A DNA stretch of 64,000 bases, from sequence record OQ378934.1; one strand, given 5' to 3'. The first letter of the stretch is position 1, and the number at the start of each line of letters is the position of its first letter. The DNA is from Escherichia phage LH2. A model generated the notes under the pieces. The model did not search any database, was not told where the DNA came from, and was given only the letters and a program-made list of their open reading frames with translations. The position numbers and the translations under genes were made by a program. Below, in pieces: positions 1 through 64,000 of this stretch.

Positions 1-153
1 GAGATGTTTAGAAATTGCCATTGCGAGTCTTATTTTGAAAATAAAGATGGTGTTATGATTCCAGAGATGGATGCTTTTGCTCTTATTCCTCGTACTCAGT
101 GGCAATATGTGATGGGTCCTTCACTTTACCGAATAATGAACAGCCTCTTTTAA
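1..153 (+). CDS. 3' end of an upstream gene (partial at window edge), product unknown
   Basis: Frame open from position 1 to TAA at 151-153; lies directly upstream of e where T4 carries e.1-type genes. Confidence 0.4.
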   Translation, partial: EMFRNCHCESYFENKDGVMIPEMDAFALIPRTQWQYVMGPSLYRIMNSLF

Positions 154-684
<531 letters not shown>

Positions 685-743
685 AGTGGTTTACTTTCTC
701 CTAGAATTGTGATAGTATATTCACAGTTACTTGGAGGGATAAA

Positions 744-1160
744 ATGACTCGTATTAATTTGACTTTAGTATCTGAACTTGCTGATCAACATTTAATCGCA
801 GAATACCGTGAATTGCCACGCGTTTTTGGTATAGTTCGTAAACACGTGGCAAATGGTAAGCGGGTTAAAGATTTTAAAATATCTTCCGAGTTTATTTTAG
901 GTTCTGGTCATGTTACGTTCTTTTACGATAAGTTAGAATTTTTGCGAAAGCGTCAATCAGACATTATAACGGAATGCTTAAAACGCGGGTTTAGTATAAA
1001 AGATACTGAAGTTCCTGACATCAGTGATATTCCAGTAGAATGGAAAAATGATTATAATCCATGCAAATCAGCTATTAGGTTGAGTCAACAACGACTCGAT
1101 GAAAAAATTTTAATGAAGCCACACTGGTACAAGTATTACGGCAAAAATATTTACATTTAA
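744..1160 (+). CDS. denV: Endonuclease V (pyrimidine-dimer DNA glycosylase)
   Basis: 138 aa; [17 protein letters not shown]...[11 protein letters not shown]...WYKYYGK matches T4 DenV closely. Confidence 0.92.
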
Positions 1161-1305
1161 ATAACATGGGAATAACCTGGACCTCATGATTCTATGAGGG
1201 ATTCCCGCCAACCTGTAATAAGGTCGAGCCCAAGTGCGGTAATGGGTAAATACAGAAATGGACAATTCATGCGCCACGGAATGACCCAAATTTAGAGATA
1301 ACAAA

Positions 1306-1845
1306 ATGAGAACATTTTTAACTGGTCCTTATCTATCCCTGATGAATGCTTTTACACACCATTCTGATGCTAGAGTAGAAGAAATTTGTAAAAACGAATA
1401 TATCCTGCCATTTGAAGACTTACTTAAGCAGTATTGCACACTTCGACTAGATGGTGGACGTCAATCCGGTAAATCAATTGCAGTAACTAATTTTGCCGCT
1501 AATTGGTTGTATGACGGTGGAACAGTTATTGTTCTTTCTAATAGTTCAGCTTATGCTAAAATTTCTGCAGATAACATCAAAAAGGAATTTTCGCGTTATT
1601 CTAATGATGATATACGTTTTCGTTTATTTACTGATTCTGTGTGTAGTTTTATTGGTAATAAAGGAAGCAAGTTCAGAGGTTTATCTCTTTCGCGAATTTT
1701 ATATATAATTGATGAGCCTGTCAAATCTCCTGATATGGATAAGATTTATGATGCTCATATTGACACTGTACAGTACTGCTGCAATAGTAAATGTTGCATT
1801 GGTGGTATTACTCGTCCTCAATTTTTTGTGATTGGAATGCAATGA
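1306..1845 (+). CDS. Hypothetical protein with Walker A-like motif (GGRQSGKS) and hhhhDE motif (LYIIDEP)
   Basis: 179-aa ORF with ATG start; P-loop-like motif visible in translation. Confidence 0.5.
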   Translation: MRTFLTGPYLSLMNAFTHHSDARVEEICKNEYILPFEDLLKQYCTLRLDGGRQSGKSIAVTNFAANWLYDGGTVIVLSNSSAYAKISADNIKKEFSRYSNDDIRFRLFTDSVCSFIGNKGSKFRGLSLSRILYIIDEPVKSPDMDKIYDAHIDTVQYCCNSKCCIGGITRPQFFVIGMQ

Positions 1846-2171
1846 TGACAGACACGCAACTTTTCGAGTATCTTTATTTTTCGCCAAAAACTATTAAAAA
1901 TAAATTGGTGAATCATTTTGAAATTTTGGCAAATAACAACGTCTTGAGTGAATTTTATCCTAAGCAATACAAATTGCAAAAAGGCGTATTCAAAGGATGC
2001 AGAGTTTTATGTACTGCTCCTAATGCAAAGTTAATGAATAAAATTCCATATTTTACCATGGAATTTATTGATGGGCCTTTTAAAGGACTAATTACCCAAA
2101 GTTTAATGGCATATGATTCTGAGCCATTTTTAATTAAAGAGCAATCTTGGATAAATTTATTTTCTAATTGA
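1842..2171 (+). CDS. Hypothetical protein
   Basis: ATG overlaps upstream stop (ATGA); 109 aa. Confidence 0.45.
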
Positions 2172-2179
2172 GAGGTTAT

Positions 2180-2542
2180 ATGAAAGCATATCAAATTCTT
2201 GAAGGCACGCATAAAGGTACTATTTATTTTGAAGACGGTATTCAAGCACGAATTATTGTCTCTAAAACCTTTAAAGAGGACTCTTTTGTAGACCCAGAAA
2301 TTTTCTATGGTTTGCATGCCCGTGAAATTGAAATTGAGCAACAGCCTACAGTTAAAATTGAAGGTGGTCAACACCTGAACGTTAACGTTCTGCGTCGTGA
2401 AACTCTGGAAGATGCAGTTAAGCATCCGGAAAAATATCCGCAGCTGACCATCCGTGTATCCGGTTATGCAGTTCGCTTTAACTCTCTGACTCCGGAACAG
2501 CAGCGCGACGTTATCGCTCGTACCTTCACCGAGAGTTTGTAA
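2180..2542 (+). CDS. Autonomous glycyl radical cofactor (GrcA/YfiD-like; equivalent of T4 Y06I)
   Basis: C-terminal ...[59 protein letters not shown] carries the glycyl radical motif RVSGYAVRF; SD GAGG before ATG 2180. Confidence 0.85.
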
Positions 2543-2763
2543 TGGCAAAGATAATTATTGAAGGTTCTGAAGATGTGCTAAATGCTTTCGCCGAATGGTT
2601 TAGTAATTCAGGCGAACAGCAATTTAATGAAGCGTGGACCATGGGTGATATTGATGGAATTTATCCTACGACAGAAATTTCTGTTCAAGGATATGGCATT
2701 CATGAACCTATTCGTTTAGTTGAATATGATTTGGGAACGGGTGAGGAAGTAGAATATGATTGA
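2542..2763 (+). CDS. Hypothetical protein
   Basis: 73-aa ORF, start overlaps upstream stop. Confidence 0.5.
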   Translation: MAKIIIEGSEDVLNAFAEWFSNSGEQQFNEAWTMGDIDGIYPTTEISVQGYGIHEPIRLVEYDLGTGEEVEYD

Positions 2764-3022
2764 AGATATTAAGGGTTATAAGCCACATACTGAAGAGAAA
2801 ATCGGTAAAGTGAATGCTATCAAAGACGCTGAAGTTCGTTTAGGACTTATCTTTGATGCTTTATACGATGAATTCTGGGAAGCACTAGATAATTGTGAAG
2901 ACTGTGAATTCGCGAAGAATTATGCTGAAAGCCTCGATCAGTTAACTATTGCTAAAACGAAACTCAAAGAAGCTAGTATGTGGGCTTGTCGTGCTGTGTT
3001 CCAACCAGAGGAAAAATATTAA
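2756..3022 (+). CDS. Hypothetical protein
   Basis: 88-aa ORF, overlaps neighbours by a few nt. Confidence 0.5.
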
Positions 3023-3300
3023 TGGCTCAATTAAGCGCAGGGTTTGGTTATGAGTATTATACTGCCCCTCGTCGTGTATCTGTTGTTCCTAAGAAAATTC
3101 AAAGTCTTGATGACTTCCAGGAAGTAGTCCGTAAAGCTTTCCAGGACTACGCACGTTATCTTAAAGAAGATTCACAGGACTGTCTCGAAGAAGATGAAAT
3201 TGCTTACTATGAGCAGCGTCTTGAACAGCTTAAAAACTTACATGAGGTTCGTGCAGAAGTTACAAAGTCTATGAATAAATTGATTAGATTTAAAGAATAA
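3022..3300 (+). CDS. Hypothetical protein
   Basis: Internal ATG at 3022 overlapping upstream TAA; 92 aa ([13 protein letters not shown]...). Confidence 0.5.
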
Positions 3301-3302
3301 CT

Positions 3303-3332
3303 GTTTACTTTTCCTCTTGACTGTGGTATAAT
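3303..3332 (+). promoter_or_regulatory. T4-type early promoter (GTTTAC -35, TGGTATAAT -10)
   Basis: gtttac at 3303-3308, tataat at 3327-3332, upstream of regB. Confidence 0.55.
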
Positions 3333-3359
3333 TTTTCTATCAGTTAAGAGGAGAATAAC

Positions 3360-3821
3360 ATGACTATCAACACAGAAGTTTTTATCCGTCGAAATAAGCT
3401 TCGTCGTCACTTTGAGTCGGAGTTTCGTCAAATTAACAATGAGATTCGTGAGGCATCAAAAGCAGCAGGGGTCTCATCGTTTCATCTAAAATATTCTCAG
3501 CATCTTCTTGATCGTGCAATTCAACGGGAGATTGATGAGACATATGTTTTTGAATTATTCCATAAAATAAAAGACCATGTTTTAGAAGTTAATGAATTCC
3601 TGAGTATGCCTCCACGCCCTGATATTGACGAAGATTTTATTGATGGGGTTGAATATCGTCCTGGGCGTTTAGAAATCACAGATGGAAATCTTTGGCTTGG
3701 ATTTACAGTTTGTAAACCTAATGCGAAGTTCAAAGACCCGTCACTTCAGTGCAGGATGGCAATTATCAATAGTCGTCGTTTACCAGGAAAGGCTTCTAAA
3801 GCAGTAATTAAAACTCAATGA
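3360..3821 (+). CDS. regB: Sequence-specific endoribonuclease RegB
   Basis: 153 aa, same length as T4 RegB; MTINTEVFIRRNKLRRHFESEF...; position between denV and tk. Confidence 0.85.
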   Translation: MTINTEVFIRRNKLRRHFESEFRQINNEIREASKAAGVSSFHLKYSQHLLDRAIQREIDETYVFELFHKIKDHVLEVNEFLSMPPRPDIDEDFIDGVEYRPGRLEITDGNLWLGFTVCKPNAKFKDPSLQCRMAIINSRRLPGKASKAVIKTQ

Positions 3822-3828
3822 GGTAAGC

Positions 3829-4374
3829 ATGAGAAAAGCACTACTCGCTGGTCTATTGGCCATTTCTATGATGGCACATAGCTCCGAGCATACTTTCAGT
3901 AATGTCCAACTCGATAACATGCGTTACGCGTATCAATTCGGGGAACAATTTTCTAAGGATGGAAAATATAAAACACATAAAAATATCCACAAAAGCGGAT
4001 TAGGTCATATAATGGCTGCTATTTTATGGCAAGAAAGCTCTGCCGGAGTTAATTTAAAATCTAAACCAAAGCATCATGCCTACGGAATGTTCCAAAATTA
4101 TTTGCCGACAATGCGAGCGAGAGTCAAGGAACTTGGTTATAATATGACTGATGCTGAAATAAAAAGAATGTTGAATAAACGGTCCAATTCAGCTTCCTGG
4201 GCGTACATTGAACTTTCTTATTGGTTAAATATACATAAGGGCGATATAAGAAAGGCTATATCCTCTTATAATTCGGGATGGAATGTTAAAGCAGGTTCTA
4301 AATATGCTTCTGAAGTCCTAGAAAAGGCTAACTACCTTAAAAATAATAAACTTTTGGAAATAGTAAATGACTAA
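3829..4374 (+). CDS. Secreted lytic-transglycosylase-like protein (SLT-domain motifs)
   Basis: Signal peptide MRKALLAGLLAISMMAHS; SLT-like motifs QESSAG, YGMFQN, SYNSGWN. Confidence 0.55.
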   Translation: MRKALLAGLLAISMMAHSSEHTFSNVQLDNMRYAYQFGEQFSKDGKYKTHKNIHKSGLGHIMAAILWQESSAGVNLKSKPKHHAYGMFQNYLPTMRARVKELGYNMTDAEIKRMLNKRSNSASWAYIELSYWLNIHKGDIRKAISSYNSGWNVKAGSKYASEVLEKANYLKNNKLLEIVND

Positions 4375-4708
4375 AATTTTGGTTTTATGTATAGGATTAA
4401 TTTCATTTTCTGCGTTAGCAAATACATCATATACTGAAATTAGAGAGTATGTAAACCGTACTGCCGCGGATTATTGTGGGAAAAATAAAGCATGCCAAGC
4501 TGAATTTGCGCAGAAATTAATATATGCATATAAAGACGGAGAAAGAGATAAATCAAGCAGATACAAGAACGATACTTTATTAAAACGATATGCTAAAAAG
4601 TGGAATACCTTAGAATGTTCAGTTGCGGAGGAGAAAGATAAAGCCGCTTGTCATTCAATGGTTGACCGTTTGGTAGATTCTTATAATCGAGGATTGAGTA
4701 CTAGATGA
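4367..4708 (+). CDS. Secreted protein, function unknown
   Basis: N-terminal signal peptide MTKILVLCIGLISFSALA; several Cys. Confidence 0.5.
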   Translation: MTKILVLCIGLISFSALANTSYTEIREYVNRTAADYCGKNKACQAEFAQKLIYAYKDGERDKSSRYKNDTLLKRYAKKWNTLECSVAEEKDKAACHSMVDRLVDSYNRGLSTR

Positions 4709-5172
4709 TTGTAAAATATATCAAGGGCGATATTGTCGCCCTTTTCACTGAAGGTAAAAATATTGCGCATGGATGCAATTGTTTTCATACGATGAAAGCT
4801 GGAGTCGCAGGTCAATTAACCAAAGCTTTCCCTAAAATTTTGGAAGCTGATAAATTACAGACTGAATGGGGTGATGTAACTAAACTTGGTTCTTATTCAG
4901 TCTATGAAAAATACTTTATGACTCATAAAGCGTATTGCTTCAACCTTTATACTCAATTTCAACCAGGGCCAAATTTTGAGTATTCCGCTTTAATGAATTG
5001 TATGTTAGAATTAAATGAGTTTGGTGAAAATAAACTGATTAAACCTACAATCTATATGCCTAGGATTGGTGCAGGCATAGGTAAAGGGAACTGGGATATT
5101 ATTGAGGGGATTTTAGATACATATTCCTCTAAATTAGAAATTGTGATTGTTGATTGGGAACCATTATTATGA
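4705..5172 (+). CDS. Macro-domain-like protein (possible ADP-ribose binding/hydrolase)
   Basis: Motifs resembling macro domain: N..G.N...AGVAGQL and PRIGAGIGKG; weak, by eye only. Confidence 0.4.
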   Translation: MIVKYIKGDIVALFTEGKNIAHGCNCFHTMKAGVAGQLTKAFPKILEADKLQTEWGDVTKLGSYSVYEKYFMTHKAYCFNLYTQFQPGPNFEYSALMNCMLELNEFGENKLIKPTIYMPRIGAGIGKGNWDIIEGILDTYSSKLEIVIVDWEPLL

Positions 5173-5381
5173 ATATACATTATCCACATCCATATGACCC
5201 AAAGAATAAGGCAGTAATTATTCGTCAATGGGAACGCATTTGCCGTACTAAATGTCCAATTAATAGTCCACACGATGTAGATAAAGACTACATTGGAACA
5301 TTCGTTGAATATACCTTTATTGATAGGAAAGGTCGTAAACAACATGTAGAAGAATATTGCTTAAAGGTTACATGGTTATGA
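5169..5381 (+). CDS. Hypothetical protein
   Basis: ATG overlaps upstream stop (ATGA); 70 aa. Confidence 0.45.
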   Translation: MNIHYPHPYDPKNKAVIIRQWERICRTKCPINSPHDVDKDYIGTFVEYTFIDRKGRKQHVEEYCLKVTWL

Positions 5382-5563
5382 GTCTGAGTAAAGAACAAAA
5401 AGATAAATTGTTTGAGCTTATCCATGAACTTCTAGATGAGCATACAGAAGCAAACACCTTTTATGATGAATACGGCCCGCTATCTCCCGAACAGCAAGAA
5501 GAATTTGCTGACCGGTTTGATAAGAAAGAAAACGAATTAATAGCTTATGTGAATACGCTTTAA
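5378..5563 (+). CDS. Hypothetical acidic protein
   Basis: ATG overlaps upstream stop; 61 aa. Confidence 0.45.
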   Translation: MSLSKEQKDKLFELIHELLDEHTEANTFYDEYGPLSPEQQEEFADRFDKKENELIAYVNTL

Positions 5564-5572
5564 GAAGGTGAT

Positions 5573-6154
5573 ATGGCGAGTTTAATTTTTACTTATGCAG
5601 CAATGAATGCTGGAAAATCTGCTTCTCTTTTGACTGCTGCGCATAATTATAAAGAACGCGGAATGGGTGTATTAGTTCTTAAACCTGTTATTGATACTCG
5701 CGATTCTGTCTGTGAAGTCGTTTCTCGCATTGGAATTAAACAGGAAGCGAATATTATTACGGATGATATGGATATTTTTGAGTTCTATAAATGGGCTGAA
5801 GCACAAAAAGATATTCATTGCGTATTTGTAGATGAAGCTCAGTTTTTAAAAACTGAACAGGTGCATCAATTAAGCCGAATTGTCGATACATACAATGTTC
5901 CTGTTATGGCTTATGGACTAAGGACTGATTTCGCTGGAAAATTATTTGAAGGTTCTAAAGAACTTTTGGCGATTGCAGATAAACTTATTGAACTAAAAGC
6001 AGTTTGTCATTGTGGTAAAAAAGCGATTATGACAGCTCGATTAATGGAAGATGGAACACCAGTTAAAGAAGGTAATCAAATCTGTATTGGTGATGAAATT
6101 TATGTTTCTTTGTGCAGAAAACATTGGAATGAATTAACTAAAAAGCTCGGTTAG
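5573..6154 (+). CDS. tk: Thymidine kinase
   Basis: 193 aa; P-loop AAMNAGKS; Zn-binding Cys pairs near C-terminus; same length as T4 Tk. Confidence 0.9.
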   Translation: MASLIFTYAAMNAGKSASLLTAAHNYKERGMGVLVLKPVIDTRDSVCEVVSRIGIKQEANIITDDMDIFEFYKWAEAQKDIHCVFVDEAQFLKTEQVHQLSRIVDTYNVPVMAYGLRTDFAGKLFEGSKELLAIADKLIELKAVCHCGKKAIMTARLMEDGTPVKEGNQICIGDEIYVSLCRKHWNELTKKLG

Positions 6155-6163
6155 TGCAAAAGT

Positions 6164-6171
6164 TATAAATA
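6164..6171 (+). promoter_or_regulatory. Late promoter-like motif TATAAATA
   Basis: Exact octamer about 25 nt upstream of the ATG at 6197. Confidence 0.4.
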
Positions 6172-6196
6172 GGTTTATCTAACTAAAGGGGTATAT

Positions 6197-6409
6197 ATGC
6201 TACAATTAACTGAAAAGCAACTTCGCAATCTTACTGTTCTTCAATTAGATGAAATTCGTAGGGAAGTTGGAAATATCATTTCAGCTTTGCGTCGAGAAGT
6301 ATCACTCAACCAATCTCCGGCAGACTATACTAGATTGCGAAATTTTGAAAAATACCTTGATAAAGTTAAGGCCGTGCATCGGCACAAAGTAAATACAGGA
6401 CAAAAATGA
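6197..6409 (+). CDS. Hypothetical protein
   Basis: 70-aa ORF with SD AAGGGG. Confidence 0.5.
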
Positions 6410-6421
6410 TAGGAGGCCTTT

Positions 6422-6715
6422 ATGGCCTTAAAAGCAACGGCACTATTTGCCATGCTAGGATTAGCGTTTGCTTTATCTCCACCGATTGAAGCAAATGTCG
6501 ATCCTCATTTTGATAAATTTATGGAATCTGGCATTAGACATGTTTATATGCTTTTTGAAAATAAAAGCGTAGAATCATCTGAACAGTTCTATAGTTTTAT
6601 GCGAACGACTTATAAAAATGACCCGTGCTCTTCCGATTTTGAATGTATAGAGCGAGGCGCGGAGATGGCACAATCATACGCTAGAATTATGAACATTAAA
6701 TTGGAGACTGAATGA
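6422..6715 (+). CDS. Hypothetical secreted protein
   Basis: 97 aa; hydrophobic N-terminal signal-like segment ALFAMLGLAFALS. Confidence 0.5.
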   Translation: MALKATALFAMLGLAFALSPPIEANVDPHFDKFMESGIRHVYMLFENKSVESSEQFYSFMRTTYKNDPCSSDFECIERGAEMAQSYARIMNIKLETE

Positions 6716-7098
6716 AATTCAGCGACTTTTCACAAAGTGGAAAACCTTCAAAGGCAGATGAATACTTAGGTTTATTAATGGCTGCACAAGCTTATTTTCA
6801 TTCTGCGCATTTTGAAACTAAAAGTTATGCTAGACACAAGGCATACGATTTTATTTTCTCTGAGTTGCCAGATTTGATTGATAAATTTGGTGAGCAATAT
6901 TTAGGGTATTCTGGTAGAAAATACACACCTTCAATTCCAGATGCTAGTAAACTTCCTACCGACACAATTAAAATGATTGATCGCATACTAGACCAATCTA
7001 ACAGCATTTATAAAGAAATGCCTCCAGCCATTCAAAGCACGATAGATGATATTACTGGGATGTTTTATCAAAGTAAATATCTTCTTTCCCTCGAATAA
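6712..7098 (+). CDS. Hypothetical protein
   Basis: 128 aa; start overlaps upstream stop. Confidence 0.5.
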
Positions 7099-7102
7099 CA
7101 TT

Positions 7103-7125
7103 AGTCTCCTTCGGGAGACTTTTTT
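7103..7125 (+). terminator. Intrinsic terminator (UUCG-loop hairpin plus T-run)
   Basis: agtctcc-ttcg-ggagact followed by ttttt. Confidence 0.6.
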
Positions 7126-7135
7126 CATTTTACCG

Positions 7136-7165
7136 GTTTACTTTCCATTTGAGCTGTGATACTAT
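7136..7165 (+). promoter_or_regulatory. T4-type early promoter
   Basis: gtttac at 7136-7141; -10-like tactat about 18 nt downstream. Confidence 0.5.
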
Positions 7166-7193
7166 ACAACTATCGGATAAAGAGGAGAACATC

Positions 7194-7382
7194 ATGAAAA
7201 TTGAAGCACTTAATCAAGAAGGAAATATCTACGTCATCATTAATGGTGATTTTTTCGTCGACATGGATGAAGTTACCAGTGAAGAACTTGAAAAACTTCT
7301 TAAGAAACGTTATGATATGTGTGATGAAGCTGCAACTCATATGGCGTGTGCAATATTCTCTCTTTCATATGTGGTGGAATAA
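7194..7382 (+). CDS. Hypothetical protein
   Basis: SD GAGGAG then ATG 7194; 62 aa. Confidence 0.5.
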
Positions 7383-7585
7383 TGATTAGTATCGAACAAG
7401 CAGATAAAATTAAAGAATTGGTAGCTTTAATTCGCAAAGCAGACGAGGAACTTAGTGACTTTGCTTGGTTTTCGGCAGGCATTGCAAATAAAGGCGCTGA
7501 AGAACTTGAAGCTAAAGTTGATAATGCTGTAGAAGCTTTAGATATGTTTCTTGATGAAATTATCGATCATAATACGAGAGTTTAA
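7382..7585 (+). CDS. Hypothetical protein
   Basis: ATG overlapping upstream TAA; 67 aa. Confidence 0.5.
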   Translation: MISIEQADKIKELVALIRKADEELSDFAWFSAGIANKGAEELEAKVDNAVEALDMFLDEIIDHNTRV

Positions 7586-7587
7586 GT

Positions 7588-7782
7588 ATGCTAACACGTG
7601 AACAGTTTGAAAAAATCATTAAATTAGCACGTGATATTGAAATAGATTCATACCAATTGGCAGTTGAGCATTGTGAAGGATATTCATACGATGGTATAGA
7701 AGCAGCTAAAAAGGATTTGGATAAATCTAAAGCTAAGTTAGTTCAATATCTTGAAATGATTAGGTGGAATAATGAAAACTGA
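7588..7782 (+). CDS. Hypothetical protein
   Basis: 64-aa ORF. Confidence 0.5.
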   Translation: MLTREQFEKIIKLARDIEIDSYQLAVEHCEGYSYDGIEAAKKDLDKSKAKLVQYLEMIRWNNEN

Positions 7783-7945
7783 AAAGCAGATGTTTTTAAT
7801 GAAGCTAATTGAAGAATATGCTAATGCAGTTTCTGACTATGAGTATTCTTCTCGTGAAAGAGGTACAGCTTTCGCAAAGGAAGAAATGAAAATCATGGTT
7901 GATGCTCACACAAAGCTTCAGAATTTTATTGAAAACGTCATTTAA
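7772..7945 (+). CDS. Hypothetical small protein (57 aa, below ORF-track cutoff)
   Basis: ATG overlaps upstream gene end; MKTEKQMFLMKLIEEYANAV... Confidence 0.35.
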   Translation: MKTEKQMFLMKLIEEYANAVSDYEYSSRERGTAFAKEEMKIMVDAHTKLQNFIENVI

Positions 7946-7947
7946 TG

Positions 7948-7977
7948 GTTTACAAGCTGGCAAGGTTATGGTATAGT
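7948..7977 (+). promoter_or_regulatory. T4-type early promoter
   Basis: gtttac 7948-7953; tatagt 7972-7977. Confidence 0.5.
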
Positions 7978-8112
7978 AATCTTGTCAACTGCCAAGGAGA
8001 AGAGAATGAAAATTTTGTTTGTTGTGTATGTGATGATTCAATATAATTACCCAATGTTTACTTATAATCTAGTGAACAACATTATTGATATTATTCAAAG
8101 GAGTATGTAATT

Positions 8113-8670
8113 GTGAGTGAGTCAAAGAGAATCAATGTGAAACGATTAGTATTAGAAGTTAGTTCACTTTTTGGTGAATTGGCTATAGAAAAAGTAAATA
8201 ATATGTATCGTTTGACGCAAGAAGACGATATGTTGTATTTTACGCCTAGCGAAATCATTCATTTAACCCAAATTGAAAATCCTTATACTGATAAAATTGT
8301 AAGCATTAATGATGAGCATAAAATTCATTTTTATTCTTCATGCCCAGGATTTAATATTGAAAGCGAGTCAATGTGTTTATCAGTTATCCATTGGGATAGT
8401 TTTATAGATAAGATTAAATATTTTTATTATTCTAATGAAAGAAAACATAGTTTAAAATGGTTAAAAAATTGCAATGCTATTATTACTAACGATTGCAATC
8501 AGAATGATGAAACTCTTTTAAATGTATCAAAATGTTATGAAGAGGGAGATGTCTTAACTATTCGTCAAATTGACGATTTTCGATCACATATTGTCACATT
8601 TACCAAAGACGAAGCCATTGCGCTAAAGACTTATCTTGATTCTGTCATTCCAACTATGATTTCAAAGTGA
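8113..8670 (+). CDS. Hypothetical protein (tandem paralog A)
   Basis: GTG start after SD AAAGGAG; 185 aa. Confidence 0.5.
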   Translation: MSESKRINVKRLVLEVSSLFGELAIEKVNNMYRLTQEDDMLYFTPSEIIHLTQIENPYTDKIVSINDEHKIHFYSSCPGFNIESESMCLSVIHWDSFIDKIKYFYYSNERKHSLKWLKNCNAIITNDCNQNDETLLNVSKCYEEGDVLTIRQIDDFRSHIVTFTKDEAIALKTYLDSVIPTMISK

Positions 8671-8676
8671 GGAAAT

Positions 8677-9198
8677 ATGTTTATTTCAAGTGGAAGTGGT
8701 TTAATTCGCGTTAAATTTAAAAATGACATCTTCCTTATTCAAGGAGATGATATTATTAAAATGAGTTATGACGAAATCAAGAAAATTTGTCATATTCTTG
8801 AAAGTCGTGGAAAAGGAAATGCTGTTATTGACATCGGTGATTTATGGGTGACACTTTATGAAGTATCCGAAGGATTTAACATTGAAGATGAAAACAACAT
8901 CTTAGCTATTGATAAAAGAAGTGATTTGTTTGATGTGTTAAAAGTTTATGAACAGTCAAACGGTGGAAGAAAAGCTGCATTGATTTATCAAAAACCACAT
9001 TCATGCGGAACTGCTTCAATCATTTCAGATATTGAAGATGAAACTGATACTTATATGTGTATTTTAAAAGCTGGTGGTGACCGTCATCCGGATTTTATTT
9101 CTATTCGTCAAAACAATGGAGAAATTTCATTATCAAAATCAGAAGCTGAAGCTATGATTAAGTATTTAACAACTGTTACACCTTCAATGAAAGGATAA
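8677..9198 (+). CDS. Hypothetical protein (tandem paralog B)
   Basis: 173 aa; shares EGFNIE and C-terminal ...KYLTTVTPSM with upstream ORF. Confidence 0.5.
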   Translation: MFISSGSGLIRVKFKNDIFLIQGDDIIKMSYDEIKKICHILESRGKGNAVIDIGDLWVTLYEVSEGFNIEDENNILAIDKRSDLFDVLKVYEQSNGGRKAALIYQKPHSCGTASIISDIEDETDTYMCILKAGGDRHPDFISIRQNNGEISLSKSEAEAMIKYLTTVTPSMKG

Positions 9199-9200
9199 TT

Positions 9201-9662
9201 ATGATTATTAATGAAAGCTCTTGGCACTATAAATTATTCAAAATGTTTAACGACGAATGGAAACGACCTAAGACACTGTGTGCATATTTTTGGTCTATTG
9301 TTATCCCTACATTTTTCGTTTCTTTTTTCGGATGTACTATACTCGCAGGTCTAACTATCATCTGCGCAGAAATCATGCAGAAATGGCTTATTTTTGGTAG
9401 TTTATGGACTCTTATTCCATCAGCATTTATACTTGCTATTTTGCTTGTTTTACTTATTATTGGTTCATTTGTTATTCCTGCACAATTGCATGAAAAATAT
9501 AAAGATTATAAATGGAAAAAGGATTATGCTTTACATGTAGAAAATATTGATAGAGCGTATAAAGGTTTACCTCCTATTCAACCAAAGAAATCTATTATCG
9601 TCGAATTTTTAAAAGCGCGTAAAGCTAAAGTATGTCCTGTTATTGAATATAAGGCTGAATGA
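9201..9662 (+). CDS. Integral membrane protein
   Basis: 153 aa with two long hydrophobic segments. Confidence 0.5.
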   Translation: MIINESSWHYKLFKMFNDEWKRPKTLCAYFWSIVIPTFFVSFFGCTILAGLTIICAEIMQKWLIFGSLWTLIPSAFILAILLVLLIIGSFVIPAQLHEKYKDYKWKKDYALHVENIDRAYKGLPPIQPKKSIIVEFLKARKAKVCPVIEYKAE

Positions 9663-10672
9663 TGAAAACAGTAATGAAAAGCTATTTTGGTAGTCATCTT
9701 TATGGAACTTCTACTCCAGAATCTGATGTAGATTTTAAAGAAATCTTTGTTCCTCCTGCTCGTGATATTCTTATCGGAAATGTTAAAGAGCATATGAGTA
9801 AAAACACTAACAACACATCATCTAAAAACACTAAAGATGATATTGACCATGAACTATACAGTCTTAAGTATTTCTTTAAATTAGCAGCAGATGGTGAAAC
9901 CGTAGCATTAGATATGCTTCACACTCCACCTGAACTAGTGGTTAAATCTGATTTACCTGATGTGTGGAAGTTTATTCAAGACAATCGTTCTCGTTTTTAT
10001 ACAACTAACATGAAATCTTATTTAGGATATGTCCGCAAGCAAGCTTCTAAATATGGTGTCAAGGGTTCTCGTTTGGCCGCATTGCGTGATGTATTGAAAG
10101 TAGTTAATCAAATCCCTGAGCAATGGGTTGATTACCAAGAAGACGGTTCCATTAAGCAGCGTCGAACTAAAGTTGAAGATATTAAGCATCGTCTTCCAGA
10201 GAACGAATTCTGTGAATGGGTATTCCATAATCATGAGAAAACAGGCCCACAAACGTTCTACACTGTGTTGGGCCGTAAATATCAGACAACGCTTTCTCTT
10301 ATCGAGCTTAAGCAGTCACTGAACAAATTAGATGCTGAATACGGCGAACGCGCTCGTAAGGCTGAAGCGAATGAGGGCATTGACTGGAAAGCTCTAAGTC
10401 ATGCTTGTCGTGGCGGACTCCAACTATTGGAAATTTACAAAACTGGTGACTTAGTCTATCCACTTCAAGACGCTCCATTTATTCTCGACGTGAAGTTGGG
10501 TAAACATCCATTTAAAACTGTTCAAGAGTTTTTGGAAGATGTGGTCGATCAAGTAGAAGCAGCATCTATTGAAGCTTCTAAGAACGGTATGCAGCAAAAA
10601 GTAGACATGGGTTTCTGGGATGACTTCCTTGAGAGGGTTTATCTTGAAAACCATCGAAGTTATTATAAATGA
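9659..10672 (+). CDS. Nucleotidyltransferase-like protein (Pol-beta superfamily motif)
   Basis: N-terminal GSHLYGTSTPESDVDF matches the GS...DxD nucleotidyltransferase signature; 337 aa. Confidence 0.6.
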   Translation: MMKTVMKSYFGSHLYGTSTPESDVDFKEIFVPPARDILIGNVKEHMSKNTNNTSSKNTKDDIDHELYSLKYFFKLAADGETVALDMLHTPPELVVKSDLPDVWKFIQDNRSRFYTTNMKSYLGYVRKQASKYGVKGSRLAALRDVLKVVNQIPEQWVDYQEDGSIKQRRTKVEDIKHRLPENEFCEWVFHNHEKTGPQTFYTVLGRKYQTTLSLIELKQSLNKLDAEYGERARKAEANEGIDWKALSHACRGGLQLLEIYKTGDLVYPLQDAPFILDVKLGKHPFKTVQEFLEDVVDQVEAASIEASKNGMQQKVDMGFWDDFLERVYLENHRSYYK

Positions 10673-10674
10673 TA

Positions 10675-10699
10675 GGGAGCCTTCGGGCTCCCTTTTTTT
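10675..10699 (+). terminator. Intrinsic terminator
   Basis: gggagc-cttcgg-gctccc followed by ttttttt. Confidence 0.65.
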
Positions 10700-10704
10700 A
10701 TTTC

Positions 10705-10787
10705 AAAAAATTTTCACAAAACAGTTTACAAGCATAAAGCTTTATGGTACTATACAACTATCAACTGATACGGATTTGGAGAATAAA
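10705..10787 (+). repeat. Promoter-leader cassette (PeSL-like), copy A
   Basis: gtttac at 10724-10729 ... tggtactatacaactatcaac ... ttggagaataaaATG; same core as copies at 12163, 37471, 56551. Confidence 0.6.
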
Positions 10788-11756
10788 ATGAAAACTGTAA
10801 CTATCAATAAGGGTATCTACTTCGGTAAAGAAATCTCTGGAACTTTTGAGCTCTTAGGCGAATGGTTCCCAGATAATGCTCCGGTAGATGCACAAGGAGA
10901 TGGTAAAGTTTTTGTTGAAATTGACGGTAAACGTCGCGGTGTTTGGGTTTACAAATCAGATATTTCATATGATGGTGTAAAAGTTGAAGAAGTTAAAGAA
11001 TCGTATGAAGATATGAAAACCCGCATTAACAAAAGATTTAATGTTATGGGAATGATGACGAATGGTATTATTAACGGAAATATTCGTTCATTGATTATCT
11101 CTGGCGCAGCAGGTATTGGTAAAACGTATTCTTTAGATAAAGCTTTAAATAAAGCAAATGATATTGGATACATTGAATATAAAAGCATTAATGGTAAAAT
11201 CTCTGGTATTGGTCTTTATGAACAGCTTTGGAATAATCGTGAAGAGAATTCTGTCCTTTTGATTGATGATGTGGATGTTTTCTCTGATATGGACATTCTT
11301 AATCTTCTAAAAGCCGCTCTGGACACCGGAGAGACCCGTAAAGTCTGCTGGAGCACTGCATCTTCTTACTTAGAAGAAAAAGGCATTGACCGTGAGTTTG
11401 AATTTAAAGGAACGATTGTTTTTATCACAAACGTTGACATTGACCGCGAATTAGACCGTGGTACTAAACTTGCTCCACATTTACAAGCATTAGTGTCCCG
11501 CTCGGTTTATTTAGATTTGGGTGTTCACACTAATGAAGAAATTATGGTCAGGGTTGAAGATGTTATTCTTTCAACTGACATGATGCAAAAGCGTGGTCTT
11601 TCTGATGAAGAAACTTATAAAGCATTATCATGGATGAAAGTTAATGTTAACCGTTTACGCAATGTTTCACTGCGTACTGCTCTTTATCTTGCTGACTTTA
11701 TTATGACCGACAAAAACGGTTGGGAAGAAATTGCTGAGGTTACTCTTCTGAAATAA
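10788..11756 (+). CDS. P-loop ATPase (AAA-like)
   Basis: Walker A GAAGIGKT and Walker B VLLIDDVD; start placed at ATG supplied by the cassette, not the longer track ORF. Confidence 0.65.
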   Translation: MKTVTINKGIYFGKEISGTFELLGEWFPDNAPVDAQGDGKVFVEIDGKRRGVWVYKSDISYDGVKVEEVKESYEDMKTRINKRFNVMGMMTNGIINGNIRSLIISGAAGIGKTYSLDKALNKANDIGYIEYKSINGKISGIGLYEQLWNNREENSVLLIDDVDVFSDMDILNLLKAALDTGETRKVCWSTASSYLEEKGIDREFEFKGTIVFITNVDIDRELDRGTKLAPHLQALVSRSVYLDLGVHTNEEIMVRVEDVILSTDMMQKRGLSDEETYKALSWMKVNVNRLRNVSLRTALYLADFIMTDKNGWEEIAEVTLLK

Positions 11757-11854
11757 TTCATAAGAGGACTTCTATGACAAAAAGGCAGTTCAGAAATAGA
11801 TTATATGGACTGCCATCAAAAAGATGACTAGAATTAAACTGGTGAATGGAGGTA

Positions 11855-12160
11855 ATGATGTTATACTCAAAGGCTCGTGAAATTTACGAAACTAAAATTA
11901 AAGAAGCAGTATTTCAGTTCGCAACGACAATGCGATGGACAAATGACTGGGAGTATTCAAAAAATCATAAGAAGCCCATGGTGACAAGAAAGGCTCATAT
12001 GTTAGTGTTAATAGACCGTGAGCAGATTAAAGCCCGAGAAGCCCTCCAGAATCATAAAAAGGCTGCCTTTGAATGGTTTATGGATAACACTGCTCCTGAG
12101 ACTAAGAAAGCAGTGAGCGCATGGTTCAGTGGAAAAAATTGTGAAAGAAGTTTCTTTTAG
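11855..12160 (+). CDS. Hypothetical protein
   Basis: SD GGAGG then clustered ATGs at 11855/11858; exact start uncertain. Confidence 0.45.
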   Translation: MMLYSKAREIYETKIKEAVFQFATTMRWTNDWEYSKNHKKPMVTRKAHMLVLIDREQIKAREALQNHKKAAFEWFMDNTAPETKKAVSAWFSGKNCERSFF

Positions 12161-12162
12161 TG

Positions 12163-12220
12163 GTTTACAAGACTGTTCCTCTGTGGTACTATACAACTAT
12201 CAACTACGGAGGAACAGAAA
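12163..12220 (+). repeat. Promoter-leader cassette (PeSL-like), copy B
   Basis: 42 nt (gtttacaagactgttcctctgtggtactatacaactatcaac) identical to 37487-37528. Confidence 0.6.
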
Positions 12221-12748
12221 ATGAACGCTAAAGATATTTTCAACTTGGTAAATTACAACGATGGTAAATTTAAATCTGAAGCACAAAGCAAGTTCTTTAA
12301 CGACATCTCAATCGGAGGTGAAATCACGGTTGATGGAGGACAAATTTACAAATCCCGTTGGAATTGGATCGTTATTATCGATGAGATTGGTATTGTAGAA
12401 ATTTACAAAAATACGAATAAAAATCGTACATTACACTGGTCTCGTGATACTAACGAACAGTACAAAAAGGATAAAGCATCTAAATTATCTCGTGTAACTC
12501 AAGAAGATATTGAGTTCATCAAGAAAGATATTTTAATGTATGATAACTTAATTGCTGAAGAGCAAGCTGTTATTGATAAATTTGACGAGATTAAAGCTTC
12601 TCGTGAAATTCCTGATTTTATGAAAGAATCAGTAAATGAACGATACACTCTCATTTCAGAGCGTATTGAAACTTACAAAAAGCAAAGAGCTGAACGCCAA
12701 AATACTCTTCGGAAGTTTGAAGAACGGTTAAAGACGGTACTCGCATAA
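12221..12748 (+). CDS. Hypothetical protein with C-terminal coiled-coil-like region
   Basis: 175-aa ORF following the cassette SD GGAGGA. Confidence 0.55.
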   Translation: MNAKDIFNLVNYNDGKFKSEAQSKFFNDISIGGEITVDGGQIYKSRWNWIVIIDEIGIVEIYKNTNKNRTLHWSRDTNEQYKKDKASKLSRVTQEDIEFIKKDILMYDNLIAEEQAVIDKFDEIKASREIPDFMKESVNERYTLISERIETYKKQRAERQNTLRKFEERLKTVLA

Positions 12749-12749
12749 C

Positions 12750-12774
12750 TGCTTTATACCAAGGATGGTATAAT
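12750..12774 (+). promoter_or_regulatory. Candidate MotA-dependent middle promoter
   Basis: MotA-box-like tgcttta at 12750-12756 and tataat at 12769-12774. Confidence 0.4.
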
Positions 12775-12803
12775 GGTTCTAAGCCCTTTTAATTGAGATT
12801 ATT

Positions 12804-13043
12804 ATGAAACAGTTGATAATTAAAAGATTGAATTTATTGATATGTTGTTTATGTGTAGTAGTTGCATATGGTTATTACGCAATTAATGATTATATGCATT
12901 ATAAAGATTATGATGTTACTGTAGTTAATACCATTACAGGAACACAAGGAAAAGGGTCTAGTTTATCGTTTATTGCCGTATATGAACTCAAAGACGGTTA
13001 TAGATTTAGGAATATATTTCCCCAGAGATGTATTCTTCAATAG
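12804..13043 (+). CDS. Small membrane protein (possibly the 5' part of a frameshifted gene)
   Basis: 79-aa ORF with hydrophobic N-terminus; overlaps next ORF in a different frame. Confidence 0.4.
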   Translation: MKQLIIKRLNLLICCLCVVVAYGYYAINDYMHYKDYDVTVVNTITGTQGKGSSLSFIAVYELKDGYRFRNIFPQRCILQ

Positions 13044-13210
13044 AAAAAGGTGATAATATTACTGTAAGTTTACGTCCTTTCGACGTAAAACAGACACTGT
13101 TTGATAATATTGTTTGGTTCTTTGGGATGGTATTAGTTCAATCTGTGTGCGGTGCTTATGTAGTCTGTTCAATCATATTCTGTGTATTTAGTAAAATTGA
13201 AATTGAGTGA
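13028..13210 (+). CDS. Small membrane protein (possibly the 3' part of a frameshifted gene)
   Basis: 60-aa ORF; hydrophobic C-terminal segment. Confidence 0.35.
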   Translation: MYSSIEKGDNITVSLRPFDVKQTLFDNIVWFFGMVLVQSVCGAYVVCSIIFCVFSKIEIE

Positions 13211-13217
13211 GGAAAAT

Positions 13218-14105
13218 ATGTCAGTAGTAATTAATAATGTCAATGCAGTAATTAAATCTTTAGTTAATAAAAAATCAAATGAATGGACTGTACTTCGCCG
13301 TGGAGAGCCAGATAAATTTTTTCATAGATTTAACCCAACTTTGGATTTGAATGTTATCGACAAAGATGTTCATGCTGAAATTTTAGATAAATTTAAAGTT
13401 GATATTGGATTTGGATTAGAAAAACATTTACAGCGACCAAACGGGTCTGGAATGCTTTTATCTAAACGCATTATGAAAGCCCTTAATAAAATTGGAGCGT
13501 TGTCTCGTATTAATGCGAGCGAAATCCTTCGTAATTATAATAAAGGATATGACCTTTACGGTCGACTAATGCCAAAATTATCATTCGACCAAATGATTGC
13601 GGATTTGTGGGAAAATCAACGACGATTATTAGCATTAGGCGCTCGATTAGCTAAAGGTCTAGATAAACAAATGATTTTTAAGACCAATAATACAGAAGAC
13701 CTTAAATGCTTTAAATTTAGTACTCGTGGAGATGATTATTACATCAGAGCTCACTCTACAGATTATGCCAATATGGGTCATCATCTCTGTTTAGCTTTTG
13801 AAGTTTTAAAAGAAGCCGGAACATTAGAATATGTGTCTGGTGCTAAATGTCCGATTGGTTCAAGTTGTATTTTAATTTATCGCCCAGATGAATCCAGTTC
13901 AACTAAATTGCCTACAAAACCTGTACCAGTTCGTAGTAACGAAAAACATTCTGAACAAATTGATTATTTTAATAAGCAAATTGAAGAGCTAAATATTTCT
14001 ATTCAGCAATATGATGATGAAATTTTCAGACTATCTGGATTGAGTAGTAAAGCTAAATCTGAGCGTGAAAAGTTAATTAAAATTGTTGATTTACTTAAAT
14101 CTTAA
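13218..14105 (+). CDS. Hypothetical protein with C-terminal coiled-coil tail
   Basis: Start at internal ATG after SD GAGGAAAA; heptad-like C-terminus ...QIEELNISIQQYDDEIFRL... Confidence 0.55.
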   Translation: MSVVINNVNAVIKSLVNKKSNEWTVLRRGEPDKFFHRFNPTLDLNVIDKDVHAEILDKFKVDIGFGLEKHLQRPNGSGMLLSKRIMKALNKIGALSRINASEILRNYNKGYDLYGRLMPKLSFDQMIADLWENQRRLLALGARLAKGLDKQMIFKTNNTEDLKCFKFSTRGDDYYIRAHSTDYANMGHHLCLAFEVLKEAGTLEYVSGAKCPIGSSCILIYRPDESSSTKLPTKPVPVRSNEKHSEQIDYFNKQIEELNISIQQYDDEIFRLSGLSSKAKSEREKLIKIVDLLKS

Positions 14106-14113
14106 GGAACACT

Positions 14114-15121
14114 ATGAAAACTCGTTCTCAAATTGAAGATATGGTTCGTAATGCCAGCTATACCCGTGATGTTATGACATTTTTGTGTGAAAATAATTTA
14201 GACCCCGATAAAGTTAATCGTGTTATTCATCACTTTAAGTATACGAATAGCAGTGAATGGGTGCGTAATTTTAGCGAAGCAGGGTATATTACGCAAATGA
14301 CGGCTCGTGAGCATCTCACCGATTTCTGTAAAACTATTGATTATAAAAATCCTCTATTTGTTCAAGGCGTCGGTCAAAGTAAGGTCGATTTATCATCTGG
14401 ATTTTTCAATCCAAATCATTATCGTATTGAATGGAGATTTATTGCTCTATTCCGTAAACAATTAAAACAAATTTTATCAACTGCGAGTCGATTAAAAGGT
14501 TCTGATATTAACTTAAAGAATCTGAAATTTGATGGTTATACTCTTCAGATGGAAGTAAGACCATTAAAAGAAAATAATAGAACTGCACGAATTAGCTTTA
14601 AACCTAATACAAAAAATTCTCTTTCAATTTGTGAATGCCTTAAATCGCAGTTAACAGAAGCATTTAAGTATATGGATGTTGTTGCTGTTGTTCAATCTAA
14701 GATTTTACCTCGTTTTGAGCGAAATTGGGAACATACAACAACATATGAACTTGATATGATCGTTTCATTTAAATACGATTTTTTGAGAAAGGACGAAGTC
14801 CCGCAAGAGAAAAAACCTGAACCCCAAACTAATTACTCATCAAACGATCCTAAATTTTGGATGTATAGCTCAAGCAATATAGATGCATGTAAACTTAATA
14901 AAGTGAGTTTTCTTCCTACTGAAAATTCAAATTTTAAACCTGTAGAAAAATGGCACGCTGACGCGATTGAGAAGTCTCTTAAGGCAGTAGATGATGAACT
15001 CGTTAAAGCGACCAATGAAGTGCTAGAAGCTGAAAAGGCGTTAGAACAAGCTCAGTCAAGGGTTCAAAATCTGACAAAGCAACGTTCTAAACTGAACAAT
15101 GCACTAAATGCACTGAACTAG
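14114..15121 (+). CDS. Hypothetical protein with C-terminal coiled-coil tail
   Basis: 335 aa; C-terminus ...LEAEKALEQAQSRVQNLTKQRSKLNNALNALN. Confidence 0.55.
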   Translation: MKTRSQIEDMVRNASYTRDVMTFLCENNLDPDKVNRVIHHFKYTNSSEWVRNFSEAGYITQMTAREHLTDFCKTIDYKNPLFVQGVGQSKVDLSSGFFNPNHYRIEWRFIALFRKQLKQILSTASRLKGSDINLKNLKFDGYTLQMEVRPLKENNRTARISFKPNTKNSLSICECLKSQLTEAFKYMDVVAVVQSKILPRFERNWEHTTTYELDMIVSFKYDFLRKDEVPQEKKPEPQTNYSSNDPKFWMYSSSNIDACKLNKVSFLPTENSNFKPVEKWHADAIEKSLKAVDDELVKATNEVLEAEKALEQAQSRVQNLTKQRSKLNNALNALN

Positions 15122-15150
15122 TTTACTTTGCCACAAGGATGTGGTATAAT
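15121..15150 (+). promoter_or_regulatory. T4-type early promoter
   Basis: gtttac 15121-15126; tggtataat ending at 15150; near-identical copy at 61069. Confidence 0.55.
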
Positions 15151-15178
15151 GTTCTTACTTTCTACTGAGGAGATTAAT

Positions 15179-16105
15179 ATGACTCGTAAACACTATATTG
15201 ATTATTTTGACAGTCTTATTACTAAACACCGTAATTATCAGATAGGACACAGAGCAGCAATCAATAATATTCTTCGTGATTTCCTTCAATATGTTGGACA
15301 GGAAAATCATATCTGTAAAGATACTCAAAACGCTTATTCTCATTCGTTAGGCAATTTGCTTGAATGGTTTAAACGTTCTCGTATGTTATCTTCTACTGTA
15401 GCTCGTGATAACATTGAAAACTTTATGAAGCCGAGCTTCATTAAATCTGAGACATCTATAACTGATTTGGTTGAATTTACTATTGTTAACGATGTTAAAA
15501 AGACCCATTTGGCTGATTGGTTATCTACCATTCCTGAAACTAAATTTGCTGATAAATTTGCTTGTCAATTCAATGACCAAGTGAATATGCTTTTTAAGCA
15601 TGCTCGTAAACTATTTACCGCGGGCGATGACCGTACAAATACAGTTCATGTTAAGGACTGGGTTATTGCTGATGAAGTAACACACAAGCCAGGTGGTTCA
15701 TCGGTATTAATTAATATCCAGGTTCCTTATTATTACTCACGTAATCTCGGCACCATGACAGCTAGAGAAATTAATAAGCACAACAAAACTATTCGTTCGT
15801 TGTCTTATAAACTCCGCATGATGCTAAAAATTATGGACGTAGTGGAAATGTATGATGAAACCGAAGATAATGGTTCAATGTTATACAGCTCACGCATTCT
15901 AATTAAACTGAAGAATCCTAATACATATAAGCCAGTTGTAAAAGAACCTAAAGTAGAAAAGGTTGATAACCTGAGCGAAGAACGCGAATATCTCAATGCT
16001 CGTTTGATTGAAGTTGAAGCCCAGATTGCCGAACACACCAAATTGTTAAAAGCTCTTAATGCAAAAGCAAATGGTTTACGTAATGCTATTGAGGTATTGA
16101 AATGA
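15179..16105 (+). CDS. Hypothetical protein with C-terminal coiled-coil tail
   Basis: Start at ATG downstream of the promoter with SD GAGGAG; C-terminus ...[33 protein letters not shown]. Confidence 0.55.
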   Translation: MTRKHYIDYFDSLITKHRNYQIGHRAAINNILRDFLQYVGQENHICKDTQNAYSHSLGNLLEWFKRSRMLSSTVARDNIENFMKPSFIKSETSITDLVEFTIVNDVKKTHLADWLSTIPETKFADKFACQFNDQVNMLFKHARKLFTAGDDRTNTVHVKDWVIADEVTHKPGGSSVLINIQVPYYYSRNLGTMTAREINKHNKTIRSLSYKLRMMLKIMDVVEMYDETEDNGSMLYSSRILIKLKNPNTYKPVVKEPKVEKVDNLSEEREYLNARLIEVEAQIAEHTKLLKALNAKANGLRNAIEVLK

Positions 16106-16419
16106 AAAAGCGTCTATTAGAAGATATTGCAGCTTCAAGTAATTCCAGTCTAATTAAAATTATTATGGCTGGTGAAGAAGACGATCTGGAAATGCGTGGA
16201 AAGATTCATGGTTGCGATGATTTAGACTTTAAACCTCCAGCTTGGGATGCCATTATGGCTATGGTTGAACGTCGCGAAAGGGCTTCTAAAAACGTTCCTA
16301 ATTGTCCTGAATGCGGTACTGAACAGGTTCAATTAGTCCATTGGCAGACTAGTAATCTTCGTTATAAATGCCGTCATTGCAAACACCGATTTAACCGAGA
16401 AGAAAATGACAAAGCGTAA
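16102..16419 (+). CDS. Zinc-ribbon protein
   Basis: CPECG...CRHCKH four-Cys arrangement; 105 aa. Confidence 0.55.
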
Positions 16420-16648
16420 AGAATATATGGAGACTGCTGAAAAGGCAGTCCGTGAATTAGCAATAGCTTATTATAATGAACATGGTAAATTTCCTGATAG
16501 ATATAGCGTGCTTAAATCTGCTTTAACTCGTTCATATAAAAATATGCTATCAGAAGTAAGTGATATTATATACAAACATAAAGAACAAACGGGCCAAAGT
16601 CTTGATTACGACGAGACTTTTAAACAAGTACTAGGAATTAAGGAATAA
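16406..16648 (+). CDS. Hypothetical protein
   Basis: 80-aa ORF. Confidence 0.5.
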
Positions 16649-16649
16649 T

Positions 16650-16913
16650 ATGTTTAAAGTATATGGTTATGATAGCAACATCCACAAATGTGTGTATTGC
16701 GATAATGCAAAACGTCTCTTGACTGTGAAGAAACAGCCGTTTGAATTTATCAACATTATGCCGGAAAAAGGTGTTTTTGATGATGAGAAAATCGCTGAGC
16801 TTCTGACGAAACTAGGTCGTGATACTCAAATTGGACTGACGATGCCACAAGTATTTGCTCCTGATGGAAGTCATATTGGTGGATTTGACCAATTGCGGGA
16901 ATACTTTAAATGA
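16650..16913 (+). CDS. nrdC: Thioredoxin/glutaredoxin NrdC
   Basis: 87 aa; redox motif CVYC; matches T4 NrdC length and N-terminus MFKVYGYDSNIHKCVYC. Confidence 0.85.
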   Translation: MFKVYGYDSNIHKCVYCDNAKRLLTVKKQPFEFINIMPEKGVFDDEKIAELLTKLGRDTQIGLTMPQVFAPDGSHIGGFDQLREYFK

Positions 16914-17125
16914 TGCTCGAAGGAACTGATTATATCCATGACTACCGCGGAAGCGCGGTATATGTAGGTGATGAAGTTGCAGTTTACTATGGGTATGGAA
17001 CTTTGATGACAGCCAAGGTTATTCAAATTAAAAATAATCGTGCTAAACTTGAAGTTTATTATTCTAATGGTGAAAAGTCTATTTCTAAGTGGAAATACGG
17101 CGATTGTATGGTCAAACTGGGGTAA
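16910..17125 (+). CDS. Hypothetical protein
   Basis: ATGA overlap with nrdC stop; 71 aa. Confidence 0.5.
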   Translation: MMLEGTDYIHDYRGSAVYVGDEVAVYYGYGTLMTAKVIQIKNNRAKLEVYYSNGEKSISKWKYGDCMVKLG

Positions 17126-17127
17126 AT

Positions 17128-17298
17128 ATGATTTACGATATTAATGTAGCAAGAACTCCGTCAATGGTTACTATTCCTGCTAAAGAACTAGATCGTCTTC
17201 ATAAAATTGAAGAACTTCTTTGGGAAATTGAATCTGATTTGCCATCAGGATTAGAATCCTGGATTGATTATGAAGAACTTAATAAGCTTCGGGGTTAA
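17128..17298 (+). CDS. Hypothetical acidic protein
   Basis: Internal ATG just after upstream TAA; 56 aa. Confidence 0.45.
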   Translation: MIYDINVARTPSMVTIPAKELDRLHKIEELLWEIESDLPSGLESWIDYEELNKLRG

Positions 17299-17420
17299 AC
17301 CTTGGTGGGCGGTTAGATGGGAAACAGTAGAGCCAGAACCGGAAGAACCGGTTTACACTGATGAAGAAACAGTATATAATGAACCTACAATAAATGACAT
17401 AATTGATATGGAGATGGGAC

Positions 17421-17867
17421 ATGATTACAGTAGATAAGTGGTTTAGAATTAATCGTGCTGATAAAGGGCTGTGTAATTACTGGCCGGAACTTAGTGCAGG
17501 TACTGTCTTTAAAGTTCGTGAACTTGCAAAAGAATGTGAAGATGATATAGAACCTGATACTGGAATTATTGAAATTGAACTTTCTGACGGAAAGGTTATT
17601 AACATCTATGATAAGCCAATTACATATTGGTGCCTATGGAATACTGAATCAGTAGAAAACGGCGAAATTGAAGAAGTTGTAGAACGAGTTGATCAAGCTA
17701 TTCATAAACCTAAAGCCGCTTTTCAAGGTGAACGCATTTCATATGCATTAGCTAAATTAGCTGCGCAAGAAAACAATGATGGCTATGAAGGAAATTTGAT
17801 GCAAGCTGCGGCAGAATATATTGAATGGCTTGAAACTCAAATTTCTTTTTCTGACCGAGCGTTTTAA
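17421..17867 (+). CDS. Hypothetical protein (sits where T4 carries pin; not confirmed by sequence)
   Basis: Track ORF begins at TTG; first ATG is 17421; 148 aa. Confidence 0.45.
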   Translation: MITVDKWFRINRADKGLCNYWPELSAGTVFKVRELAKECEDDIEPDTGIIEIELSDGKVINIYDKPITYWCLWNTESVENGEIEEVVERVDQAIHKPKAAFQGERISYALAKLAAQENNDGYEGNLMQAAAEYIEWLETQISFSDRAF

Positions 17868-17884
17868 TACTTGAAAATAATAAA

Positions 17885-17914
17885 TACCCTTATCTATTCA
17901 AGGTAAGGGTTTTA
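17885..17914 (+). terminator. Hairpin plus T-run immediately upstream of gene 49 (terminator and/or translational regulator)
   Basis: accctta...taagggt inverted repeat followed by tttta. Confidence 0.45.
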
Positions 17915-17916
17915 TT

Positions 17917-18390
17917 ATGTTATTGACTGGCAAATTATACAAAGAAGAAAAACAGAAATTTTATGATGCACAAAACGGTAAATGCTTAATTTGCCAACGA
18001 GAACTAAATCCTGATGTTCAAGCTAATCATCTTGACCATGACCATGAATTAAATGGACCGAAAGCTGGAAAGGTACGTGGATTGCTCTGTAATCTCTGCA
18101 ATGCTGCAGAAGGTCAAATGAAGCATAAATTTAATCGTTCTGGCTTAAAGGGACAAGGTGTTGATTATCTTGAATGGTTAGAAAATTTACTTGCTTATTT
18201 AAAATCCGATTACACCCAAAATAATATTCACCCTAACTTTGTTGGAGATAAATCAAAGGAATTTTCTCGTTTAGGAAAAGAGGAAATGATGGCTGAGATG
18301 CTTCAAAGAGGATTTGAATATAATGAATCTGACACTAAAACACAATTAATAGCTTCATTCAAGAAGCAGCTTAGAAAGAGTTTAAAATGA
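17917..18390 (+). CDS. 49: Endonuclease VII (Holliday-junction resolvase)
   Basis: 157 aa; MLLTGKLYKEEKQKFYDAQNGKCLICQRELNPDVQANHLDHDHELNG... matches T4 gp49; Zn-binding Cys and HNH-like core. Confidence 0.92.
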   Translation: MLLTGKLYKEEKQKFYDAQNGKCLICQRELNPDVQANHLDHDHELNGPKAGKVRGLLCNLCNAAEGQMKHKFNRSGLKGQGVDYLEWLENLLAYLKSDYTQNNIHPNFVGDKSKEFSRLGKEEMMAEMLQRGFEYNESDTKTQLIASFKKQLRKSLK

Positions 18391-18924
18391 CAATTGAAAA
18401 AGAAATTGAAGGATTGATTCATAAAACTAATAAAGACCTTTTGAACGAGAATGCTAATAAAGATTCTCGTGTTTTTCCAACTCAACGGGACCTTATGGCT
18501 GGTATTGTGTCTAAACACATTGCCAAAAATATGGTTCCGTCTTTTATTATGAAAGCGCATGAAAGCGGAATTATTCACGTGCACGATATTGATTATTCCC
18601 CTGCTCTTCCATTTACTAATTGCTGTTTAGTCGATTTAAAGGGGATGCTTGAGAATGGATTTAAATTAGGCAATGCTCAAATTGAAACGCCTAAATCGAT
18701 CGGTGTTGCTACTGCAATTATGGCACAAATTACTGCACAGGTTGCTTCACATCAGTACGGCGGAACGACTTTTGCTAATGTAGATAAAGTACTTTCTCCT
18801 TATGTTAAACGCACCTATGCAAAACATATTGATGATGCAGAAAAATGGCAAATCGCTGATGCGTTGAATTATGCTCAATCTAAAACAGAAAAAGATGTCT
18901 ATGACGCGTTCCAGGCGTATGAGT
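18387..18924 (+). CDS. nrdD: Anaerobic ribonucleotide reductase NrdD, exon 1
   Basis: Class III RNR N-terminal region; ORF runs into a stop inside the intron; exon ends with U at 18924. Confidence 0.85.
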
Positions 18925-19135
18925 TAATTTAATTCAGGCTCATGTAAAACCGGTCTAAACGGGGAACCTCTCTAGTAGACAATCCCGTGCTAAATGTTCT
19001 TTTGAACTAAATGCCTAACGACTAACCGTGATGAATGTAGCGGTGTAGAATAGAAGCTAATGCTATTCGAAACGGCCGGCATCGAAAGATGAAGATATAG
19101 TCTAATCTGCATGGCGACATGCAGCAGTCATCTTG

Positions 19136-19143
19136 TATAAATA
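19136..19143 (+). promoter_or_regulatory. Late promoter-like TATAAATA inside the intron, upstream of the intron ORF
   Basis: Exact octamer about 30 nt upstream of ATG 19173. Confidence 0.45.
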
Positions 19144-19172
19144 AGATTATCTTATGAATACGAGGTGAAACA

Positions 19173-19943
19173 ATGAAATGGATAAAAAGACGTTGTACTA
19201 AAATAAAAGATAAAGACGCATTTACATACTTAGTTAAGTTTTCTAATGGTGACATTTATATCGGTTATAAAAAATTTAGAACAATTAAAAACAAGCCCAC
19301 AAACTGGAAAACTTACACAACGTCATCTAAGTATATAAATGAACGCTTAAAAACTGATACACCTACTAAATGGATAATTTTAAAAACATTTGATAGTTAT
19401 AAAGATGCATTAAAACATGAAGAAGAGGTCATACGTAAATATTTTTATAGCAAAAAATGTTTAAATAAATCCATAGGCGGTAAAAAGTTTTATAAGCATC
19501 CGGATACTGAAGAACATATTCAAAAATTAAGAGATGCTCATAAGGGTAAAGTGTTATCCGAATCTCATAAAAACAATATAAAATCTTCTGTAGCTGAATA
19601 TTATGCTAAAAACGGAAGATCTAAGGAACATGTGCAAAATAATATCAATAGTCGAAAAAGTAAAAAACAAGTATCGATAAAGCTTAAAAATAAAACTTTT
19701 AGAAGTTTTAAAAAAGCAGCGGAATATTTAAATTGCACTGAAAGTGAAGTCGAAACTCATCCTCTTGTTTTGAGTATTAAGACTACTATTCATAAAGTTC
19801 CTGAATATGTGGTTGTTGACGGTATTAAGTATACGTCTTATATAGAAGCAGCTAAAGCGCTAAATTTTCATCCTAGCACTATAAAAGAACGTTGCATATC
19901 TATGGACTATCCAAATTTTGTTGTTTCATATAAACGGGCATGA
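19173..19943 (+). CDS. Intron-encoded homing-endonuclease-like protein
   Basis: 256 aa, entirely within the intron; degenerate GIY-YIG-like N-terminus (YLVKFSNGDIYIGY) and NUMOD3-like repeats (EEHIQKLRDAHKGK, SESHKNNIKSS). Confidence 0.7.
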   Translation: MKWIKRRCTKIKDKDAFTYLVKFSNGDIYIGYKKFRTIKNKPTNWKTYTTSSKYINERLKTDTPTKWIILKTFDSYKDALKHEEEVIRKYFYSKKCLNKSIGGKKFYKHPDTEEHIQKLRDAHKGKVLSESHKNNIKSSVAEYYAKNGRSKEHVQNNINSRKSKKQVSIKLKNKTFRSFKKAAEYLNCTESEVETHPLVLSIKTTIHKVPEYVVVDGIKYTSYIEAAKALNFHPSTIKERCISMDYPNFVVSYKRA

Positions 19944-19969
19944 ATTTGCGACTCATGCTGAATATAATG

Positions 19970-21249
19970 ATGAAGTAAATACACTTTTCAGCTCTAATGG
20001 ACAAACGCCTTTTGTAACAATTACGTTTGGCACGGGAACTGACTGGACTGAACGAATGATTCAGAAAGCAATTCTGAAAAATCGTATTAAAGGTCTTGGT
20101 CTTGACGGGATAACTCCTATTTTCCCTAAACTTGTTATGTTCGTTGAAGAGGGTGTTAATCTTTATAAAGACGATCCGAACTATGATATTAAGCAGCTTG
20201 CTCTAGAGTGTGCAAGCAAAAGAATGTATCCTGATATTATTTCAGCTAAGAACAATAAAGCTATCACCGGTTCATCTATTCCTGTTTCTCCAATGGGTTG
20301 CCGCAGTTTCTTGAGCGTATGGAAAGATTCGACTGGTAATGAAATTCTTGATGGACGTAATAATCTTGGCGTTGTAACACTGAATCTTCCTCGCATTGCG
20401 CTAGATTCTTATATTGGAACACAGTTCAATGAACAGAAATTTGCCGAATTGTTCAATGAGAGAATGGATTTATGTTTTGAAGCATTGATGTGTAGAATTA
20501 GTTCCTTAAAAGGAGTTAAAGCTACTGTTGCTCCTATTCTTTACCAAGAAGGTGCATTCGGGGTTCGTCTTAAACCTGATGACGATATAATTGAGTTATT
20601 TAAAAACGGTAGAAGTTCAGTGTCCCTAGGATACATTGGTATTCACGAATTGAATATTCTTGTCGGTCGTGATATTGGACAGGAAATTTTAACTAAAATG
20701 AATGCTCGTCTTAAGCAGTGGACCGAAAGAACTGGTTTTGCTTTTAGCTTGTATTCTACTCCTGCTGAAAACCTTTGTTATCGCTTCTGTAAACTTGATA
20801 CCGAAAAATATGGAAGTGTAAAAGATGTTACCGATAAAGGCTGGTACACTAACAGTTTCCATGTTTCAGTAGAAGAAAATATCACTCCGTTTGAAAAGAT
20901 TTCTCGCGAAGCCCCATATCATTTCATTGCGACAGGCGGTCACATTTCTTATGTTGAACTTCCTGATATGAAAAATAACCTAAAAGGTCTTGAGGCTGTA
21001 TGGGATTATGCTGCACAACATTTAGATTATTTTGGTGTTAACATGCCAGTAGATAAATGTTTTACATGCGGAAGTACCCATGAAATGACTCCTACTGAAA
21101 ACGGGTTTGTTTGTTCTATTTGTGGAGAAACTGATCCTAAAAAGATGAACACAATAAGAAGAACATGCGGATATCTTGGAACTCCTAGCGTTGTTCCTTG
21201 GAATTTAGGTAAAATGAAAGAAATGGTAAAACGAGTAAAACATGCATAG
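19970..21249 (+). CDS. nrdD: Anaerobic ribonucleotide reductase NrdD, exon 2
   Basis: Contains the C-terminal glycyl radical motif RRTCGYLG and Cys-rich Zn site CFTCGS...CSICG. Confidence 0.85.
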
Positions 21250-22072
21250 GTATTATATAATTTATAAAATAACAAATATAATTAATTCAAAGGAATATAT
21301 CGGTGCTCATAGCACCGATAATATAAATGATGGTTATATGGGATCAGGAAAATTGATTCATGCTGCTTTATTGAAATATGGCAGAAAAAATTTTTATAAA
21401 GAAATTTTACATGTTTTTGATAATGAAAAACAGATGTATGATAAAGAAGCTGAACTTGTAACTGAAGAGTATTGTCTAAAAGAAAACACATATAATATTA
21501 AACCTGGTGGCAAAGGTGGAACTGCCTATGAACAAACACTTGAACATCGCCGCAAAAATAGTTTAGCAAATAAAGGTAAAAAGAGAACAGCAGAAACTAA
21601 AATAGCTATTTCAAATGCTTTAAAGAACTATAAACGCACACCAGAACATCAAGCAAACATAAATAAAGCTGTAAGAACAGCCATGAAGCGAAAGGATGTT
21701 AGAAGTAAATTAACCGGAGAGCGTTCTGAGAAAGATAAATTATCTATATCAAACGGTGTTAAAAAATATTACAGTTCTTTGAGCGAAGAAGAACGTGAAC
21801 TTCATCGCAAGCGAATTATTGAAGGTAAAAAGAATTCTCCCATGACATTGGAATCCAGACAAAAACTTTCAAAATCTTTAAAAGGACTTCAAGTTGGTTC
21901 AAAAAATCCAATGTATGGAAAAATTTCTCCAACTAGCAAAACCGTTTCAGTTGACGGTATTAAATATGATTCAATTAAAAAATGCTCAAACGCCATAAAA
22001 GTTTCTAGACATCTTATATTAAAACGCTGTAATTCTACTGACGAAGCTTGGAAAAATTGGATATTATTATGA
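21242..22072 (+). CDS. Freestanding GIY-YIG homing endonuclease (Seg-like)
   Basis: YIIYKITNIINSKEYIGAHS...YMGSGKL GIY-YIG module plus NUMOD3 repeats; between nrdD and nrdG. Confidence 0.8.
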   Translation: MHRYYIIYKITNIINSKEYIGAHSTDNINDGYMGSGKLIHAALLKYGRKNFYKEILHVFDNEKQMYDKEAELVTEEYCLKENTYNIKPGGKGGTAYEQTLEHRRKNSLANKGKKRTAETKIAISNALKNYKRTPEHQANINKAVRTAMKRKDVRSKLTGERSEKDKLSISNGVKKYYSSLSEEERELHRKRIIEGKKNSPMTLESRQKLSKSLKGLQVGSKNPMYGKISPTSKTVSVDGIKYDSIKKCSNAIKVSRHLILKRCNSTDEAWKNWILL

Positions 22073-22539
22073 ATTATGACAGAATATACCCGTGTTGCTT
22101 TGTTAACGGTCCTGGGTGCCGAACTGTTCTTTTCGTTACAGGTTGTTTGCATAAATGTGAAGGGTGTTATAATAAATCAACATGGAACGCTAGAAACGGT
22201 GTTCCATTCACTGGTGAAACACTAGAACAATTAATTGAATGTTTGAATAATGATTATATAGAAGGATTAACTATAACTGGAGGAGACCCTCTCTATCCTG
22301 ATAACCGAGATGTTGTTCATTGCATTGTTCAAACAGTAAAAAATCTTTATCCCAATAAAAGCATTTGGTTGTGGACAGGATATAAGTTTGAAGATATTAA
22401 ACAACTAGAAATGCTTAAATATGTTGATGTTATTATTGATGGGAAGTATGAGAAAAATCTTCCGACCAAAAAGCTGTGGCGAGGTTCAGATAATCAGCGA
22501 CTTTGGTCAAATACCGATGGGGTGTGGAAACATGATTAA
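22069..22539 (+). CDS. nrdG: Anaerobic RNR activating protein NrdG (radical SAM)
   Basis: Cys-rich motifs CCFVNGPGC and CLHKCEGCYN; 156 aa. Confidence 0.88.
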   Translation: MNYDRIYPCCFVNGPGCRTVLFVTGCLHKCEGCYNKSTWNARNGVPFTGETLEQLIECLNNDYIEGLTITGGDPLYPDNRDVVHCIVQTVKNLYPNKSIWLWTGYKFEDIKQLEMLKYVDVIIDGKYEKNLPTKKLWRGSDNQRLWSNTDGVWKHD

Positions 22540-22653
22540 ACTGAATTATATTATTGATACTATAAATGATATGATTTTTCATTTTGGTCCAGAATTTTAT
22601 TCGCAGTATAGTTTAGTACTTATCAATGCTTGGTTAATCAATTAAGGGTAAAT

Positions 22654-22869
22654 ATGTATAAATTTCGTAAAGGTTTAGCTGATTTTCTTACAACTGTAAC
22701 GTTCTTTTTGTTTATGGCAGTTGGTGCTATTTTTCTTATTCCTTTTATTGCTATATTTTTCGTGATTAGTTTGATTTCTCCAGAAAAAGGACTATCTTCT
22801 AGCGAGTTCAATGAGCGTCTGGATAAAATTACTAACAAACTGAATGCTGTTCTTGATAAAAAGGCTTAA
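22654..22869 (+). CDS. Small membrane protein
   Basis: Hydrophobic segment FLFMAVGAIFLIPFIAIFFVISLI; start chosen at internal ATG after AAGGG. Confidence 0.45.
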   Translation: MYKFRKGLADFLTTVTFFLFMAVGAIFLIPFIAIFFVISLISPEKGLSSSEFNERLDKITNKLNAVLDKKA

Positions 22870-22871
22870 TT

Positions 22872-23183
22872 ATGATTAGTTTTGAGCGGTATGTGGTAGA
22901 GAGTTGGAAGGGTTTTGATATGTTCGGTAATGACTATTATTTCTATGAATGTAGTCTAAATCCTAGTTTTTGGGCTGGACGAGAACGAGAACTCGAAGAA
23001 ATTAATAACCGTGCTGAATTGTTAGGTGAATTACCTACAGTTTATTTTACTTTTGATGCATCTGGATTTGTTATCCAGGTTTATTTTCCTGAAGAAAATT
23101 CTGGCGATGATTCTGTTAACCCGCCATACTGGGCTTATCAAGGAATTATTTCTCGTGGAACAAAACTCGAACTTAAAGAATAA
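22872..23183 (+). CDS. Hypothetical protein
   Basis: 103-aa ORF. Confidence 0.5.
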   Translation: MISFERYVVESWKGFDMFGNDYYFYECSLNPSFWAGRERELEEINNRAELLGELPTVYFTFDASGFVIQVYFPEENSGDDSVNPPYWAYQGIISRGTKLELKE

Positions 23184-23184
23184 G

Positions 23185-23478
23185 ATTGAAGTCTATGGAA
23201 TTCCAGATGAAGTAGGTCGTTGTCCTGGATGTCAATCAGTTACAAAACTTCTAAAGGAGCTCAATGCTCCTTTTACTTTCTATAAAGTTCTTACAAATAA
23301 TGGTAAGATTGAGTATGATCGCCCACTGATTGTATCTCTTGCTAAACGAGCTGGATTCACATCTCTTAACATTCGTTATCCAGTCATTTTCATCAATGAT
23401 TCTAGACAAAAGAACATTAAACACTTCAAAGAAACTCTCATTTCACTTGGATATGATAGAGATATCATAGAAGACTAA
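23185..23478 (+). CDS. nrdH: Glutaredoxin-like protein (NrdH-like); start codon uncertain (no in-frame ATG/GTG/TTG nearby)
   Basis: KIEVYG...CPGC glutaredoxin N-terminus begins immediately after upstream stop; the only in-frame ATG is 158 nt upstream inside the previous gene. Confidence 0.5.
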   Translation: MEVYGIPDEVGRCPGCQSVTKLLKELNAPFTFYKVLTNNGKIEYDRPLIVSLAKRAGFTSLNIRYPVIFINDSRQKNIKHFKETLISLGYDRDIIED

Positions 23479-23481
23479 GAC

Positions 23482-23505
23482 GGGCCCTCTGGGCCTTTCT
23501 TTTTC
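23482..23505 (+). terminator. Hairpin plus T-rich tract
   Basis: ggccc-tct-gggcc then tttcttttt. Confidence 0.5.
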
Positions 23506-23575
23506 ACATTCTGTATAAGCTATCGTTCCCTTCTTATCATTCCCTAAAATAATTTTCACAAAGTTGTTTACAAGA

Positions 23576-23595
23576 AGTTCAAACTGTGGTATTAT
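23576..23595 (+). promoter_or_regulatory. T4-type early promoter
   Basis: gtttac 23576-23581; tattat 23590-23595. Confidence 0.5.
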
Positions 23596-23625
23596 TAACA
23601 TATGAATTGCCTTTGAGGATTTGAT

Positions 23626-23808
23626 ATGGTTGTGGTTGATAAAGAAATTAAAAAGGGACAATATTATTTTATTAATGGTAATGTTGTTCGTGTTACTTAT
23701 GTAAACGGTTTTGAAGTTTATTATCTTATACTCAAGTTACATAAACAGATGATTTGTGACCGTGCTGTATTTAGTTCAGTTGCTAAGGAAATTAAACTCC
23801 ATGGGTAA
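23626..23808 (+). CDS. Hypothetical protein
   Basis: 60-aa ORF downstream of the promoter. Confidence 0.45.
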   Translation: MVVVDKEIKKGQYYFINGNVVRVTYVNGFEVYYLILKLHKQMICDRAVFSSVAKEIKLHG

Positions 23809-24094
23809 AACGTATCGTCGTAAAGATTTAAAAGTACGTGATTATGACTATTTCGGAAAGCGTAAAGCTCCTGATGGTGTAAGTCATAAAGATATGGTTG
23901 AAAACATTTTTCGCTCAGATAAATGGCGTAGAATGAAAGGCATTGATTCAGAAGTTAAAGATGAGCTAAACCGTCAATTGCGTAGTGAAGTAAGAAAGTT
24001 GAAAAAATCAGTTTACATTGACGATGATTTTGATTACAATACTTCTCAACGAGTTGCTAAGCGTAAATCAAACGAGTGCTATCGTTACAGCTGA
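23801..24094 (+). CDS. Hypothetical basic protein
   Basis: ATG overlapping upstream end; 97 aa, Lys/Arg-rich. Confidence 0.5.
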   Translation: MGKTYRRKDLKVRDYDYFGKRKAPDGVSHKDMVENIFRSDKWRRMKGIDSEVKDELNRQLRSEVRKLKKSVYIDDDFDYNTSQRVAKRKSNECYRYS

Positions 24095-24101
24095 GGAAAA
24101 T

Positions 24102-24302
24102 ATGAATCCTGAATCTAAATTATCGCAACGAATTGCTGAAGCTCGTCGTCAGTTCTTTGAAAATATGATAGCCCAAGGTATTGATGACGAAGTTTTTCTG
24201 AACTGGTTTTGGAATCACAAATATTCAAAATGCGCAGGAGCAATATCAATATCAGCTGCAATGATGTACGAAGGCTGGAAGGGTGCCAAACAGTTTAGCT
24301 AA
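24102..24302 (+). CDS. Hypothetical protein
   Basis: SD GAGGAAAA then ATG 24102; 66 aa. Confidence 0.45.
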   Translation: MNPESKLSQRIAEARRQFFENMIAQGIDDEVFLNWFWNHKYSKCAGAISISAAMMYEGWKGAKQFS

Positions 24303-24320
24303 GGGCTTCGGCCCTTTTTT
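24303..24320 (+). terminator. Intrinsic terminator
   Basis: gggc-ttcg-gccc followed by tttttt. Confidence 0.65.
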
Positions 24321-24355
24321 GGATAATAAAATTTTAACGCAATTGAGGATAATGT

Positions 24356-24682
24356 ATGACTATTCAAATTAAAAACGCCATCAATTCTTATGCATATGAT
24401 AAAGTAGTTTCTCTGCTAGAAAAAGGCGATATTGTAACTCCTCAAATTTTGGATAAATGGGAAAAAGAGCTTCATCAGACGATGAAACAGAATGATCAGA
24501 AGATTGGACGAAATACTGTCCGTGAATTGATGGTTCAATATATCTTGTCAGAATTTGATGTTAAAGCTTTTGGTGTAGAATCTAAAGCTTATCAAAAGCA
24601 TGAAATTTCTGATAAAACTATTCGTCGTATGAAAAATCAACGCAAGAAAAAATTTGCTGACCTGAAAATTACTAAGGCATAA
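24356..24682 (+). CDS. Hypothetical protein
   Basis: 108-aa ORF. Confidence 0.5.
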   Translation: MTIQIKNAINSYAYDKVVSLLEKGDIVTPQILDKWEKELHQTMKQNDQKIGRNTVRELMVQYILSEFDVKAFGVESKAYQKHEISDKTIRRMKNQRKKKFADLKITKA

Positions 24683-24684
24683 TT

Positions 24685-24900
24685 ATGAACGAAGCTCTTA
24701 TTAACGATTTACGTCTTGCCGGATATGAAGTAAATACAAACGGCATTGGTTTAACTCAAATTGAAGGAAACGGATTCATCCTTGAGTATGAATTTAGCCA
24801 ATGGTGGTTATACGCTAATTATGGCGAATTGATTGAATACGTTGACCAATTTGATTCACTAGATGCAGCTCTTGAAGCGGCTAAGTTGATGAATGTATGA
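24685..24900 (+). CDS. Hypothetical protein
   Basis: 71-aa ORF. Confidence 0.5.
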   Translation: MNEALINDLRLAGYEVNTNGIGLTQIEGNGFILEYEFSQWWLYANYGELIEYVDQFDSLDAALEAAKLMNV

Positions 24901-25166
24901 AATTTATTAATATTTCTATTACTATTGAAAATTATGGAATTTTCTATGTTGACCAATACATGAAAATTTCATTTTTCCCAAATAAAACTGGTGTTGGATA
25001 TTGGGAAAGCCATGTTTCTGAATTAACTGGAAGTAAATATTTTAATACCCATAAAAAGTTTTTAGACTTTTTATATCGCGCTGATATTAATGATCATTAC
25101 ATAGATATTCATGAATTTAAAAAGATGATGGAGAAAGTGTTCCAAGCATACTGCTTACTTAGATAA
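24897..25166 (+). CDS. Hypothetical protein
   Basis: 89-aa ORF, ATGA overlap. Confidence 0.45.
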   Translation: MKFINISITIENYGIFYVDQYMKISFFPNKTGVGYWESHVSELTGSKYFNTHKKFLDFLYRADINDHYIDIHEFKKMMEKVFQAYCLLR

Positions 25167-25189
25167 CTGATATCCTCTATGCTTTAAGA

Positions 25190-25215
25190 TAGATCTTCAA
25201 ATATTATGATATAAT
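25190..25215 (+). promoter_or_regulatory. Candidate MotA-dependent middle promoter for gene 55
   Basis: tgcttta at 25190-25196; tataat at 25210-25215. Confidence 0.45.
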
Positions 25216-25244
25216 AGATCTATGAATTGAGCTAAGAGGTGAAA

Positions 25245-25802
25245 ATGTCAGAAACTAAGCCTAAATATAATTACGTAAACAATAAAGAGCTTTTACAAGC
25301 TATTATTGATTGGAAAACAGAATTAGCAAATAATAAAGACCCAAATAAAGTAGTTCGTCAGAATGATACTATCGGATTAGCCATTATGCTTATTGCAGAA
25401 GGCTTATCTAAACGTTTCAACTTTTCAGGATACACCCAATCTTGGAAACAAGAAATGATTGCAGATGGTATAGAAGCTTCTATTAAAGGGCTTCATAATT
25501 TTGATGAAACGAAATATAAAAACCCACATGCATATATAACTCAAGCTTGTTTTAATGCATTCGTCCAACGTATTAAAAAAGAACGTAAGGAAGTTGCAAA
25601 GAAATATAGTTACTTCGTTCACAATGTCTATGACAGTCGTGACGACGATATGGTTGCGTTAGTAGATGAAACTTTTATTCAAGACATCTACGATAAAATG
25701 ACGCATTACGAAGAATCAACCTATAGAACACCGGGGGCTGAAAAGAAAAGTGTTGTAGACGATTCTCCTAGTTTGGATTTTTTATATGAGGCTAACGATT
25801 AA
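25245..25802 (+). CDS. 55: Late-transcription sigma factor gp55
   Basis: 185 aa starting [32 protein letters not shown] as in T4 gp55. Confidence 0.9.
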
Positions 25803-26004
25803 CCTCTCCGGATTCTTGGAAGAAATACCTGAAGTTGAAGCTATTCCCTATTTACTTAAAATGTATCTCAGGGAAGTTTTAGCTCTTGACATTGATATTG
25901 ATCCAGAAAATCCGTATGATACCGCTTTTAAATCTAATGGTGTAGAATTAAACTATCGGTATCATTTAACAGATGATGATTTTTATTTTATATTAGAGAA
26001 ATAA
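25786..26004 (+). CDS. Hypothetical protein
   Basis: 72-aa ORF overlapping the end of 55. Confidence 0.4.
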
Positions 26005-26005
26005 T

Positions 26006-26323
26006 ATGACTGATAAACCCGAAATTAATGATGAAGTGGAAAAGCTTATTTCTTCTATTGAAGAAAAGAACCGTCTTGAAGCAGAAAGAAAAGCAAATAA
26101 GTTATTGTCTAAAAATAAACGCGAACTGAACCGTCTTTATAAACACGCTCAAATTGCAGCTGAAAACAATAATTTTGCTCAATACGAATATGCTATCAAG
26201 AAAAGTCGGGATATTCTAAAACAGCCATATAACGATGAACTCATTAGTATTCTTTGGAAGACTACTAGATCGCAGATTGAGGATATGATTGATGCTTACA
26301 CACGTAAAATTCAAGCGTCTTAA
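26006..26323 (+). CDS. Hypothetical coiled-coil protein
   Basis: 105-aa ORF. Confidence 0.5.
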   Translation: MTDKPEINDEVEKLISSIEEKNRLEAERKANKLLSKNKRELNRLYKHAQIAAENNNFAQYEYAIKKSRDILKQPYNDELISILWKTTRSQIEDMIDAYTRKIQAS

Positions 26324-26495
26324 AATTAATGCAGGATTTACTGAATCTTTGAATGGTCATCTTTGCGTGAAAATTTCTGAAAAAGAATACCACGATAGTT
26401 CAATTAAAGAAGTTAATCCTCCTATTGTAAGAGCAGACCCTAATATGAAAGTGTGGGTTGATTCCTATCAAGTCAAAAAATGGTGGCAACTGTGA
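26292..26495 (+). CDS. Hypothetical protein
   Basis: ATG 26292; overlaps upstream gene by 32 nt. Confidence 0.35.
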   Translation: MLTHVKFKRLKINAGFTESLNGHLCVKISEKEYHDSSIKEVNPPIVRADPNMKVWVDSYQVKKWWQL

Positions 26496-26498
26496 AAG

Positions 26499-26672
26499 AT
26501 GAACACCCAGACTTCTGAAATAGATTATAATAAAATTCGTTCCTCTAAAGTAGAAATGATGAGACGCTTTAAAGAGGCTCACGATAAAGCTAAAGCAGAA
26601 GGAACTATAACGTATAAGCGCATAAAATTTAGAAGCTCTAACGAGCCTTTGTATGGCGTATTATGCGGATAG
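26499..26672 (+). CDS. Hypothetical small protein (57 aa, below ORF-track cutoff)
   Basis: ATG 26499; ends TAG at 26670-26672 inside a hairpin. Confidence 0.4.
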   Translation: MNTQTSEIDYNKIRSSKVEMMRRFKEAHDKAKAEGTITYKRIKFRSSNEPLYGVLCG

Positions 26673-26690
26673 GAGCTTCGGCTCCTATAT

Positions 26691-26714
26691 TGCTTTATAA
26701 ATTTTTGGTAAAAT
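26691..26714 (+). promoter_or_regulatory. Candidate middle promoter upstream of alpha-gt
   Basis: tgcttta 26691-26697; taaaat 26709-26714. Confidence 0.35.
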
Positions 26715-26738
26715 AAACCAAAACAATGAGGATATTAA

Positions 26739-27941
26739 ATGAAAGTATGTATTTTTATGGCTCGAGGTCTTGAAGGTTGCGGTGTAACTAAATTTTCTCT
26801 TGAGCAGCGTGATTGGTTTATTAAAAATGGTCATGAAGTAACTTTGGTTTATGCTAAAGATAAATCATTTACTCGTAATTGCGCGCATGATTATAAATCA
26901 TTTTCAATTCCGGTTTTATTGGCAAAAGAATACGATAAAACACTTAAGCTGGTAAATGATTGTGATATTCTAATTATCAATTCAGTTCCTGCTACTTCAG
27001 TAGAAGAAGACACAATTAATAACTATAAAAAAATTATTGATAATATTAAACCTTCGGTTCGTGTTGTAGTTTATCAGCATGACCATTCTTCTCTTTCTTT
27101 ACGCCGAAATTTGGGATTAGAAGAAACTGTTCGTCGAGCTGATGTTATTTTTAGCCATTCTGATAATGGTGATTTTAATAAAGTTTTAATGAAAGAATGG
27201 TATCCGGAAACTGTTTCTTTGTTTGATGATATTGAAGAAGCACCGACCGTATATAACTTTCAGCCTCCTATGGATATTGCGAAGGTTCGATCAACCTACT
27301 GGAAAGATGTTTCTGAAATTAACATGAATATCAACCGTTGGATTGGTCGTACTACTACATGGAAAGGCTTTTATCAGATGTTTGATTTCCACGAAAAACA
27401 TCTTAAACCTGCAGGACTAAGTACTATTATGGAAGGTCTGGAACGTTCTCCAGCATTCATTCCTATTAAAGAAAAAGGAATTCCATACGAGTATTATCGT
27501 CTTCATCAAGTAGACCAAATTAAAATTGCTCCTAATTTGCCGACGCAAATTCTCGACCGTTATGTAAATAGCGAAATGCTTGAACGCATGAGTAAATCCG
27601 GATTTGGTTATCAGCTGAGTAAGTTGGACAAAAAATATCTACAGCGTTCTTTAGAATACACTCATCTCGAGCTTGGTGCATGTGGAACAATTCCAGTATT
27701 TTGGAAATCTACTGGTGAAAATTTAAAATTCCGTGTTGATAATACTCCGTTAATTTCTCATGATAGCGGTATCGTTTGGTTTGATGAAAATGACATGGAA
27801 TCAACATTTGAGCGTATTAAAGAACTGTCATCTGACCGAGCTCTTTATGACCGTGAACGTGAAAAAGCTTATGAATTTTTGTATCAGCATCAAGATTCAA
27901 GCTTCTGTTTTAAAGAACAGTTTGACATTATTACAAAATAA
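26739..27941 (+). CDS. agt: DNA alpha-glucosyltransferase
   Basis: 400 aa; N-terminus M..CIFMARGLEGCGVTKFSLEQRDWFIKNGHEV as recalled for T4 alpha-gt; between 55 and 47. Confidence 0.88.
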   Translation: MKVCIFMARGLEGCGVTKFSLEQRDWFIKNGHEVTLVYAKDKSFTRNCAHDYKSFSIPVLLAKEYDKTLKLVNDCDILIINSVPATSVEEDTINNYKKIIDNIKPSVRVVVYQHDHSSLSLRRNLGLEETVRRADVIFSHSDNGDFNKVLMKEWYPETVSLFDDIEEAPTVYNFQPPMDIAKVRSTYWKDVSEINMNINRWIGRTTTWKGFYQMFDFHEKHLKPAGLSTIMEGLERSPAFIPIKEKGIPYEYYRLHQVDQIKIAPNLPTQILDRYVNSEMLERMSKSGFGYQLSKLDKKYLQRSLEYTHLELGACGTIPVFWKSTGENLKFRVDNTPLISHDSGIVWFDENDMESTFERIKELSSDRALYDREREKAYEFLYQHQDSSFCFKEQFDIITK

Positions 27942-27942
27942 A

Positions 27943-27954
27943 GGGCTTCGGCCC
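27943..27954 (+). terminator. UUCG-loop hairpin (weak terminator or RNA stability element)
   Basis: gggc-ttcg-gccc directly after agt stop; T-tract is poor. Confidence 0.4.
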
Positions 27955-28117
27955 TTTAGCTTTATACGGAGTTTGATATAATGATATTTCTTGGATATGT
28001 GATACTTTTTCTAGCGTTTTATCTATTCACTAGAGCATGTTGGATTGGGTTCTTTAGCACTCCAGATGGATTTATTTCAATAATTTTATTTTGCATTTCA
28101 ATGACGGTTCTTGATAT

Positions 28118-29137
28118 ATGAAAATTTTAAATTTAGGCGATTGGCATTTAGGCGTTAAAGCTGATGATGAATGGATTCGCGGTATTCAACTTGACGGAAT
28201 TAAGCAGGCGATAGAGTATTCTAAGAAAAATGGAATTACTACATGGATTCAATACGGTGATATTTTTGATGTACGAAAAGCAATCACACATAAAACTATG
28301 GAGTTCGCTCGTGAAATAGTTCAAATGCTTGATGATGCTGGAATCACATTACATACTATTGTAGGAAATCACGATCTCCACTATAAAAATGTAATGCATC
28401 CAAATGCTTCTACTGAGCTTTTGGCTAAATATCCTAATGTTAAAGTATATGATAAGCCTACTACAGTAGATTTTGACGGATGTTTGATTGATTTAATTCC
28501 TTGGATGTGCGAAGAAAATACTGGTGAAATTCTTGAACACATCAAAACTTCATCTGCTTCTTTTTGTGTTGGTCACTGGGAACTGAATGGATTTTATTTT
28601 TATAAAGGAATGAAATCTCACGGTCTTGAACCTGATTTCCTTAAGACTTATAAAGAGGTGTGGTCTGGTCACTTCCATACTATCTCTGAGGCTGCTAACG
28701 TCAGATATATTGGGACACCATGGACACTAACTGCAGGTGACGAGAATGACCCTCGCGGGTTCTGGATGTTTGATACAGAAACAGAACGAATGGAATTTAT
28801 TCCAAACAACACTACCTGGCATCGTCGAATTCAGTATCCATTTAAGGGAAAAATTGACTATAAAGATTTTACAAATCTATCAGTACGTGTTATAGTAACT
28901 GAGGTAGACAAAAATCTGACGAAGTTCGAATCTGAACTAGAAAAAGTTGTGCATTCATTACGAGTTGTGTCAAAGATTGATAACTCTGTCGAGTCAGATG
29001 ATAGTGAAGAAGTTGAAGTTCAATCTCTTCAGACATTGATGGAAGAATACATTAATGCAATTCCAGACATCACTGATTCTGATCGCGAAGCACTTATTCA
29101 ATATGCAAATCAGTTATATGTAGAGGCAACACAATGA
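28118..29137 (+). CDS. 47: Recombination endonuclease subunit gp47 (Mre11-like)
   Basis: 339 aa; phosphoesterase motifs DWHLG, GDIFD, GNHD. Confidence 0.9.
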   Translation: MKILNLGDWHLGVKADDEWIRGIQLDGIKQAIEYSKKNGITTWIQYGDIFDVRKAITHKTMEFAREIVQMLDDAGITLHTIVGNHDLHYKNVMHPNASTELLAKYPNVKVYDKPTTVDFDGCLIDLIPWMCEENTGEILEHIKTSSASFCVGHWELNGFYFYKGMKSHGLEPDFLKTYKEVWSGHFHTISEAANVRYIGTPWTLTAGDENDPRGFWMFDTETERMEFIPNNTTWHRRIQYPFKGKIDYKDFTNLSVRVIVTEVDKNLTKFESELEKVVHSLRVVSKIDNSVESDDSEEVEVQSLQTLMEEYINAIPDITDSDREALIQYANQLYVEATQ

Positions 29138-29397
29138 CTTTTGATGAATTTAAAAATGTTATGATGAGTCAGCATTTTGAATGCGAAGTAAAAGATGATA
29201 TTGGGCATAAAGAAATTATTGAATATTGGTTTGAACCACTAGAGGTTGAAGATAATTGTATTAAAAAGGTCACGGTCTGCACTGACTGGGCTGTATCTTT
29301 TAACTTCAACATTTTAGATAATGACACACCTAAATCATTACAAGATATGGCTGTATCTTGTATTAAGGATGCATACTGTGAAGTTTTCGACATTTGA
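29134..29397 (+). CDS. Hypothetical protein
   Basis: 87-aa ORF, ATGA overlap. Confidence 0.5.
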   Translation: MTFDEFKNVMMSQHFECEVKDDIGHKEIIEYWFEPLEVEDNCIKKVTVCTDWAVSFNFNILDNDTPKSLQDMAVSCIKDAYCEVFDI

Positions 29398-29584
29398 CAT
29401 TAACGATGAATTCATAGCAAATATTGATTACACCGAAGAAGATTCTAGATATGTTGGAATAATTTATATCACATCAAAAGCAGCACAAGGTGTTGTTTGC
29501 ATGGCTGAATTTGATGAATACTTTTTAGATTATGATGATATGATAGAATGGTCTAAAAGATACATTAAAAGGAATCTTTTGTGA
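29369..29584 (+). CDS. Hypothetical protein
   Basis: Internal ATG 29369; 71 aa. Confidence 0.4.
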   Translation: MHTVKFSTFDINDEFIANIDYTEEDSRYVGIIYITSKAAQGVVCMAEFDEYFLDYDDMIEWSKRYIKRNLL

Positions 29585-31263
29585 AGAATTTTAAACTTAA
29601 TAGAGTAAAATATAAAAATATAATGTCAGTTGGTCAAAATGGGATTGACATTCAACTAGATAAGGTTCAAAAAACTCTTATTACTGGACGAAATGGCGGT
29701 GGTAAGTCTACTATGCTAGAAGCCATCACATTTGGGCTTTTTGGCAAGCCATTTCGTGATGTAAAGAAAGGTCAATTAATAAACAGCACAAATAAAAAAG
29801 AACTTTTAGTTGAACTGTGGATGGAATATGATGAGAAAAAGTACTATATCAAAAGAGGACAAAAACCAAACGTTTTCGAAATCACCGTTAACGGTACACG
29901 TCTTAATGAATCTGCCAGCAGTAAAGATTTCCAAGCAGAATTTGAACAGCTTATCGGAATGTCATATGCCAGTTTCAAGCAGATTGTTGTCCTTGGTACA
30001 GCAGGGTATACCCCTTTCATGGGTTTGTCGACCCCTGCGCGAAGAAAGCTTGTGGAAGACCTGCTTGAGGTAGGAACATTAGCTGAAATGGATAAGCTTA
30101 ATAAAGCACTAATACGTGAATTAAATTCACAAAACCAAGTGCTTGATGTTAAAAAAGATAGTATTATCCAACAAATTAAAATATATAATGATAACGTTGA
30201 ACGCCAGAAAAAATTAACTGGTGATAACCTTACTCGTCTGCAGAATATGTATGATGATTTGGCAAAAGAAGCTAGAACGCTAAAATCGGAAATAGAAGAA
30301 GCTAATGAAAGATTAGTTAATATTGTTTTGGATGAAGACCCGACTGATGCATTTAATAAAATCGGTCAAGAAGCATTTTTAATTAAATCAAAAATTGACT
30401 CGTATAATAAAGTCATTAATATGTATCACGAAGGTGGATTATGTCCAACCTGTTTGTCACAATTAAGTTCTGGTGATAAAGTTGTTTCTAAAATTAAAGA
30501 TAAAGTTTCTGAATGTACGCATTCATTTGAACAGCTTTCAACGCATCGTGATAATTTAAAAGTTCTTGTTGACGAATACCGAGATAATATTAAAACCCAG
30601 CAGACGTTGGCGAATGATATTCGCAATAAAAAGCAATCTCTAATCACGACGGTAGATAAAGCTAAAAAGGTTAAAGCGGCTATAGAAAAAGCATCATCTG
30701 AGTTTATTGACCATGCTGATGAAATAGCACTGCTTCAAGAAGAACTTGATAAAATTGTTAAGACAAAAACTAATTTAGTAATGGAAAAATACCACAGAGG
30801 AATTTTGACTGACATGCTCAAAGATTCTGGTATTAAAGGTGCTATTATTAAAAAGTACATTCCATTATTTAATAAGCAGATTAACCATTATCTTAAAATA
30901 ATGGAAGCGGATTATGTGTTTACATTAGATGAAGAATTTAATGAGACAATTAAATCCCGTGGTCGTGAAGATTTTAGTTATGCTTCATTTAGTGAAGGTG
31001 AAAAAGCACGAATCGATATTGCTCTTTTATTTACTTGGCGTGATATTGCTTCTATCGTATCTGGTGTTAGTATTAGTACATTAATTCTTGATGAAGTGTT
31101 TGATGGGTCATTTGATGCCGAAGGTATTAAAGGCGTAGCTAATATTATAAATTCAATGAAAAATACTAATGTTTTTATAATTTCGCATAAAGACCATGAC
31201 CCGCAAGAATATGGTCAGCATCTTCAAATGAAGAAAGTTGGTCGGTTTACTGTAATGGTTTAA
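29581..31263 (+). CDS. 46: Recombination endonuclease subunit gp46 (Rad50/SbcC-like ATPase)
   Basis: 560 aa; GTG start; Walker A GRNGGGKST, Cys hook CPTC, signature and D-loop region near C-terminus. Confidence 0.9.
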   Translation: MKNFKLNRVKYKNIMSVGQNGIDIQLDKVQKTLITGRNGGGKSTMLEAITFGLFGKPFRDVKKGQLINSTNKKELLVELWMEYDEKKYYIKRGQKPNVFEITVNGTRLNESASSKDFQAEFEQLIGMSYASFKQIVVLGTAGYTPFMGLSTPARRKLVEDLLEVGTLAEMDKLNKALIRELNSQNQVLDVKKDSIIQQIKIYNDNVERQKKLTGDNLTRLQNMYDDLAKEARTLKSEIEEANERLVNIVLDEDPTDAFNKIGQEAFLIKSKIDSYNKVINMYHEGGLCPTCLSQLSSGDKVVSKIKDKVSECTHSFEQLSTHRDNLKVLVDEYRDNIKTQQTLANDIRNKKQSLITTVDKAKKVKAAIEKASSEFIDHADEIALLQEELDKIVKTKTNLVMEKYHRGILTDMLKDSGIKGAIIKKYIPLFNKQINHYLKIMEADYVFTLDEEFNETIKSRGREDFSYASFSEGEKARIDIALLFTWRDIASIVSGVSISTLILDEVFDGSFDAEGIKGVANIINSMKNTNVFIISHKDHDPQEYGQHLQMKKVGRFTVMV

Positions 31264-31277
31264 TTTATAAGAGATTA

Positions 31278-31301
31278 TGCTTTAATTTATTAGAGTATAA
31301 T
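31278..31301 (+). promoter_or_regulatory. Candidate MotA-dependent middle promoter
   Basis: tgcttta 31278-31284; tataat 31296-31301. Confidence 0.4.
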
Positions 31302-31318
31302 CTCTATGGAGGAAAAAC

Positions 31319-31507
31319 ATGGAATATTCAACTGGACAGCATCTATTAACTATTCCTGAAATAAAACGATATATTCTGAGAAATAATTTTTCTAATGAAG
31401 AGCATATAGTTACTGAATCTATGCTTAAGAATGCATTTAAATCAGAATATACGAAAATAATGTCCAACAGAAATGAAGCTTGGACTGTTACTGATTATTA
31501 TGACTAA
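31319..31507 (+). CDS. Hypothetical protein
   Basis: 62 aa; SD GGAGG. Confidence 0.5.
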   Translation: MEYSTGQHLLTIPEIKRYILRNNFSNEEHIVTESMLKNAFKSEYTKIMSNRNEAWTVTDYYD

Positions 31508-31516
31508 AGGTGTATT

Positions 31517-31906
31517 ATGACTAAAATTACTGTGAATTATACTGTTGATGTAAAAGATATTCAGCCAAAACACGTGCGTTCTGAATCAAATCCACAAAAC
31601 CAAAATAAAATTCGTCGAGCATGGGTTTTGTCTCTTTCTGATAACGCAATGGAAGTTATTCAGAACAAAATTAAATCTGCACCTGCTCGTCATGCGTATT
31701 ATGAAGCTATCGATCGTGAAGTGAGTGATAAATGGATTGAACTGATGCGCAAACATACTGCAGAATCTCTAAATGCTGGTGCTAAATTTATTATGACTTC
31801 ATGCGGTGAACGCCTTGAAGATGGTTATTGCGGTAATGCAGATGAACGTCTAATTGTTGCTGCTCAAATTGTTGCGGAAACAATTGCTGCTGAGTTTAAT
31901 CGTTAA
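31517..31906 (+). CDS. rpbA: RNA polymerase-binding protein RpbA
   Basis: 129 aa; between 46 and 45 as in T4; assignment by position and length. Confidence 0.6.
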
Positions 31907-31961
31907 TTGCTTTATTAAATTAGTTATAAAATTAAATCTCATTTGAATTGAAGGAAATTAC

Positions 31962-32648
31962 ATGAAATTATCTAAAGACACGCTGAATATTTTGAAAAAT
32001 TTCGCTACTATTAACTCTGGTATTATGCTTAAATCTGGTCAATTTATTATGACTCGCGCGGTTAATGGTACAACTTATGCAGAAGCAAATATTTCTGACA
32101 CTATTGATTTTGATGTAGCAATTTACGATTTGAACGGTTTTCTCGGTATTCTGTCTCTAGTTAATGATGATGCAGAAATTTCCCAGTCAGAAGATGGAAA
32201 TATTAAAATTGCTGATGCTCGTTCAACAATTTTTTGGCCAGCAGCCGATCCGAGTACAGTAGTTGCTCCTAATAAACCAATTCCATTCCCGGTAGCATCT
32301 GTTGTTACTGAAATTAAAGCGGAAGACCTTCAACAGCTGTTGCGTGTATCTCGCGGTCTGCAGATTGATACAATTGCTATCACAGTAAAAGAAGGTAAAA
32401 TCGTAATTAACGGTTTTAATAAAGTGGAAGATTCTGCTTTGACCCGTGTTAAATATTCTTTGACTCTTGGTGATTATGATGGTGAAAATACATTTAATTT
32501 CATTATCAATATGGCAAATATGAAAATGCAACCAGGAAATTATAAACTTCTGCTCTGGGCAAAAGGTAAACAAGGCGCTGCTAAATTTGAAGGTGAACAC
32601 GCGAATTATGTAGTAGCTCTTGAAGCTGATTCTACCCACGATTTTTAA
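31962..32648 (+). CDS. 45: Sliding clamp gp45
   Basis: 228 aa; MKLSKDTLNILKNFATINSGIMLKSGQFIMTRAVNGTTYAEANISD... Confidence 0.92.
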   Translation: MKLSKDTLNILKNFATINSGIMLKSGQFIMTRAVNGTTYAEANISDTIDFDVAIYDLNGFLGILSLVNDDAEISQSEDGNIKIADARSTIFWPAADPSTVVAPNKPIPFPVASVVTEIKAEDLQQLLRVSRGLQIDTIAITVKEGKIVINGFNKVEDSALTRVKYSLTLGDYDGENTFNFIINMANMKMQPGNYKLLLWAKGKQGAAKFEGEHANYVVALEADSTHDF

Positions 32649-32652
32649 TAGA

Positions 32653-32664
32653 GGGCTTCGGCCC
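32653..32664 (+). terminator. UUCG-loop hairpin after gene 45
   Basis: gggc-ttcg-gccc. Confidence 0.45.
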
Positions 32665-32699
32665 TTTATAATTTACATTAAAACTTGAATGAGGAAATT

Positions 32700-33659
32700 A
32701 TGATTACTGTAAATGAAAAAGAACACATTCTTGAACAGAAATATCGTCCATCTACTATCGATGAATGTATTCTTCCCGCCTTTGATAAAGAAACCTTTAA
32801 ATCTATTACAAGTAAAGGTAAGATTCCACATATTATTCTTCATTCTCCTTCTCCAGGAACAGGTAAAACAACTGTAGCAAAAGCGTTGTGTCATGATGTA
32901 AATGCTGATATGATGTTTGTGAATGGGTCAGATTGTAAAATTGATTTCGTTCGCGGTCCTTTGACTAATTTTGCTAGTGCAGCTTCATTTGATGGTCGTC
33001 AAAAAGTAATCGTTATTGATGAATTTGACCGTTCAGGGTTAGCAGAGTCTCAGCGACATCTTCGTTCCTTTATGGAAGCTTATAGTTCAAACTGTAGTAT
33101 TATTATTACTGCTAACAATATTGATGGTATTATTAAACCGCTTCAGTCACGCTGCCGAGTTATTACGTTCGGTCAACCGACCGATGAAGATAAAATTGAA
33201 ATGATGAAGCAGATGATTCGTCGATTGACTGAAATCTGTAAGCATGAAGGAATTGCTATAGCTGATATGAAAGTTGTAGCAGCTTTGGTTAAAAAGAATT
33301 TTCCTGATTTTCGTAAAACTATTGGCGAGCTCGATAGTTATTCGTCTAAAGGTGTTTTGGATGCTGGTATTTTATCACTGGTTACTAACGATCGTGGTGC
33401 TATTGATGATGTTCTTGAGTCTCTCAAAAATAAAGATGTTAAACAACTCAGAGCTTTAGCACCAAAATATGCGGCTGATTATTCGTGGTTCGTTGGTAAA
33501 CTTGCCGAAGAAATCTATACACGCGTAACTCCACAAAGTATTATTCGTATGTATGAAATTGTTGGTGAAAATAACCAGTATCACGGAATTGCGGCTAATA
33601 CGGAATTACATTTAGCATATCTTTTCATTCAATTGGCATGCGAAATGCAGTGGAAGTGA
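32700..33659 (+). CDS. 44: Clamp-loader ATPase subunit gp44
   Basis: 319 aa from ATG 32700; Walker [11 protein letters not shown]; Walker B VIVIDEFD. Confidence 0.9.
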
Positions 33660-33660
33660 T

Positions 33661-34224
33661 ATGAGCTTATTTGAAGATGATATTCAATTAAACGAGCATC
33701 AAGTTGCTTGGTATTCAAAAGATTGGACAGCTGTCCAATCTGTTGCTGATTCTTTTAAAGAAAAAGCTGAAAATGAGTTTTTTGAAATAATTGGAGCTAT
33801 TAATAATAAAACTAAATGCTCTATTGCTCAAAAAGATTATTCAAAATACATGGTTGAGAATGCATTATCACAATTTCCTGAGTGCATGCCAGCTGTATAT
33901 GCTATGAATTTAATTGGATCAGGTTTAAGCGATGAAGCCCATTTTAATTATCTAATGGCTGCTGTTCCTCGGGGTAAAAGATACGGTAAATGGGCAAAAC
34001 TGGTTGAAGATTCTACCGAAGTATTGATTATTAAGTTACTTGCTAAGCGGTATCAAGTTAATACAAATGATGCAATTAACTATAAATCAATTCTTACTAA
34101 AAATGGAAAACTTCCTTTAGTATTAAAAGAACTAAAAGGTTTAGTCACGGATGATTTTTTGAAAGAAGTGACTAAGAACGTAAAAGAACAGAAACAACTC
34201 AAAAAACTAGCATTGGAATGGTAA
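33661..34224 (+). CDS. 62: Clamp-loader subunit gp62
   Basis: 187 aa, directly after 44. Confidence 0.85.
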
Positions 34225-34225
34225 A

Positions 34226-34594
34226 ATGATTGAAATTACTCTTAAAAAACCTGAAGATTTTCTGAAAGTAAAAGAAACTTTGACTCGTATGGGAATTGCT
34301 AATAATAAAGATAAAGTTCTGTATCAGTCCTGTCATATTCTTCAGAAAAAAGGACTATACTATATCGTTCATTTTAAAGAAATGCTTCGTATGGATGGTC
34401 GTCAAGTTGAAATGACAGAAGAAGATGAAGTTCGTCGTGATTCAATCGCATGGCTGTTAGAAGATTGGGGACTGATTGAAATCGCTCCCGGTCAAAGAAC
34501 TTTTATGAAAGATTTAACTAATAACTTCCGAGTTATTTCTTTTAAACAAAAACATGAATGGAAACTCGTTCCTAAATATACGATTGGAAATTAA
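34226..34594 (+). CDS. regA: Translational repressor RegA
   Basis: 122 aa; MIEITLKKPEDFLKVKETLTRMGIANNKDKVLYQSCHILQKKGLYYIVHFKEM... Confidence 0.88.
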   Translation: MIEITLKKPEDFLKVKETLTRMGIANNKDKVLYQSCHILQKKGLYYIVHFKEMLRMDGRQVEMTEEDEVRRDSIAWLLEDWGLIEIAPGQRTFMKDLTNNFRVISFKQKHEWKLVPKYTIGN

Positions 34595-34597
34595 GCA

Positions 34598-34614
34598 AGG
34601 GGCTTCGGCCCCTT
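34598..34614 (+). terminator. UUCG-loop hairpin after regA
   Basis: aggggc-ttcg-gcccctt. Confidence 0.5.
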
Positions 34615-34672
34615 ATTTGGAGTATAATATATCAAGAGCCTAATAACTCGGGCTATAAACTAAGGAATATCT

Positions 34673-37369
34673 ATGAAAGAATTTTATATCTCTATTGAAA
34701 CAGTCGGAAATAGCATTGTTGAACGTTATATTGATGAAAATGGAAAGGAACGTACTCGCGAAGTAGAATATCTTCCGACTATGTTTAGACACTGTAAGGA
34801 AGAATCAAAATACAAAGACATTTACGGTAAAAATTGCGCTCCTCAAAAATTTCCATCAATGAAAGATGCCCGAGATTGGATGAAACGAATGGAAGACATC
34901 GGTCTCGAAGCTCTTGGTATGAACGATTTTAAACTCGCTTATATCAGTGATACATATGGTTCAGAAATTGTTTATGATCGAAAATTTGTTCGTGTAGCTA
35001 ACTGCGACATTGAGGTTACTGGTGATAAATTTCCTGACCCAATGAAAGCAGAATATGAAATTGATGCTATCACTCATTATGATTCAATTGACGACCGTTT
35101 TTACGTCTTTGATTTGTTGAATTCAATGTACGGTTCAGTATCAAAATGGGATGCAAAGTTAGCTGCTAAGCTTGACTGTGAAGGTGGTGATGAAGTTCCT
35201 CAAGAAATTCTTGACCGAGTAATTTATATGCCATTCGATAATGAGCGTGATATGCTCATGGAATATATTAATCTCTGGGAACAGAAACGACCTGCTATTT
35301 TTACTGGTTGGAATATTGAGGGATTTGACGTTCCGTATATCATGAATCGTGTTAAAATGGTTCTCGGTGAACGTAGTATGAAACGTTTCTCTCCAATCGG
35401 TCGAGTAAAATCTAAACTAATTCAAAATATGTACGGTAGCAAAGAAATTTATTCTATTGATGGCGTATCTATTCTTGATTATTTAGATTTGTACAAGAAA
35501 TTCGCATTTACTAATTTGCCATCATTCTCTTTGGAATCAGTTGCTCAACATGAAACCAAAAAAGGTAAATTACCATATGATGGTCCTATTAATAAACTTC
35601 GTGAGACTAATCATCAACGATACATTAGTTATAACATCATTGACGTAGAATCAGTTCAAGCAATTGATAAAATTCGCGGGTTTATTGATCTAGTTTTAAG
35701 TATGTCTTATTACGCTAAAATGCCTTTTTCTGGTGTAATGAGTCCTATTAAAACTTGGGATGCTATTATTTTTAACTCATTGAAAGGTGAACATAAGGTT
35801 ATTCCTCAACAAGGTTCGCACGTTAAACAAAGTTTTCCAGGTGCATTTGTGTTTGAACCTAAACCGATTGCTCGTCGATACATTATGAGTTTTGACTTGA
35901 CGTCTCTGTATCCTAGCATTATTCGTCAGGTTAACATTAGTCCTGAAACTATTCGTGGACAGTTTAAAGTTCATCCAATTCATGAATATATCGCAGGAAC
36001 AGCTCCTAAGCCAAGTGATGAATATTCTTGTTCTCCGAATGGATGGATGTATGATAAGCATCAAGAAGGTATCATTCCAAAGGAAATCGCTAAAGTATTT
36101 TTCCAGCGTAAAGATTGGAAAAAGAAAATGTTCGCTGAAGAAATGAATGCCGAAGCTATTAAAAAGATTATTATGAAAGGTGCAGGGTCTTGTTCAACTA
36201 AACCAGAAGTTGAACGATATGTTAAGTTCAATGATGATTTCTTAAACGAATTATCGAATTACACTGAATCTGTTCTTAATAGTCTGATCGAAGAATGTGA
36301 AAAAGCAGCTACACTTGCTAACACAAATCAGCTGAACCGTAAAATTCTTATTAACAGTCTTTATGGTGCTCTTGGTAATATTCATTTCCGTTACTATGAT
36401 TTGCGAAATGCTACTGCTATCACAATTTTCGGTCAAGTTGGTATTCAGTGGATTGCTCGTAAAATTAATGAATATCTGAATAAAGTATGTGGAACTGATG
36501 GTGAAGATTTCATCGCGGCGGGTGATACTGATTCGGTATATGTTTGTGTAGATAAAGTTATTGAAAAAGTAGGTCTTGACCGCTTTAAAGAACAAAATGA
36601 TTTAGTTGAATTCATGAATCAGTTCGGTAAGAAAAAGATGGAACCTATGATTGATGTTGCATATCGTGAGTTATGTGATTATATGAATAACCGCGAGCAT
36701 CTGATGCATATGGACCGTGAAGCTATTTCTTGCCCTCCACTTGGTTCAAAGGGTGTTGGTGGATTTTGGAAAGCGAAAAAACGTTATGCTCTGAACGTTT
36801 ATGATATGGAAGATAAGCGATTTGCTGAACCACATCTAAAAATCATGGGTATGGAAACTCAGCAGAGTTCAACACCAAAAGCAGTACAAGAAGCTCTCGA
36901 AGAAAGTATTCGTCGTATTCTTCAGGAAGGCGAAGAGTCTGTCCAAGAATACTATAAGAACTTTGAGAAAGAATACCGTCAACTTGACTATAAAGTTATT
37001 GCTGAAGTAAAAACCGCGAACGATATAGCGAAATATGACGATAAAGGTTGGCCAGGGTTTAAATGCCCGTTCCATATTCGTGGTGTACTAACTTATCGTC
37101 GAGCTGTTAGTGGTTTAGGTGTAGCTCCAATTTTGGATGGAAATAAGGTAATGGTTCTTCCATTACGTGAGGGAAATCCATTTGGTGACAAGTGTATTGC
37201 TTGGCCGTCGGGTACGGAACTTCCAAAAGAAATTCGTTCTGATGTACTGTCTTGGATTGACTACTCAACTTTGTTCCAAAAATCGTTTGTTAAACCGCTT
37301 GCGGGCATGTGTGAATCGGCAGGTATGGACTATGAGGAAAAAGCTTCGTTAGACTTCCTGTTTGGCTGA
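34673..37369 (+). CDS. 43: DNA polymerase gp43 (family B)
   Basis: 898 aa; exonuclease motifs (DIEV, YNIIDV) and polymerase motifs (DLTSLYPSI, YGDTDS, KKRY). Confidence 0.95.
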   Translation: MKEFYISIETVGNSIVERYIDENGKERTREVEYLPTMFRHCKEESKYKDIYGKNCAPQKFPSMKDARDWMKRMEDIGLEALGMNDFKLAYISDTYGSEIVYDRKFVRVANCDIEVTGDKFPDPMKAEYEIDAITHYDSIDDRFYVFDLLNSMYGSVSKWDAKLAAKLDCEGGDEVPQEILDRVIYMPFDNERDMLMEYINLWEQKRPAIFTGWNIEGFDVPYIMNRVKMVLGERSMKRFSPIGRVKSKLIQNMYGSKEIYSIDGVSILDYLDLYKKFAFTNLPSFSLESVAQHETKKGKLPYDGPINKLRETNHQRYISYNIIDVESVQAIDKIRGFIDLVLSMSYYAKMPFSGVMSPIKTWDAIIFNSLKGEHKVIPQQGSHVKQSFPGAFVFEPKPIARRYIMSFDLTSLYPSIIRQVNISPETIRGQFKVHPIHEYIAGTAPKPSDEYSCSPNGWMYDKHQEGIIPKEIAKVFFQRKDWKKKMFAEEMNAEAIKKIIMKGAGSCSTKPEVERYVKFNDDFLNELSNYTESVLNSLIEECEKAATLANTNQLNRKILINSLYGALGNIHFRYYDLRNATAITIFGQVGIQWIARKINEYLNKVCGTDGEDFIAAGDTDSVYVCVDKVIEKVGLDRFKEQNDLVEFMNQFGKKKMEPMIDVAYRELCDYMNNREHLMHMDREAISCPPLGSKGVGGFWKAKKRYALNVYDMEDKRFAEPHLKIMGMETQQSSTPKAVQEALEESIRRILQEGEESVQEYYKNFEKEYRQLDYKVIAEVKTANDIAKYDDKGWPGFKCPFHIRGVLTYRRAVSGLGVAPILDGNKVMVLPLREGNPFGDKCIAWPSGTELPKEIRSDVLSWIDYSTLFQKSFVKPLAGMCESAGMDYEEKASLDFLFG

Positions 37370-37382
37370 TAGAATAAATCTA

Positions 37383-37404
37383 GGGACCTCCGGGTCCCCT
37401 TTTC
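37383..37404 (+). terminator. Intrinsic terminator after gene 43
   Basis: gggacc-tccg-ggtccc then cttttc. Confidence 0.55.
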
Positions 37405-37470
37405 ATACAAGTAATATAAATCTATACTTAAGAAAAATAGATGATTCTAGGACCTTTGAATTCATTAAAA

Positions 37471-37550
37471 AATTTTTCACAAAGCTGTTTACAAGACTGT
37501 TCCTCTGTGGTACTATACAACTATCAACCAATACAAATTTGGAGAATGAA
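37471..37550 (+). repeat. Promoter-leader cassette (PeSL-like), copy C
   Basis: Contains the 42-nt block identical to 12163-12204 and the ttggagaatgaaATG leader. Confidence 0.6.
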
Positions 37551-37931
37551 ATGAAAATCGCTATTTTGGTTATTGCATTGGGTCTTACTGGTTGTGTAGC
37601 TCAAGGACCGGTAGTAAATCAGTCTGATGTAGGAAAAATTGTAAACTGTTCAAGCAAATTTTATAATCCTAACGTCAAGTGTTATAAAGAAGTTCCAAAA
37701 CAGACAGTAGAACAAATGCAGGCGAATTTTGACGAAGCTATTCGTCCAGATGAATCTGCACAAGCATATCGTAATTCAGATGTGATTACGCGTGAAGAAA
37801 AAATTGAAAACTACTGTGCTGAACTTTGGGCAAATTGGGCTAATAATTACCAATGGCGTACTGGTAAAAATGCTCCGATGGAGTATGTAGTAAATTCTTA
37901 TAATTCATGTGTAAAAAATTTGACTAAGTGA
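37551..37931 (+). CDS. Lipoprotein
   Basis: MKIAILVIALGLTGC lipobox; start supplied by the cassette. Confidence 0.6.
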   Translation: MKIAILVIALGLTGCVAQGPVVNQSDVGKIVNCSSKFYNPNVKCYKEVPKQTVEQMQANFDEAIRPDESAQAYRNSDVITREEKIENYCAELWANWANNYQWRTGKNAPMEYVVNSYNSCVKNLTK

Positions 37932-37938
37932 GGAAAAC

Positions 37939-38190
37939 ATGGAAACTTTAGTAGCAGGTTCAATTTTTATGGTTTTAGTTTCAGGCGTGTTGGCTATTAT
38001 TATATACATGCTTCCATGGTTTATCGCCTTGATGCGCGGGTCAAAATCGACAGTAGGAATCTTTTTCACATCTTTACTGTTTAACTGGTCAATTATTGGT
38101 TGGTTTATTACATTTATTTGGTCAATTGCGGGTGAAACTAAAAAATCCGCACAACCAAATCAAGTAATTATCATCAGAGAGAAGGAATGA
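37939..38190 (+). CDS. imm: Immunity (superinfection exclusion) membrane protein Imm
   Basis: 83 aa, two TM segments; between 43 and 42 as in T4. Confidence 0.8.
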   Translation: METLVAGSIFMVLVSGVLAIIIYMLPWFIALMRGSKSTVGIFFTSLLFNWSIIGWFITFIWSIAGETKKSAQPNQVIIIREKE

Positions 38191-38336
38191 AAAGCAAAAT
38201 TTTAGCAGTATTGCTTTTAATCTTGATGATTATAATAAGTATATACTATAGCGTAGCAGTTCCTTGTATGATTCCAACGCTTATTATAGGGTGGAGTTTA
38301 TTACTGTTACAAGTTAAATATGAATGTATCAATTGA
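38187..38336 (+). CDS. Small hydrophobic membrane peptide (49 aa, below ORF-track cutoff)
   Basis: ATGA overlap with imm stop; MKSKILAVLLLILMIIISIYYSVAVPCMIPTLIIGWSLLLLQVKYECIN. Confidence 0.4.
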   Translation: MKSKILAVLLLILMIIISIYYSVAVPCMIPTLIIGWSLLLLQVKYECIN

Positions 38337-38343
38337 GGTTTAA

Positions 38344-39084
38344 ATGATTAATGACTCTATGACAGTTGAAGAAATCCGTCTTCATTTGGGAATTGCATTA
38401 AAGGAAAAAGATTTCGTAGTTGATAAAACTGGTGTTAAAACTATTGAAATTATTGGTGCATCATTTGTAGCAGATGAACCTTTTATTTTTGGCGCTCTTA
38501 ATGACGAATACATTCAGCGTGAACTTGAATGGTATAAATCTAAAAGTTTGTTTGTTAAAGATATTCCGGGTGAAACACCGAAGATTTGGCAGCAGGTAGC
38601 ATCTTCTAAAGGCGAAATTAACTCGAATTATGGTTGGGCCATCTGGTCGGAAGATAACTATGCTCAGTATGACATGTGTTTAGCTGAACTTGGTCAAAAT
38701 CCTGATTCTCGACGTGGTATCATGATTTATACTCGTCCATCCATGCAGTTTGACTACAATAAAGATGGCATGTCAGATTTCATGTGTACGAATACAGTGC
38801 AGTACCTGATTCGTGATAAGAAAGTCAATGCAGTGGTTAACATGAGAAGCAATGATTGCTGGGCAGGCTATCGTAATGATTATGCATGGCAAAAATACGT
38901 ATTAGATAAATTAGTATCTGATTTGAATGCAGGCGATTCAACTCGTCAGTATAAAGCAGGTTCTATTATATGGAATGTTGGAAGTCTTCATGTATATTCT
39001 CGTCATTTTTACTTGGTTGATCATTGGTGGAATACTGGCGAAACTCATATTATGAAAAAAGATTATAACGGTGAGTGGAAATGA
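38344..39084 (+). CDS. 42: dCMP hydroxymethylase gp42
   Basis: 246 aa; thymidylate-synthase-like fold motifs; close match to T4 gp42 as recalled. Confidence 0.92.
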   Translation: MINDSMTVEEIRLHLGIALKEKDFVVDKTGVKTIEIIGASFVADEPFIFGALNDEYIQRELEWYKSKSLFVKDIPGETPKIWQQVASSKGEINSNYGWAIWSEDNYAQYDMCLAELGQNPDSRRGIMIYTRPSMQFDYNKDGMSDFMCTNTVQYLIRDKKVNAVVNMRSNDCWAGYRNDYAWQKYVLDKLVSDLNAGDSTRQYKAGSIIWNVGSLHVYSRHFYLVDHWWNTGETHIMKKDYNGEWK

Positions 39085-39923
39085 TTCAATTTGTAATTCC
39101 AAGTTATCAACGTGTAGGGGCAGTTTCTGCCCTTGATATGTTTCCGACTGATTATGAACCTCATATTGTAGTACGTGAACACGAAGAAAAAGCTTATTAT
39201 GATGCTTATGGGTCTAGAGCTAAAATTATAACTATTCCTGATGATGTTAATGGAATTGCTGGTACTCGTAAAGCAATTACTAATATGTATGCAGGTCAAC
39301 GAATCTGGATGATTGATGATGATACTACTATTCGTATGAGTTCAATGCGAAAGAAAGATGATCGTCGCTGCGTAGATAAAATTAATCAATTAACTCGTGA
39401 ACAGTTCTATGAATTGATTCAATACGTTGAAGATGCCATGGATTGTGGGTATTATCACGGTCATGCTCGTCTACCTATTTTTAAAATTACTTCATCTTGG
39501 GGTAATTATCGTGAAAATTCATATGGATTCACGAATACCTGGTATGACCTCGGAAAACTTACAACAGAACAAATTGGGTATGGAAAAATTGATTTATGCG
39601 AAGATATGTATGCATTTCTCAATTTAATTAATCAAGGTTATCCGCATTTGGCCTTGTTCAAATATCTGGTTGTATCTGGAAAAGCACAAGCTCCAGGCGG
39701 ATGTAGTTCAATTCGTAGTAATTCAAAACATAATAGAGCTCTTGAGCAAATCAATAGAGAGTTTCCGGAGCAAGCTCGTTGGAAAACTTCTAATATTGAA
39801 AAACGAAAATCATTAGGTGAAGAAGACGAGCCATTAAAGGTTCTTCGCATGTGTGTTTCACGCAAAGAAAAATCAGAAGCGTTTCATAAGTTTAATGCTA
39901 TTCATCCAATAGCGGTTGATTAA
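39081..39923 (+). CDS. Glycosyltransferase, GT-A-like (DxD motif), at the beta-gt locus
   Basis: FVIPSYQR N-terminus and IDDDTTIR DxD motif; does not resemble T4 beta-glucosyltransferase as I recall it. Confidence 0.6.
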   Translation: MIQFVIPSYQRVGAVSALDMFPTDYEPHIVVREHEEKAYYDAYGSRAKIITIPDDVNGIAGTRKAITNMYAGQRIWMIDDDTTIRMSSMRKKDDRRCVDKINQLTREQFYELIQYVEDAMDCGYYHGHARLPIFKITSSWGNYRENSYGFTNTWYDLGKLTTEQIGYGKIDLCEDMYAFLNLINQGYPHLALFKYLVVSGKAQAPGGCSSIRSNSKHNRALEQINREFPEQARWKTSNIEKRKSLGEEDEPLKVLRMCVSRKEKSEAFHKFNAIHPIAVD

Positions 39924-39927
39924 TGAC

Positions 39928-40593
39928 ATGAAAAGACATAAAGAAAAGAAATATAATTATACTTATGTTATAACTAATTTAGTTAATAATAAAATTTACT
40001 ATGGAACTCATTCAACCGATGATTTAAATGATGGTTATATGGGATCAGGAACTTTATTAGCACAAGCCAAGAAAAAGTATGGTAAGAAAAATTTTAATTT
40101 AAGCATTCTTGGGTTTTATAAAGATTTTAAATCAGCCCGTGATGCTGAAAGAGAATTAGTAACAATAGATGTGGTAAATGATCCTATGACTTATAATTTA
40201 AAAATTGGTGGAGAGGGTGGTAGAAGAATTGGTTATAGAGTTTCATCAGAAACCAAAGAAAAAATTTCAAAAGCTCAAAAAGGAAAACCAAAACATCTTG
40301 GATTTAGTGATGTTTGCCGGAAAGCCCAGCTAGGCAAAAAGCAGTCAGAAGAAACTAAAGCAAAACGAAAAGAAGCTTTGCTTAATAATCCATATGGTTA
40401 TAATAGAAATAAACCATCACATAAACGTGACCCAATAATGTGGGATAACATTGAAAAGATTAAAGAAATATGGGAAAACTCTGGAAAACCCGGTGCTATT
40501 AAGCTTAAAAAATTAGCAATTGAAGCTGGATTTCCAAATAAATCTTATGCAAGAATGCTCGAAGTATTTCGTGGAACAAGAACACTACTATAA
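39928..40593 (+). CDS. Freestanding GIY-YIG homing endonuclease (Seg-like)
   Basis: YVITNLVNNKIYYGTHS...YMGSGTLL; paralog of the 21242 ORF; NUMOD3-like repeats. Confidence 0.75.
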   Translation: MKRHKEKKYNYTYVITNLVNNKIYYGTHSTDDLNDGYMGSGTLLAQAKKKYGKKNFNLSILGFYKDFKSARDAERELVTIDVVNDPMTYNLKIGGEGGRRIGYRVSSETKEKISKAQKGKPKHLGFSDVCRKAQLGKKQSEETKAKRKEALLNNPYGYNRNKPSHKRDPIMWDNIEKIKEIWENSGKPGAIKLKKLAIEAGFPNKSYARMLEVFRGTRTLL

Positions 40594-40601
40594 GGTATTA
40601 T

Positions 40602-41777
40602 ATGTCTGATTTAAAATCTCGTTTGATTAAAGCTTCTACTTCTAAATTGACTGCAGAATTAACAGCATCTAAATTCTTTAATGAAAAAGATGTAGTTCGA
40701 ACAAAAATTCCTATGATGAATATTGCACTTTCTGGTGAAATTACTGGTGGTATGCAATCTGGTCTGTTAATTTTGGCAGGTCCATCAAAATCATTTAAAT
40801 CAAACTTTGGATTAACAATGGTGTCATCTTACATGCGTCAATATCCTGATGCAGTATGTTTGTTTTATGATAGTGAATTTGGTATTACTCCTGCTTATTT
40901 GCGGTCTATGGGAGTCGATCCAGAACGAGTAATTCATACTCCGGTTCAATCACTTGAGCAATTACGTATTGACATGGTTAATCAATTGGATGCAATTGAA
41001 CGCGGCGAAAAGGTAGTCGTTTTTATCGATTCACTTGGTAACTTAGCTTCTAAGAAAGAAACTGAAGATGCTTTAAATGAAAAAGTTGTTAGTGATATGA
41101 CTAGAGCTAAAACAATGAAAAGCTTATTTCGTATCGTAACTCCCTATTTTAGTACTAAAAATATTCCATGTATTGCTATTAACCATACATACGAAACACA
41201 AGAAATGTTTAGTAAAACAGTTATGGGAGGTGGTACTGGACCGATGTATTCGGCTGATACTGTATTCATTATCGGTAAGCGCCAGATTAAAGATGGTTCT
41301 GATCTTCAGGGGTATCAATTTGTTCTAAATGTAGAAAAATCTCGTACCGTCAAAGAAAAAAGTAAATTCTTTATTGATGTTAAATTTGACGGTGGTATCG
41401 ATCCTTATTCTGGATTGTTAGATATGGCTCTTGAATTAGGATTTGTAGTAAAACCTAAAAATGGCTGGTATGCTCGTGAATTTCTTGATGAAGAAACCGG
41501 CGAGATGATTCGCGAAGAAAAATCTTGGCGTGCAAAAGATACCAACTGTACTACATTCTGGGGTCCTTTATTTAAGCATCAACCATTCCGAGATGCTATT
41601 AAACGCGCTTATCAGTTAGGTGCTATTGATAGTAATGAAATTGTTGAAGCTGAAGTTGATGAATTGATTAACTCAAAGGTTGAAAAATTTAAATCTCCAG
41701 AAAGTAAAAGTAAATCAGCAGCTGATTTAGAAACTGACCTAGATCAGTTAAGTGATATGGAAGAATTTAATGAATAA
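40602..41777 (+). CDS. uvsX: Recombinase UvsX (RecA-like)
   Basis: 391 aa; Walker A GPSKSFKS; matches T4 UvsX. Confidence 0.92.
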   Translation: MSDLKSRLIKASTSKLTAELTASKFFNEKDVVRTKIPMMNIALSGEITGGMQSGLLILAGPSKSFKSNFGLTMVSSYMRQYPDAVCLFYDSEFGITPAYLRSMGVDPERVIHTPVQSLEQLRIDMVNQLDAIERGEKVVVFIDSLGNLASKKETEDALNEKVVSDMTRAKTMKSLFRIVTPYFSTKNIPCIAINHTYETQEMFSKTVMGGGTGPMYSADTVFIIGKRQIKDGSDLQGYQFVLNVEKSRTVKEKSKFFIDVKFDGGIDPYSGLLDMALELGFVVKPKNGWYAREFLDEETGEMIREEKSWRAKDTNCTTFWGPLFKHQPFRDAIKRAYQLGAIDSNEIVEAEVDELINSKVEKFKSPESKSKSAADLETDLDQLSDMEEFNE

Positions 41778-42114
41778 AGATGATTTAGATTTAGATCTAG
41801 AAATTATCGATGAATCCCCCTCTTCGGAGGGGGAAGAAGAAAGAAAAGAACGTCTTTTTAATGAATCTCTTAAGATAATTAAATCTGCTATGGAAAATGT
41901 TATCCAGGAGATTGTCATTAAACTAGAAGACGGTTCTACACACATTGTGTATGTGACAAAATTAGATTGGGTTGATGGAAAAGTCGTAATGGACTTTGCT
42001 GTTCTTGACCAAGAAAGAAAAGCTGAGTTAGCTCCTCATGTAGAAAAATGTATTACAATGCAACTACAAGATGCATTTAATAAAAGGTCAAAGAAAAAAT
42101 TTAAATTCTTTTAA
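41770..42114 (+). CDS. 40: gp40-like protein (head assembly factor)
   Basis: ATG overlapping uvsX stop; 114 aa; position between uvsX and 41. Confidence 0.6.
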   Translation: MNKDDLDLDLEIIDESPSSEGEEERKERLFNESLKIIKSAMENVIQEIVIKLEDGSTHIVYVTKLDWVDGKVVMDFAVLDQERKAELAPHVEKCITMQLQDAFNKRSKKKFKFF

Positions 42115-42123
42115 GGAGTAAGT

Positions 42124-43551
42124 GTGGTAGAAATTATTCTTTCTCATCTCATATTTGATCAAGCTTATTTTTCAAAAGTTTGGCCATATATGGATTCAGA
42201 ATATTTTGAAAGTGGTCCAGCTAAAAATACATTCAAATTAATTAAATCTCATGTCAATGAGTACCATAGCGTTCCATCTATTAATGCGTTAAATGTTGCG
42301 TTAGAAAATAGTTCATTTACTGAAACAGAATATTCTGGTGTAAAAACACTTATTTCGAAACTAACCGATTCTCCAGAAGACCACAGCTGGTTAGTAAAAG
42401 AAACAGAAAAATATGTTCAGCAAAGGGCGATGTTTAATGCTACGTCTAAAATAATTGAAATTCAAACTAATGCTGAGCTTCCTCCGGAAAAACGAAATAA
42501 GAAAATGCCAGATGTAGGTGCTATTCCTGACATCATGCGCCAAGCATTATCAATTTCATTTGATAGTTACGTTGGTCATGATTGGATGGATGACTACGAA
42601 GCACGTTGGCTATCTTATATGAATAAAGCTCGTAAGGTTCCATTTAAACTCAAAATTCTAAATAAAATTACTAAAGGCGGAGCTGAAACTGGAACACTGA
42701 ACGTTTTAATGGCTGGTGTTAACGTCGGTAAGTCATTAGGTCTGTGTTCATTGGCAGCAGATTATTTGCAGCTCGGACATAATGTTCTTTACATTTCCAT
42801 GGAAATGGCTGAAGAAGTTTGTGCTAAACGTATTGACGCTAATATGCTTGATGTTTCTCTTGATGACATTGATGATGGGCATATTTCTTACGCTGAATAT
42901 AAAGGAAAAATGGAAAAATGGCGTGAGAAATCTACTCTTGGTCGTTTAATCGTTAAACAGTATCCTACTGGTGGAGCAGATGCTAACACATTCAGGTCTC
43001 TCTTGAATGAATTGAAGCTCAAGAAGAATTTTGTTCCAACAATCATTATTGTCGACTATCTAGGTATTTGTAAATCTTGCCGCATTAGAGTTTATTCAGA
43101 AAATAGTTACACAACTGTTAAAGCTATTGCAGAAGAATTGCGTGCTCTGGCTGTTGAAACCGAAACTGTTCTTTGGACTGCAGCACAGGTTGGTAAACAA
43201 GCTTGGGATTCTTCTGATGTTAACATGAGTGATATCGCAGAATCTGCCGGTCTTCCAGCAACAGCTGATTTTATGCTTGCGGTCATTGAAACCGAGGAGC
43301 TAGCAGCTGCTGAACAACAACTCATTAAGCAAATCAAATCACGATATGGTGATAAGAATAAATGGAATAAGTTTTTGATGGGTGTTCAAAAAGGAAATCA
43401 GAAATGGGTAGAAATTGAACAAGATTCTACTCCAACTGAAGTGAACGAAGTAGCAGGTTCACAACAGATTCAGGCTGAACAGAATCGCTATCAAAGAAAT
43501 GAATCTACTCGAGCCCAGTTAGATGCTTTGGCAAATGAATTAAAATTTTAG
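42124..43551 (+). CDS. 41: Replicative DNA helicase gp41 (DnaB-like)
   Basis: 475 aa; GTG start after SD AAGGAG; Walker A GVNVGKS. Confidence 0.92.
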   Translation: MVEIILSHLIFDQAYFSKVWPYMDSEYFESGPAKNTFKLIKSHVNEYHSVPSINALNVALENSSFTETEYSGVKTLISKLTDSPEDHSWLVKETEKYVQQRAMFNATSKIIEIQTNAELPPEKRNKKMPDVGAIPDIMRQALSISFDSYVGHDWMDDYEARWLSYMNKARKVPFKLKILNKITKGGAETGTLNVLMAGVNVGKSLGLCSLAADYLQLGHNVLYISMEMAEEVCAKRIDANMLDVSLDDIDDGHISYAEYKGKMEKWREKSTLGRLIVKQYPTGGADANTFRSLLNELKLKKNFVPTIIIVDYLGICKSCRIRVYSENSYTTVKAIAEELRALAVETETVLWTAAQVGKQAWDSSDVNMSDIAESAGLPATADFMLAVIETEELAAAEQQLIKQIKSRYGDKNKWNKFLMGVQKGNQKWVEIEQDSTPTEVNEVAGSQQIQAEQNRYQRNESTRAQLDALANELKF

Positions 43552-43580
43552 TTTACAAGCTGACAAGACTATGGTATAGT
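43551..43580 (+). promoter_or_regulatory. T4-type early promoter with palindromic -10 region
   Basis: gtttac 43551-43556; tatagt 43575-43580 inside acaagact...agtcttgt inverted repeat. Confidence 0.5.
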
Positions 43581-43609
43581 AGTCTTGTTGGTTAAATGAG
43601 GAGATCGTT

Positions 43610-43792
43610 ATGGAATTGGTAAAGGTAGTTTTTATGGGGTGGTTTAAGAATGAAAGCATGTTTACTAAAGAAATCACAATGATGAAAGATGACGTTCAAT
43701 GGGCTACTACTCAATATGCTGAAGTTAATAAAGCATTAGTTAAAGCTTTCATTGATGACAAGAAAGTATGTGAAGTGGATTGCCGAGGATAA
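43610..43792 (+). CDS. dmd: Dmd-like antitoxin (inhibitor of host RnlA/LsoA RNase toxins)
   Basis: 60 aa; MELVKVVFMGWFKNESMFTKEITMMKDDVQW... as recalled for T4 Dmd; immediately downstream of 41. Confidence 0.6.
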   Translation: MELVKVVFMGWFKNESMFTKEITMMKDDVQWATTQYAEVNKALVKAFIDDKKVCEVDCRG

Positions 43793-43793
43793 T

Positions 43794-44051
43794 ATGCATA
43801 TTGTTTTATTTAAACCTACTCCGTATAACGTCAGGAAAAATACTCAATTCAAAGCACTTATTGCAGATACGTGGGAATTGGTGCTAGATATTCCAGCAGA
43901 AGAAAGTCCTCCATTTGGTCGAGTGGAATTTATTAAGTTTGCTGTGCGCCCTACGAAGCGACAGATTCGTCAATGCAAAAGATACTTTCGTAAAATCGTC
44001 AAGTTAGAGAAACAGTTTGTAACATGTGATTATGCAGAAGTTTTAAAATAA
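43794..44051 (+). CDS. Hypothetical protein
   Basis: ATG 43794; 85 aa. Confidence 0.45.
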   Translation: MHIVLFKPTPYNVRKNTQFKALIADTWELVLDIPAEESPPFGRVEFIKFAVRPTKRQIRQCKRYFRKIVKLEKQFVTCDYAEVLK

Positions 44052-44053
44052 GT

Positions 44054-44086
44054 GTTTACTTTTGTTGAAAATTGAGATACTATAAA
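44054..44086 (+). promoter_or_regulatory. T4-type early promoter
   Basis: gtttac 44054-44059; tactataaa -10 region. Confidence 0.45.
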
Positions 44087-44109
44087 CATAAACTACTGAG
44101 GAGATTATC

Positions 44110-44403
44110 ATGAAAAAATTTGTTTTTGCTGCAATTTTTGCTTTGACTTCTTGTGCTGCTCAGCCTGCTATGGCAGGTTATGATAAAGATTTGTGTGAAT
44201 GGTCTATGACAGCAGATCAGACTGAGGTTGAAACTCAGATTGAAGCAGATATTATGAATATCGTTGAGCGTGATCGCCCTGAAATGAAAGCTGAAGTACA
44301 AAAACAGCTTAAGTCTGGTGGTGTAATGCAGTATAATTACGTTCTGTATTGTGATAAAAACTTCAATAATAAAAATATCATCGCTGAAGTGGTAGGTGAA
44401 TAA
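44110..44403 (+). CDS. sp: Periplasmic protein, Spackle-like
   Basis: 97 aa with signal peptide MKKFVFAAIFALTSCAAQPAMA; position 41 to 61 as in T4; assignment by position and size. Confidence 0.55.
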   Translation: MKKFVFAAIFALTSCAAQPAMAGYDKDLCEWSMTADQTEVETQIEADIMNIVERDRPEMKAEVQKQLKSGGVMQYNYVLYCDKNFNNKNIIAEVVGE

Positions 44404-44415
44404 TTAGAGGTTAAT

Positions 44416-44772
44416 ATGTATAGTTCTGAATTTCCATATTTAAAAATGGAAAAAATTTCATACGATTTTATAGATGAAAAGGTTTATTACAGTTTTCATG
44501 AGCCGCGTTTTAACAGTGAAGTCGGTTTTATTGTAGTAAAAGACAATTTCATTTTAAAGATATATTCGGCATTAAAGGATTTTCACTACGAAAATATTAA
44601 CCTAAAATTTGATAAAGAAAACGTTCGTAATTGCGCAGTAACAATTACAGGAAATAAAGGTACATGCGTTATGCTATCTGATGAAATTAATGATTTGCTA
44701 AATGATGCCGAAAAGGTTGTTATTCCATCGATTGATGACCAAATTTTTAATGCTTTTATGAATAGAGGTTAA
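44416..44772 (+). CDS. Hypothetical protein
   Basis: 118-aa ORF. Confidence 0.5.
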   Translation: MYSSEFPYLKMEKISYDFIDEKVYYSFHEPRFNSEVGFIVVKDNFILKIYSALKDFHYENINLKFDKENVRNCAVTITGNKGTCVMLSDEINDLLNDAEKVVIPSIDDQIFNAFMNRG

Positions 44773-44773
44773 T

Positions 44774-44938
44774 ATGAAAACATATAAAGAATTTATCAAA
44801 GAAGATATGGTCGCTGGAGATTCAGGTGGTAGTCCTGAAAATATCTCTACTGGAACAACATCAGGCGCTGTAGTAAATAAAGGCCCTGAACAGATTCCTA
44901 AAAAGAAAAAAGAGGAATCTAAAGAAAAAGAAGAGTAA
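44774..44938 (+). CDS. Small hydrophilic protein with capsid-targeting-sequence-like N-terminus (54 aa, below ORF-track cutoff)
   Basis: MKTYKEFIKE resembles the T4 internal-protein CTS; SD GAGG upstream; ends 2 nt before primase ATG. Confidence 0.45.
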   Translation: MKTYKEFIKEDMVAGDSGGSPENISTGTTSGAVVNKGPEQIPKKKKEESKEKEE

Positions 44939-44940
44939 AA

Positions 44941-45969
44941 ATGTCATCAATACCTTGGATTGATAATGAGTTTGCATACCGTGCATTAGCTCATTTACCT
45001 AAATTCACACAAGTAAATAATAGTTCAACTTTTAAATTGCGGTTTAGATGTCCTGTTTGTGGAGATTCAAAAACCGACCAAAATAAAGCCCGTGGATGGT
45101 ATTATGGTGATAATAATGAAGGAAATATTCATTGTTATAACTGTAACTATCATGCACCAATCGGAATATATCTAAAGGAGTTTGAACCTGATTTATATCG
45201 TGAGTATATCTTTGAAATAAGAAAAGAAAAAGGTAAAAGTCGTCCAGTAGAAAAACCTAAAGAACTTCCTAAACAACCTGAGAAGAAAATAATTAAATCT
45301 CTTCCGTCATGTGTTAGATTAGATAAACTGGCGGAAGGCCATCCAATTATAAAATATGTAAAAGCTCGCTGTATTCCAAAGGATAAATGGAAATATCTTT
45401 GGTTTACAACCGAATGGCCTAAATTAGTTAATAGCATAGCACCAGGAACATATAAAAAGGAAATACCTGAGCCTCGTCTTGTTATTCCAATTTATAATGC
45501 TAATGGAAAAGCTGAGTCTTTTCAAGGACGCGCATTAAAGAAAGATGCTCCTCAAAAATATATTACCATCAAAGCTTATCCTGAGGCAACAAAAATCTAT
45601 GGTGTTGAACGGGTTAAAGATGGTGATGTATATGTTCTAGAAGGACCTATAGATTCACTTTTTATTGAAAATGGTATAGCTATTACAGGTGGTCAATTAG
45701 ACCTAGAAATTGTTCCATTTAAAGATAGACGTGTATGGGTTTTAGATAATGAACCTCGTCATCCTGACACTATTAAACGAATGACTAAATTAGTTGATGC
45801 AGGAGAAAGGGTTATGTTTTGGGACAAATCTCCCTGGAAATCAAAAGATGTTAATGATATGATTAGAAAGGAAGGTGCAACCCCTGAGCAAATTATGGAA
45901 TATATGAAAAATAATATTGCGCAGGGGTTGATGGCTAAAATGCGGCTATCTAAATATGCTAAGATTTAA
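44941..45969 (+). CDS. 61: DNA primase gp61
   Basis: 342 aa; Zn-ribbon CPVCGDS...CYNC; TOPRIM-like core. Confidence 0.92.
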   Translation: MSSIPWIDNEFAYRALAHLPKFTQVNNSSTFKLRFRCPVCGDSKTDQNKARGWYYGDNNEGNIHCYNCNYHAPIGIYLKEFEPDLYREYIFEIRKEKGKSRPVEKPKELPKQPEKKIIKSLPSCVRLDKLAEGHPIIKYVKARCIPKDKWKYLWFTTEWPKLVNSIAPGTYKKEIPEPRLVIPIYNANGKAESFQGRALKKDAPQKYITIKAYPEATKIYGVERVKDGDVYVLEGPIDSLFIENGIAITGGQLDLEIVPFKDRRVWVLDNEPRHPDTIKRMTKLVDAGERVMFWDKSPWKSKDVNDMIRKEGATPEQIMEYMKNNIAQGLMAKMRLSKYAKI

Positions 45970-46166
45970 ATTAACCCAACTAAAGCAAATGCTAAATCTA
46001 CGAATGTATCAAGAGTAATTACTGGAATACTAACGCCATGAGCAATAGCAACTGGCGATAAAACAAAATTCCAAAGTAAAATTCCTATCATAGCAGAAAT
46101 AGTAAAAGCTATACGTTTTTTATTACCTTTGATGGCATTAACAAGTGCCATTAATTTTTGTACCAT
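45966..46166 (-). CDS. Small membrane protein encoded on the opposite strand
   Basis: 66 aa, two hydrophobic segments; strong SD (AAGGAGG) 6 nt before ATG on the minus strand; convergent with 61. Confidence 0.55.
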   Translation of the reverse strand: MVQKLMALVNAIKGNKKRIAFTISAMIGILLWNFVLSPVAIAHGVSIPVITLDTFVDLAFALVGLI

Positions 46167-46179
46167 ATGTCCTCCTTAT

Positions 46180-46203
46180 TGCTTTATATATTTATTGTAT
46201 AAT
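46180..46203 (+). promoter_or_regulatory. Candidate MotA-dependent middle promoter upstream of the HNH gene
   Basis: tgcttta 46180-46186; tataat 46198-46203. Confidence 0.4.
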
Positions 46204-46236
46204 TAATCTACTAACCAATGAATTGAAAGGATATAT

Positions 46237-46887
46237 GTGAATTACCAAAAAATTTACTCGGCTTTAATTACAAAAGCTAAATGCCGGCATCTTGGCGGAT
46301 ATAAAGAACGCCATCATATAATTCCTAGATGTATAGGAGGAGCAGATGACAAAAACAATCTTGTTGAGTTAACTGCGCGTGAGCATTTTATAGCTCATAG
46401 ATTATTAACTAAAATATATCCAGATGTGAGAGGATTGCATTATGCTGTAAATTTAATGCGATATAATAAAGGTGTTAAATTAACAAGTAGATTAATAGAA
46501 ACTCTTAAAATCCAAAACTCTGTTCTTTTCTCGGGTGAAAATAATCCTAGATATGGCAAGCCGTCATGGATTAAAGGCAAAAAGACCCCAGAAGAAACTA
46601 AAGCCAAAATGCGTCTAGCTCATAAAGGTAAAATTATATCCGATGAAGCCAAGGCTAATATGAGTAAAGCCCGAAAAGGAAGATTTAGCGGTAAAAATTC
46701 GCCTCGATACGGTTTACCAAATCCTAGGCGAGGAGAAATATGGAATAGTTATGATGCGCTTTATGAATTATGGGTTTATAATAATAGACCTAAGCGCACA
46801 AAATTTAATAAAATAGCTGTCAAGGCAGGTTATCCTAATATCTGCTATAGACATATGATAGAAAACTTCATAAGAAAGGAAAAATAA
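46237..46887 (+). CDS. Freestanding HNH homing endonuclease (Mob-like)
   Basis: GTG start; HNH motif ERHHIIPRCIGGADDKNNLVELTAREH; NUMOD3-like repeats; between 61 and 56. Confidence 0.75.
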   Translation: MNYQKIYSALITKAKCRHLGGYKERHHIIPRCIGGADDKNNLVELTAREHFIAHRLLTKIYPDVRGLHYAVNLMRYNKGVKLTSRLIETLKIQNSVLFSGENNPRYGKPSWIKGKKTPEETKAKMRLAHKGKIISDEAKANMSKARKGRFSGKNSPRYGLPNPRRGEIWNSYDALYELWVYNNRPKRTKFNKIAVKAGYPNICYRHMIENFIRKEK

Positions 46888-46888
46888 C

Positions 46889-47407
46889 ATGCCACATTTC
46901 AACGAATGTAGTCATCTGATCGAAGGCGCTGATAAAGCTCAAAATGAATACTGGGATATTCTCGGTGATGAAAAAGACCCGCTGCAGGTTATGCTTGATA
47001 TGCAGAAATCTTTGCAGGTTCGTTTAGCTAAAGATAAACCTGAATATAACCGTCATCCTGATGATTTGGCTACTGCAGGTGAAGTTGTTGATTGGCTGCG
47101 TAATCAGAAAGATTATATTGACGATGAATTCCGTGAACTTCTAACTTCTCTTGGCGGTATGAGCAATGGCGAAAAAGATGCATCTGCTGTATGGAAGCCT
47201 TGGAAGTCACAGCATGGTGAACGCCGTGAAACTCTAATTACTGATTTGTCTCCACAAGACCAGTTGGAAATTAAATTCGAAATGATTGATATTCTTCATT
47301 TCGTTCTGAACATGTTCCAAGGTCTCGGCCTTACTGCTGAAGAAATCTTTAAACTTTATTATCTGAAGAATGCTGAAAACTTCGCTCGTCAAGACCGAGG
47401 TTATTAA
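46889..47407 (+). CDS. 56: dCTP pyrophosphatase gp56
   Basis: 172 aa; MPHFNECSHLIEGADKAQNEYWDILGDEKDPLQVMLDMQ... matches T4 gp56 as recalled. Confidence 0.88.
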   Translation: MPHFNECSHLIEGADKAQNEYWDILGDEKDPLQVMLDMQKSLQVRLAKDKPEYNRHPDDLATAGEVVDWLRNQKDYIDDEFRELLTSLGGMSNGEKDASAVWKPWKSQHGERRETLITDLSPQDQLEIKFEMIDILHFVLNMFQGLGLTAEEIFKLYYLKNAENFARQDRGY

Positions 47408-47451
47408 TAGCTCGTTTATTTAAACGACGACTTAAAAGCCGCGAGAATTAT

Positions 47452-47459
47452 TATAAATA
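47452..47459 (+). promoter_or_regulatory. Late promoter TATAAATA for soc
   Basis: Exact octamer about 30 nt upstream of soc ATG. Confidence 0.6.
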
Positions 47460-47489
47460 ATCATGTAATTTAAATAAAAGGAGAATTAC

Positions 47490-47735
47490 ATGGCTAGTAC
47501 TCGCGGTTATGTTAACATCAAAACATTTGAGCAGAAATTAGATGGAAATAAGAAAATTGAAGGAAAGGAAATTTCTGTAGCTTTCCCTCTTTATTCTGAC
47601 GTTCACAAAATTTCTGGCGCTCATTACCAGACATTCCCTTCAGAAAAAGCAGCATATACTACTGTATATGAAGAAAATCAACGTGATGCATGGATTGCTG
47701 CAAACGAAGATTTGTGGAAAGTAACTGGTGAATAA
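47490..47735 (+). CDS. soc: Small outer capsid protein Soc
   Basis: 81-aa ORF; MASTRGYVNIKTFEQKLDGNKKIEGKEISVAFPLYSDVHKISGAHYQTF... matches T4 Soc. Confidence 0.88.
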   Translation: MASTRGYVNIKTFEQKLDGNKKIEGKEISVAFPLYSDVHKISGAHYQTFPSEKAAYTTVYEENQRDAWIAANEDLWKVTGE

Positions 47736-47740
47736 ATTCA

Positions 47741-47765
47741 AGGACTCCTTCGGGAGTCCTTTTTT
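47741..47765 (+). terminator. Intrinsic terminator after soc
   Basis: aggactcc-ttcg-ggagtcct followed by ttttt; part of a module repeated at 7103. Confidence 0.65.
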
Positions 47766-47775
47766 CATTTTACCG

Positions 47776-47805
47776 GTTTACTTTCCAAAATGAGTATGGT
47801 ATAAT
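47776..47805 (+). promoter_or_regulatory. T4-type early promoter
   Basis: gtttac 47776-47781; tataat 47800-47805. Confidence 0.55.
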
Positions 47806-47831
47806 AGAATTATCTTATAGAGGAGAACACT

Positions 47832-48044
47832 ATGTTAAATCGTTGGATTAAACCAAATGAAGACCTCCAGAAGGTTCTTGATAAAGCTATCTCTGATAAA
47901 TGGGGTATGAAAAGCTGGGATTGTGATATCGTCACGCATTCATTCATGATGCATGCAGATGGTTCAGTCGAGTTCAATGCTGAAATGCGATATACTGACT
48001 GGGGTGGATTTCAAAGAGTCGAATTTCAAAGAGGATTTTTGTGA
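47832..48044 (+). CDS. Hypothetical protein
   Basis: 70 aa; SD GAGGAG. Confidence 0.5.
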   Translation: MLNRWIKPNEDLQKVLDKAISDKWGMKSWDCDIVTHSFMMHADGSVEFNAEMRYTDWGGFQRVEFQRGFL

Positions 48045-48385
48045 TGTTTATCTTTAATTGGTTTAAAAATTTCTTTACGGATTTTTTCTTTACAGCTCCT
48101 GGAGAAGGTGTAGTTCCTATTTCAAATGACTACCTTCCTTTAACTGTAGTTGAATATGTTTATATGGGAGATGGAACAGTAGAAGCGGTTACTATGACTT
48201 ATGAAGAAGCCCAGGAATATTATAAAAATCCTTGGCGCTGGTCAACACCTACTGCATCATCTAATACGCAGAATACACAATCTAGTTCTGATTCATATGA
48301 CACTAATGTTCCTGTTCATGTATGGACGGGCGATTCGTGTGGAAGTTCTTGTGATTCTAGTTGTTCATCTACATCTTGTGATTGA
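48041..48385 (+). CDS. Hypothetical protein with Cys/Ser/Asp-rich C-terminal tail
   Basis: C-terminus [19 protein letters not shown]. Confidence 0.5.
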
Positions 48386-48393
48386 GGAAAATT

Positions 48394-48879
48394 ATGGAAG
48401 CGATTTTGTTTGAAATGTATATTAATAGCGATAGCATGTCGTTTGCTAAAGATGTTCCAATTACAGTAGCAGTAATGATTGATAAGGGTTATTGTGACCC
48501 AATGTATCTCGTAGAAAATTTCGTTTCAATGCCAGTTCCAGAAGATGCTGAAATAAAACTTAAAAAGATTGGTATTATTGAAACTGTACCAAATATTCCG
48601 TTTAGAGCAATTGAAGCATTTACTAAATCCGAATACATTAATGTTAGCGCAGAACAATATAATGATAAGCCTTTATCTTTCTATTCATATGATTCAATAT
48701 ATGACTGGAAAGTAGATAAGGGAAATAAATTTATAATTGTGAGTGAAGATGCTTTATCATACTTTATTTCTTCTGTATGGAATAGTTTACATCCAAATTT
48801 GCTAAAAATTCATGAATTTGATGATGCTCCTACTGTTGTTTTAGGTAAAACAAATGAAAGTTCTGAAGAAAATGTTTGA
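48394..48879 (+). CDS. Hypothetical protein
   Basis: ATG 48394 after SD GAGGAAAA; 161 aa. Confidence 0.5.
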
Positions 48880-49057
48880 ATGGTTCAATAGACCAAACTC
48901 AATGTACATTGATGATGGTTGGGTTGAACAGGCAAATAAAGAAATGCAGAACGAATCAGAAGAATGGATGAAATCAATGATTAGCATTGAGAAAGAAAAG
49001 AAATTAGAACGCTCAGCGCTTAAATTGATGAGAGACATCTATGGGGATAAATCATGA
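48854..49057 (+). CDS. Hypothetical protein
   Basis: 67-aa ORF; start ambiguous (48854 or 48872). Confidence 0.4.
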
Positions 49058-49218
49058 ACAGAGATATGACGTTAGAAGAGGCTAAAGCTAAAGCAAATGA
49101 AGCACTGGATTTGCTTCTTAAAATTGGCAGTAAAATGATGGAAGAAAATGAGAAACATATCCAGGAAAACAAAATTCCTGACGGCCCATTAGTAGGCAAG
49201 AGGAAATCGCATGATTGA
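49054..49218 (+). CDS. Hypothetical small protein (54 aa, below ORF-track cutoff)
   Basis: ATGA overlap with upstream stop; [25 protein letters not shown]... Confidence 0.35.
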
Positions 49219-49681
49219 AGTAGCAAAACTATATTCAATAGAATTTATGTCTAAAGAAGGTAAATCAGTAAATACACTTGATAAAGAGTGCTCATTAATT
49301 ATTCCTTTAGCAGAAAATCCGGATATTTTAATTAAAGATATAAAAGAAAGAAAATATCCAGAAAATGTTATTCTAATTATAAAGCATACTGAAGATATTT
49401 TGCAGAATACTGATTCACCATTTTCTTCTTCTGAAGCTTTAACTATTAAAGGCTATAAAAGAGCTCATGAATATGGTCTTTTTGACCTGTTTGAAGACGA
49501 TAAAGTTAAATTAGCGAGTCAACCTTCTAAAAGTAAAACATTCATTATTGAAGATATTAAAGATATAAATGCATTTGTTAAGATGGTCTGGGCTCATTTT
49601 GATGTTGGACTGCGCTGGAGAATGTCCGAAGAAGAAAGAAAAATTATTGAAGCTAATCGTTATTTTGGTTTTTATCGCTAG
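49211..49681 (+). CDS. Hypothetical protein
   Basis: 156-aa ORF. Confidence 0.5.
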
Positions 49682-49689
49682 GAATTAAT

Positions 49690-49872
49690 ATGGATTTATT
49701 TGAGATGTTAGAAGATAATCATTCTACGAATATCCAGAATGATTCTAGTGATTATAAGAAAGAGTACCGTATAGTATTACAGAATTATGGAATTGAAGCC
49801 CCAGATGCTCTTCTAGAAGAACTAGCTTCATACCATCTTGACCCTCCGCCCTGGGCTCCCTGGGCAAAATAA
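49690..49872 (+). CDS. Hypothetical protein
   Basis: 60-aa ORF. Confidence 0.45.
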   Translation: MDLFEMLEDNHSTNIQNDSSDYKKEYRIVLQNYGIEAPDALLEELASYHLDPPPWAPWAK

Positions 49873-49883
49873 TTCAAAAAGTT

Positions 49884-49913
49884 GTTTACTTTCCTTTCTA
49901 ACGATGATATGAT
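49884..49913 (+). promoter_or_regulatory. T4-type early promoter
   Basis: gtttac 49884-49889; tatgat 49908-49913. Confidence 0.45.
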
Positions 49914-49939
49914 AGCTTCTGAAGTATATGGAGGCTATC

Positions 49940-50563
49940 ATGATTATTAATCCTGCAGATGTTGAACAGTTATCTATAAAAGCTGAAAGTGTCGATTTTC
50001 AATATGATATGTATAAAAAGGTCTGTGAAAAATTTACTGACTTTGAACAGTCAGTTCTTTGGCAATGTATGGAAGCCAAAAAGAATGAAGCTCTTCATCA
50101 GCAGTTGAATAAAATCGTTAAAAAGCATTTAACTGAATCACCTTATCAGTTATATCGTGGTATATCAAAATCGACAAAAGAACTCATTAAAGATTTACAA
50201 GTCGGAGAAGTGTTTTCAACGAACAGAGTAGATTCATTTACTACTAGTTTGCACACAGCATGTGGTTTTTCTTATGTTGAATATTCCACTGAAATAGTAC
50301 TTCGCTTAAAAACTGATAAAGCTTTTAATTACTCTGACCATATCAGCGATATTATACTTTCTTCTCCTAATACTGAATTTAAGTATACATATGAAGATAC
50401 TGATGGATTAGATTCAGAACGTACTGATAACTTAATGATGATTGTACGTGAACAAGAATGGATGATTCCAATTGGAAAGTATAAAATAACTTCTATTTCA
50501 AAAGAAAAATTACACGATTCATTTGGAACATTTAAAGTGTATGATATTGAGGTAGTTGAATGA
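49940..50563 (+). CDS. modB: ADP-ribosyltransferase ModB-like
   Basis: 207 aa from ATG after SD GGAGG; R...STS...E arrangement (YRG, FSTN, EQEWMIP); assignment by length and position. Confidence 0.55.
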   Translation: MIINPADVEQLSIKAESVDFQYDMYKKVCEKFTDFEQSVLWQCMEAKKNEALHQQLNKIVKKHLTESPYQLYRGISKSTKELIKDLQVGEVFSTNRVDSFTTSLHTACGFSYVEYSTEIVLRLKTDKAFNYSDHISDIILSSPNTEFKYTYEDTDGLDSERTDNLMMIVREQEWMIPIGKYKITSISKEKLHDSFGTFKVYDIEVVE

Positions 50564-51162
50564 AATATTCAGCAATGCAATTAAAAGATTTTAAAATCAA
50601 ATCAATGGATGCATCGGTGCGTGCTTCTATTCGTGAAGAATTACTTTCTGAAGGATTTAATTTATCCGAAATTGAACTTTTAATTCATTGTATTACTAAT
50701 AAGCCAGACGATCATTCTTGGTTAAATGAAATAATCAAATCTCGTTTGGTTCCAAACGATAAACCTCTTTGGAGAGGTGTTCCAGTTGAGACTAAGCAGG
50801 TGTTAAATCAAGGAATTGATATTATTACATTTGATAAAGTAGTATCAGCTTCATATGATAAAAATATAGCTCTACATTTTGCTTCTGGTTTAGAGTATAA
50901 CACACAAGTTATTTTTGAATTCAAAGCTCCTATGGTATTTAATTTTCAGGAGTATGCTATAAAAGCTCTACGTTGTAAAGAATATAGTCCAAGTTTTAAA
51001 TTTCCAGATAGCCATCGCTATCGTAATATGGAATTAGTTTCAGATGAACAGGAAGTAATGATACCAGCTGGAAGTGTATTTAGAATTGCGGATAGATATG
51101 AATATAAAAAGTATTCAACATACACTATCTATACTCTTGATTTTGAAGGATTTAATCTATAA
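50560..51162 (+). CDS. modA: ADP-ribosyltransferase ModA-like
   Basis: 200 aa; paralog of the upstream ORF (WRG, SAS, EQEVMIP); ATGA overlap. Confidence 0.55.
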   Translation: MKYSAMQLKDFKIKSMDASVRASIREELLSEGFNLSEIELLIHCITNKPDDHSWLNEIIKSRLVPNDKPLWRGVPVETKQVLNQGIDIITFDKVVSASYDKNIALHFASGLEYNTQVIFEFKAPMVFNFQEYAIKALRCKEYSPSFKFPDSHRYRNMELVSDEQEVMIPAGSVFRIADRYEYKKYSTYTIYTLDFEGFNL

Positions 51163-51218
51163 TGGAAGGACTTAGATTCATTATACCATGAAAGTTTTAA
51201 AGCATTTTTCATAAAGTT

Positions 51219-51249
51219 GTTTACAAGCTGAAGTAAAAATGTTATAGTA
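51219..51249 (+). promoter_or_regulatory. T4-type early promoter
   Basis: gtttac 51219-51224; tatagt 51244-51249. Confidence 0.5.
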
Positions 51250-51278
51250 TAAGTAGTTAACCCGTCCGTGAGAAAAAT

Positions 51279-52028
51279 ATGAAACTGTCTAAAAATCAAA
51301 TTCGTAAAATTACACGTCGCTTAGAGCATACTCAGGCATCTGCCAAAAGACGTTCTAAGGATTTTAACTTAGACTTTAATTACATTAAGAACATTTTAGA
51401 TCAGAAAGTTTGCGCTTACTCGGGAGAACCTTTTGATAATCGTATTGAAGGAGAGAAATTATCATTAGAACGTTTTAATAACGATATAGGCTACATTAAA
51501 GGTAATGTTATCCCAGTTAAGAAAAAATATAACACAGCTCGTTCTGATTTAACATTAGAAGAACTTATTGAAAAACGTGATGCCATTGCAAGACGTATCG
51601 CTAATCCTTCTGCCCGTAAAGTAGAGAAACTTAATCTCGACGAGAAGAAATGGGCCCAAATTAAAAAGGTTTATGGCACTATTTTAAAAATCCGAGCAAA
51701 ACGTGAAAATCGTGTTAAGCATATGGCGAACATGATGAAAAATCAGCCTTTATCTAACGAATCTAAACTTAAAATTGCTGCTTTGAAAGCACGCATTAAT
51801 GGCTCACATCAAGCAGAAGGCCATGAACTTACTAAACTCAACGTTCTTCTTAAAGGCTCTGACTGGAAAACTAAAACTAAATTAACTGACGCTGAATCGC
51901 TTTTCGATACATATGATAAAGTTATCCAAGGTCTGCAACGTTTTGAAAAGATTGGTTTCATTGGTAAATTAAAATTGAAACGTGGCTTACCACTTAGCGC
52001 ATCATTATTCCAACTGATTAAAGGTTAA
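51279..52028 (+). CDS. srd: Srd-like protein
   Basis: 249 aa; upstream of dda as in T4; assignment by position and length only. Confidence 0.45.
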   Translation: MKLSKNQIRKITRRLEHTQASAKRRSKDFNLDFNYIKNILDQKVCAYSGEPFDNRIEGEKLSLERFNNDIGYIKGNVIPVKKKYNTARSDLTLEELIEKRDAIARRIANPSARKVEKLNLDEKKWAQIKKVYGTILKIRAKRENRVKHMANMMKNQPLSNESKLKIAALKARINGSHQAEGHELTKLNVLLKGSDWKTKTKLTDAESLFDTYDKVIQGLQRFEKIGFIGKLKLKRGLPLSASLFQLIKG

Positions 52029-52030
52029 TT

Positions 52031-52342
52031 ATGGTTTATGTATATGCAATAGTTTATCGAGATATGGAAGGATTTACTGTCCCGGTTCCACTTGATGAGC
52101 ATCGTCCTGCAGTATTTTTTAGAAAGGATATTGCAGATAAAGTTTTCGATACTTTGAAAACACAGTATAAAACAGATTTAAAAATGGGAGTTCTAAGAAT
52201 GGTCGAAACTCCGCGTAAGTTCTGGTTTAATAAGCTTGAAATGAAACACGTTAAACTAGATGCGGAGACGCAAAGATTATATCGGCGAATTTTAGATACT
52301 GGGCGTATTGTTAGTATACCAATTGCAGGGAATTTACGATGA
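52031..52342 (+). CDS. Hypothetical protein
   Basis: 103-aa ORF immediately before dda. Confidence 0.5.
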   Translation: MVYVYAIVYRDMEGFTVPVPLDEHRPAVFFRKDIADKVFDTLKTQYKTDLKMGVLRMVETPRKFWFNKLEMKHVKLDAETQRLYRRILDTGRIVSIPIAGNLR

Positions 52343-53658
52343 CATTTGATGATTTGACCGAAGGTCAGAAAAATGCCTTTAACATCGTTATGAGGGCTAT
52401 TAAAGAAAAGAAACATCATGTAACTATTAATGGACCTGCCGGTACTGGTAAGACTACTCTTACTAAGTTCATCATTGAAGCCTTAATATCTACGGGCGAA
52501 ACTGGCATTATTTTAGCAGCTCCTACTCATGCAGCTAAAAAGATTCTTTCAAAACTATCAGGGAAAGAAGCGAGTACTATTCACAGTATTCTCAAAATTA
52601 ACCCAGTAACATACGAAGAAAACGTTCTTTTTGAACAAAAAGAAGTACCGGATTTAGCCAAATGTAGAGTATTAATCTGCGACGAAGTATCAATGTATGA
52701 TAGAAAGCTATTTAAAATTTTGCTTTCAACTATTCCACCTTGGTGTACTATAATTGGAATAGGTGATAATAAGCAAATTAGACCCGTTGACCCAGGAGAA
52801 AACACTGCTTATATCAGTCCATTCTTTACACATAAAGATTTTTATCAGTGTGAACTCACTGAAGTTAAACGCAGTAATGCTCCTATTATTGATGTAGCTA
52901 CTGATGTTCGCAACGGTAAGTGGATTTATGATAAAGTTGTTGACGGGCATGGAGTACGTGGATTTACTGGTGATACCGCTTTACGCGATTTTATGGTAAA
53001 TTATTTTTCAATCGTCAAATCACTAGATGATTTGTTTGAAAATCGCGTAATGGCATTTACGAATAAATCTGTTGATAAGTTAAATAGCATTATTCGTAAA
53101 AAGATTTTTGAAACTGATAAAGATTTTATTGTCGGTGAAATTATTGTAATGCAGGAACCATTAATTAAAACATATAAAATTGATGGAAAGCCTGTGTCAG
53201 AAATTATTTTTAATAACGGACAATTAGTTCGTATTATAGAAGCAGAGTATACATCAACATTTGTTAAAGCTCGTGGTGTTCCTGGAGAATATCTAATTCG
53301 TCATTGGGATTTAACAGTAGAAACTTACGGCGATGATGAATATTATCGTGAAAAGATTAAAATAATTTCATCTGATGAAGAGCTGTATAAGTTTAACTTA
53401 TTTTTAGGTAAAACGGCAGAAACTTATAAAAATTGGAATAAAGGTGGAAAAGCTCCGTGGAGTGATTTTTGGGATGCTAAATCACAGTTTAGTAAAGTGA
53501 AAGCACTTCCTGCGTCAACATTCCATAAAGCTCAGGGCATGTCTGTAGATCGTGCTTTCATCTATACACCTTGTATTCATTATGCAGATGCTGAACTAGC
53601 ACAGCAGCTTCTTTATGTTGGTGTCACTCGTGGTCGTTATGATGTGTTTTACGTATGA
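52339..53658 (+). CDS. dda: DNA helicase Dda (SF1)
   Basis: 439 aa; Walker A GPAGTGKTT; Walker B ICDEVSM; matches T4 Dda. Confidence 0.92.
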   Translation: MTFDDLTEGQKNAFNIVMRAIKEKKHHVTINGPAGTGKTTLTKFIIEALISTGETGIILAAPTHAAKKILSKLSGKEASTIHSILKINPVTYEENVLFEQKEVPDLAKCRVLICDEVSMYDRKLFKILLSTIPPWCTIIGIGDNKQIRPVDPGENTAYISPFFTHKDFYQCELTEVKRSNAPIIDVATDVRNGKWIYDKVVDGHGVRGFTGDTALRDFMVNYFSIVKSLDDLFENRVMAFTNKSVDKLNSIIRKKIFETDKDFIVGEIIVMQEPLIKTYKIDGKPVSEIIFNNGQLVRIIEAEYTSTFVKARGVPGEYLIRHWDLTVETYGDDEYYREKIKIISSDEELYKFNLFLGKTAETYKNWNKGGKAPWSDFWDAKSQFSKVKALPASTFHKAQGMSVDRAFIYTPCIHYADAELAQQLLYVGVTRGRYDVFYV

Positions 53659-53664
53659 TTAAAT

Positions 53665-53925
53665 TTGAGGAAGCTATTCGTGGAAATAACTAAAGACCAG
53701 TTTTATCTACTTCAAGATAAAGTGAGCGAAATTTATGAAATAGCTTATAGTAAAAATCGCAAAAACGTGAAAATTGAATCAGGCAAGTTAATGCTTCAAT
53801 TGGAAGAAATTGAACGAGATTTGATTGCATTAGAATTCTTTTGCGGTGAAGTGAAAACTGTTACAATCAGTGATTATGTTTTAGGTGAAATTAGCCATCT
53901 TTATAAGGCGGTTATTAATGATTGA
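53665..53925 (+). CDS. Hypothetical protein
   Basis: 86-aa ORF. Confidence 0.5.
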   Translation: MRKLFVEITKDQFYLLQDKVSEIYEIAYSKNRKNVKIESGKLMLQLEEIERDLIALEFFCGEVKTVTISDYVLGEISHLYKAVIND

Positions 53926-54160
53926 ATTAAGTTTGCATCAGTTTAAATCTCTTGTGGCAAATGTTAAAGCTGTCATTCAAGAAAATTCAGGACCTGATAA
54001 TGTTACTATTCGCGAAAAAGCTTTAAAGATAGTATACAGTCTTGAAGAGATACAAAAAGATATTGAATCTATGGCAAAATTTATTGATGAGCCCATTAAT
54101 AAAGTTTATATCCAAGATTATACTGTAGGTCAAATTCGCGATTTAGCGAGGAAAATTTAA
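53918..54160 (+). CDS. Hypothetical protein
   Basis: Internal ATG 53918; 80 aa; similar in pattern to the upstream ORF. Confidence 0.45.
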   Translation: MIELSLHQFKSLVANVKAVIQENSGPDNVTIREKALKIVYSLEEIQKDIESMAKFIDEPINKVYIQDYTVGQIRDLARKI

Positions 54161-54843
54161 TGTTTGATTTTATTATAGATTTTGAAACAATGGGAAGCGG
54201 TGAAAAGGCAGCTGTTATTGATTTGGCTGTTATTGCCTTTGACCCTAATCCAGAAGTAGTTGAAACATTTGATGAATTAGTTTCACGTGGCATTAAAATC
54301 AAATTTGATTTAAAAAGTCAAAAAGGACATCGTCTTTTTACTAAAAGCACTATCGAATGGTGGAAAAATCAGTCTCCTGAAGCTCGAAAAAATATTGCAC
54401 CATCAGATGAAGATGTAAGCACTATCGATGGTATTGTAAAATTTAATGATTACATCAATGCACATAATATCGATCCTTGGAAATCTCAAGGCTGGTGCCG
54501 TGGAATGTCGTTTGATTTTCCAATTTTAGTCGATCTCATTCGCGATATTCAACGTCTTAATGGCGTTTCTGAGAATGAACTTGACACATTTAAGTTAGAA
54601 CCATGTAAATTCTGGAATCAGCGTGATATTCGTACCAGAATTGAAGCACTTCTGCTTGTTCGTGATATGACCACATGTCCTCTTCCAAAGGGAACTTTAG
54701 ATGGATTCGTTGCACATGATTCTATTCATGACTGTGCGAAAGACATCCTGATGATGAAGTATGCTTTGCGATATGCTATGGGTCTTGAAGATGCTCCATC
54801 AGAGGAAGAGTGCGATCCTCTTTCTCTTCCAACAAAACGATAA
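54160..54843 (+). CDS. dexA: Exonuclease A (DexA)
   Basis: 227 aa; MFDFIIDFETMGSGEKAAVIDLAVIAF... DEDDh-type motifs; matches T4 DexA. Confidence 0.88.
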   Translation: MFDFIIDFETMGSGEKAAVIDLAVIAFDPNPEVVETFDELVSRGIKIKFDLKSQKGHRLFTKSTIEWWKNQSPEARKNIAPSDEDVSTIDGIVKFNDYINAHNIDPWKSQGWCRGMSFDFPILVDLIRDIQRLNGVSENELDTFKLEPCKFWNQRDIRTRIEALLLVRDMTTCPLPKGTLDGFVAHDSIHDCAKDILMMKYALRYAMGLEDAPSEEECDPLSLPTKR

Positions 54844-54849
54844 AAAGTT

Positions 54850-54879
54850 GTTTACTTCCTCGGTTAGTTGTGGTATTAT
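54850..54879 (+). promoter_or_regulatory. T4-type early promoter
   Basis: gtttac 54850-54855; tattat 54874-54879. Confidence 0.5.
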
Positions 54880-54906
54880 AACACCATAGCTACTGAGGAT
54901 AATAAA

Positions 54907-55407
54907 ATGAAAATTTATCGTGTTGAATCATCTTTTAGTATTCTTAATTATGAAGATGCTATAACAATACGTCGAAATCTTTGTGTTCAAATAACGCCGT
55001 ACAGGAGTATAATAGATTCATGGAGCGAAGAGTGGCTATTACACGTAGGTTATGACAGACCTAATTTTATGCATCATAGTGATAATAATAAAAGAATTCC
55101 TTTACCACACGAAGATAAACTATTAGTTAAAAACGCTAATATAGTAATTAATACTAAGTTCAAGAAAGATTATGTTGGAGTAGAATATCATATTCCAGGA
55201 TGGTTTATAGCTCTTTATCATTTTGCTTTCGCTAGTGAATATGATATGATGAGATGGTTCACACGAGAAGAGCGGGAAGAATTATCTTCTAAAGGATTTT
55301 ATCTCGCTGTATACGAAGTTCCTGAAGATGAAGTTATCATTGGCGGGCACCAAGTAATGTTCCGCAAATCGCATGCTGAACTCGTAGATTTTATTGAAAT
55401 GAGATAA
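54907..55407 (+). CDS. Hypothetical protein (MotB-region gene)
   Basis: ATG 54907 downstream of the promoter; 166 aa. Confidence 0.5.
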   Translation: MKIYRVESSFSILNYEDAITIRRNLCVQITPYRSIIDSWSEEWLLHVGYDRPNFMHHSDNNKRIPLPHEDKLLVKNANIVINTKFKKDYVGVEYHIPGWFIALYHFAFASEYDMMRWFTREEREELSSKGFYLAVYEVPEDEVIIGGHQVMFRKSHAELVDFIEMR

Positions 55408-55409
55408 TT

Positions 55410-55952
55410 ATGAAATTTAATTATAATCCTGAATACATACCAAATCCGGTAGCTAAACTGATTGATTTTGATGTTGTAAGCACTTATGTATGCCCTGTTA
55501 AACCACTGGAAATTAAGGAACCTACTATGACTACCGCTATTGAAATCGGCAAAACCTACAAACTAGTTGAACCTGAAATTAAAACTAATGCCTTGATTTC
55601 CGGCCATAAAACTTTGACTGATGTTTTTGGCGAAGGCGAATTTACCGTTGAAGACTTTGAAAAAAGTAAATGGTTTACTAAATCTTATATTGTCCACGGT
55701 CGTCGTTTAGACAACAACAAAATAGAGAAAATCCTAGTTTATGAAGCAGAGTTCATCCTGTTCCAAGAAGTTGAAGAACAAGACCCTACCGACCTTCTAA
55801 CTCGTGCAGTAGCTATTAAGACCCCATTTATTTCGGTCTGTGGTTGGGTAACAGACCAGTGGATTGAAGATGGTGTTGAACTTCTGAACGTTGTTCATGC
55901 AGGTGATTTTAGCGTAGTACCTCGTAGTGCAGTGGTAGCTATTTTGAATTAA
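55410..55952 (+). CDS. Hypothetical protein (tandem paralog 1)
   Basis: 180 aa; C-terminal block ...CGWVTDQWIEDGVELLNVV... Confidence 0.5.
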   Translation: MKFNYNPEYIPNPVAKLIDFDVVSTYVCPVKPLEIKEPTMTTAIEIGKTYKLVEPEIKTNALISGHKTLTDVFGEGEFTVEDFEKSKWFTKSYIVHGRRLDNNKIEKILVYEAEFILFQEVEEQDPTDLLTRAVAIKTPFISVCGWVTDQWIEDGVELLNVVHAGDFSVVPRSAVVAILN

Positions 55953-55954
55953 TA

Positions 55955-55984
55955 GTTTACAAACTCTTGGGACCAGAGTATAAT
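55955..55984 (+). promoter_or_regulatory. T4-type early promoter
   Basis: gtttac 55955-55960; tataat 55979-55984. Confidence 0.5.
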
Positions 55985-56028
55985 GGTCCCGTGGAGTATA
56001 AAATCTTTTTAACAAGTGAGAGATAACT

Positions 56029-56517
56029 ATGATTATTAATATTGGTGAAATTGCTCGTGTATCTGATAAATCCCGTTCTAAAGCAGCAGGAAAATTGGTC
56101 GAAATTGTAAGCATTCAGCTTAAACACGGTGTTAAAGATGAAGATTCTGAAGTAAAAGTTCGTATCATTCCTAAAGATGGAAAGTCTAAACCTCAGTTTG
56201 GTTATGTTCGCGCGAAATTTCTTGAATCTGCGTTTTTGAAAGCTGTTCCTGCTAAAGGAATTGAAACGATTGATACTTCGCATGTAGGTGTAGACTTTAA
56301 GTGGAAACTCGGTCAAGCTATTAAGTTCGTTGCTCCTTATGAATTTAACTTTATCAAAGACGATGGAAGGGTTGTTTATACTCGTGCTATGTGTGGATAC
56401 ATTACCGATCAATGGGTAGAAGATGGTGTTAAGCTGTACAATGTGGTATTTTTAGGAACATACAAAGTCATTCCTGAAAGTTGGATTAAACACTATAGCA
56501 ATGCTCTCTATGCATAA
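56029..56517 (+). CDS. Hypothetical protein (tandem paralog 2)
   Basis: 162 aa; C-terminal block ...CGYITDQWVEDGVKLYNVV... shared with the 55410 ORF. Confidence 0.5.
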   Translation: MIINIGEIARVSDKSRSKAAGKLVEIVSIQLKHGVKDEDSEVKVRIIPKDGKSKPQFGYVRAKFLESAFLKAVPAKGIETIDTSHVGVDFKWKLGQAIKFVAPYEFNFIKDDGRVVYTRAMCGYITDQWVEDGVKLYNVVFLGTYKVIPESWIKHYSNALYA

Positions 56518-56550
56518 AGTTTAAATTTTTTCATAAAACTATATACATCA

Positions 56551-56628
56551 GTAGTTGATTATGGTACTATATCAATATCAACTACTGATACAGAAAACAA
56601 CTTGGAGAATAAAATGGAAATTCGCTAA
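56551..56628 (+). repeat. Promoter-leader cassette (PeSL-like), copy D, carrying a 4-codon micro-ORF
   Basis: tggtactatatcaatatcaac ... ttggagaataaaATGGAAATTCGCTAA; leader conserved with copies A and C but ORF stops after MEIR. Confidence 0.5.
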
Positions 56629-56687
56629 AGGTGCTGATACTCTTCTGAAACGCATCGCTCCAATGTTCAATTAATGAGGAAATTGTA

Positions 56688-56903
56688 ATGAAACGTAAAA
56701 TTGTTCAGAATTGCACTAATGATGAATTTGAAGATGTATTATTCGATCCAGATTTGGTAGTAGTTCAAAAGGAACATACTAGCAAGTTTACTCACTTGAC
56801 TTCGGTTTATGTGTATGAGAAAGTCGGTGATAAACAGCCAATTTATGGTGTATTTCGTGAAATTACTGAAGATGGCACAACTTACTGGAAGGAAATTTAT
56901 TAA
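56688..56903 (+). CDS. Hypothetical protein
   Basis: 71 aa; SD GAGGAAA. Confidence 0.5.
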
Positions 56904-57322
56904 TGGCTATTAAATTTGAAGTTAATAAATGGTATCAATTTAAAAATAAACAAGCTCAAGAAAATTTTATTAAAGACCATACTGATAACGGAATCTATGC
57001 ACGACGTTTAGGTATGGAGCCTTTTAAAATTTTAGATGCTGATTATCTTGGGCGTCCTACTAAAATTATGACATCCATAGGTGTGCTCAAACGTTGTGCC
57101 GGCGGTGATATCCTTGATGAAAACTTTATCTGGCTCTCTACTAACGAAGCTGGGTTCTTTGATGAAGTTGAAAATCCATATCAGGCTGCTGAAGAACAAG
57201 AGCAGGAAGAGCAAGAACAAATAGAAGATTTCACAGAATTCCCGGTAATGAAAGTTACTATTGAAAATAATGAACAAGCATGGTCTTTGTATCAGATGTT
57301 GAAAGCTCACTTTAAGGAATAA
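56903..57322 (+). CDS. Hypothetical protein with acidic Gln/Glu stretch
   Basis: 139 aa; [16 protein letters not shown]. Confidence 0.5.
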
Positions 57323-57324
57323 TT

Positions 57325-57501
57325 ATGCCTCTTTATGATTATAAATGTCAATCCAAAGACTGCGCAAAAGAATACGAAAAAATCAAGAAAATTTCTGAAA
57401 GGGATACTGATGTATGTCCTGATTGTCATCGGATTGCTATTCGGTTAGTTTCCGCTCCTAAGCATGTGAATGGTGGATTTTACGACTTACTTAAAGGGTG
57501 A
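57325..57501 (+). CDS. FmdB-family-like zinc-ribbon protein (58 aa, below ORF-track cutoff)
   Basis: MPLYDYKC..C...CPDC pattern typical of FmdB-type zinc ribbons. Confidence 0.5.
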   Translation: MPLYDYKCQSKDCAKEYEKIKKISERDTDVCPDCHRIAIRLVSAPKHVNGGFYDLLKG

Positions 57502-57503
57502 TT

Positions 57504-57875
57504 ATGTTTAAAATCGGTAAGAAATATCGTGTTCGCGAAGGTGAAGAAAAGAAATATCTACTTTCTTCTATTTATAGGAATGGTTCTATTAATGCCGTAA
57601 TATCTACAAGTGAATTTATCGTTGAAGATATGAAAGGTAATAATGTTACAATGATTAGTACATCATCTGGAAATGATGGAAAAATTCTTCACAGTTTTCA
57701 GAGTAATGTTCTAATTTATGATGAAGAATTTGACTTCTTCGAAGAAGTTCCTGAAGATTTTGATTTTGGATGCACCATCACTATGAAATCTGGCGACCCT
57801 CTTTCTTTTACAGTTAAAGATGAAAGAAGTCGCTTGAGAATTATTAGTCTCCTTCAAGCCATTAAATTTGAGTGA
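57504..57875 (+). CDS. Hypothetical protein
   Basis: ATG 57504; 123 aa. Confidence 0.5.
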   Translation: MFKIGKKYRVREGEEKKYLLSSIYRNGSINAVISTSEFIVEDMKGNNVTMISTSSGNDGKILHSFQSNVLIYDEEFDFFEEVPEDFDFGCTITMKSGDPLSFTVKDERSRLRIISLLQAIKFE

Positions 57876-57879
57876 AATT

Positions 57880-58140
57880 ATGAAATATGTTAATCGTTCT
57901 ATCGCGGCATTAGTATTAGCAGTATCTTTAGTAGGATGTACTGATGCTGATAACGCAACCAAAGTTTTGTCTTCAAGCGGTTTTACTAATATTGAAATCA
58001 CTGGATACAATTGGTTCGGTTGCTCTGAAAATGATTTCCAGCATACTGGATTTCGTGCTATTGGACCTACTGGGCAGAAAGTAGAAGGAACAGTATGTTC
58101 TGGGCTGTTCTTTAAGGATTCGACTATCCGTTTTAAATAA
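57880..58140 (+). CDS. Lipoprotein
   Basis: MKYVNRSIAALVLAVSLVGC lipobox. Confidence 0.55.
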   Translation: MKYVNRSIAALVLAVSLVGCTDADNATKVLSSSGFTNIEITGYNWFGCSENDFQHTGFRAIGPTGQKVEGTVCSGLFFKDSTIRFK

Positions 58141-58142
58141 AA

Positions 58143-58154
58143 GGCCTTCGGGCC
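58143..58154 (+). terminator. UUCG-loop hairpin after the lipoprotein gene
   Basis: ggcc-ttcg-ggcc. Confidence 0.45.
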
Positions 58155-58209
58155 TTTAGCTTTATGATTACCGGAGTATAATATTCCCGAAACCAAACGA
58201 GGATAAGTG

Positions 58210-59760
58210 ATGATTAAGAATGAAATTAAAATTCTGAGCGATATTGAACATATCAAAAAGCGTAGCGGCATGTACATTGGTTCTTCTGCTAATGAAATGC
58301 ATGAGCGCTTTCTGTTTGGTAAATGGGAAAGTGTTCAGTATGTACCTGGTCTTGTTAAGCTTATTGATGAAATTATCGATAACTCAGTAGATGAAGGTAT
58401 TCGTACTAAGTTTAAATTCGCAAATAAAATTAATGTTACCATTAAAAATAATCAGGTAACAGTTGAAGATAACGGTCGTGGTATTCCACAAGCGATGGTT
58501 AAAACACCTACCGGTGAAGAAATTCCTGGTCCAGTTGCTGCATGGACTATTCCAAAAGCAGGTGGTAACTTTGGTGATGATAAAGAACGCGTCACTGGCG
58601 GTATGAACGGTGTTGGTTCTAGTTTAACTAACATTTTTTCTGTGATGTTTGTCGGCGAAACTGGCGATGGTCAAAATAATATTGTAGTTCGTTGTTCAAA
58701 TGGCATGGAAAATAAATCGTGGGAAACTATTCCTGGAAAATGGAAAGGAACTCGTGTTACTTTCATTCCTGATTTTATGTCATTTGAAACTAATGAGCTA
58801 TCTCAGGTTTATCTTGACATTACATTAGATCGTCTCCAGACACTTGCAGTAGTTTATCCTGATATTCAATTTACCTTTAATGGTAAAAAGGTTCAGGGTA
58901 ATTTTAAGAAATACGCACGCCAATATGATGAGCATGCTATCGTTCAAGAACAAGAAAATTGTTCTATTGCGGTTGGTCGTTCACCGGATGGTTTTCGTCA
59001 ATTAACATACGTCAATAACATTCATACTAAGAATGGTGGCCATCACATTGACTGTGTTATGGATGATATTTGTGAAGACCTTATTCCACAAATCAAACGT
59101 AAATTTAAAATTGACGTAACTAAAGCACGTGTTAAAGAATGTTTGACTATCGTTATGTTTGTTCGTGATATGAAAAACATGCGATTTGATTCTCAAACTA
59201 AAGAGCGTTTGACTTCTCCATTTGGTGAAATTCGTAGTCATATTCAGCTTGATGCTAAAAAGATTTCACGTGCTATTTTAAATAATGAAGCAATTTTAAT
59301 GCCAATTATTGAAGCTGCCTTAGCTCGTAAATTGGCGGCAGAAAAAGCAGCAGAAACTAAAGCAGCTAAAAAGGCCTCTAAAGCTAAGGTTCATAAACAT
59401 ATCAAAGCGAATCTTTGTGGTAAAGATGCTGACACGACTCTTTTCTTGACTGAGGGTGATTCTGCTATCGGATATCTTATTGATGTTCGTGATAAAGAAC
59501 TTCATGGTGGTTATCCATTGCGTGGTAAAGTTCTTAACAGTTGGGGTATGTCATATGCTGATATGCTTAAAAACAAAGAACTGTTTGATATTTGCGCAAT
59601 CACTGGATTAGTTCTTGGTGAAAAGGCATTTGAAGAAAAAGAAGATGGCGAGTGGTTTACTTTCGAACTAAATGGCGATACAATTATCGTAAATGAAAAT
59701 GATGAAGTACAGATTAATGGTAAATGGATAACAGTAGGTGAATTACGAAAAAATCTATAA
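58210..59760 (+). CDS. 39: DNA topoisomerase II large subunit gp39 (GyrB-like ATPase and TOPRIM start)
   Basis: 516 aa from ATG 58210; GHKL ATPase motifs (DNSVDEG, GRGIP, GGMNGVGSS). Confidence 0.9.
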   Translation: MIKNEIKILSDIEHIKKRSGMYIGSSANEMHERFLFGKWESVQYVPGLVKLIDEIIDNSVDEGIRTKFKFANKINVTIKNNQVTVEDNGRGIPQAMVKTPTGEEIPGPVAAWTIPKAGGNFGDDKERVTGGMNGVGSSLTNIFSVMFVGETGDGQNNIVVRCSNGMENKSWETIPGKWKGTRVTFIPDFMSFETNELSQVYLDITLDRLQTLAVVYPDIQFTFNGKKVQGNFKKYARQYDEHAIVQEQENCSIAVGRSPDGFRQLTYVNNIHTKNGGHHIDCVMDDICEDLIPQIKRKFKIDVTKARVKECLTIVMFVRDMKNMRFDSQTKERLTSPFGEIRSHIQLDAKKISRAILNNEAILMPIIEAALARKLAAEKAAETKAAKKASKAKVHKHIKANLCGKDADTTLFLTEGDSAIGYLIDVRDKELHGGYPLRGKVLNSWGMSYADMLKNKELFDICAITGLVLGEKAFEEKEDGEWFTFELNGDTIIVNENDEVQINGKWITVGELRKNL

Positions 59761-60556
59761 TGACTTAATAGTGCGGGGTAAAACCCGCGTTTCTAAATTT
59801 AAGGGTGAAATTCATCATATCCTTCCAAGATCAATGGGAGGTTCTGATGATAAAGAAAATTTGGTGAAACTGACTTTTCGTGAACACTTTTTAGCACATT
59901 TTCTACTATATAAAATTCATCGTAATCGTGAAATGGCATATGCGATGAATAGAATGTTAAACACTGAAAAATATTTACGTTCTAGTAAATTATATGAAAT
60001 TGCTAGAATTTACCATCAAAGAGCAGTATCTGAATGGTCAAAAAACTTTATGAAAGATAAAGTTTTAATGAGAAGTATTAAATCGGGTAAATGCGCCTTA
60101 TTAATTAAAGGATCATTTAACCCAAAGGAATGGTGCGGTGTTAATAAAGGTGTTAAGCTTCCTGGAATTAAAGGCATGACATGCTTTAAAAATGAAAAGG
60201 GCGAAGTTTTTCGTCTTCATGTTAATGATCCACGCATTAAAGCTGAAAAATTAGTTGGTATTGGAAATACTGTTGCTGCTACTGCAAAAGCAGCTGAACT
60301 TGAAAAAGCGAAACCATGGTATAATAAATCAGCGACAAATCCAGAGGCTGTAAAATTAATACCAAATTTATATGAATGGTACGTCACGAAATATGACCCC
60401 GATCATTATAAACGAACAGGAGTTGCTAAATGGAAATCAGTTAATAATATAACTGTGAATTCAAAATTATTCGGCCGAGCATTTAATGAATTTAAACGCG
60501 GTTGGATTCCTGATGAAAAGTTCTATGAGGTGTATAATGAAATTTGTAAAAATTGA
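59738..60556 (+). CDS. mobA: HNH homing endonuclease (MobA-like) inserted between 39 and 60
   Basis: GTG start overlapping the 3' end of 39; HNH motif GEIHHILPRSMGGSDDKENLVKLTFREH; paralog of the 46237 ORF. Confidence 0.75.
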   Translation: MNYEKIYNDLIVRGKTRVSKFKGEIHHILPRSMGGSDDKENLVKLTFREHFLAHFLLYKIHRNREMAYAMNRMLNTEKYLRSSKLYEIARIYHQRAVSEWSKNFMKDKVLMRSIKSGKCALLIKGSFNPKEWCGVNKGVKLPGIKGMTCFKNEKGEVFRLHVNDPRIKAEKLVGIGNTVAATAKAAELEKAKPWYNKSATNPEAVKLIPNLYEWYVTKYDPDHYKRTGVAKWKSVNNITVNSKLFGRAFNEFKRGWIPDEKFYEVYNEICKN

Positions 60557-60674
60557 TTCTTCTAGCGTTGATATGAAAAAATATAAATTGCAGAACAATG
60601 TTCGTCGTTCTATTAAATCCTCTTCAATGAACTATGCGAATGTCGCTATTATGACAGACGCAGATCACGATGGA
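60537..60674 (+). CDS. 60: Topoisomerase II subunit gp60, codons 1-46 (before the bypass)
   Basis: MKFVKIDSSSVDMKKYKLQNNVRRSIKSSSMNYANVAIMTDADHDG ending at take-off GGA 60672-60674. Confidence 0.85.
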
Positions 60675-60724
60675 TAGCCTTCGGGCTATCCATAGAAATA
60701 CCTCATAATTAAGAGATTATTGGA
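60675..60724 (+). other. 60: 50-nt translational bypass (coding gap) of gene 60
   Basis: UAG stop directly after take-off GGA; stem-loop tagc-cttcgg-gcta; landing GGA at 60722-60724; frame resumes at TTA 60725. Confidence 0.85.
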
Positions 60725-61069
60725 TTAGGTTCTATTTATCCTTCTTTGCTCGGATTTTTTAGTAATTGGCCAGAACTGTTTGAACAAGGAAGAATTCGCT
60801 TTGTCAAAACTCCTGTAATCATCGCTCAGGTCGGTAAAAAACAAGAATGGTTTTATACAGTCGCTGAATACGAGAGTGCTAAAGATGCTCTACCTAAACA
60901 TAGCATCCGTTATATTAAGGGACTTGGCTCTTTGGAAAAATCTGAATATCGTGAGATGATTCAAAACCCAGTATATGATGTTGTTAAACTTCCTGAGAAC
61001 TGGAAAGAGCTTTTTGAAATGCTCATGGGAGATAATGCTGACCTTCGTAAAGAATGGATGAGCCAATAG
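60725..61069 (+). CDS. 60: Topoisomerase II subunit gp60, codons 47-160 (after the bypass)
   Basis: LGSIYPSLLGFFSNWPELFEQGRIRFVKTPVII...; combined length 160 aa. Confidence 0.85.
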   Translation, partial: LGSIYPSLLGFFSNWPELFEQGRIRFVKTPVIIAQVGKKQEWFYTVAEYESAKDALPKHSIRYIKGLGSLEKSEYREMIQNPVYDVVKLPENWKELFEMLMGDNADLRKEWMSQ

Positions 61070-61098
61070 TTTACTTTACCACAAGGATGTGGTATAAT
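61069..61098 (+). promoter_or_regulatory. T4-type early promoter (near-identical to 15121-15150)
   Basis: gtttac 61069-61074; tataat 61093-61098. Confidence 0.55.
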
Positions 61099-61123
61099 TA
61101 ATTGGGCAAATGAGGATATTGAA

Positions 61124-61327
61124 ATGAAATCATATAAAGTAAATTTAGAACTATTTGATAAAGCAGTTCATCGAGAATATAGAATCATTCAACGCTTTTT
61201 CGATATGGGAGAAGCCGAAGAGTTTAAAAACCGCTTTAAGGATATTAGAGATAAAATTCAATCCGACACTGCAACTAAAGATGAACTACTAGAAGTTGCT
61301 GAAGTTATTAAACGCAATATGAATTAA
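61124..61327 (+). CDS. Hypothetical protein (rIIA.1 position)
   Basis: 67-aa ORF immediately upstream of rIIA. Confidence 0.5.
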
Positions 61328-61337
61328 TGAGGAAATT

Positions 61338-63515
61338 ATGATTATCACCACTGAAAAAGAAACAATTCTTGGTAATGGTTCTAAATCAAAAGCATTTAGC
61401 ATCACAGCGTCTCCTAAAGTATTTAAAATTCTGTCATCTGATTTGTATACAAACAAGATTCGCGCAGTGGTTCGTGAATTGATTACCAACATGATTGATG
61501 CCCATGCTCTTAATGGAAATCCTGAAAAATTTATCATTCAAGTTCCAGGACGATTAGATCCGCGATTTGTTTGCCGAGATTTTGGTCCGGGTATGAGCGA
61601 TTTTGATATTCAGGGTGATGATAATTCTCCTGGGTTGTATAATTCATACTTTAGTTCATCTAAGGCTGAATCTAATGATTTCATTGGTGGATTTGGTTTA
61701 GGTTCTAAATCTCCGTTTAGTTATACTGATACATTTAGTATTACTTCGTACCATAAAGGCGAAATTCGTGGTTATGTAGCTTACATGGATGGTGATGGTC
61801 CGCAGATTAAACCTACATTCGTAAAAGAAATGGGTCCAAATGATAAAACTGGTATTGAAATCGTAGTTCCAGTTGAAGAAAAAGATTTTAGAAACTTTGC
61901 TTATGAAGTTTCTTATATCATGCGACCGTTCAAAGATTTGGCTATCATTAATGGTCTTGACCGCGAAATTGATTATTTTCCGGATTTTGATGACTATTAC
62001 GGTGTAAATCCAGAAAGATATTGGCCAGATCGTGGTGGATTGTATGCTATCTATGGTGGTATTGTTTATCCTATCGATGGTGTTATTAGAGACCGTAACT
62101 GGTTAAGCATCCGCAATGAAGTGAATTACATTAAGTTTCCAATGGGTTCACTTGATATTGCTCCATCGCGTGAGGCTCTTTCATTAGATGATCGTACTCG
62201 TAAAAATATTATTGAGCGTGTTAAAGAGCTCAGTGAGCAGGCATTTAATGAAGATGTAAAACGATTTAAAGAATCTACATCTCCTCGTCATACATACCGT
62301 GAATTGATGAAGATGGGATATTCTGCTCGAGATTATATGATTAGCAATTCAGTCAAATTTACGACTAAAAATCTGTCATATAAAAAGATGCAGAGCATGT
62401 TTGAACCTGACAGTAAGTTATGCAATGCAGGGGTTGTGTATGAAGTAAATCTTGACCCTCGACTGAAACGCATTAAGCAAAGCCATGAAACTTCAGCCGT
62501 TGCGTCAAGCTATCGTCTGTTTGGTATTAATACGACAAAAATTAATATTGTTATTGATAATATTAAAAATCGTGTTAATATTGTCCGTGGATTAGCACGT
62601 GCATTAGATGATAGTGAATTTAATAACACTTTAAATATTCATCACAATGAGCGTCTTCTGTTTATTAATCCGGAAGTAGAATCGCAGATTGATTTGCTTC
62701 CTGATATTATGGCAATGTTTGAAAGTGATGAAGTTAACATTCATTATTTGTCAGAAATTGAAGCTTTAGTTAAAAGTTATATTCCAAAGGCAGTAAAAAG
62801 TACAGCTCCTCGTCCTAAAACTGCCACTGCGTTTAAGTTTGAAATTAAAGACGGGCGCTGGGAAAAAGAGGAACTGTTTACGCTCACATCAGAAGCAGAT
62901 GAAATTACTGGTTATGTAGCATATATGCATCGTTCTGATATTTTCTCTATGGATGGTACTACATCGCTTTGTAATCCATCTACGAGTATTTTGACCCGTA
63001 TGGCTAATCTTATTGGCATTAATGAATTTTATGTTATTCGTCCACTTTTGCAGAAAAAGGTAAAAGAACTTGGTCAGTGCCAATGTATTTTTGAAACTCT
63101 GCGTGATTTATATGTAGATGCTTTTGATGCTGTAGATTATGATAAGTATGTAGGTTATTCGAGTTCAGCTAAACGATATATTGATAAAATTATCAAGTAT
63201 CCTGAACTAGATTTTATGATGAAGTACTTCAGTGTAGATGAAGTTTCCGAAGAATATACTCGCCTTGGTAATATGGTTAGTTCATTGCAGGGTATATATT
63301 TCAACGGTGGAAAAGATACCATCGGTCATGACATCTGGACAGTAACTAATCTTTTTGAAACACTATCATATAATGCTTCAAAAAACAGTGATAAAATGGT
63401 TGCTGAGTTTACCAAGAAATTCCGTATTGTTTCCGATTTCATCGGTTATCGCAACTCTTTAAGTGATGATGAAGTTTCCCAAATCGCTAAAACTATGAAG
63501 GCCCTTGCGGCCTAA
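61338..63515 (+). CDS. rIIA: Rapid-lysis protein rIIA
   Basis: 725 aa; ATPase-like N-terminal domain; length and position match T4 rIIA. Confidence 0.92.
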
Positions 63516-63526
63516 TAAGGAAAATT

Positions 63527-64000
63527 ATGTACAATATTAAATGCCTGACCAAAAACGAACAAGCTGAAATTGTCAAACTGTATTCAAGTGGTAATTACAC
63601 CCAACAGGAATTGGCTGATTGGCAAGGTGTATCGGTTGACACAATCCGTCGTGTTTTGAAAAATGCTGAAGAAGCTGAACGCTCTAAAGTTACCATTAGC
63701 GGTGACATTACAGTTACAGTTAATAGCGATGCAGTTATTGCTCCAGTTGCTAAATCTGACATTATTTGGAATGCATCTAAAAAATTCATTTCAATTACTG
63801 TTGACGGCGTAACTTATAACGCAACTCCTAATACTCATTCAAACTTCCAGGAAATTCTTAATCTGCTTGTAGCGGATAAGTTGGAAGAAGCGGCACAAAA
63901 AATTAACGTTCGTCGCGCTGTTGAAAAATATATTTCCGGTGATGTTCGAATTGAAGGTGGAAGCTTGTTCTATCAAAATATTGAATTACGGTCTGGTTTA
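63527..64000 (+). CDS. rIIB: Rapid-lysis protein rIIB (5' partial, runs off window)
   Basis: MYNIKCLTKNEQAEIVKLYSSGNYTQQELADWQGVSVDTIRRVL...; open to the window end. Confidence 0.85.
   Translation, partial: MYNIKCLTKNEQAEIVKLYSSGNYTQQELADWQGVSVDTIRRVLKNAEEAERSKVTISGDITVTVNSDAVIAPVAKSDIIWNASKKFISITVDGVTYNATPNTHSNFQEILNLLVADKLEEAAQKINVRRAVEKYISGDVRIEGGSLFYQNIELRSGL

Follow-up and report, generated by a model that had tools for sequence, protein, structure and literature searches.

Gene 60 of Escherichia phage LH2 very probably carries the T4 programmed translational bypass, on a MobA homing-endonuclease cassette

The window, by which we mean the whole stretch of 64,000 nucleotides of Escherichia phage LH2 that was analysed (OQ378934.1), is on the strength of its sequence a T4-like phage of the genus Tequatrovirus. 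Between positions 60400 and 61100 its identity is 98.7% with T4 and 99.3% with Escherichia phage vB_EcoM_G50, while Tequatrovirus genomes match larger pieces of it at about 95-96% identity. The T4 gene order is kept: 39, mobA, 60, rIIA.1, rIIA. When the window is compared with a phage collection in pieces of 25 kb, the top identity is about 96% and the closest phage shifts by piece, between CE1, PD112 and G50; judged by these matches, the window is not T4 but a mosaic Tequatrovirus without an exact counterpart in the collection. No tRNA genes were found in the window. The features on which the following paragraphs rely are these:

58210..59760, + strand: gene 39, the N-terminal part of the split topoisomerase II large subunit, 516 amino acids, from the ORF list
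59628..60733, + strand: MobA/hop mobile element, an insert of 1,106 nucleotides that replaces 64 nucleotides of the uninterrupted topoisomerase gene, delimited by blastn against phage AR1
59738..60556, + strand: mobA, an HNH homing endonuclease gene, intact ORF with a GTG start, 272 amino acids
60527..60530, + strand: Shine-Dalgarno GAGG, 6 nucleotides upstream of the gene 60 ATG, read from the sequence
60537..60674, + strand: gene 60 segment 1, codons 1-46, from translation, identical to T4
60576..60626, + strand: nascent-peptide bypass signal KKYKLQNNVRRSIKSSS, codons 14-30, from translation and a match to PDB 5np6 chain C, with a role taken from the literature
60628..60667, + strand: predicted 5' stem-loop upstream of take-off, from the fold, same sequence as T4, with a role taken from the literature
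60670..60693, + strand: take-off stem-loop, 10 base pairs and a UUCG tetraloop, from the fold and cross-clade covariation
60672..60674, + strand: take-off codon GGA, codon 46, read from the sequence
60675..60677, + strand: UAG stop, in the A site at take-off, read from the sequence
60675..60724, + strand: untranslated coding gap of 50 nucleotides, stop codon and landing codon included, counted
60713..60715, + strand: internal mini-Shine-Dalgarno GAG, 6 nucleotides 5' of the landing codon, with a role taken from the literature
60722..60724, + strand: landing codon GGA, matching the take-off codon, read from the sequence
60725..61069, + strand: gene 60 segment 2, codons 47-160 and the stop, from translation, matching Pfam TOPRIM_C and identical to T4 gp60
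60743..60790, + strand: predicted 3' stem-loop (forward slippage barrier), from the fold, downstream of landing

Gene 39 matches the Pfam families HATPase_c and DNA_gyraseB and has the same length as T4 gene 39. Its last codons, about 44 of them from position 59628 on, form a C-terminal extension encoded by the insert: collinearity with gene 39 of AR1 stops at 59627. The mobA frame matches PHROG 655, 'homing endonuclease', with E = 2.5e-57, has a weak match to Pfam HNH, and overlaps gene 39 by 23 nucleotides and gene 60 by 20; a GUG start and a 23-bp overlap are described for mobA in PMC2988022.

Gene 60 comes in two segments. From the ATG at 60537, 46 codons spell MKFVKIDSSSVDMKKYKLQNNVRRSIKSSSMNYANVAIMTDADHDG and end with GGA, directly before UAG; from the UUA at 60725, a frame of 114 codons beginning with LGSIYPSLLGFF extends as far as the stop at 61067-61069; compared with the first segment, it is in frame +2. 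The preliminary description had reported a GGA followed by UAG and a second GGA 50 nucleotides further on, and its coordinates are correct. Stop codons are present in the gap in all three frames, at 60675 and 60693 for frame 0, at 60706 for frame 1 and at 60710 for frame 2, so that the halves of the gene cannot be connected by readthrough or by a simple frameshift. The second in-frame stop of the gap is not needed, since phage HY01 has UUG instead of UAG at the equivalent of window positions 60693-60695. The stop codon of gene 60 adjoins a strong sigma-70-like promoter match at 61070-61098, upstream of rIIA.1 (TTTACT, a 17-nt spacer and TATAAT, with a TG, scoring 10/12); the total of promoter-like matches in the region is not above that of shuffled sequences.

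That the frame after the second GGA continues the topoisomerase subunit, as had been proposed, is borne out by its translation and by the uninterrupted homologues, which are colinear with it. If the two segments are joined, the product has 160 amino acids. Solved structures of topoisomerase II, PDB 8yo3 and related entries, contain the T4 gp39-gp60 chain, and the gp60 portion of that chain shows 100% identity to the joined product, whose first 46 residues match the 46-residue nascent chain in 5np6, the structure of the ribosome at take-off. The alignment with 8ylu, an uninterrupted homologue of 611 amino acids, is ungapped across the junction, running from ...AIMTDADHDG directly into LGSIYPSLLGFF... 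In tblastn comparisons, some 1,600 phage records show residues 27-160 in one piece within a single topoisomerase gene, and the same residues are matched as one stretch by PHROG 543, the uninterrupted large subunit. At the DNA level, the alignment with AR1, which has no hop, lacks exactly these 50 nucleotides, between GAT-GG and the next codon, and synonymous differences cluster around the missing segment. A Pfam scan of the joined protein gave no domain match spanning the Gly46-Leu47 junction, because the Toprim domain is divided between gp39 and gp60; collinearity with homologues was used in its place to assess continuity at the junction.

The signals that surround the gap can be described one after the other. 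Residues 1-46 are those of T4 gp60, including Y16, Q19, V22, R24, Y33, M39 and T40 of the nascent-peptide signal; the signal region, already recognized upstream of the gap in the preliminary description, corresponds to residues 14-30. The predicted 5' stem-loop has an energy of -10.8 kcal/mol (z = -2.3). The 5' arm of the take-off stem-loop includes the GGA of take-off as well as the UAG; the structure is predicted at -17.0 kcal/mol, against -14.7 in T4, with z = -5.5 and none of 200 shuffles as stable. A UUCG hairpin at the start of the gap had been described previously: it is indeed present, but it is larger than described, since its 10 base pairs at 60670-60693 include the take-off codon and the stop. 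The mini-Shine-Dalgarno of the landing site sits in A+U-rich sequence (78% A+U). The predicted 3' stem-loop reaches -10.1 kcal/mol, compared to -13.6 in T4, and neither is better than shuffles; this element is reported as poorly conserved (10.1101/2022.08.31.505936).

The possibility that the UUCG hairpin is an intrinsic terminator was considered and rejected: the terminator scan of 59500-61400 yielded no site. An exact scan of IMG/VR with a 19-mer of the take-off hairpin, GGATAGCCTTCGGGCTATC, found four related viral contigs, with the match at positions 11375-11393 in one of them, but the matches belong to a longer hairpin, ACAGGGATAGCCTTCGGGCTATCTCCTGT, in unrelated flanking sequence. These contigs were discarded as instances of gene 60, and the recurrence probably reflects convergence on a stable UUCG hairpin.

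The comparison with T4 is very close, and at the identities to T4 and G50 given above chance is not at issue. The preliminary description had called the arrangement the classic T4 gene 60 hop and had proposed aligning it with T4 gene 60: the alignment bears this out, with a bypass region that matches save for position 60691 and a product without any difference. Over 60520-60780, three bases differ, of which 60691 alone lies upstream of the landing codon, inside the gap. The two phages share the position of the junction at Gly46/Leu47, the GGA/GGA pair, the UAG, the UUCG stem-loop, the 50-nt gap and the GAG mini-Shine-Dalgarno, and are identical in the 46-residue nascent peptide, the sequence of the 5' stem-loop and the 160-residue product. 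At 60691 the window has C where T4 has U, which turns the G·U pair of G60672 in the take-off stem into a G-C pair; the C is common to G50, F26 and HY01, and the U is found in T4 and GRNsp7. Synonymous differences from T4 occur at 60746, 60776, 60784 and 60791, and these four changes account for a predicted 3' stem-loop weaker than that of T4: at 60784, an A stands in place of the G that pairs with C60749 in the T4 fold, leaving a C·A mismatch.

Across 76 nucleotides that span the gap, four records match the window at 100% identity, and the gap sequence itself is that of G50, F26 and 215Ecol030PP. The T4 RefSeq record labels the same 50 nucleotides with a misc_feature, 'non-coding translational bypass region' in the mRNA. 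In the records of G50, GRNsp7, F26, KARL-1 and S16, gene 60 appears as two CDSs, 'frameshift' or hypothetical proteins, where a single joined CDS would be correct. Salmonella phage GRNsp7 (ON720975.1, 321-371) has a gap of 51 nucleotides, with an extra T between the GAG and the GGA and thus a spacing of 7: either bypass tolerates this natural variation in length, or the T is a homopolymer sequencing error.

The gap does not come alone, a context that the preliminary description, right in its interpretation, had left out. In blastn, window positions 58000-59627 align with AR1 878-2505 at 96.4% identity, and 60734-61400 with AR1 2570-3236 at 97.5%; the segment in between, 59628-60733, is an insert that carries mobA and has the hop at its 3' end. 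Within it, the homologous replacement segment 60628-60673 has 76% identity to AR1. For the clade of E. coli phages, Manning & Atkins give a MobA element of 1097-1106 nucleotides, with a deletion of 64 nucleotides and an end 9 nucleotides past the landing codon (10.1101/2022.08.31.505936). The window agrees with this clade 1 MobA/hop cassette (Bonocora et al. 2011; Manning & Atkins 2022) in insert size, in the 64-nt deletion and in end point, as well as in a mobA of 272 amino acids that overlaps both flanking ORFs and in the encoded C- and N-terminal extensions, with no substantive difference; by this comparison, the insert is the published mobile cassette.

The hop is present in 41 of 50,697 phage records, while the flanking gene is matched at high identity in 498, as would fit a mobile element of sporadic distribution. 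According to the part of Bonocora et al. 2011 that is relayed in 10.1101/2022.08.31.505936, MobA nicks targets that have no hop, and the hop protects its carrier. The mobA gene is intact here and broken in the T4 reference, and with an intact mobA the cassette has probably kept its ability to invade relatives that have no hop. In the T4 RefSeq record, only a 'defective' mobA of 114 nucleotides and ORF 60.1 are annotated, and T4 mobA differs from the window by single-base indels, some dozen of them in the interval from about 59870 to 60090, which might reflect genuine decay of the gene or errors made when T4 was sequenced long ago.

Cassettes from other clades allow the signals to be compared over larger distances. 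Five were read directly, from Proteus phage PM2, Salmonella phage S16, Shewanella phage Thanatos-1, Acinetobacter phage KARL-1 and Aeromonas phage Aes012. They share the insertion point in the Toprim motif, and in each of them a single tRNA serves the take-off and landing codons, which are GGG/GGA, GGU/GGC, GGU/GGU, GAU/GAC and GAC/GAC. All five phages have UAG after the take-off codon (6/6 of the other cassettes read overall). They differ from the window in gap length, 17-52 nucleotides compared to 50 here, the 17 belonging to the much reduced Aes012, and in their N-terminal extension, which has only about 55-59% identity to that of the window. The GAG lies exactly 6 nucleotides before landing in T4, PM2, S16 and KARL-1, and the matched codons, the UAG, the GAG spacing and the A+U-rich tail all recur in PM2, S16 and KARL-1; the Thanatos-1 cassette has no recognizable GAG before its landing codon.

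The covariation of the take-off stem was evaluated on six sequences only, extracted by hand. In these six sequences from five clades, 100% of the cells of the 10-bp stem are paired and four pairs show compensatory change; none of 500 shuffles reaches the observed score, and registers slid along the stem pair at 21-41%. A stem-loop that covaries in this way across clades points to selection, and the result agrees with the published survey (10.1101/2022.08.31.505936). Pseudoalteromonas phage vB_Psh_XG4 (301-729) has a gp60-like N-terminal extension whose ORF runs into the topoisomerase without a bypass gap, as though a split gene had lost the hop or had never had it.

A likeness of another kind is offered by the mitochondrial 'byp' elements of Magnusiomyces capitatus (Lang et al. 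2014, as relayed in 10.1101/2022.08.31.505936 and PMC7026636), which combine programmed bypass with inserts of 27-55 nucleotides, matched take-off and landing codons, a stem-loop and the behaviour of mobile inserts. They are unrelated in sequence, host and translation system, an unassigned sense codon follows the take-off codon instead of a stop, and those accounts describe no homing endonuclease partner for them.

Several other readings of the locus must be weighed. The two ORFs could be made separately, as a 46-residue peptide and a C-terminal fragment started independently downstream of the gap. The ORF list does contain an ORF of 107 amino acids that starts with TTG at 60746, and about half of the T4 ribosomes terminate or drop off (PMC7026636), so that the short peptide is also made. 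However, no Shine-Dalgarno precedes this TTG, the upstream sequence being GGTTCTATTTATCCTTCT, and the only GAG of that type in the gap precedes GGA, which is not a start codon; the product would, moreover, miss IMTDADHDG-LGS, a conserved Toprim segment that runs unbroken through all uninterrupted homologues. An independent start of the second ORF was consequently rejected, for want of a start codon with a Shine-Dalgarno, and we hold separate synthesis of the two ORFs to be very improbable.

Even less credible is the removal of the 50 nucleotides from the RNA, by an intron or by other processing, instead of their being skipped by the ribosome. An intron of group I or group II needs far more than fifty nucleotides. 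T4-like phages do have self-splicing group I introns, in td, nrdB and nrdD (PMC2988022), but a scan of 59600-61400 against Rfam matched no family, even at E <= 1, and hence no intron or other curated RNA; the literature describes the 50 nucleotides as persisting in the mRNA, and reviews describe a ribosome that slides over the gap in defined in vitro systems (PMC7026636). It could also be supposed that gene 60 is broken, or that the gap is an artefact of assembly, with ordinary readthrough or frameshifting to rescue the gene, or no rescue at all, as the many GenBank records that annotate two CDSs or a 'frameshift' might suggest. Yet the gap is kept in 41 independent phage records, with at most two differences over 76 nucleotides, the stops in its three frames bar both readthrough and a -1 or +1 shift, and the covariation of the stem-loop across clades indicates selection. 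A broken or misassembled gene can hardly be credited against these observations.

We thus read the locus as the programmed translational bypass of T4 gene 60, carried on a MobA homing-endonuclease cassette in a Tequatrovirus, and give this reading a probability of about 0.95. The system has a long literature (Huang et al. 1988; Weiss et al. 1990; Samatova 2014; Chen 2015; Agirrezabala 2017). In T4, production of the protein across the junction has been shown experimentally, and about 50-60% of ribosomes complete the hop (10.1101/2022.08.31.505936, PMC7026636). For LH2 we infer the mechanism from its near-identity to T4, relying for each step on the T4 work set out in these two sources.

Ribosomes would translate codons 1-46 of gene 60, and the nascent peptide, over about residues 14-46, would grip the exit tunnel and slow the ribosome down. 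Once GGA occupied the P site and UAG the A site, the upper part of the take-off stem-loop would fold in the A site, where it would exclude the release factor and mimic a tRNA for EF-G. The peptidyl-tRNA-Gly would then unpair from GGA while staying on the ribosome, and sliding driven by EF-G, with hydrolysis of GTP, would carry it across the 50 nucleotides, assisted by the 5' stem-loop refolding behind the ribosome. Pairing of the anti-Shine-Dalgarno with GAG would be followed by re-pairing of the tRNA at the landing GGA, and decoding would restart at UUA 60725. The 160-residue gp60 would join gp39 and gp52 to form topoisomerase II. At the level of DNA, the 50-nt insert would, as reported, shield the carrier genome from its own MobA. 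The tryptic peptide SSSMNYANVAIMTDADHDGLGSIYPSLLGFFSNWPELFEQGR in gp60 would be the product that supports bypass.

The few differences from T4 leave some room for variation. Since T4 has the stronger predicted 3' stem-loop, the efficiency of bypass could differ, and a shift might come from the G-C that replaces G·U at the base of the take-off stem together with the C·A mismatch in the 3' stem-loop. We therefore suggest, as a tentative idea that is rather unlikely, that this allele may bypass at an efficiency different from the roughly 50% of laboratory T4, and that the cassette may still be actively invading Tequatroviruses that have no hop. If true, this would be a natural tuning variant of a known mechanism, and no new mechanism.

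This hop is real, was correctly interpreted, and has been known since 1988; nothing in the present instance is new, since the gap sequence was already public in G50, F26 and 215Ecol030PP and the family of cassettes has been surveyed. As the preliminary description illustrates, recoding can be spotted from the raw sequence alone. Recognizing the hop also matters for annotation, gene 60 being subject to a systematic error in many records of T4-like phages. Among cases of programmed translational bypassing, the gene 60 hop was the founding one, and it is a landmark for the mechanics of the ribosome.
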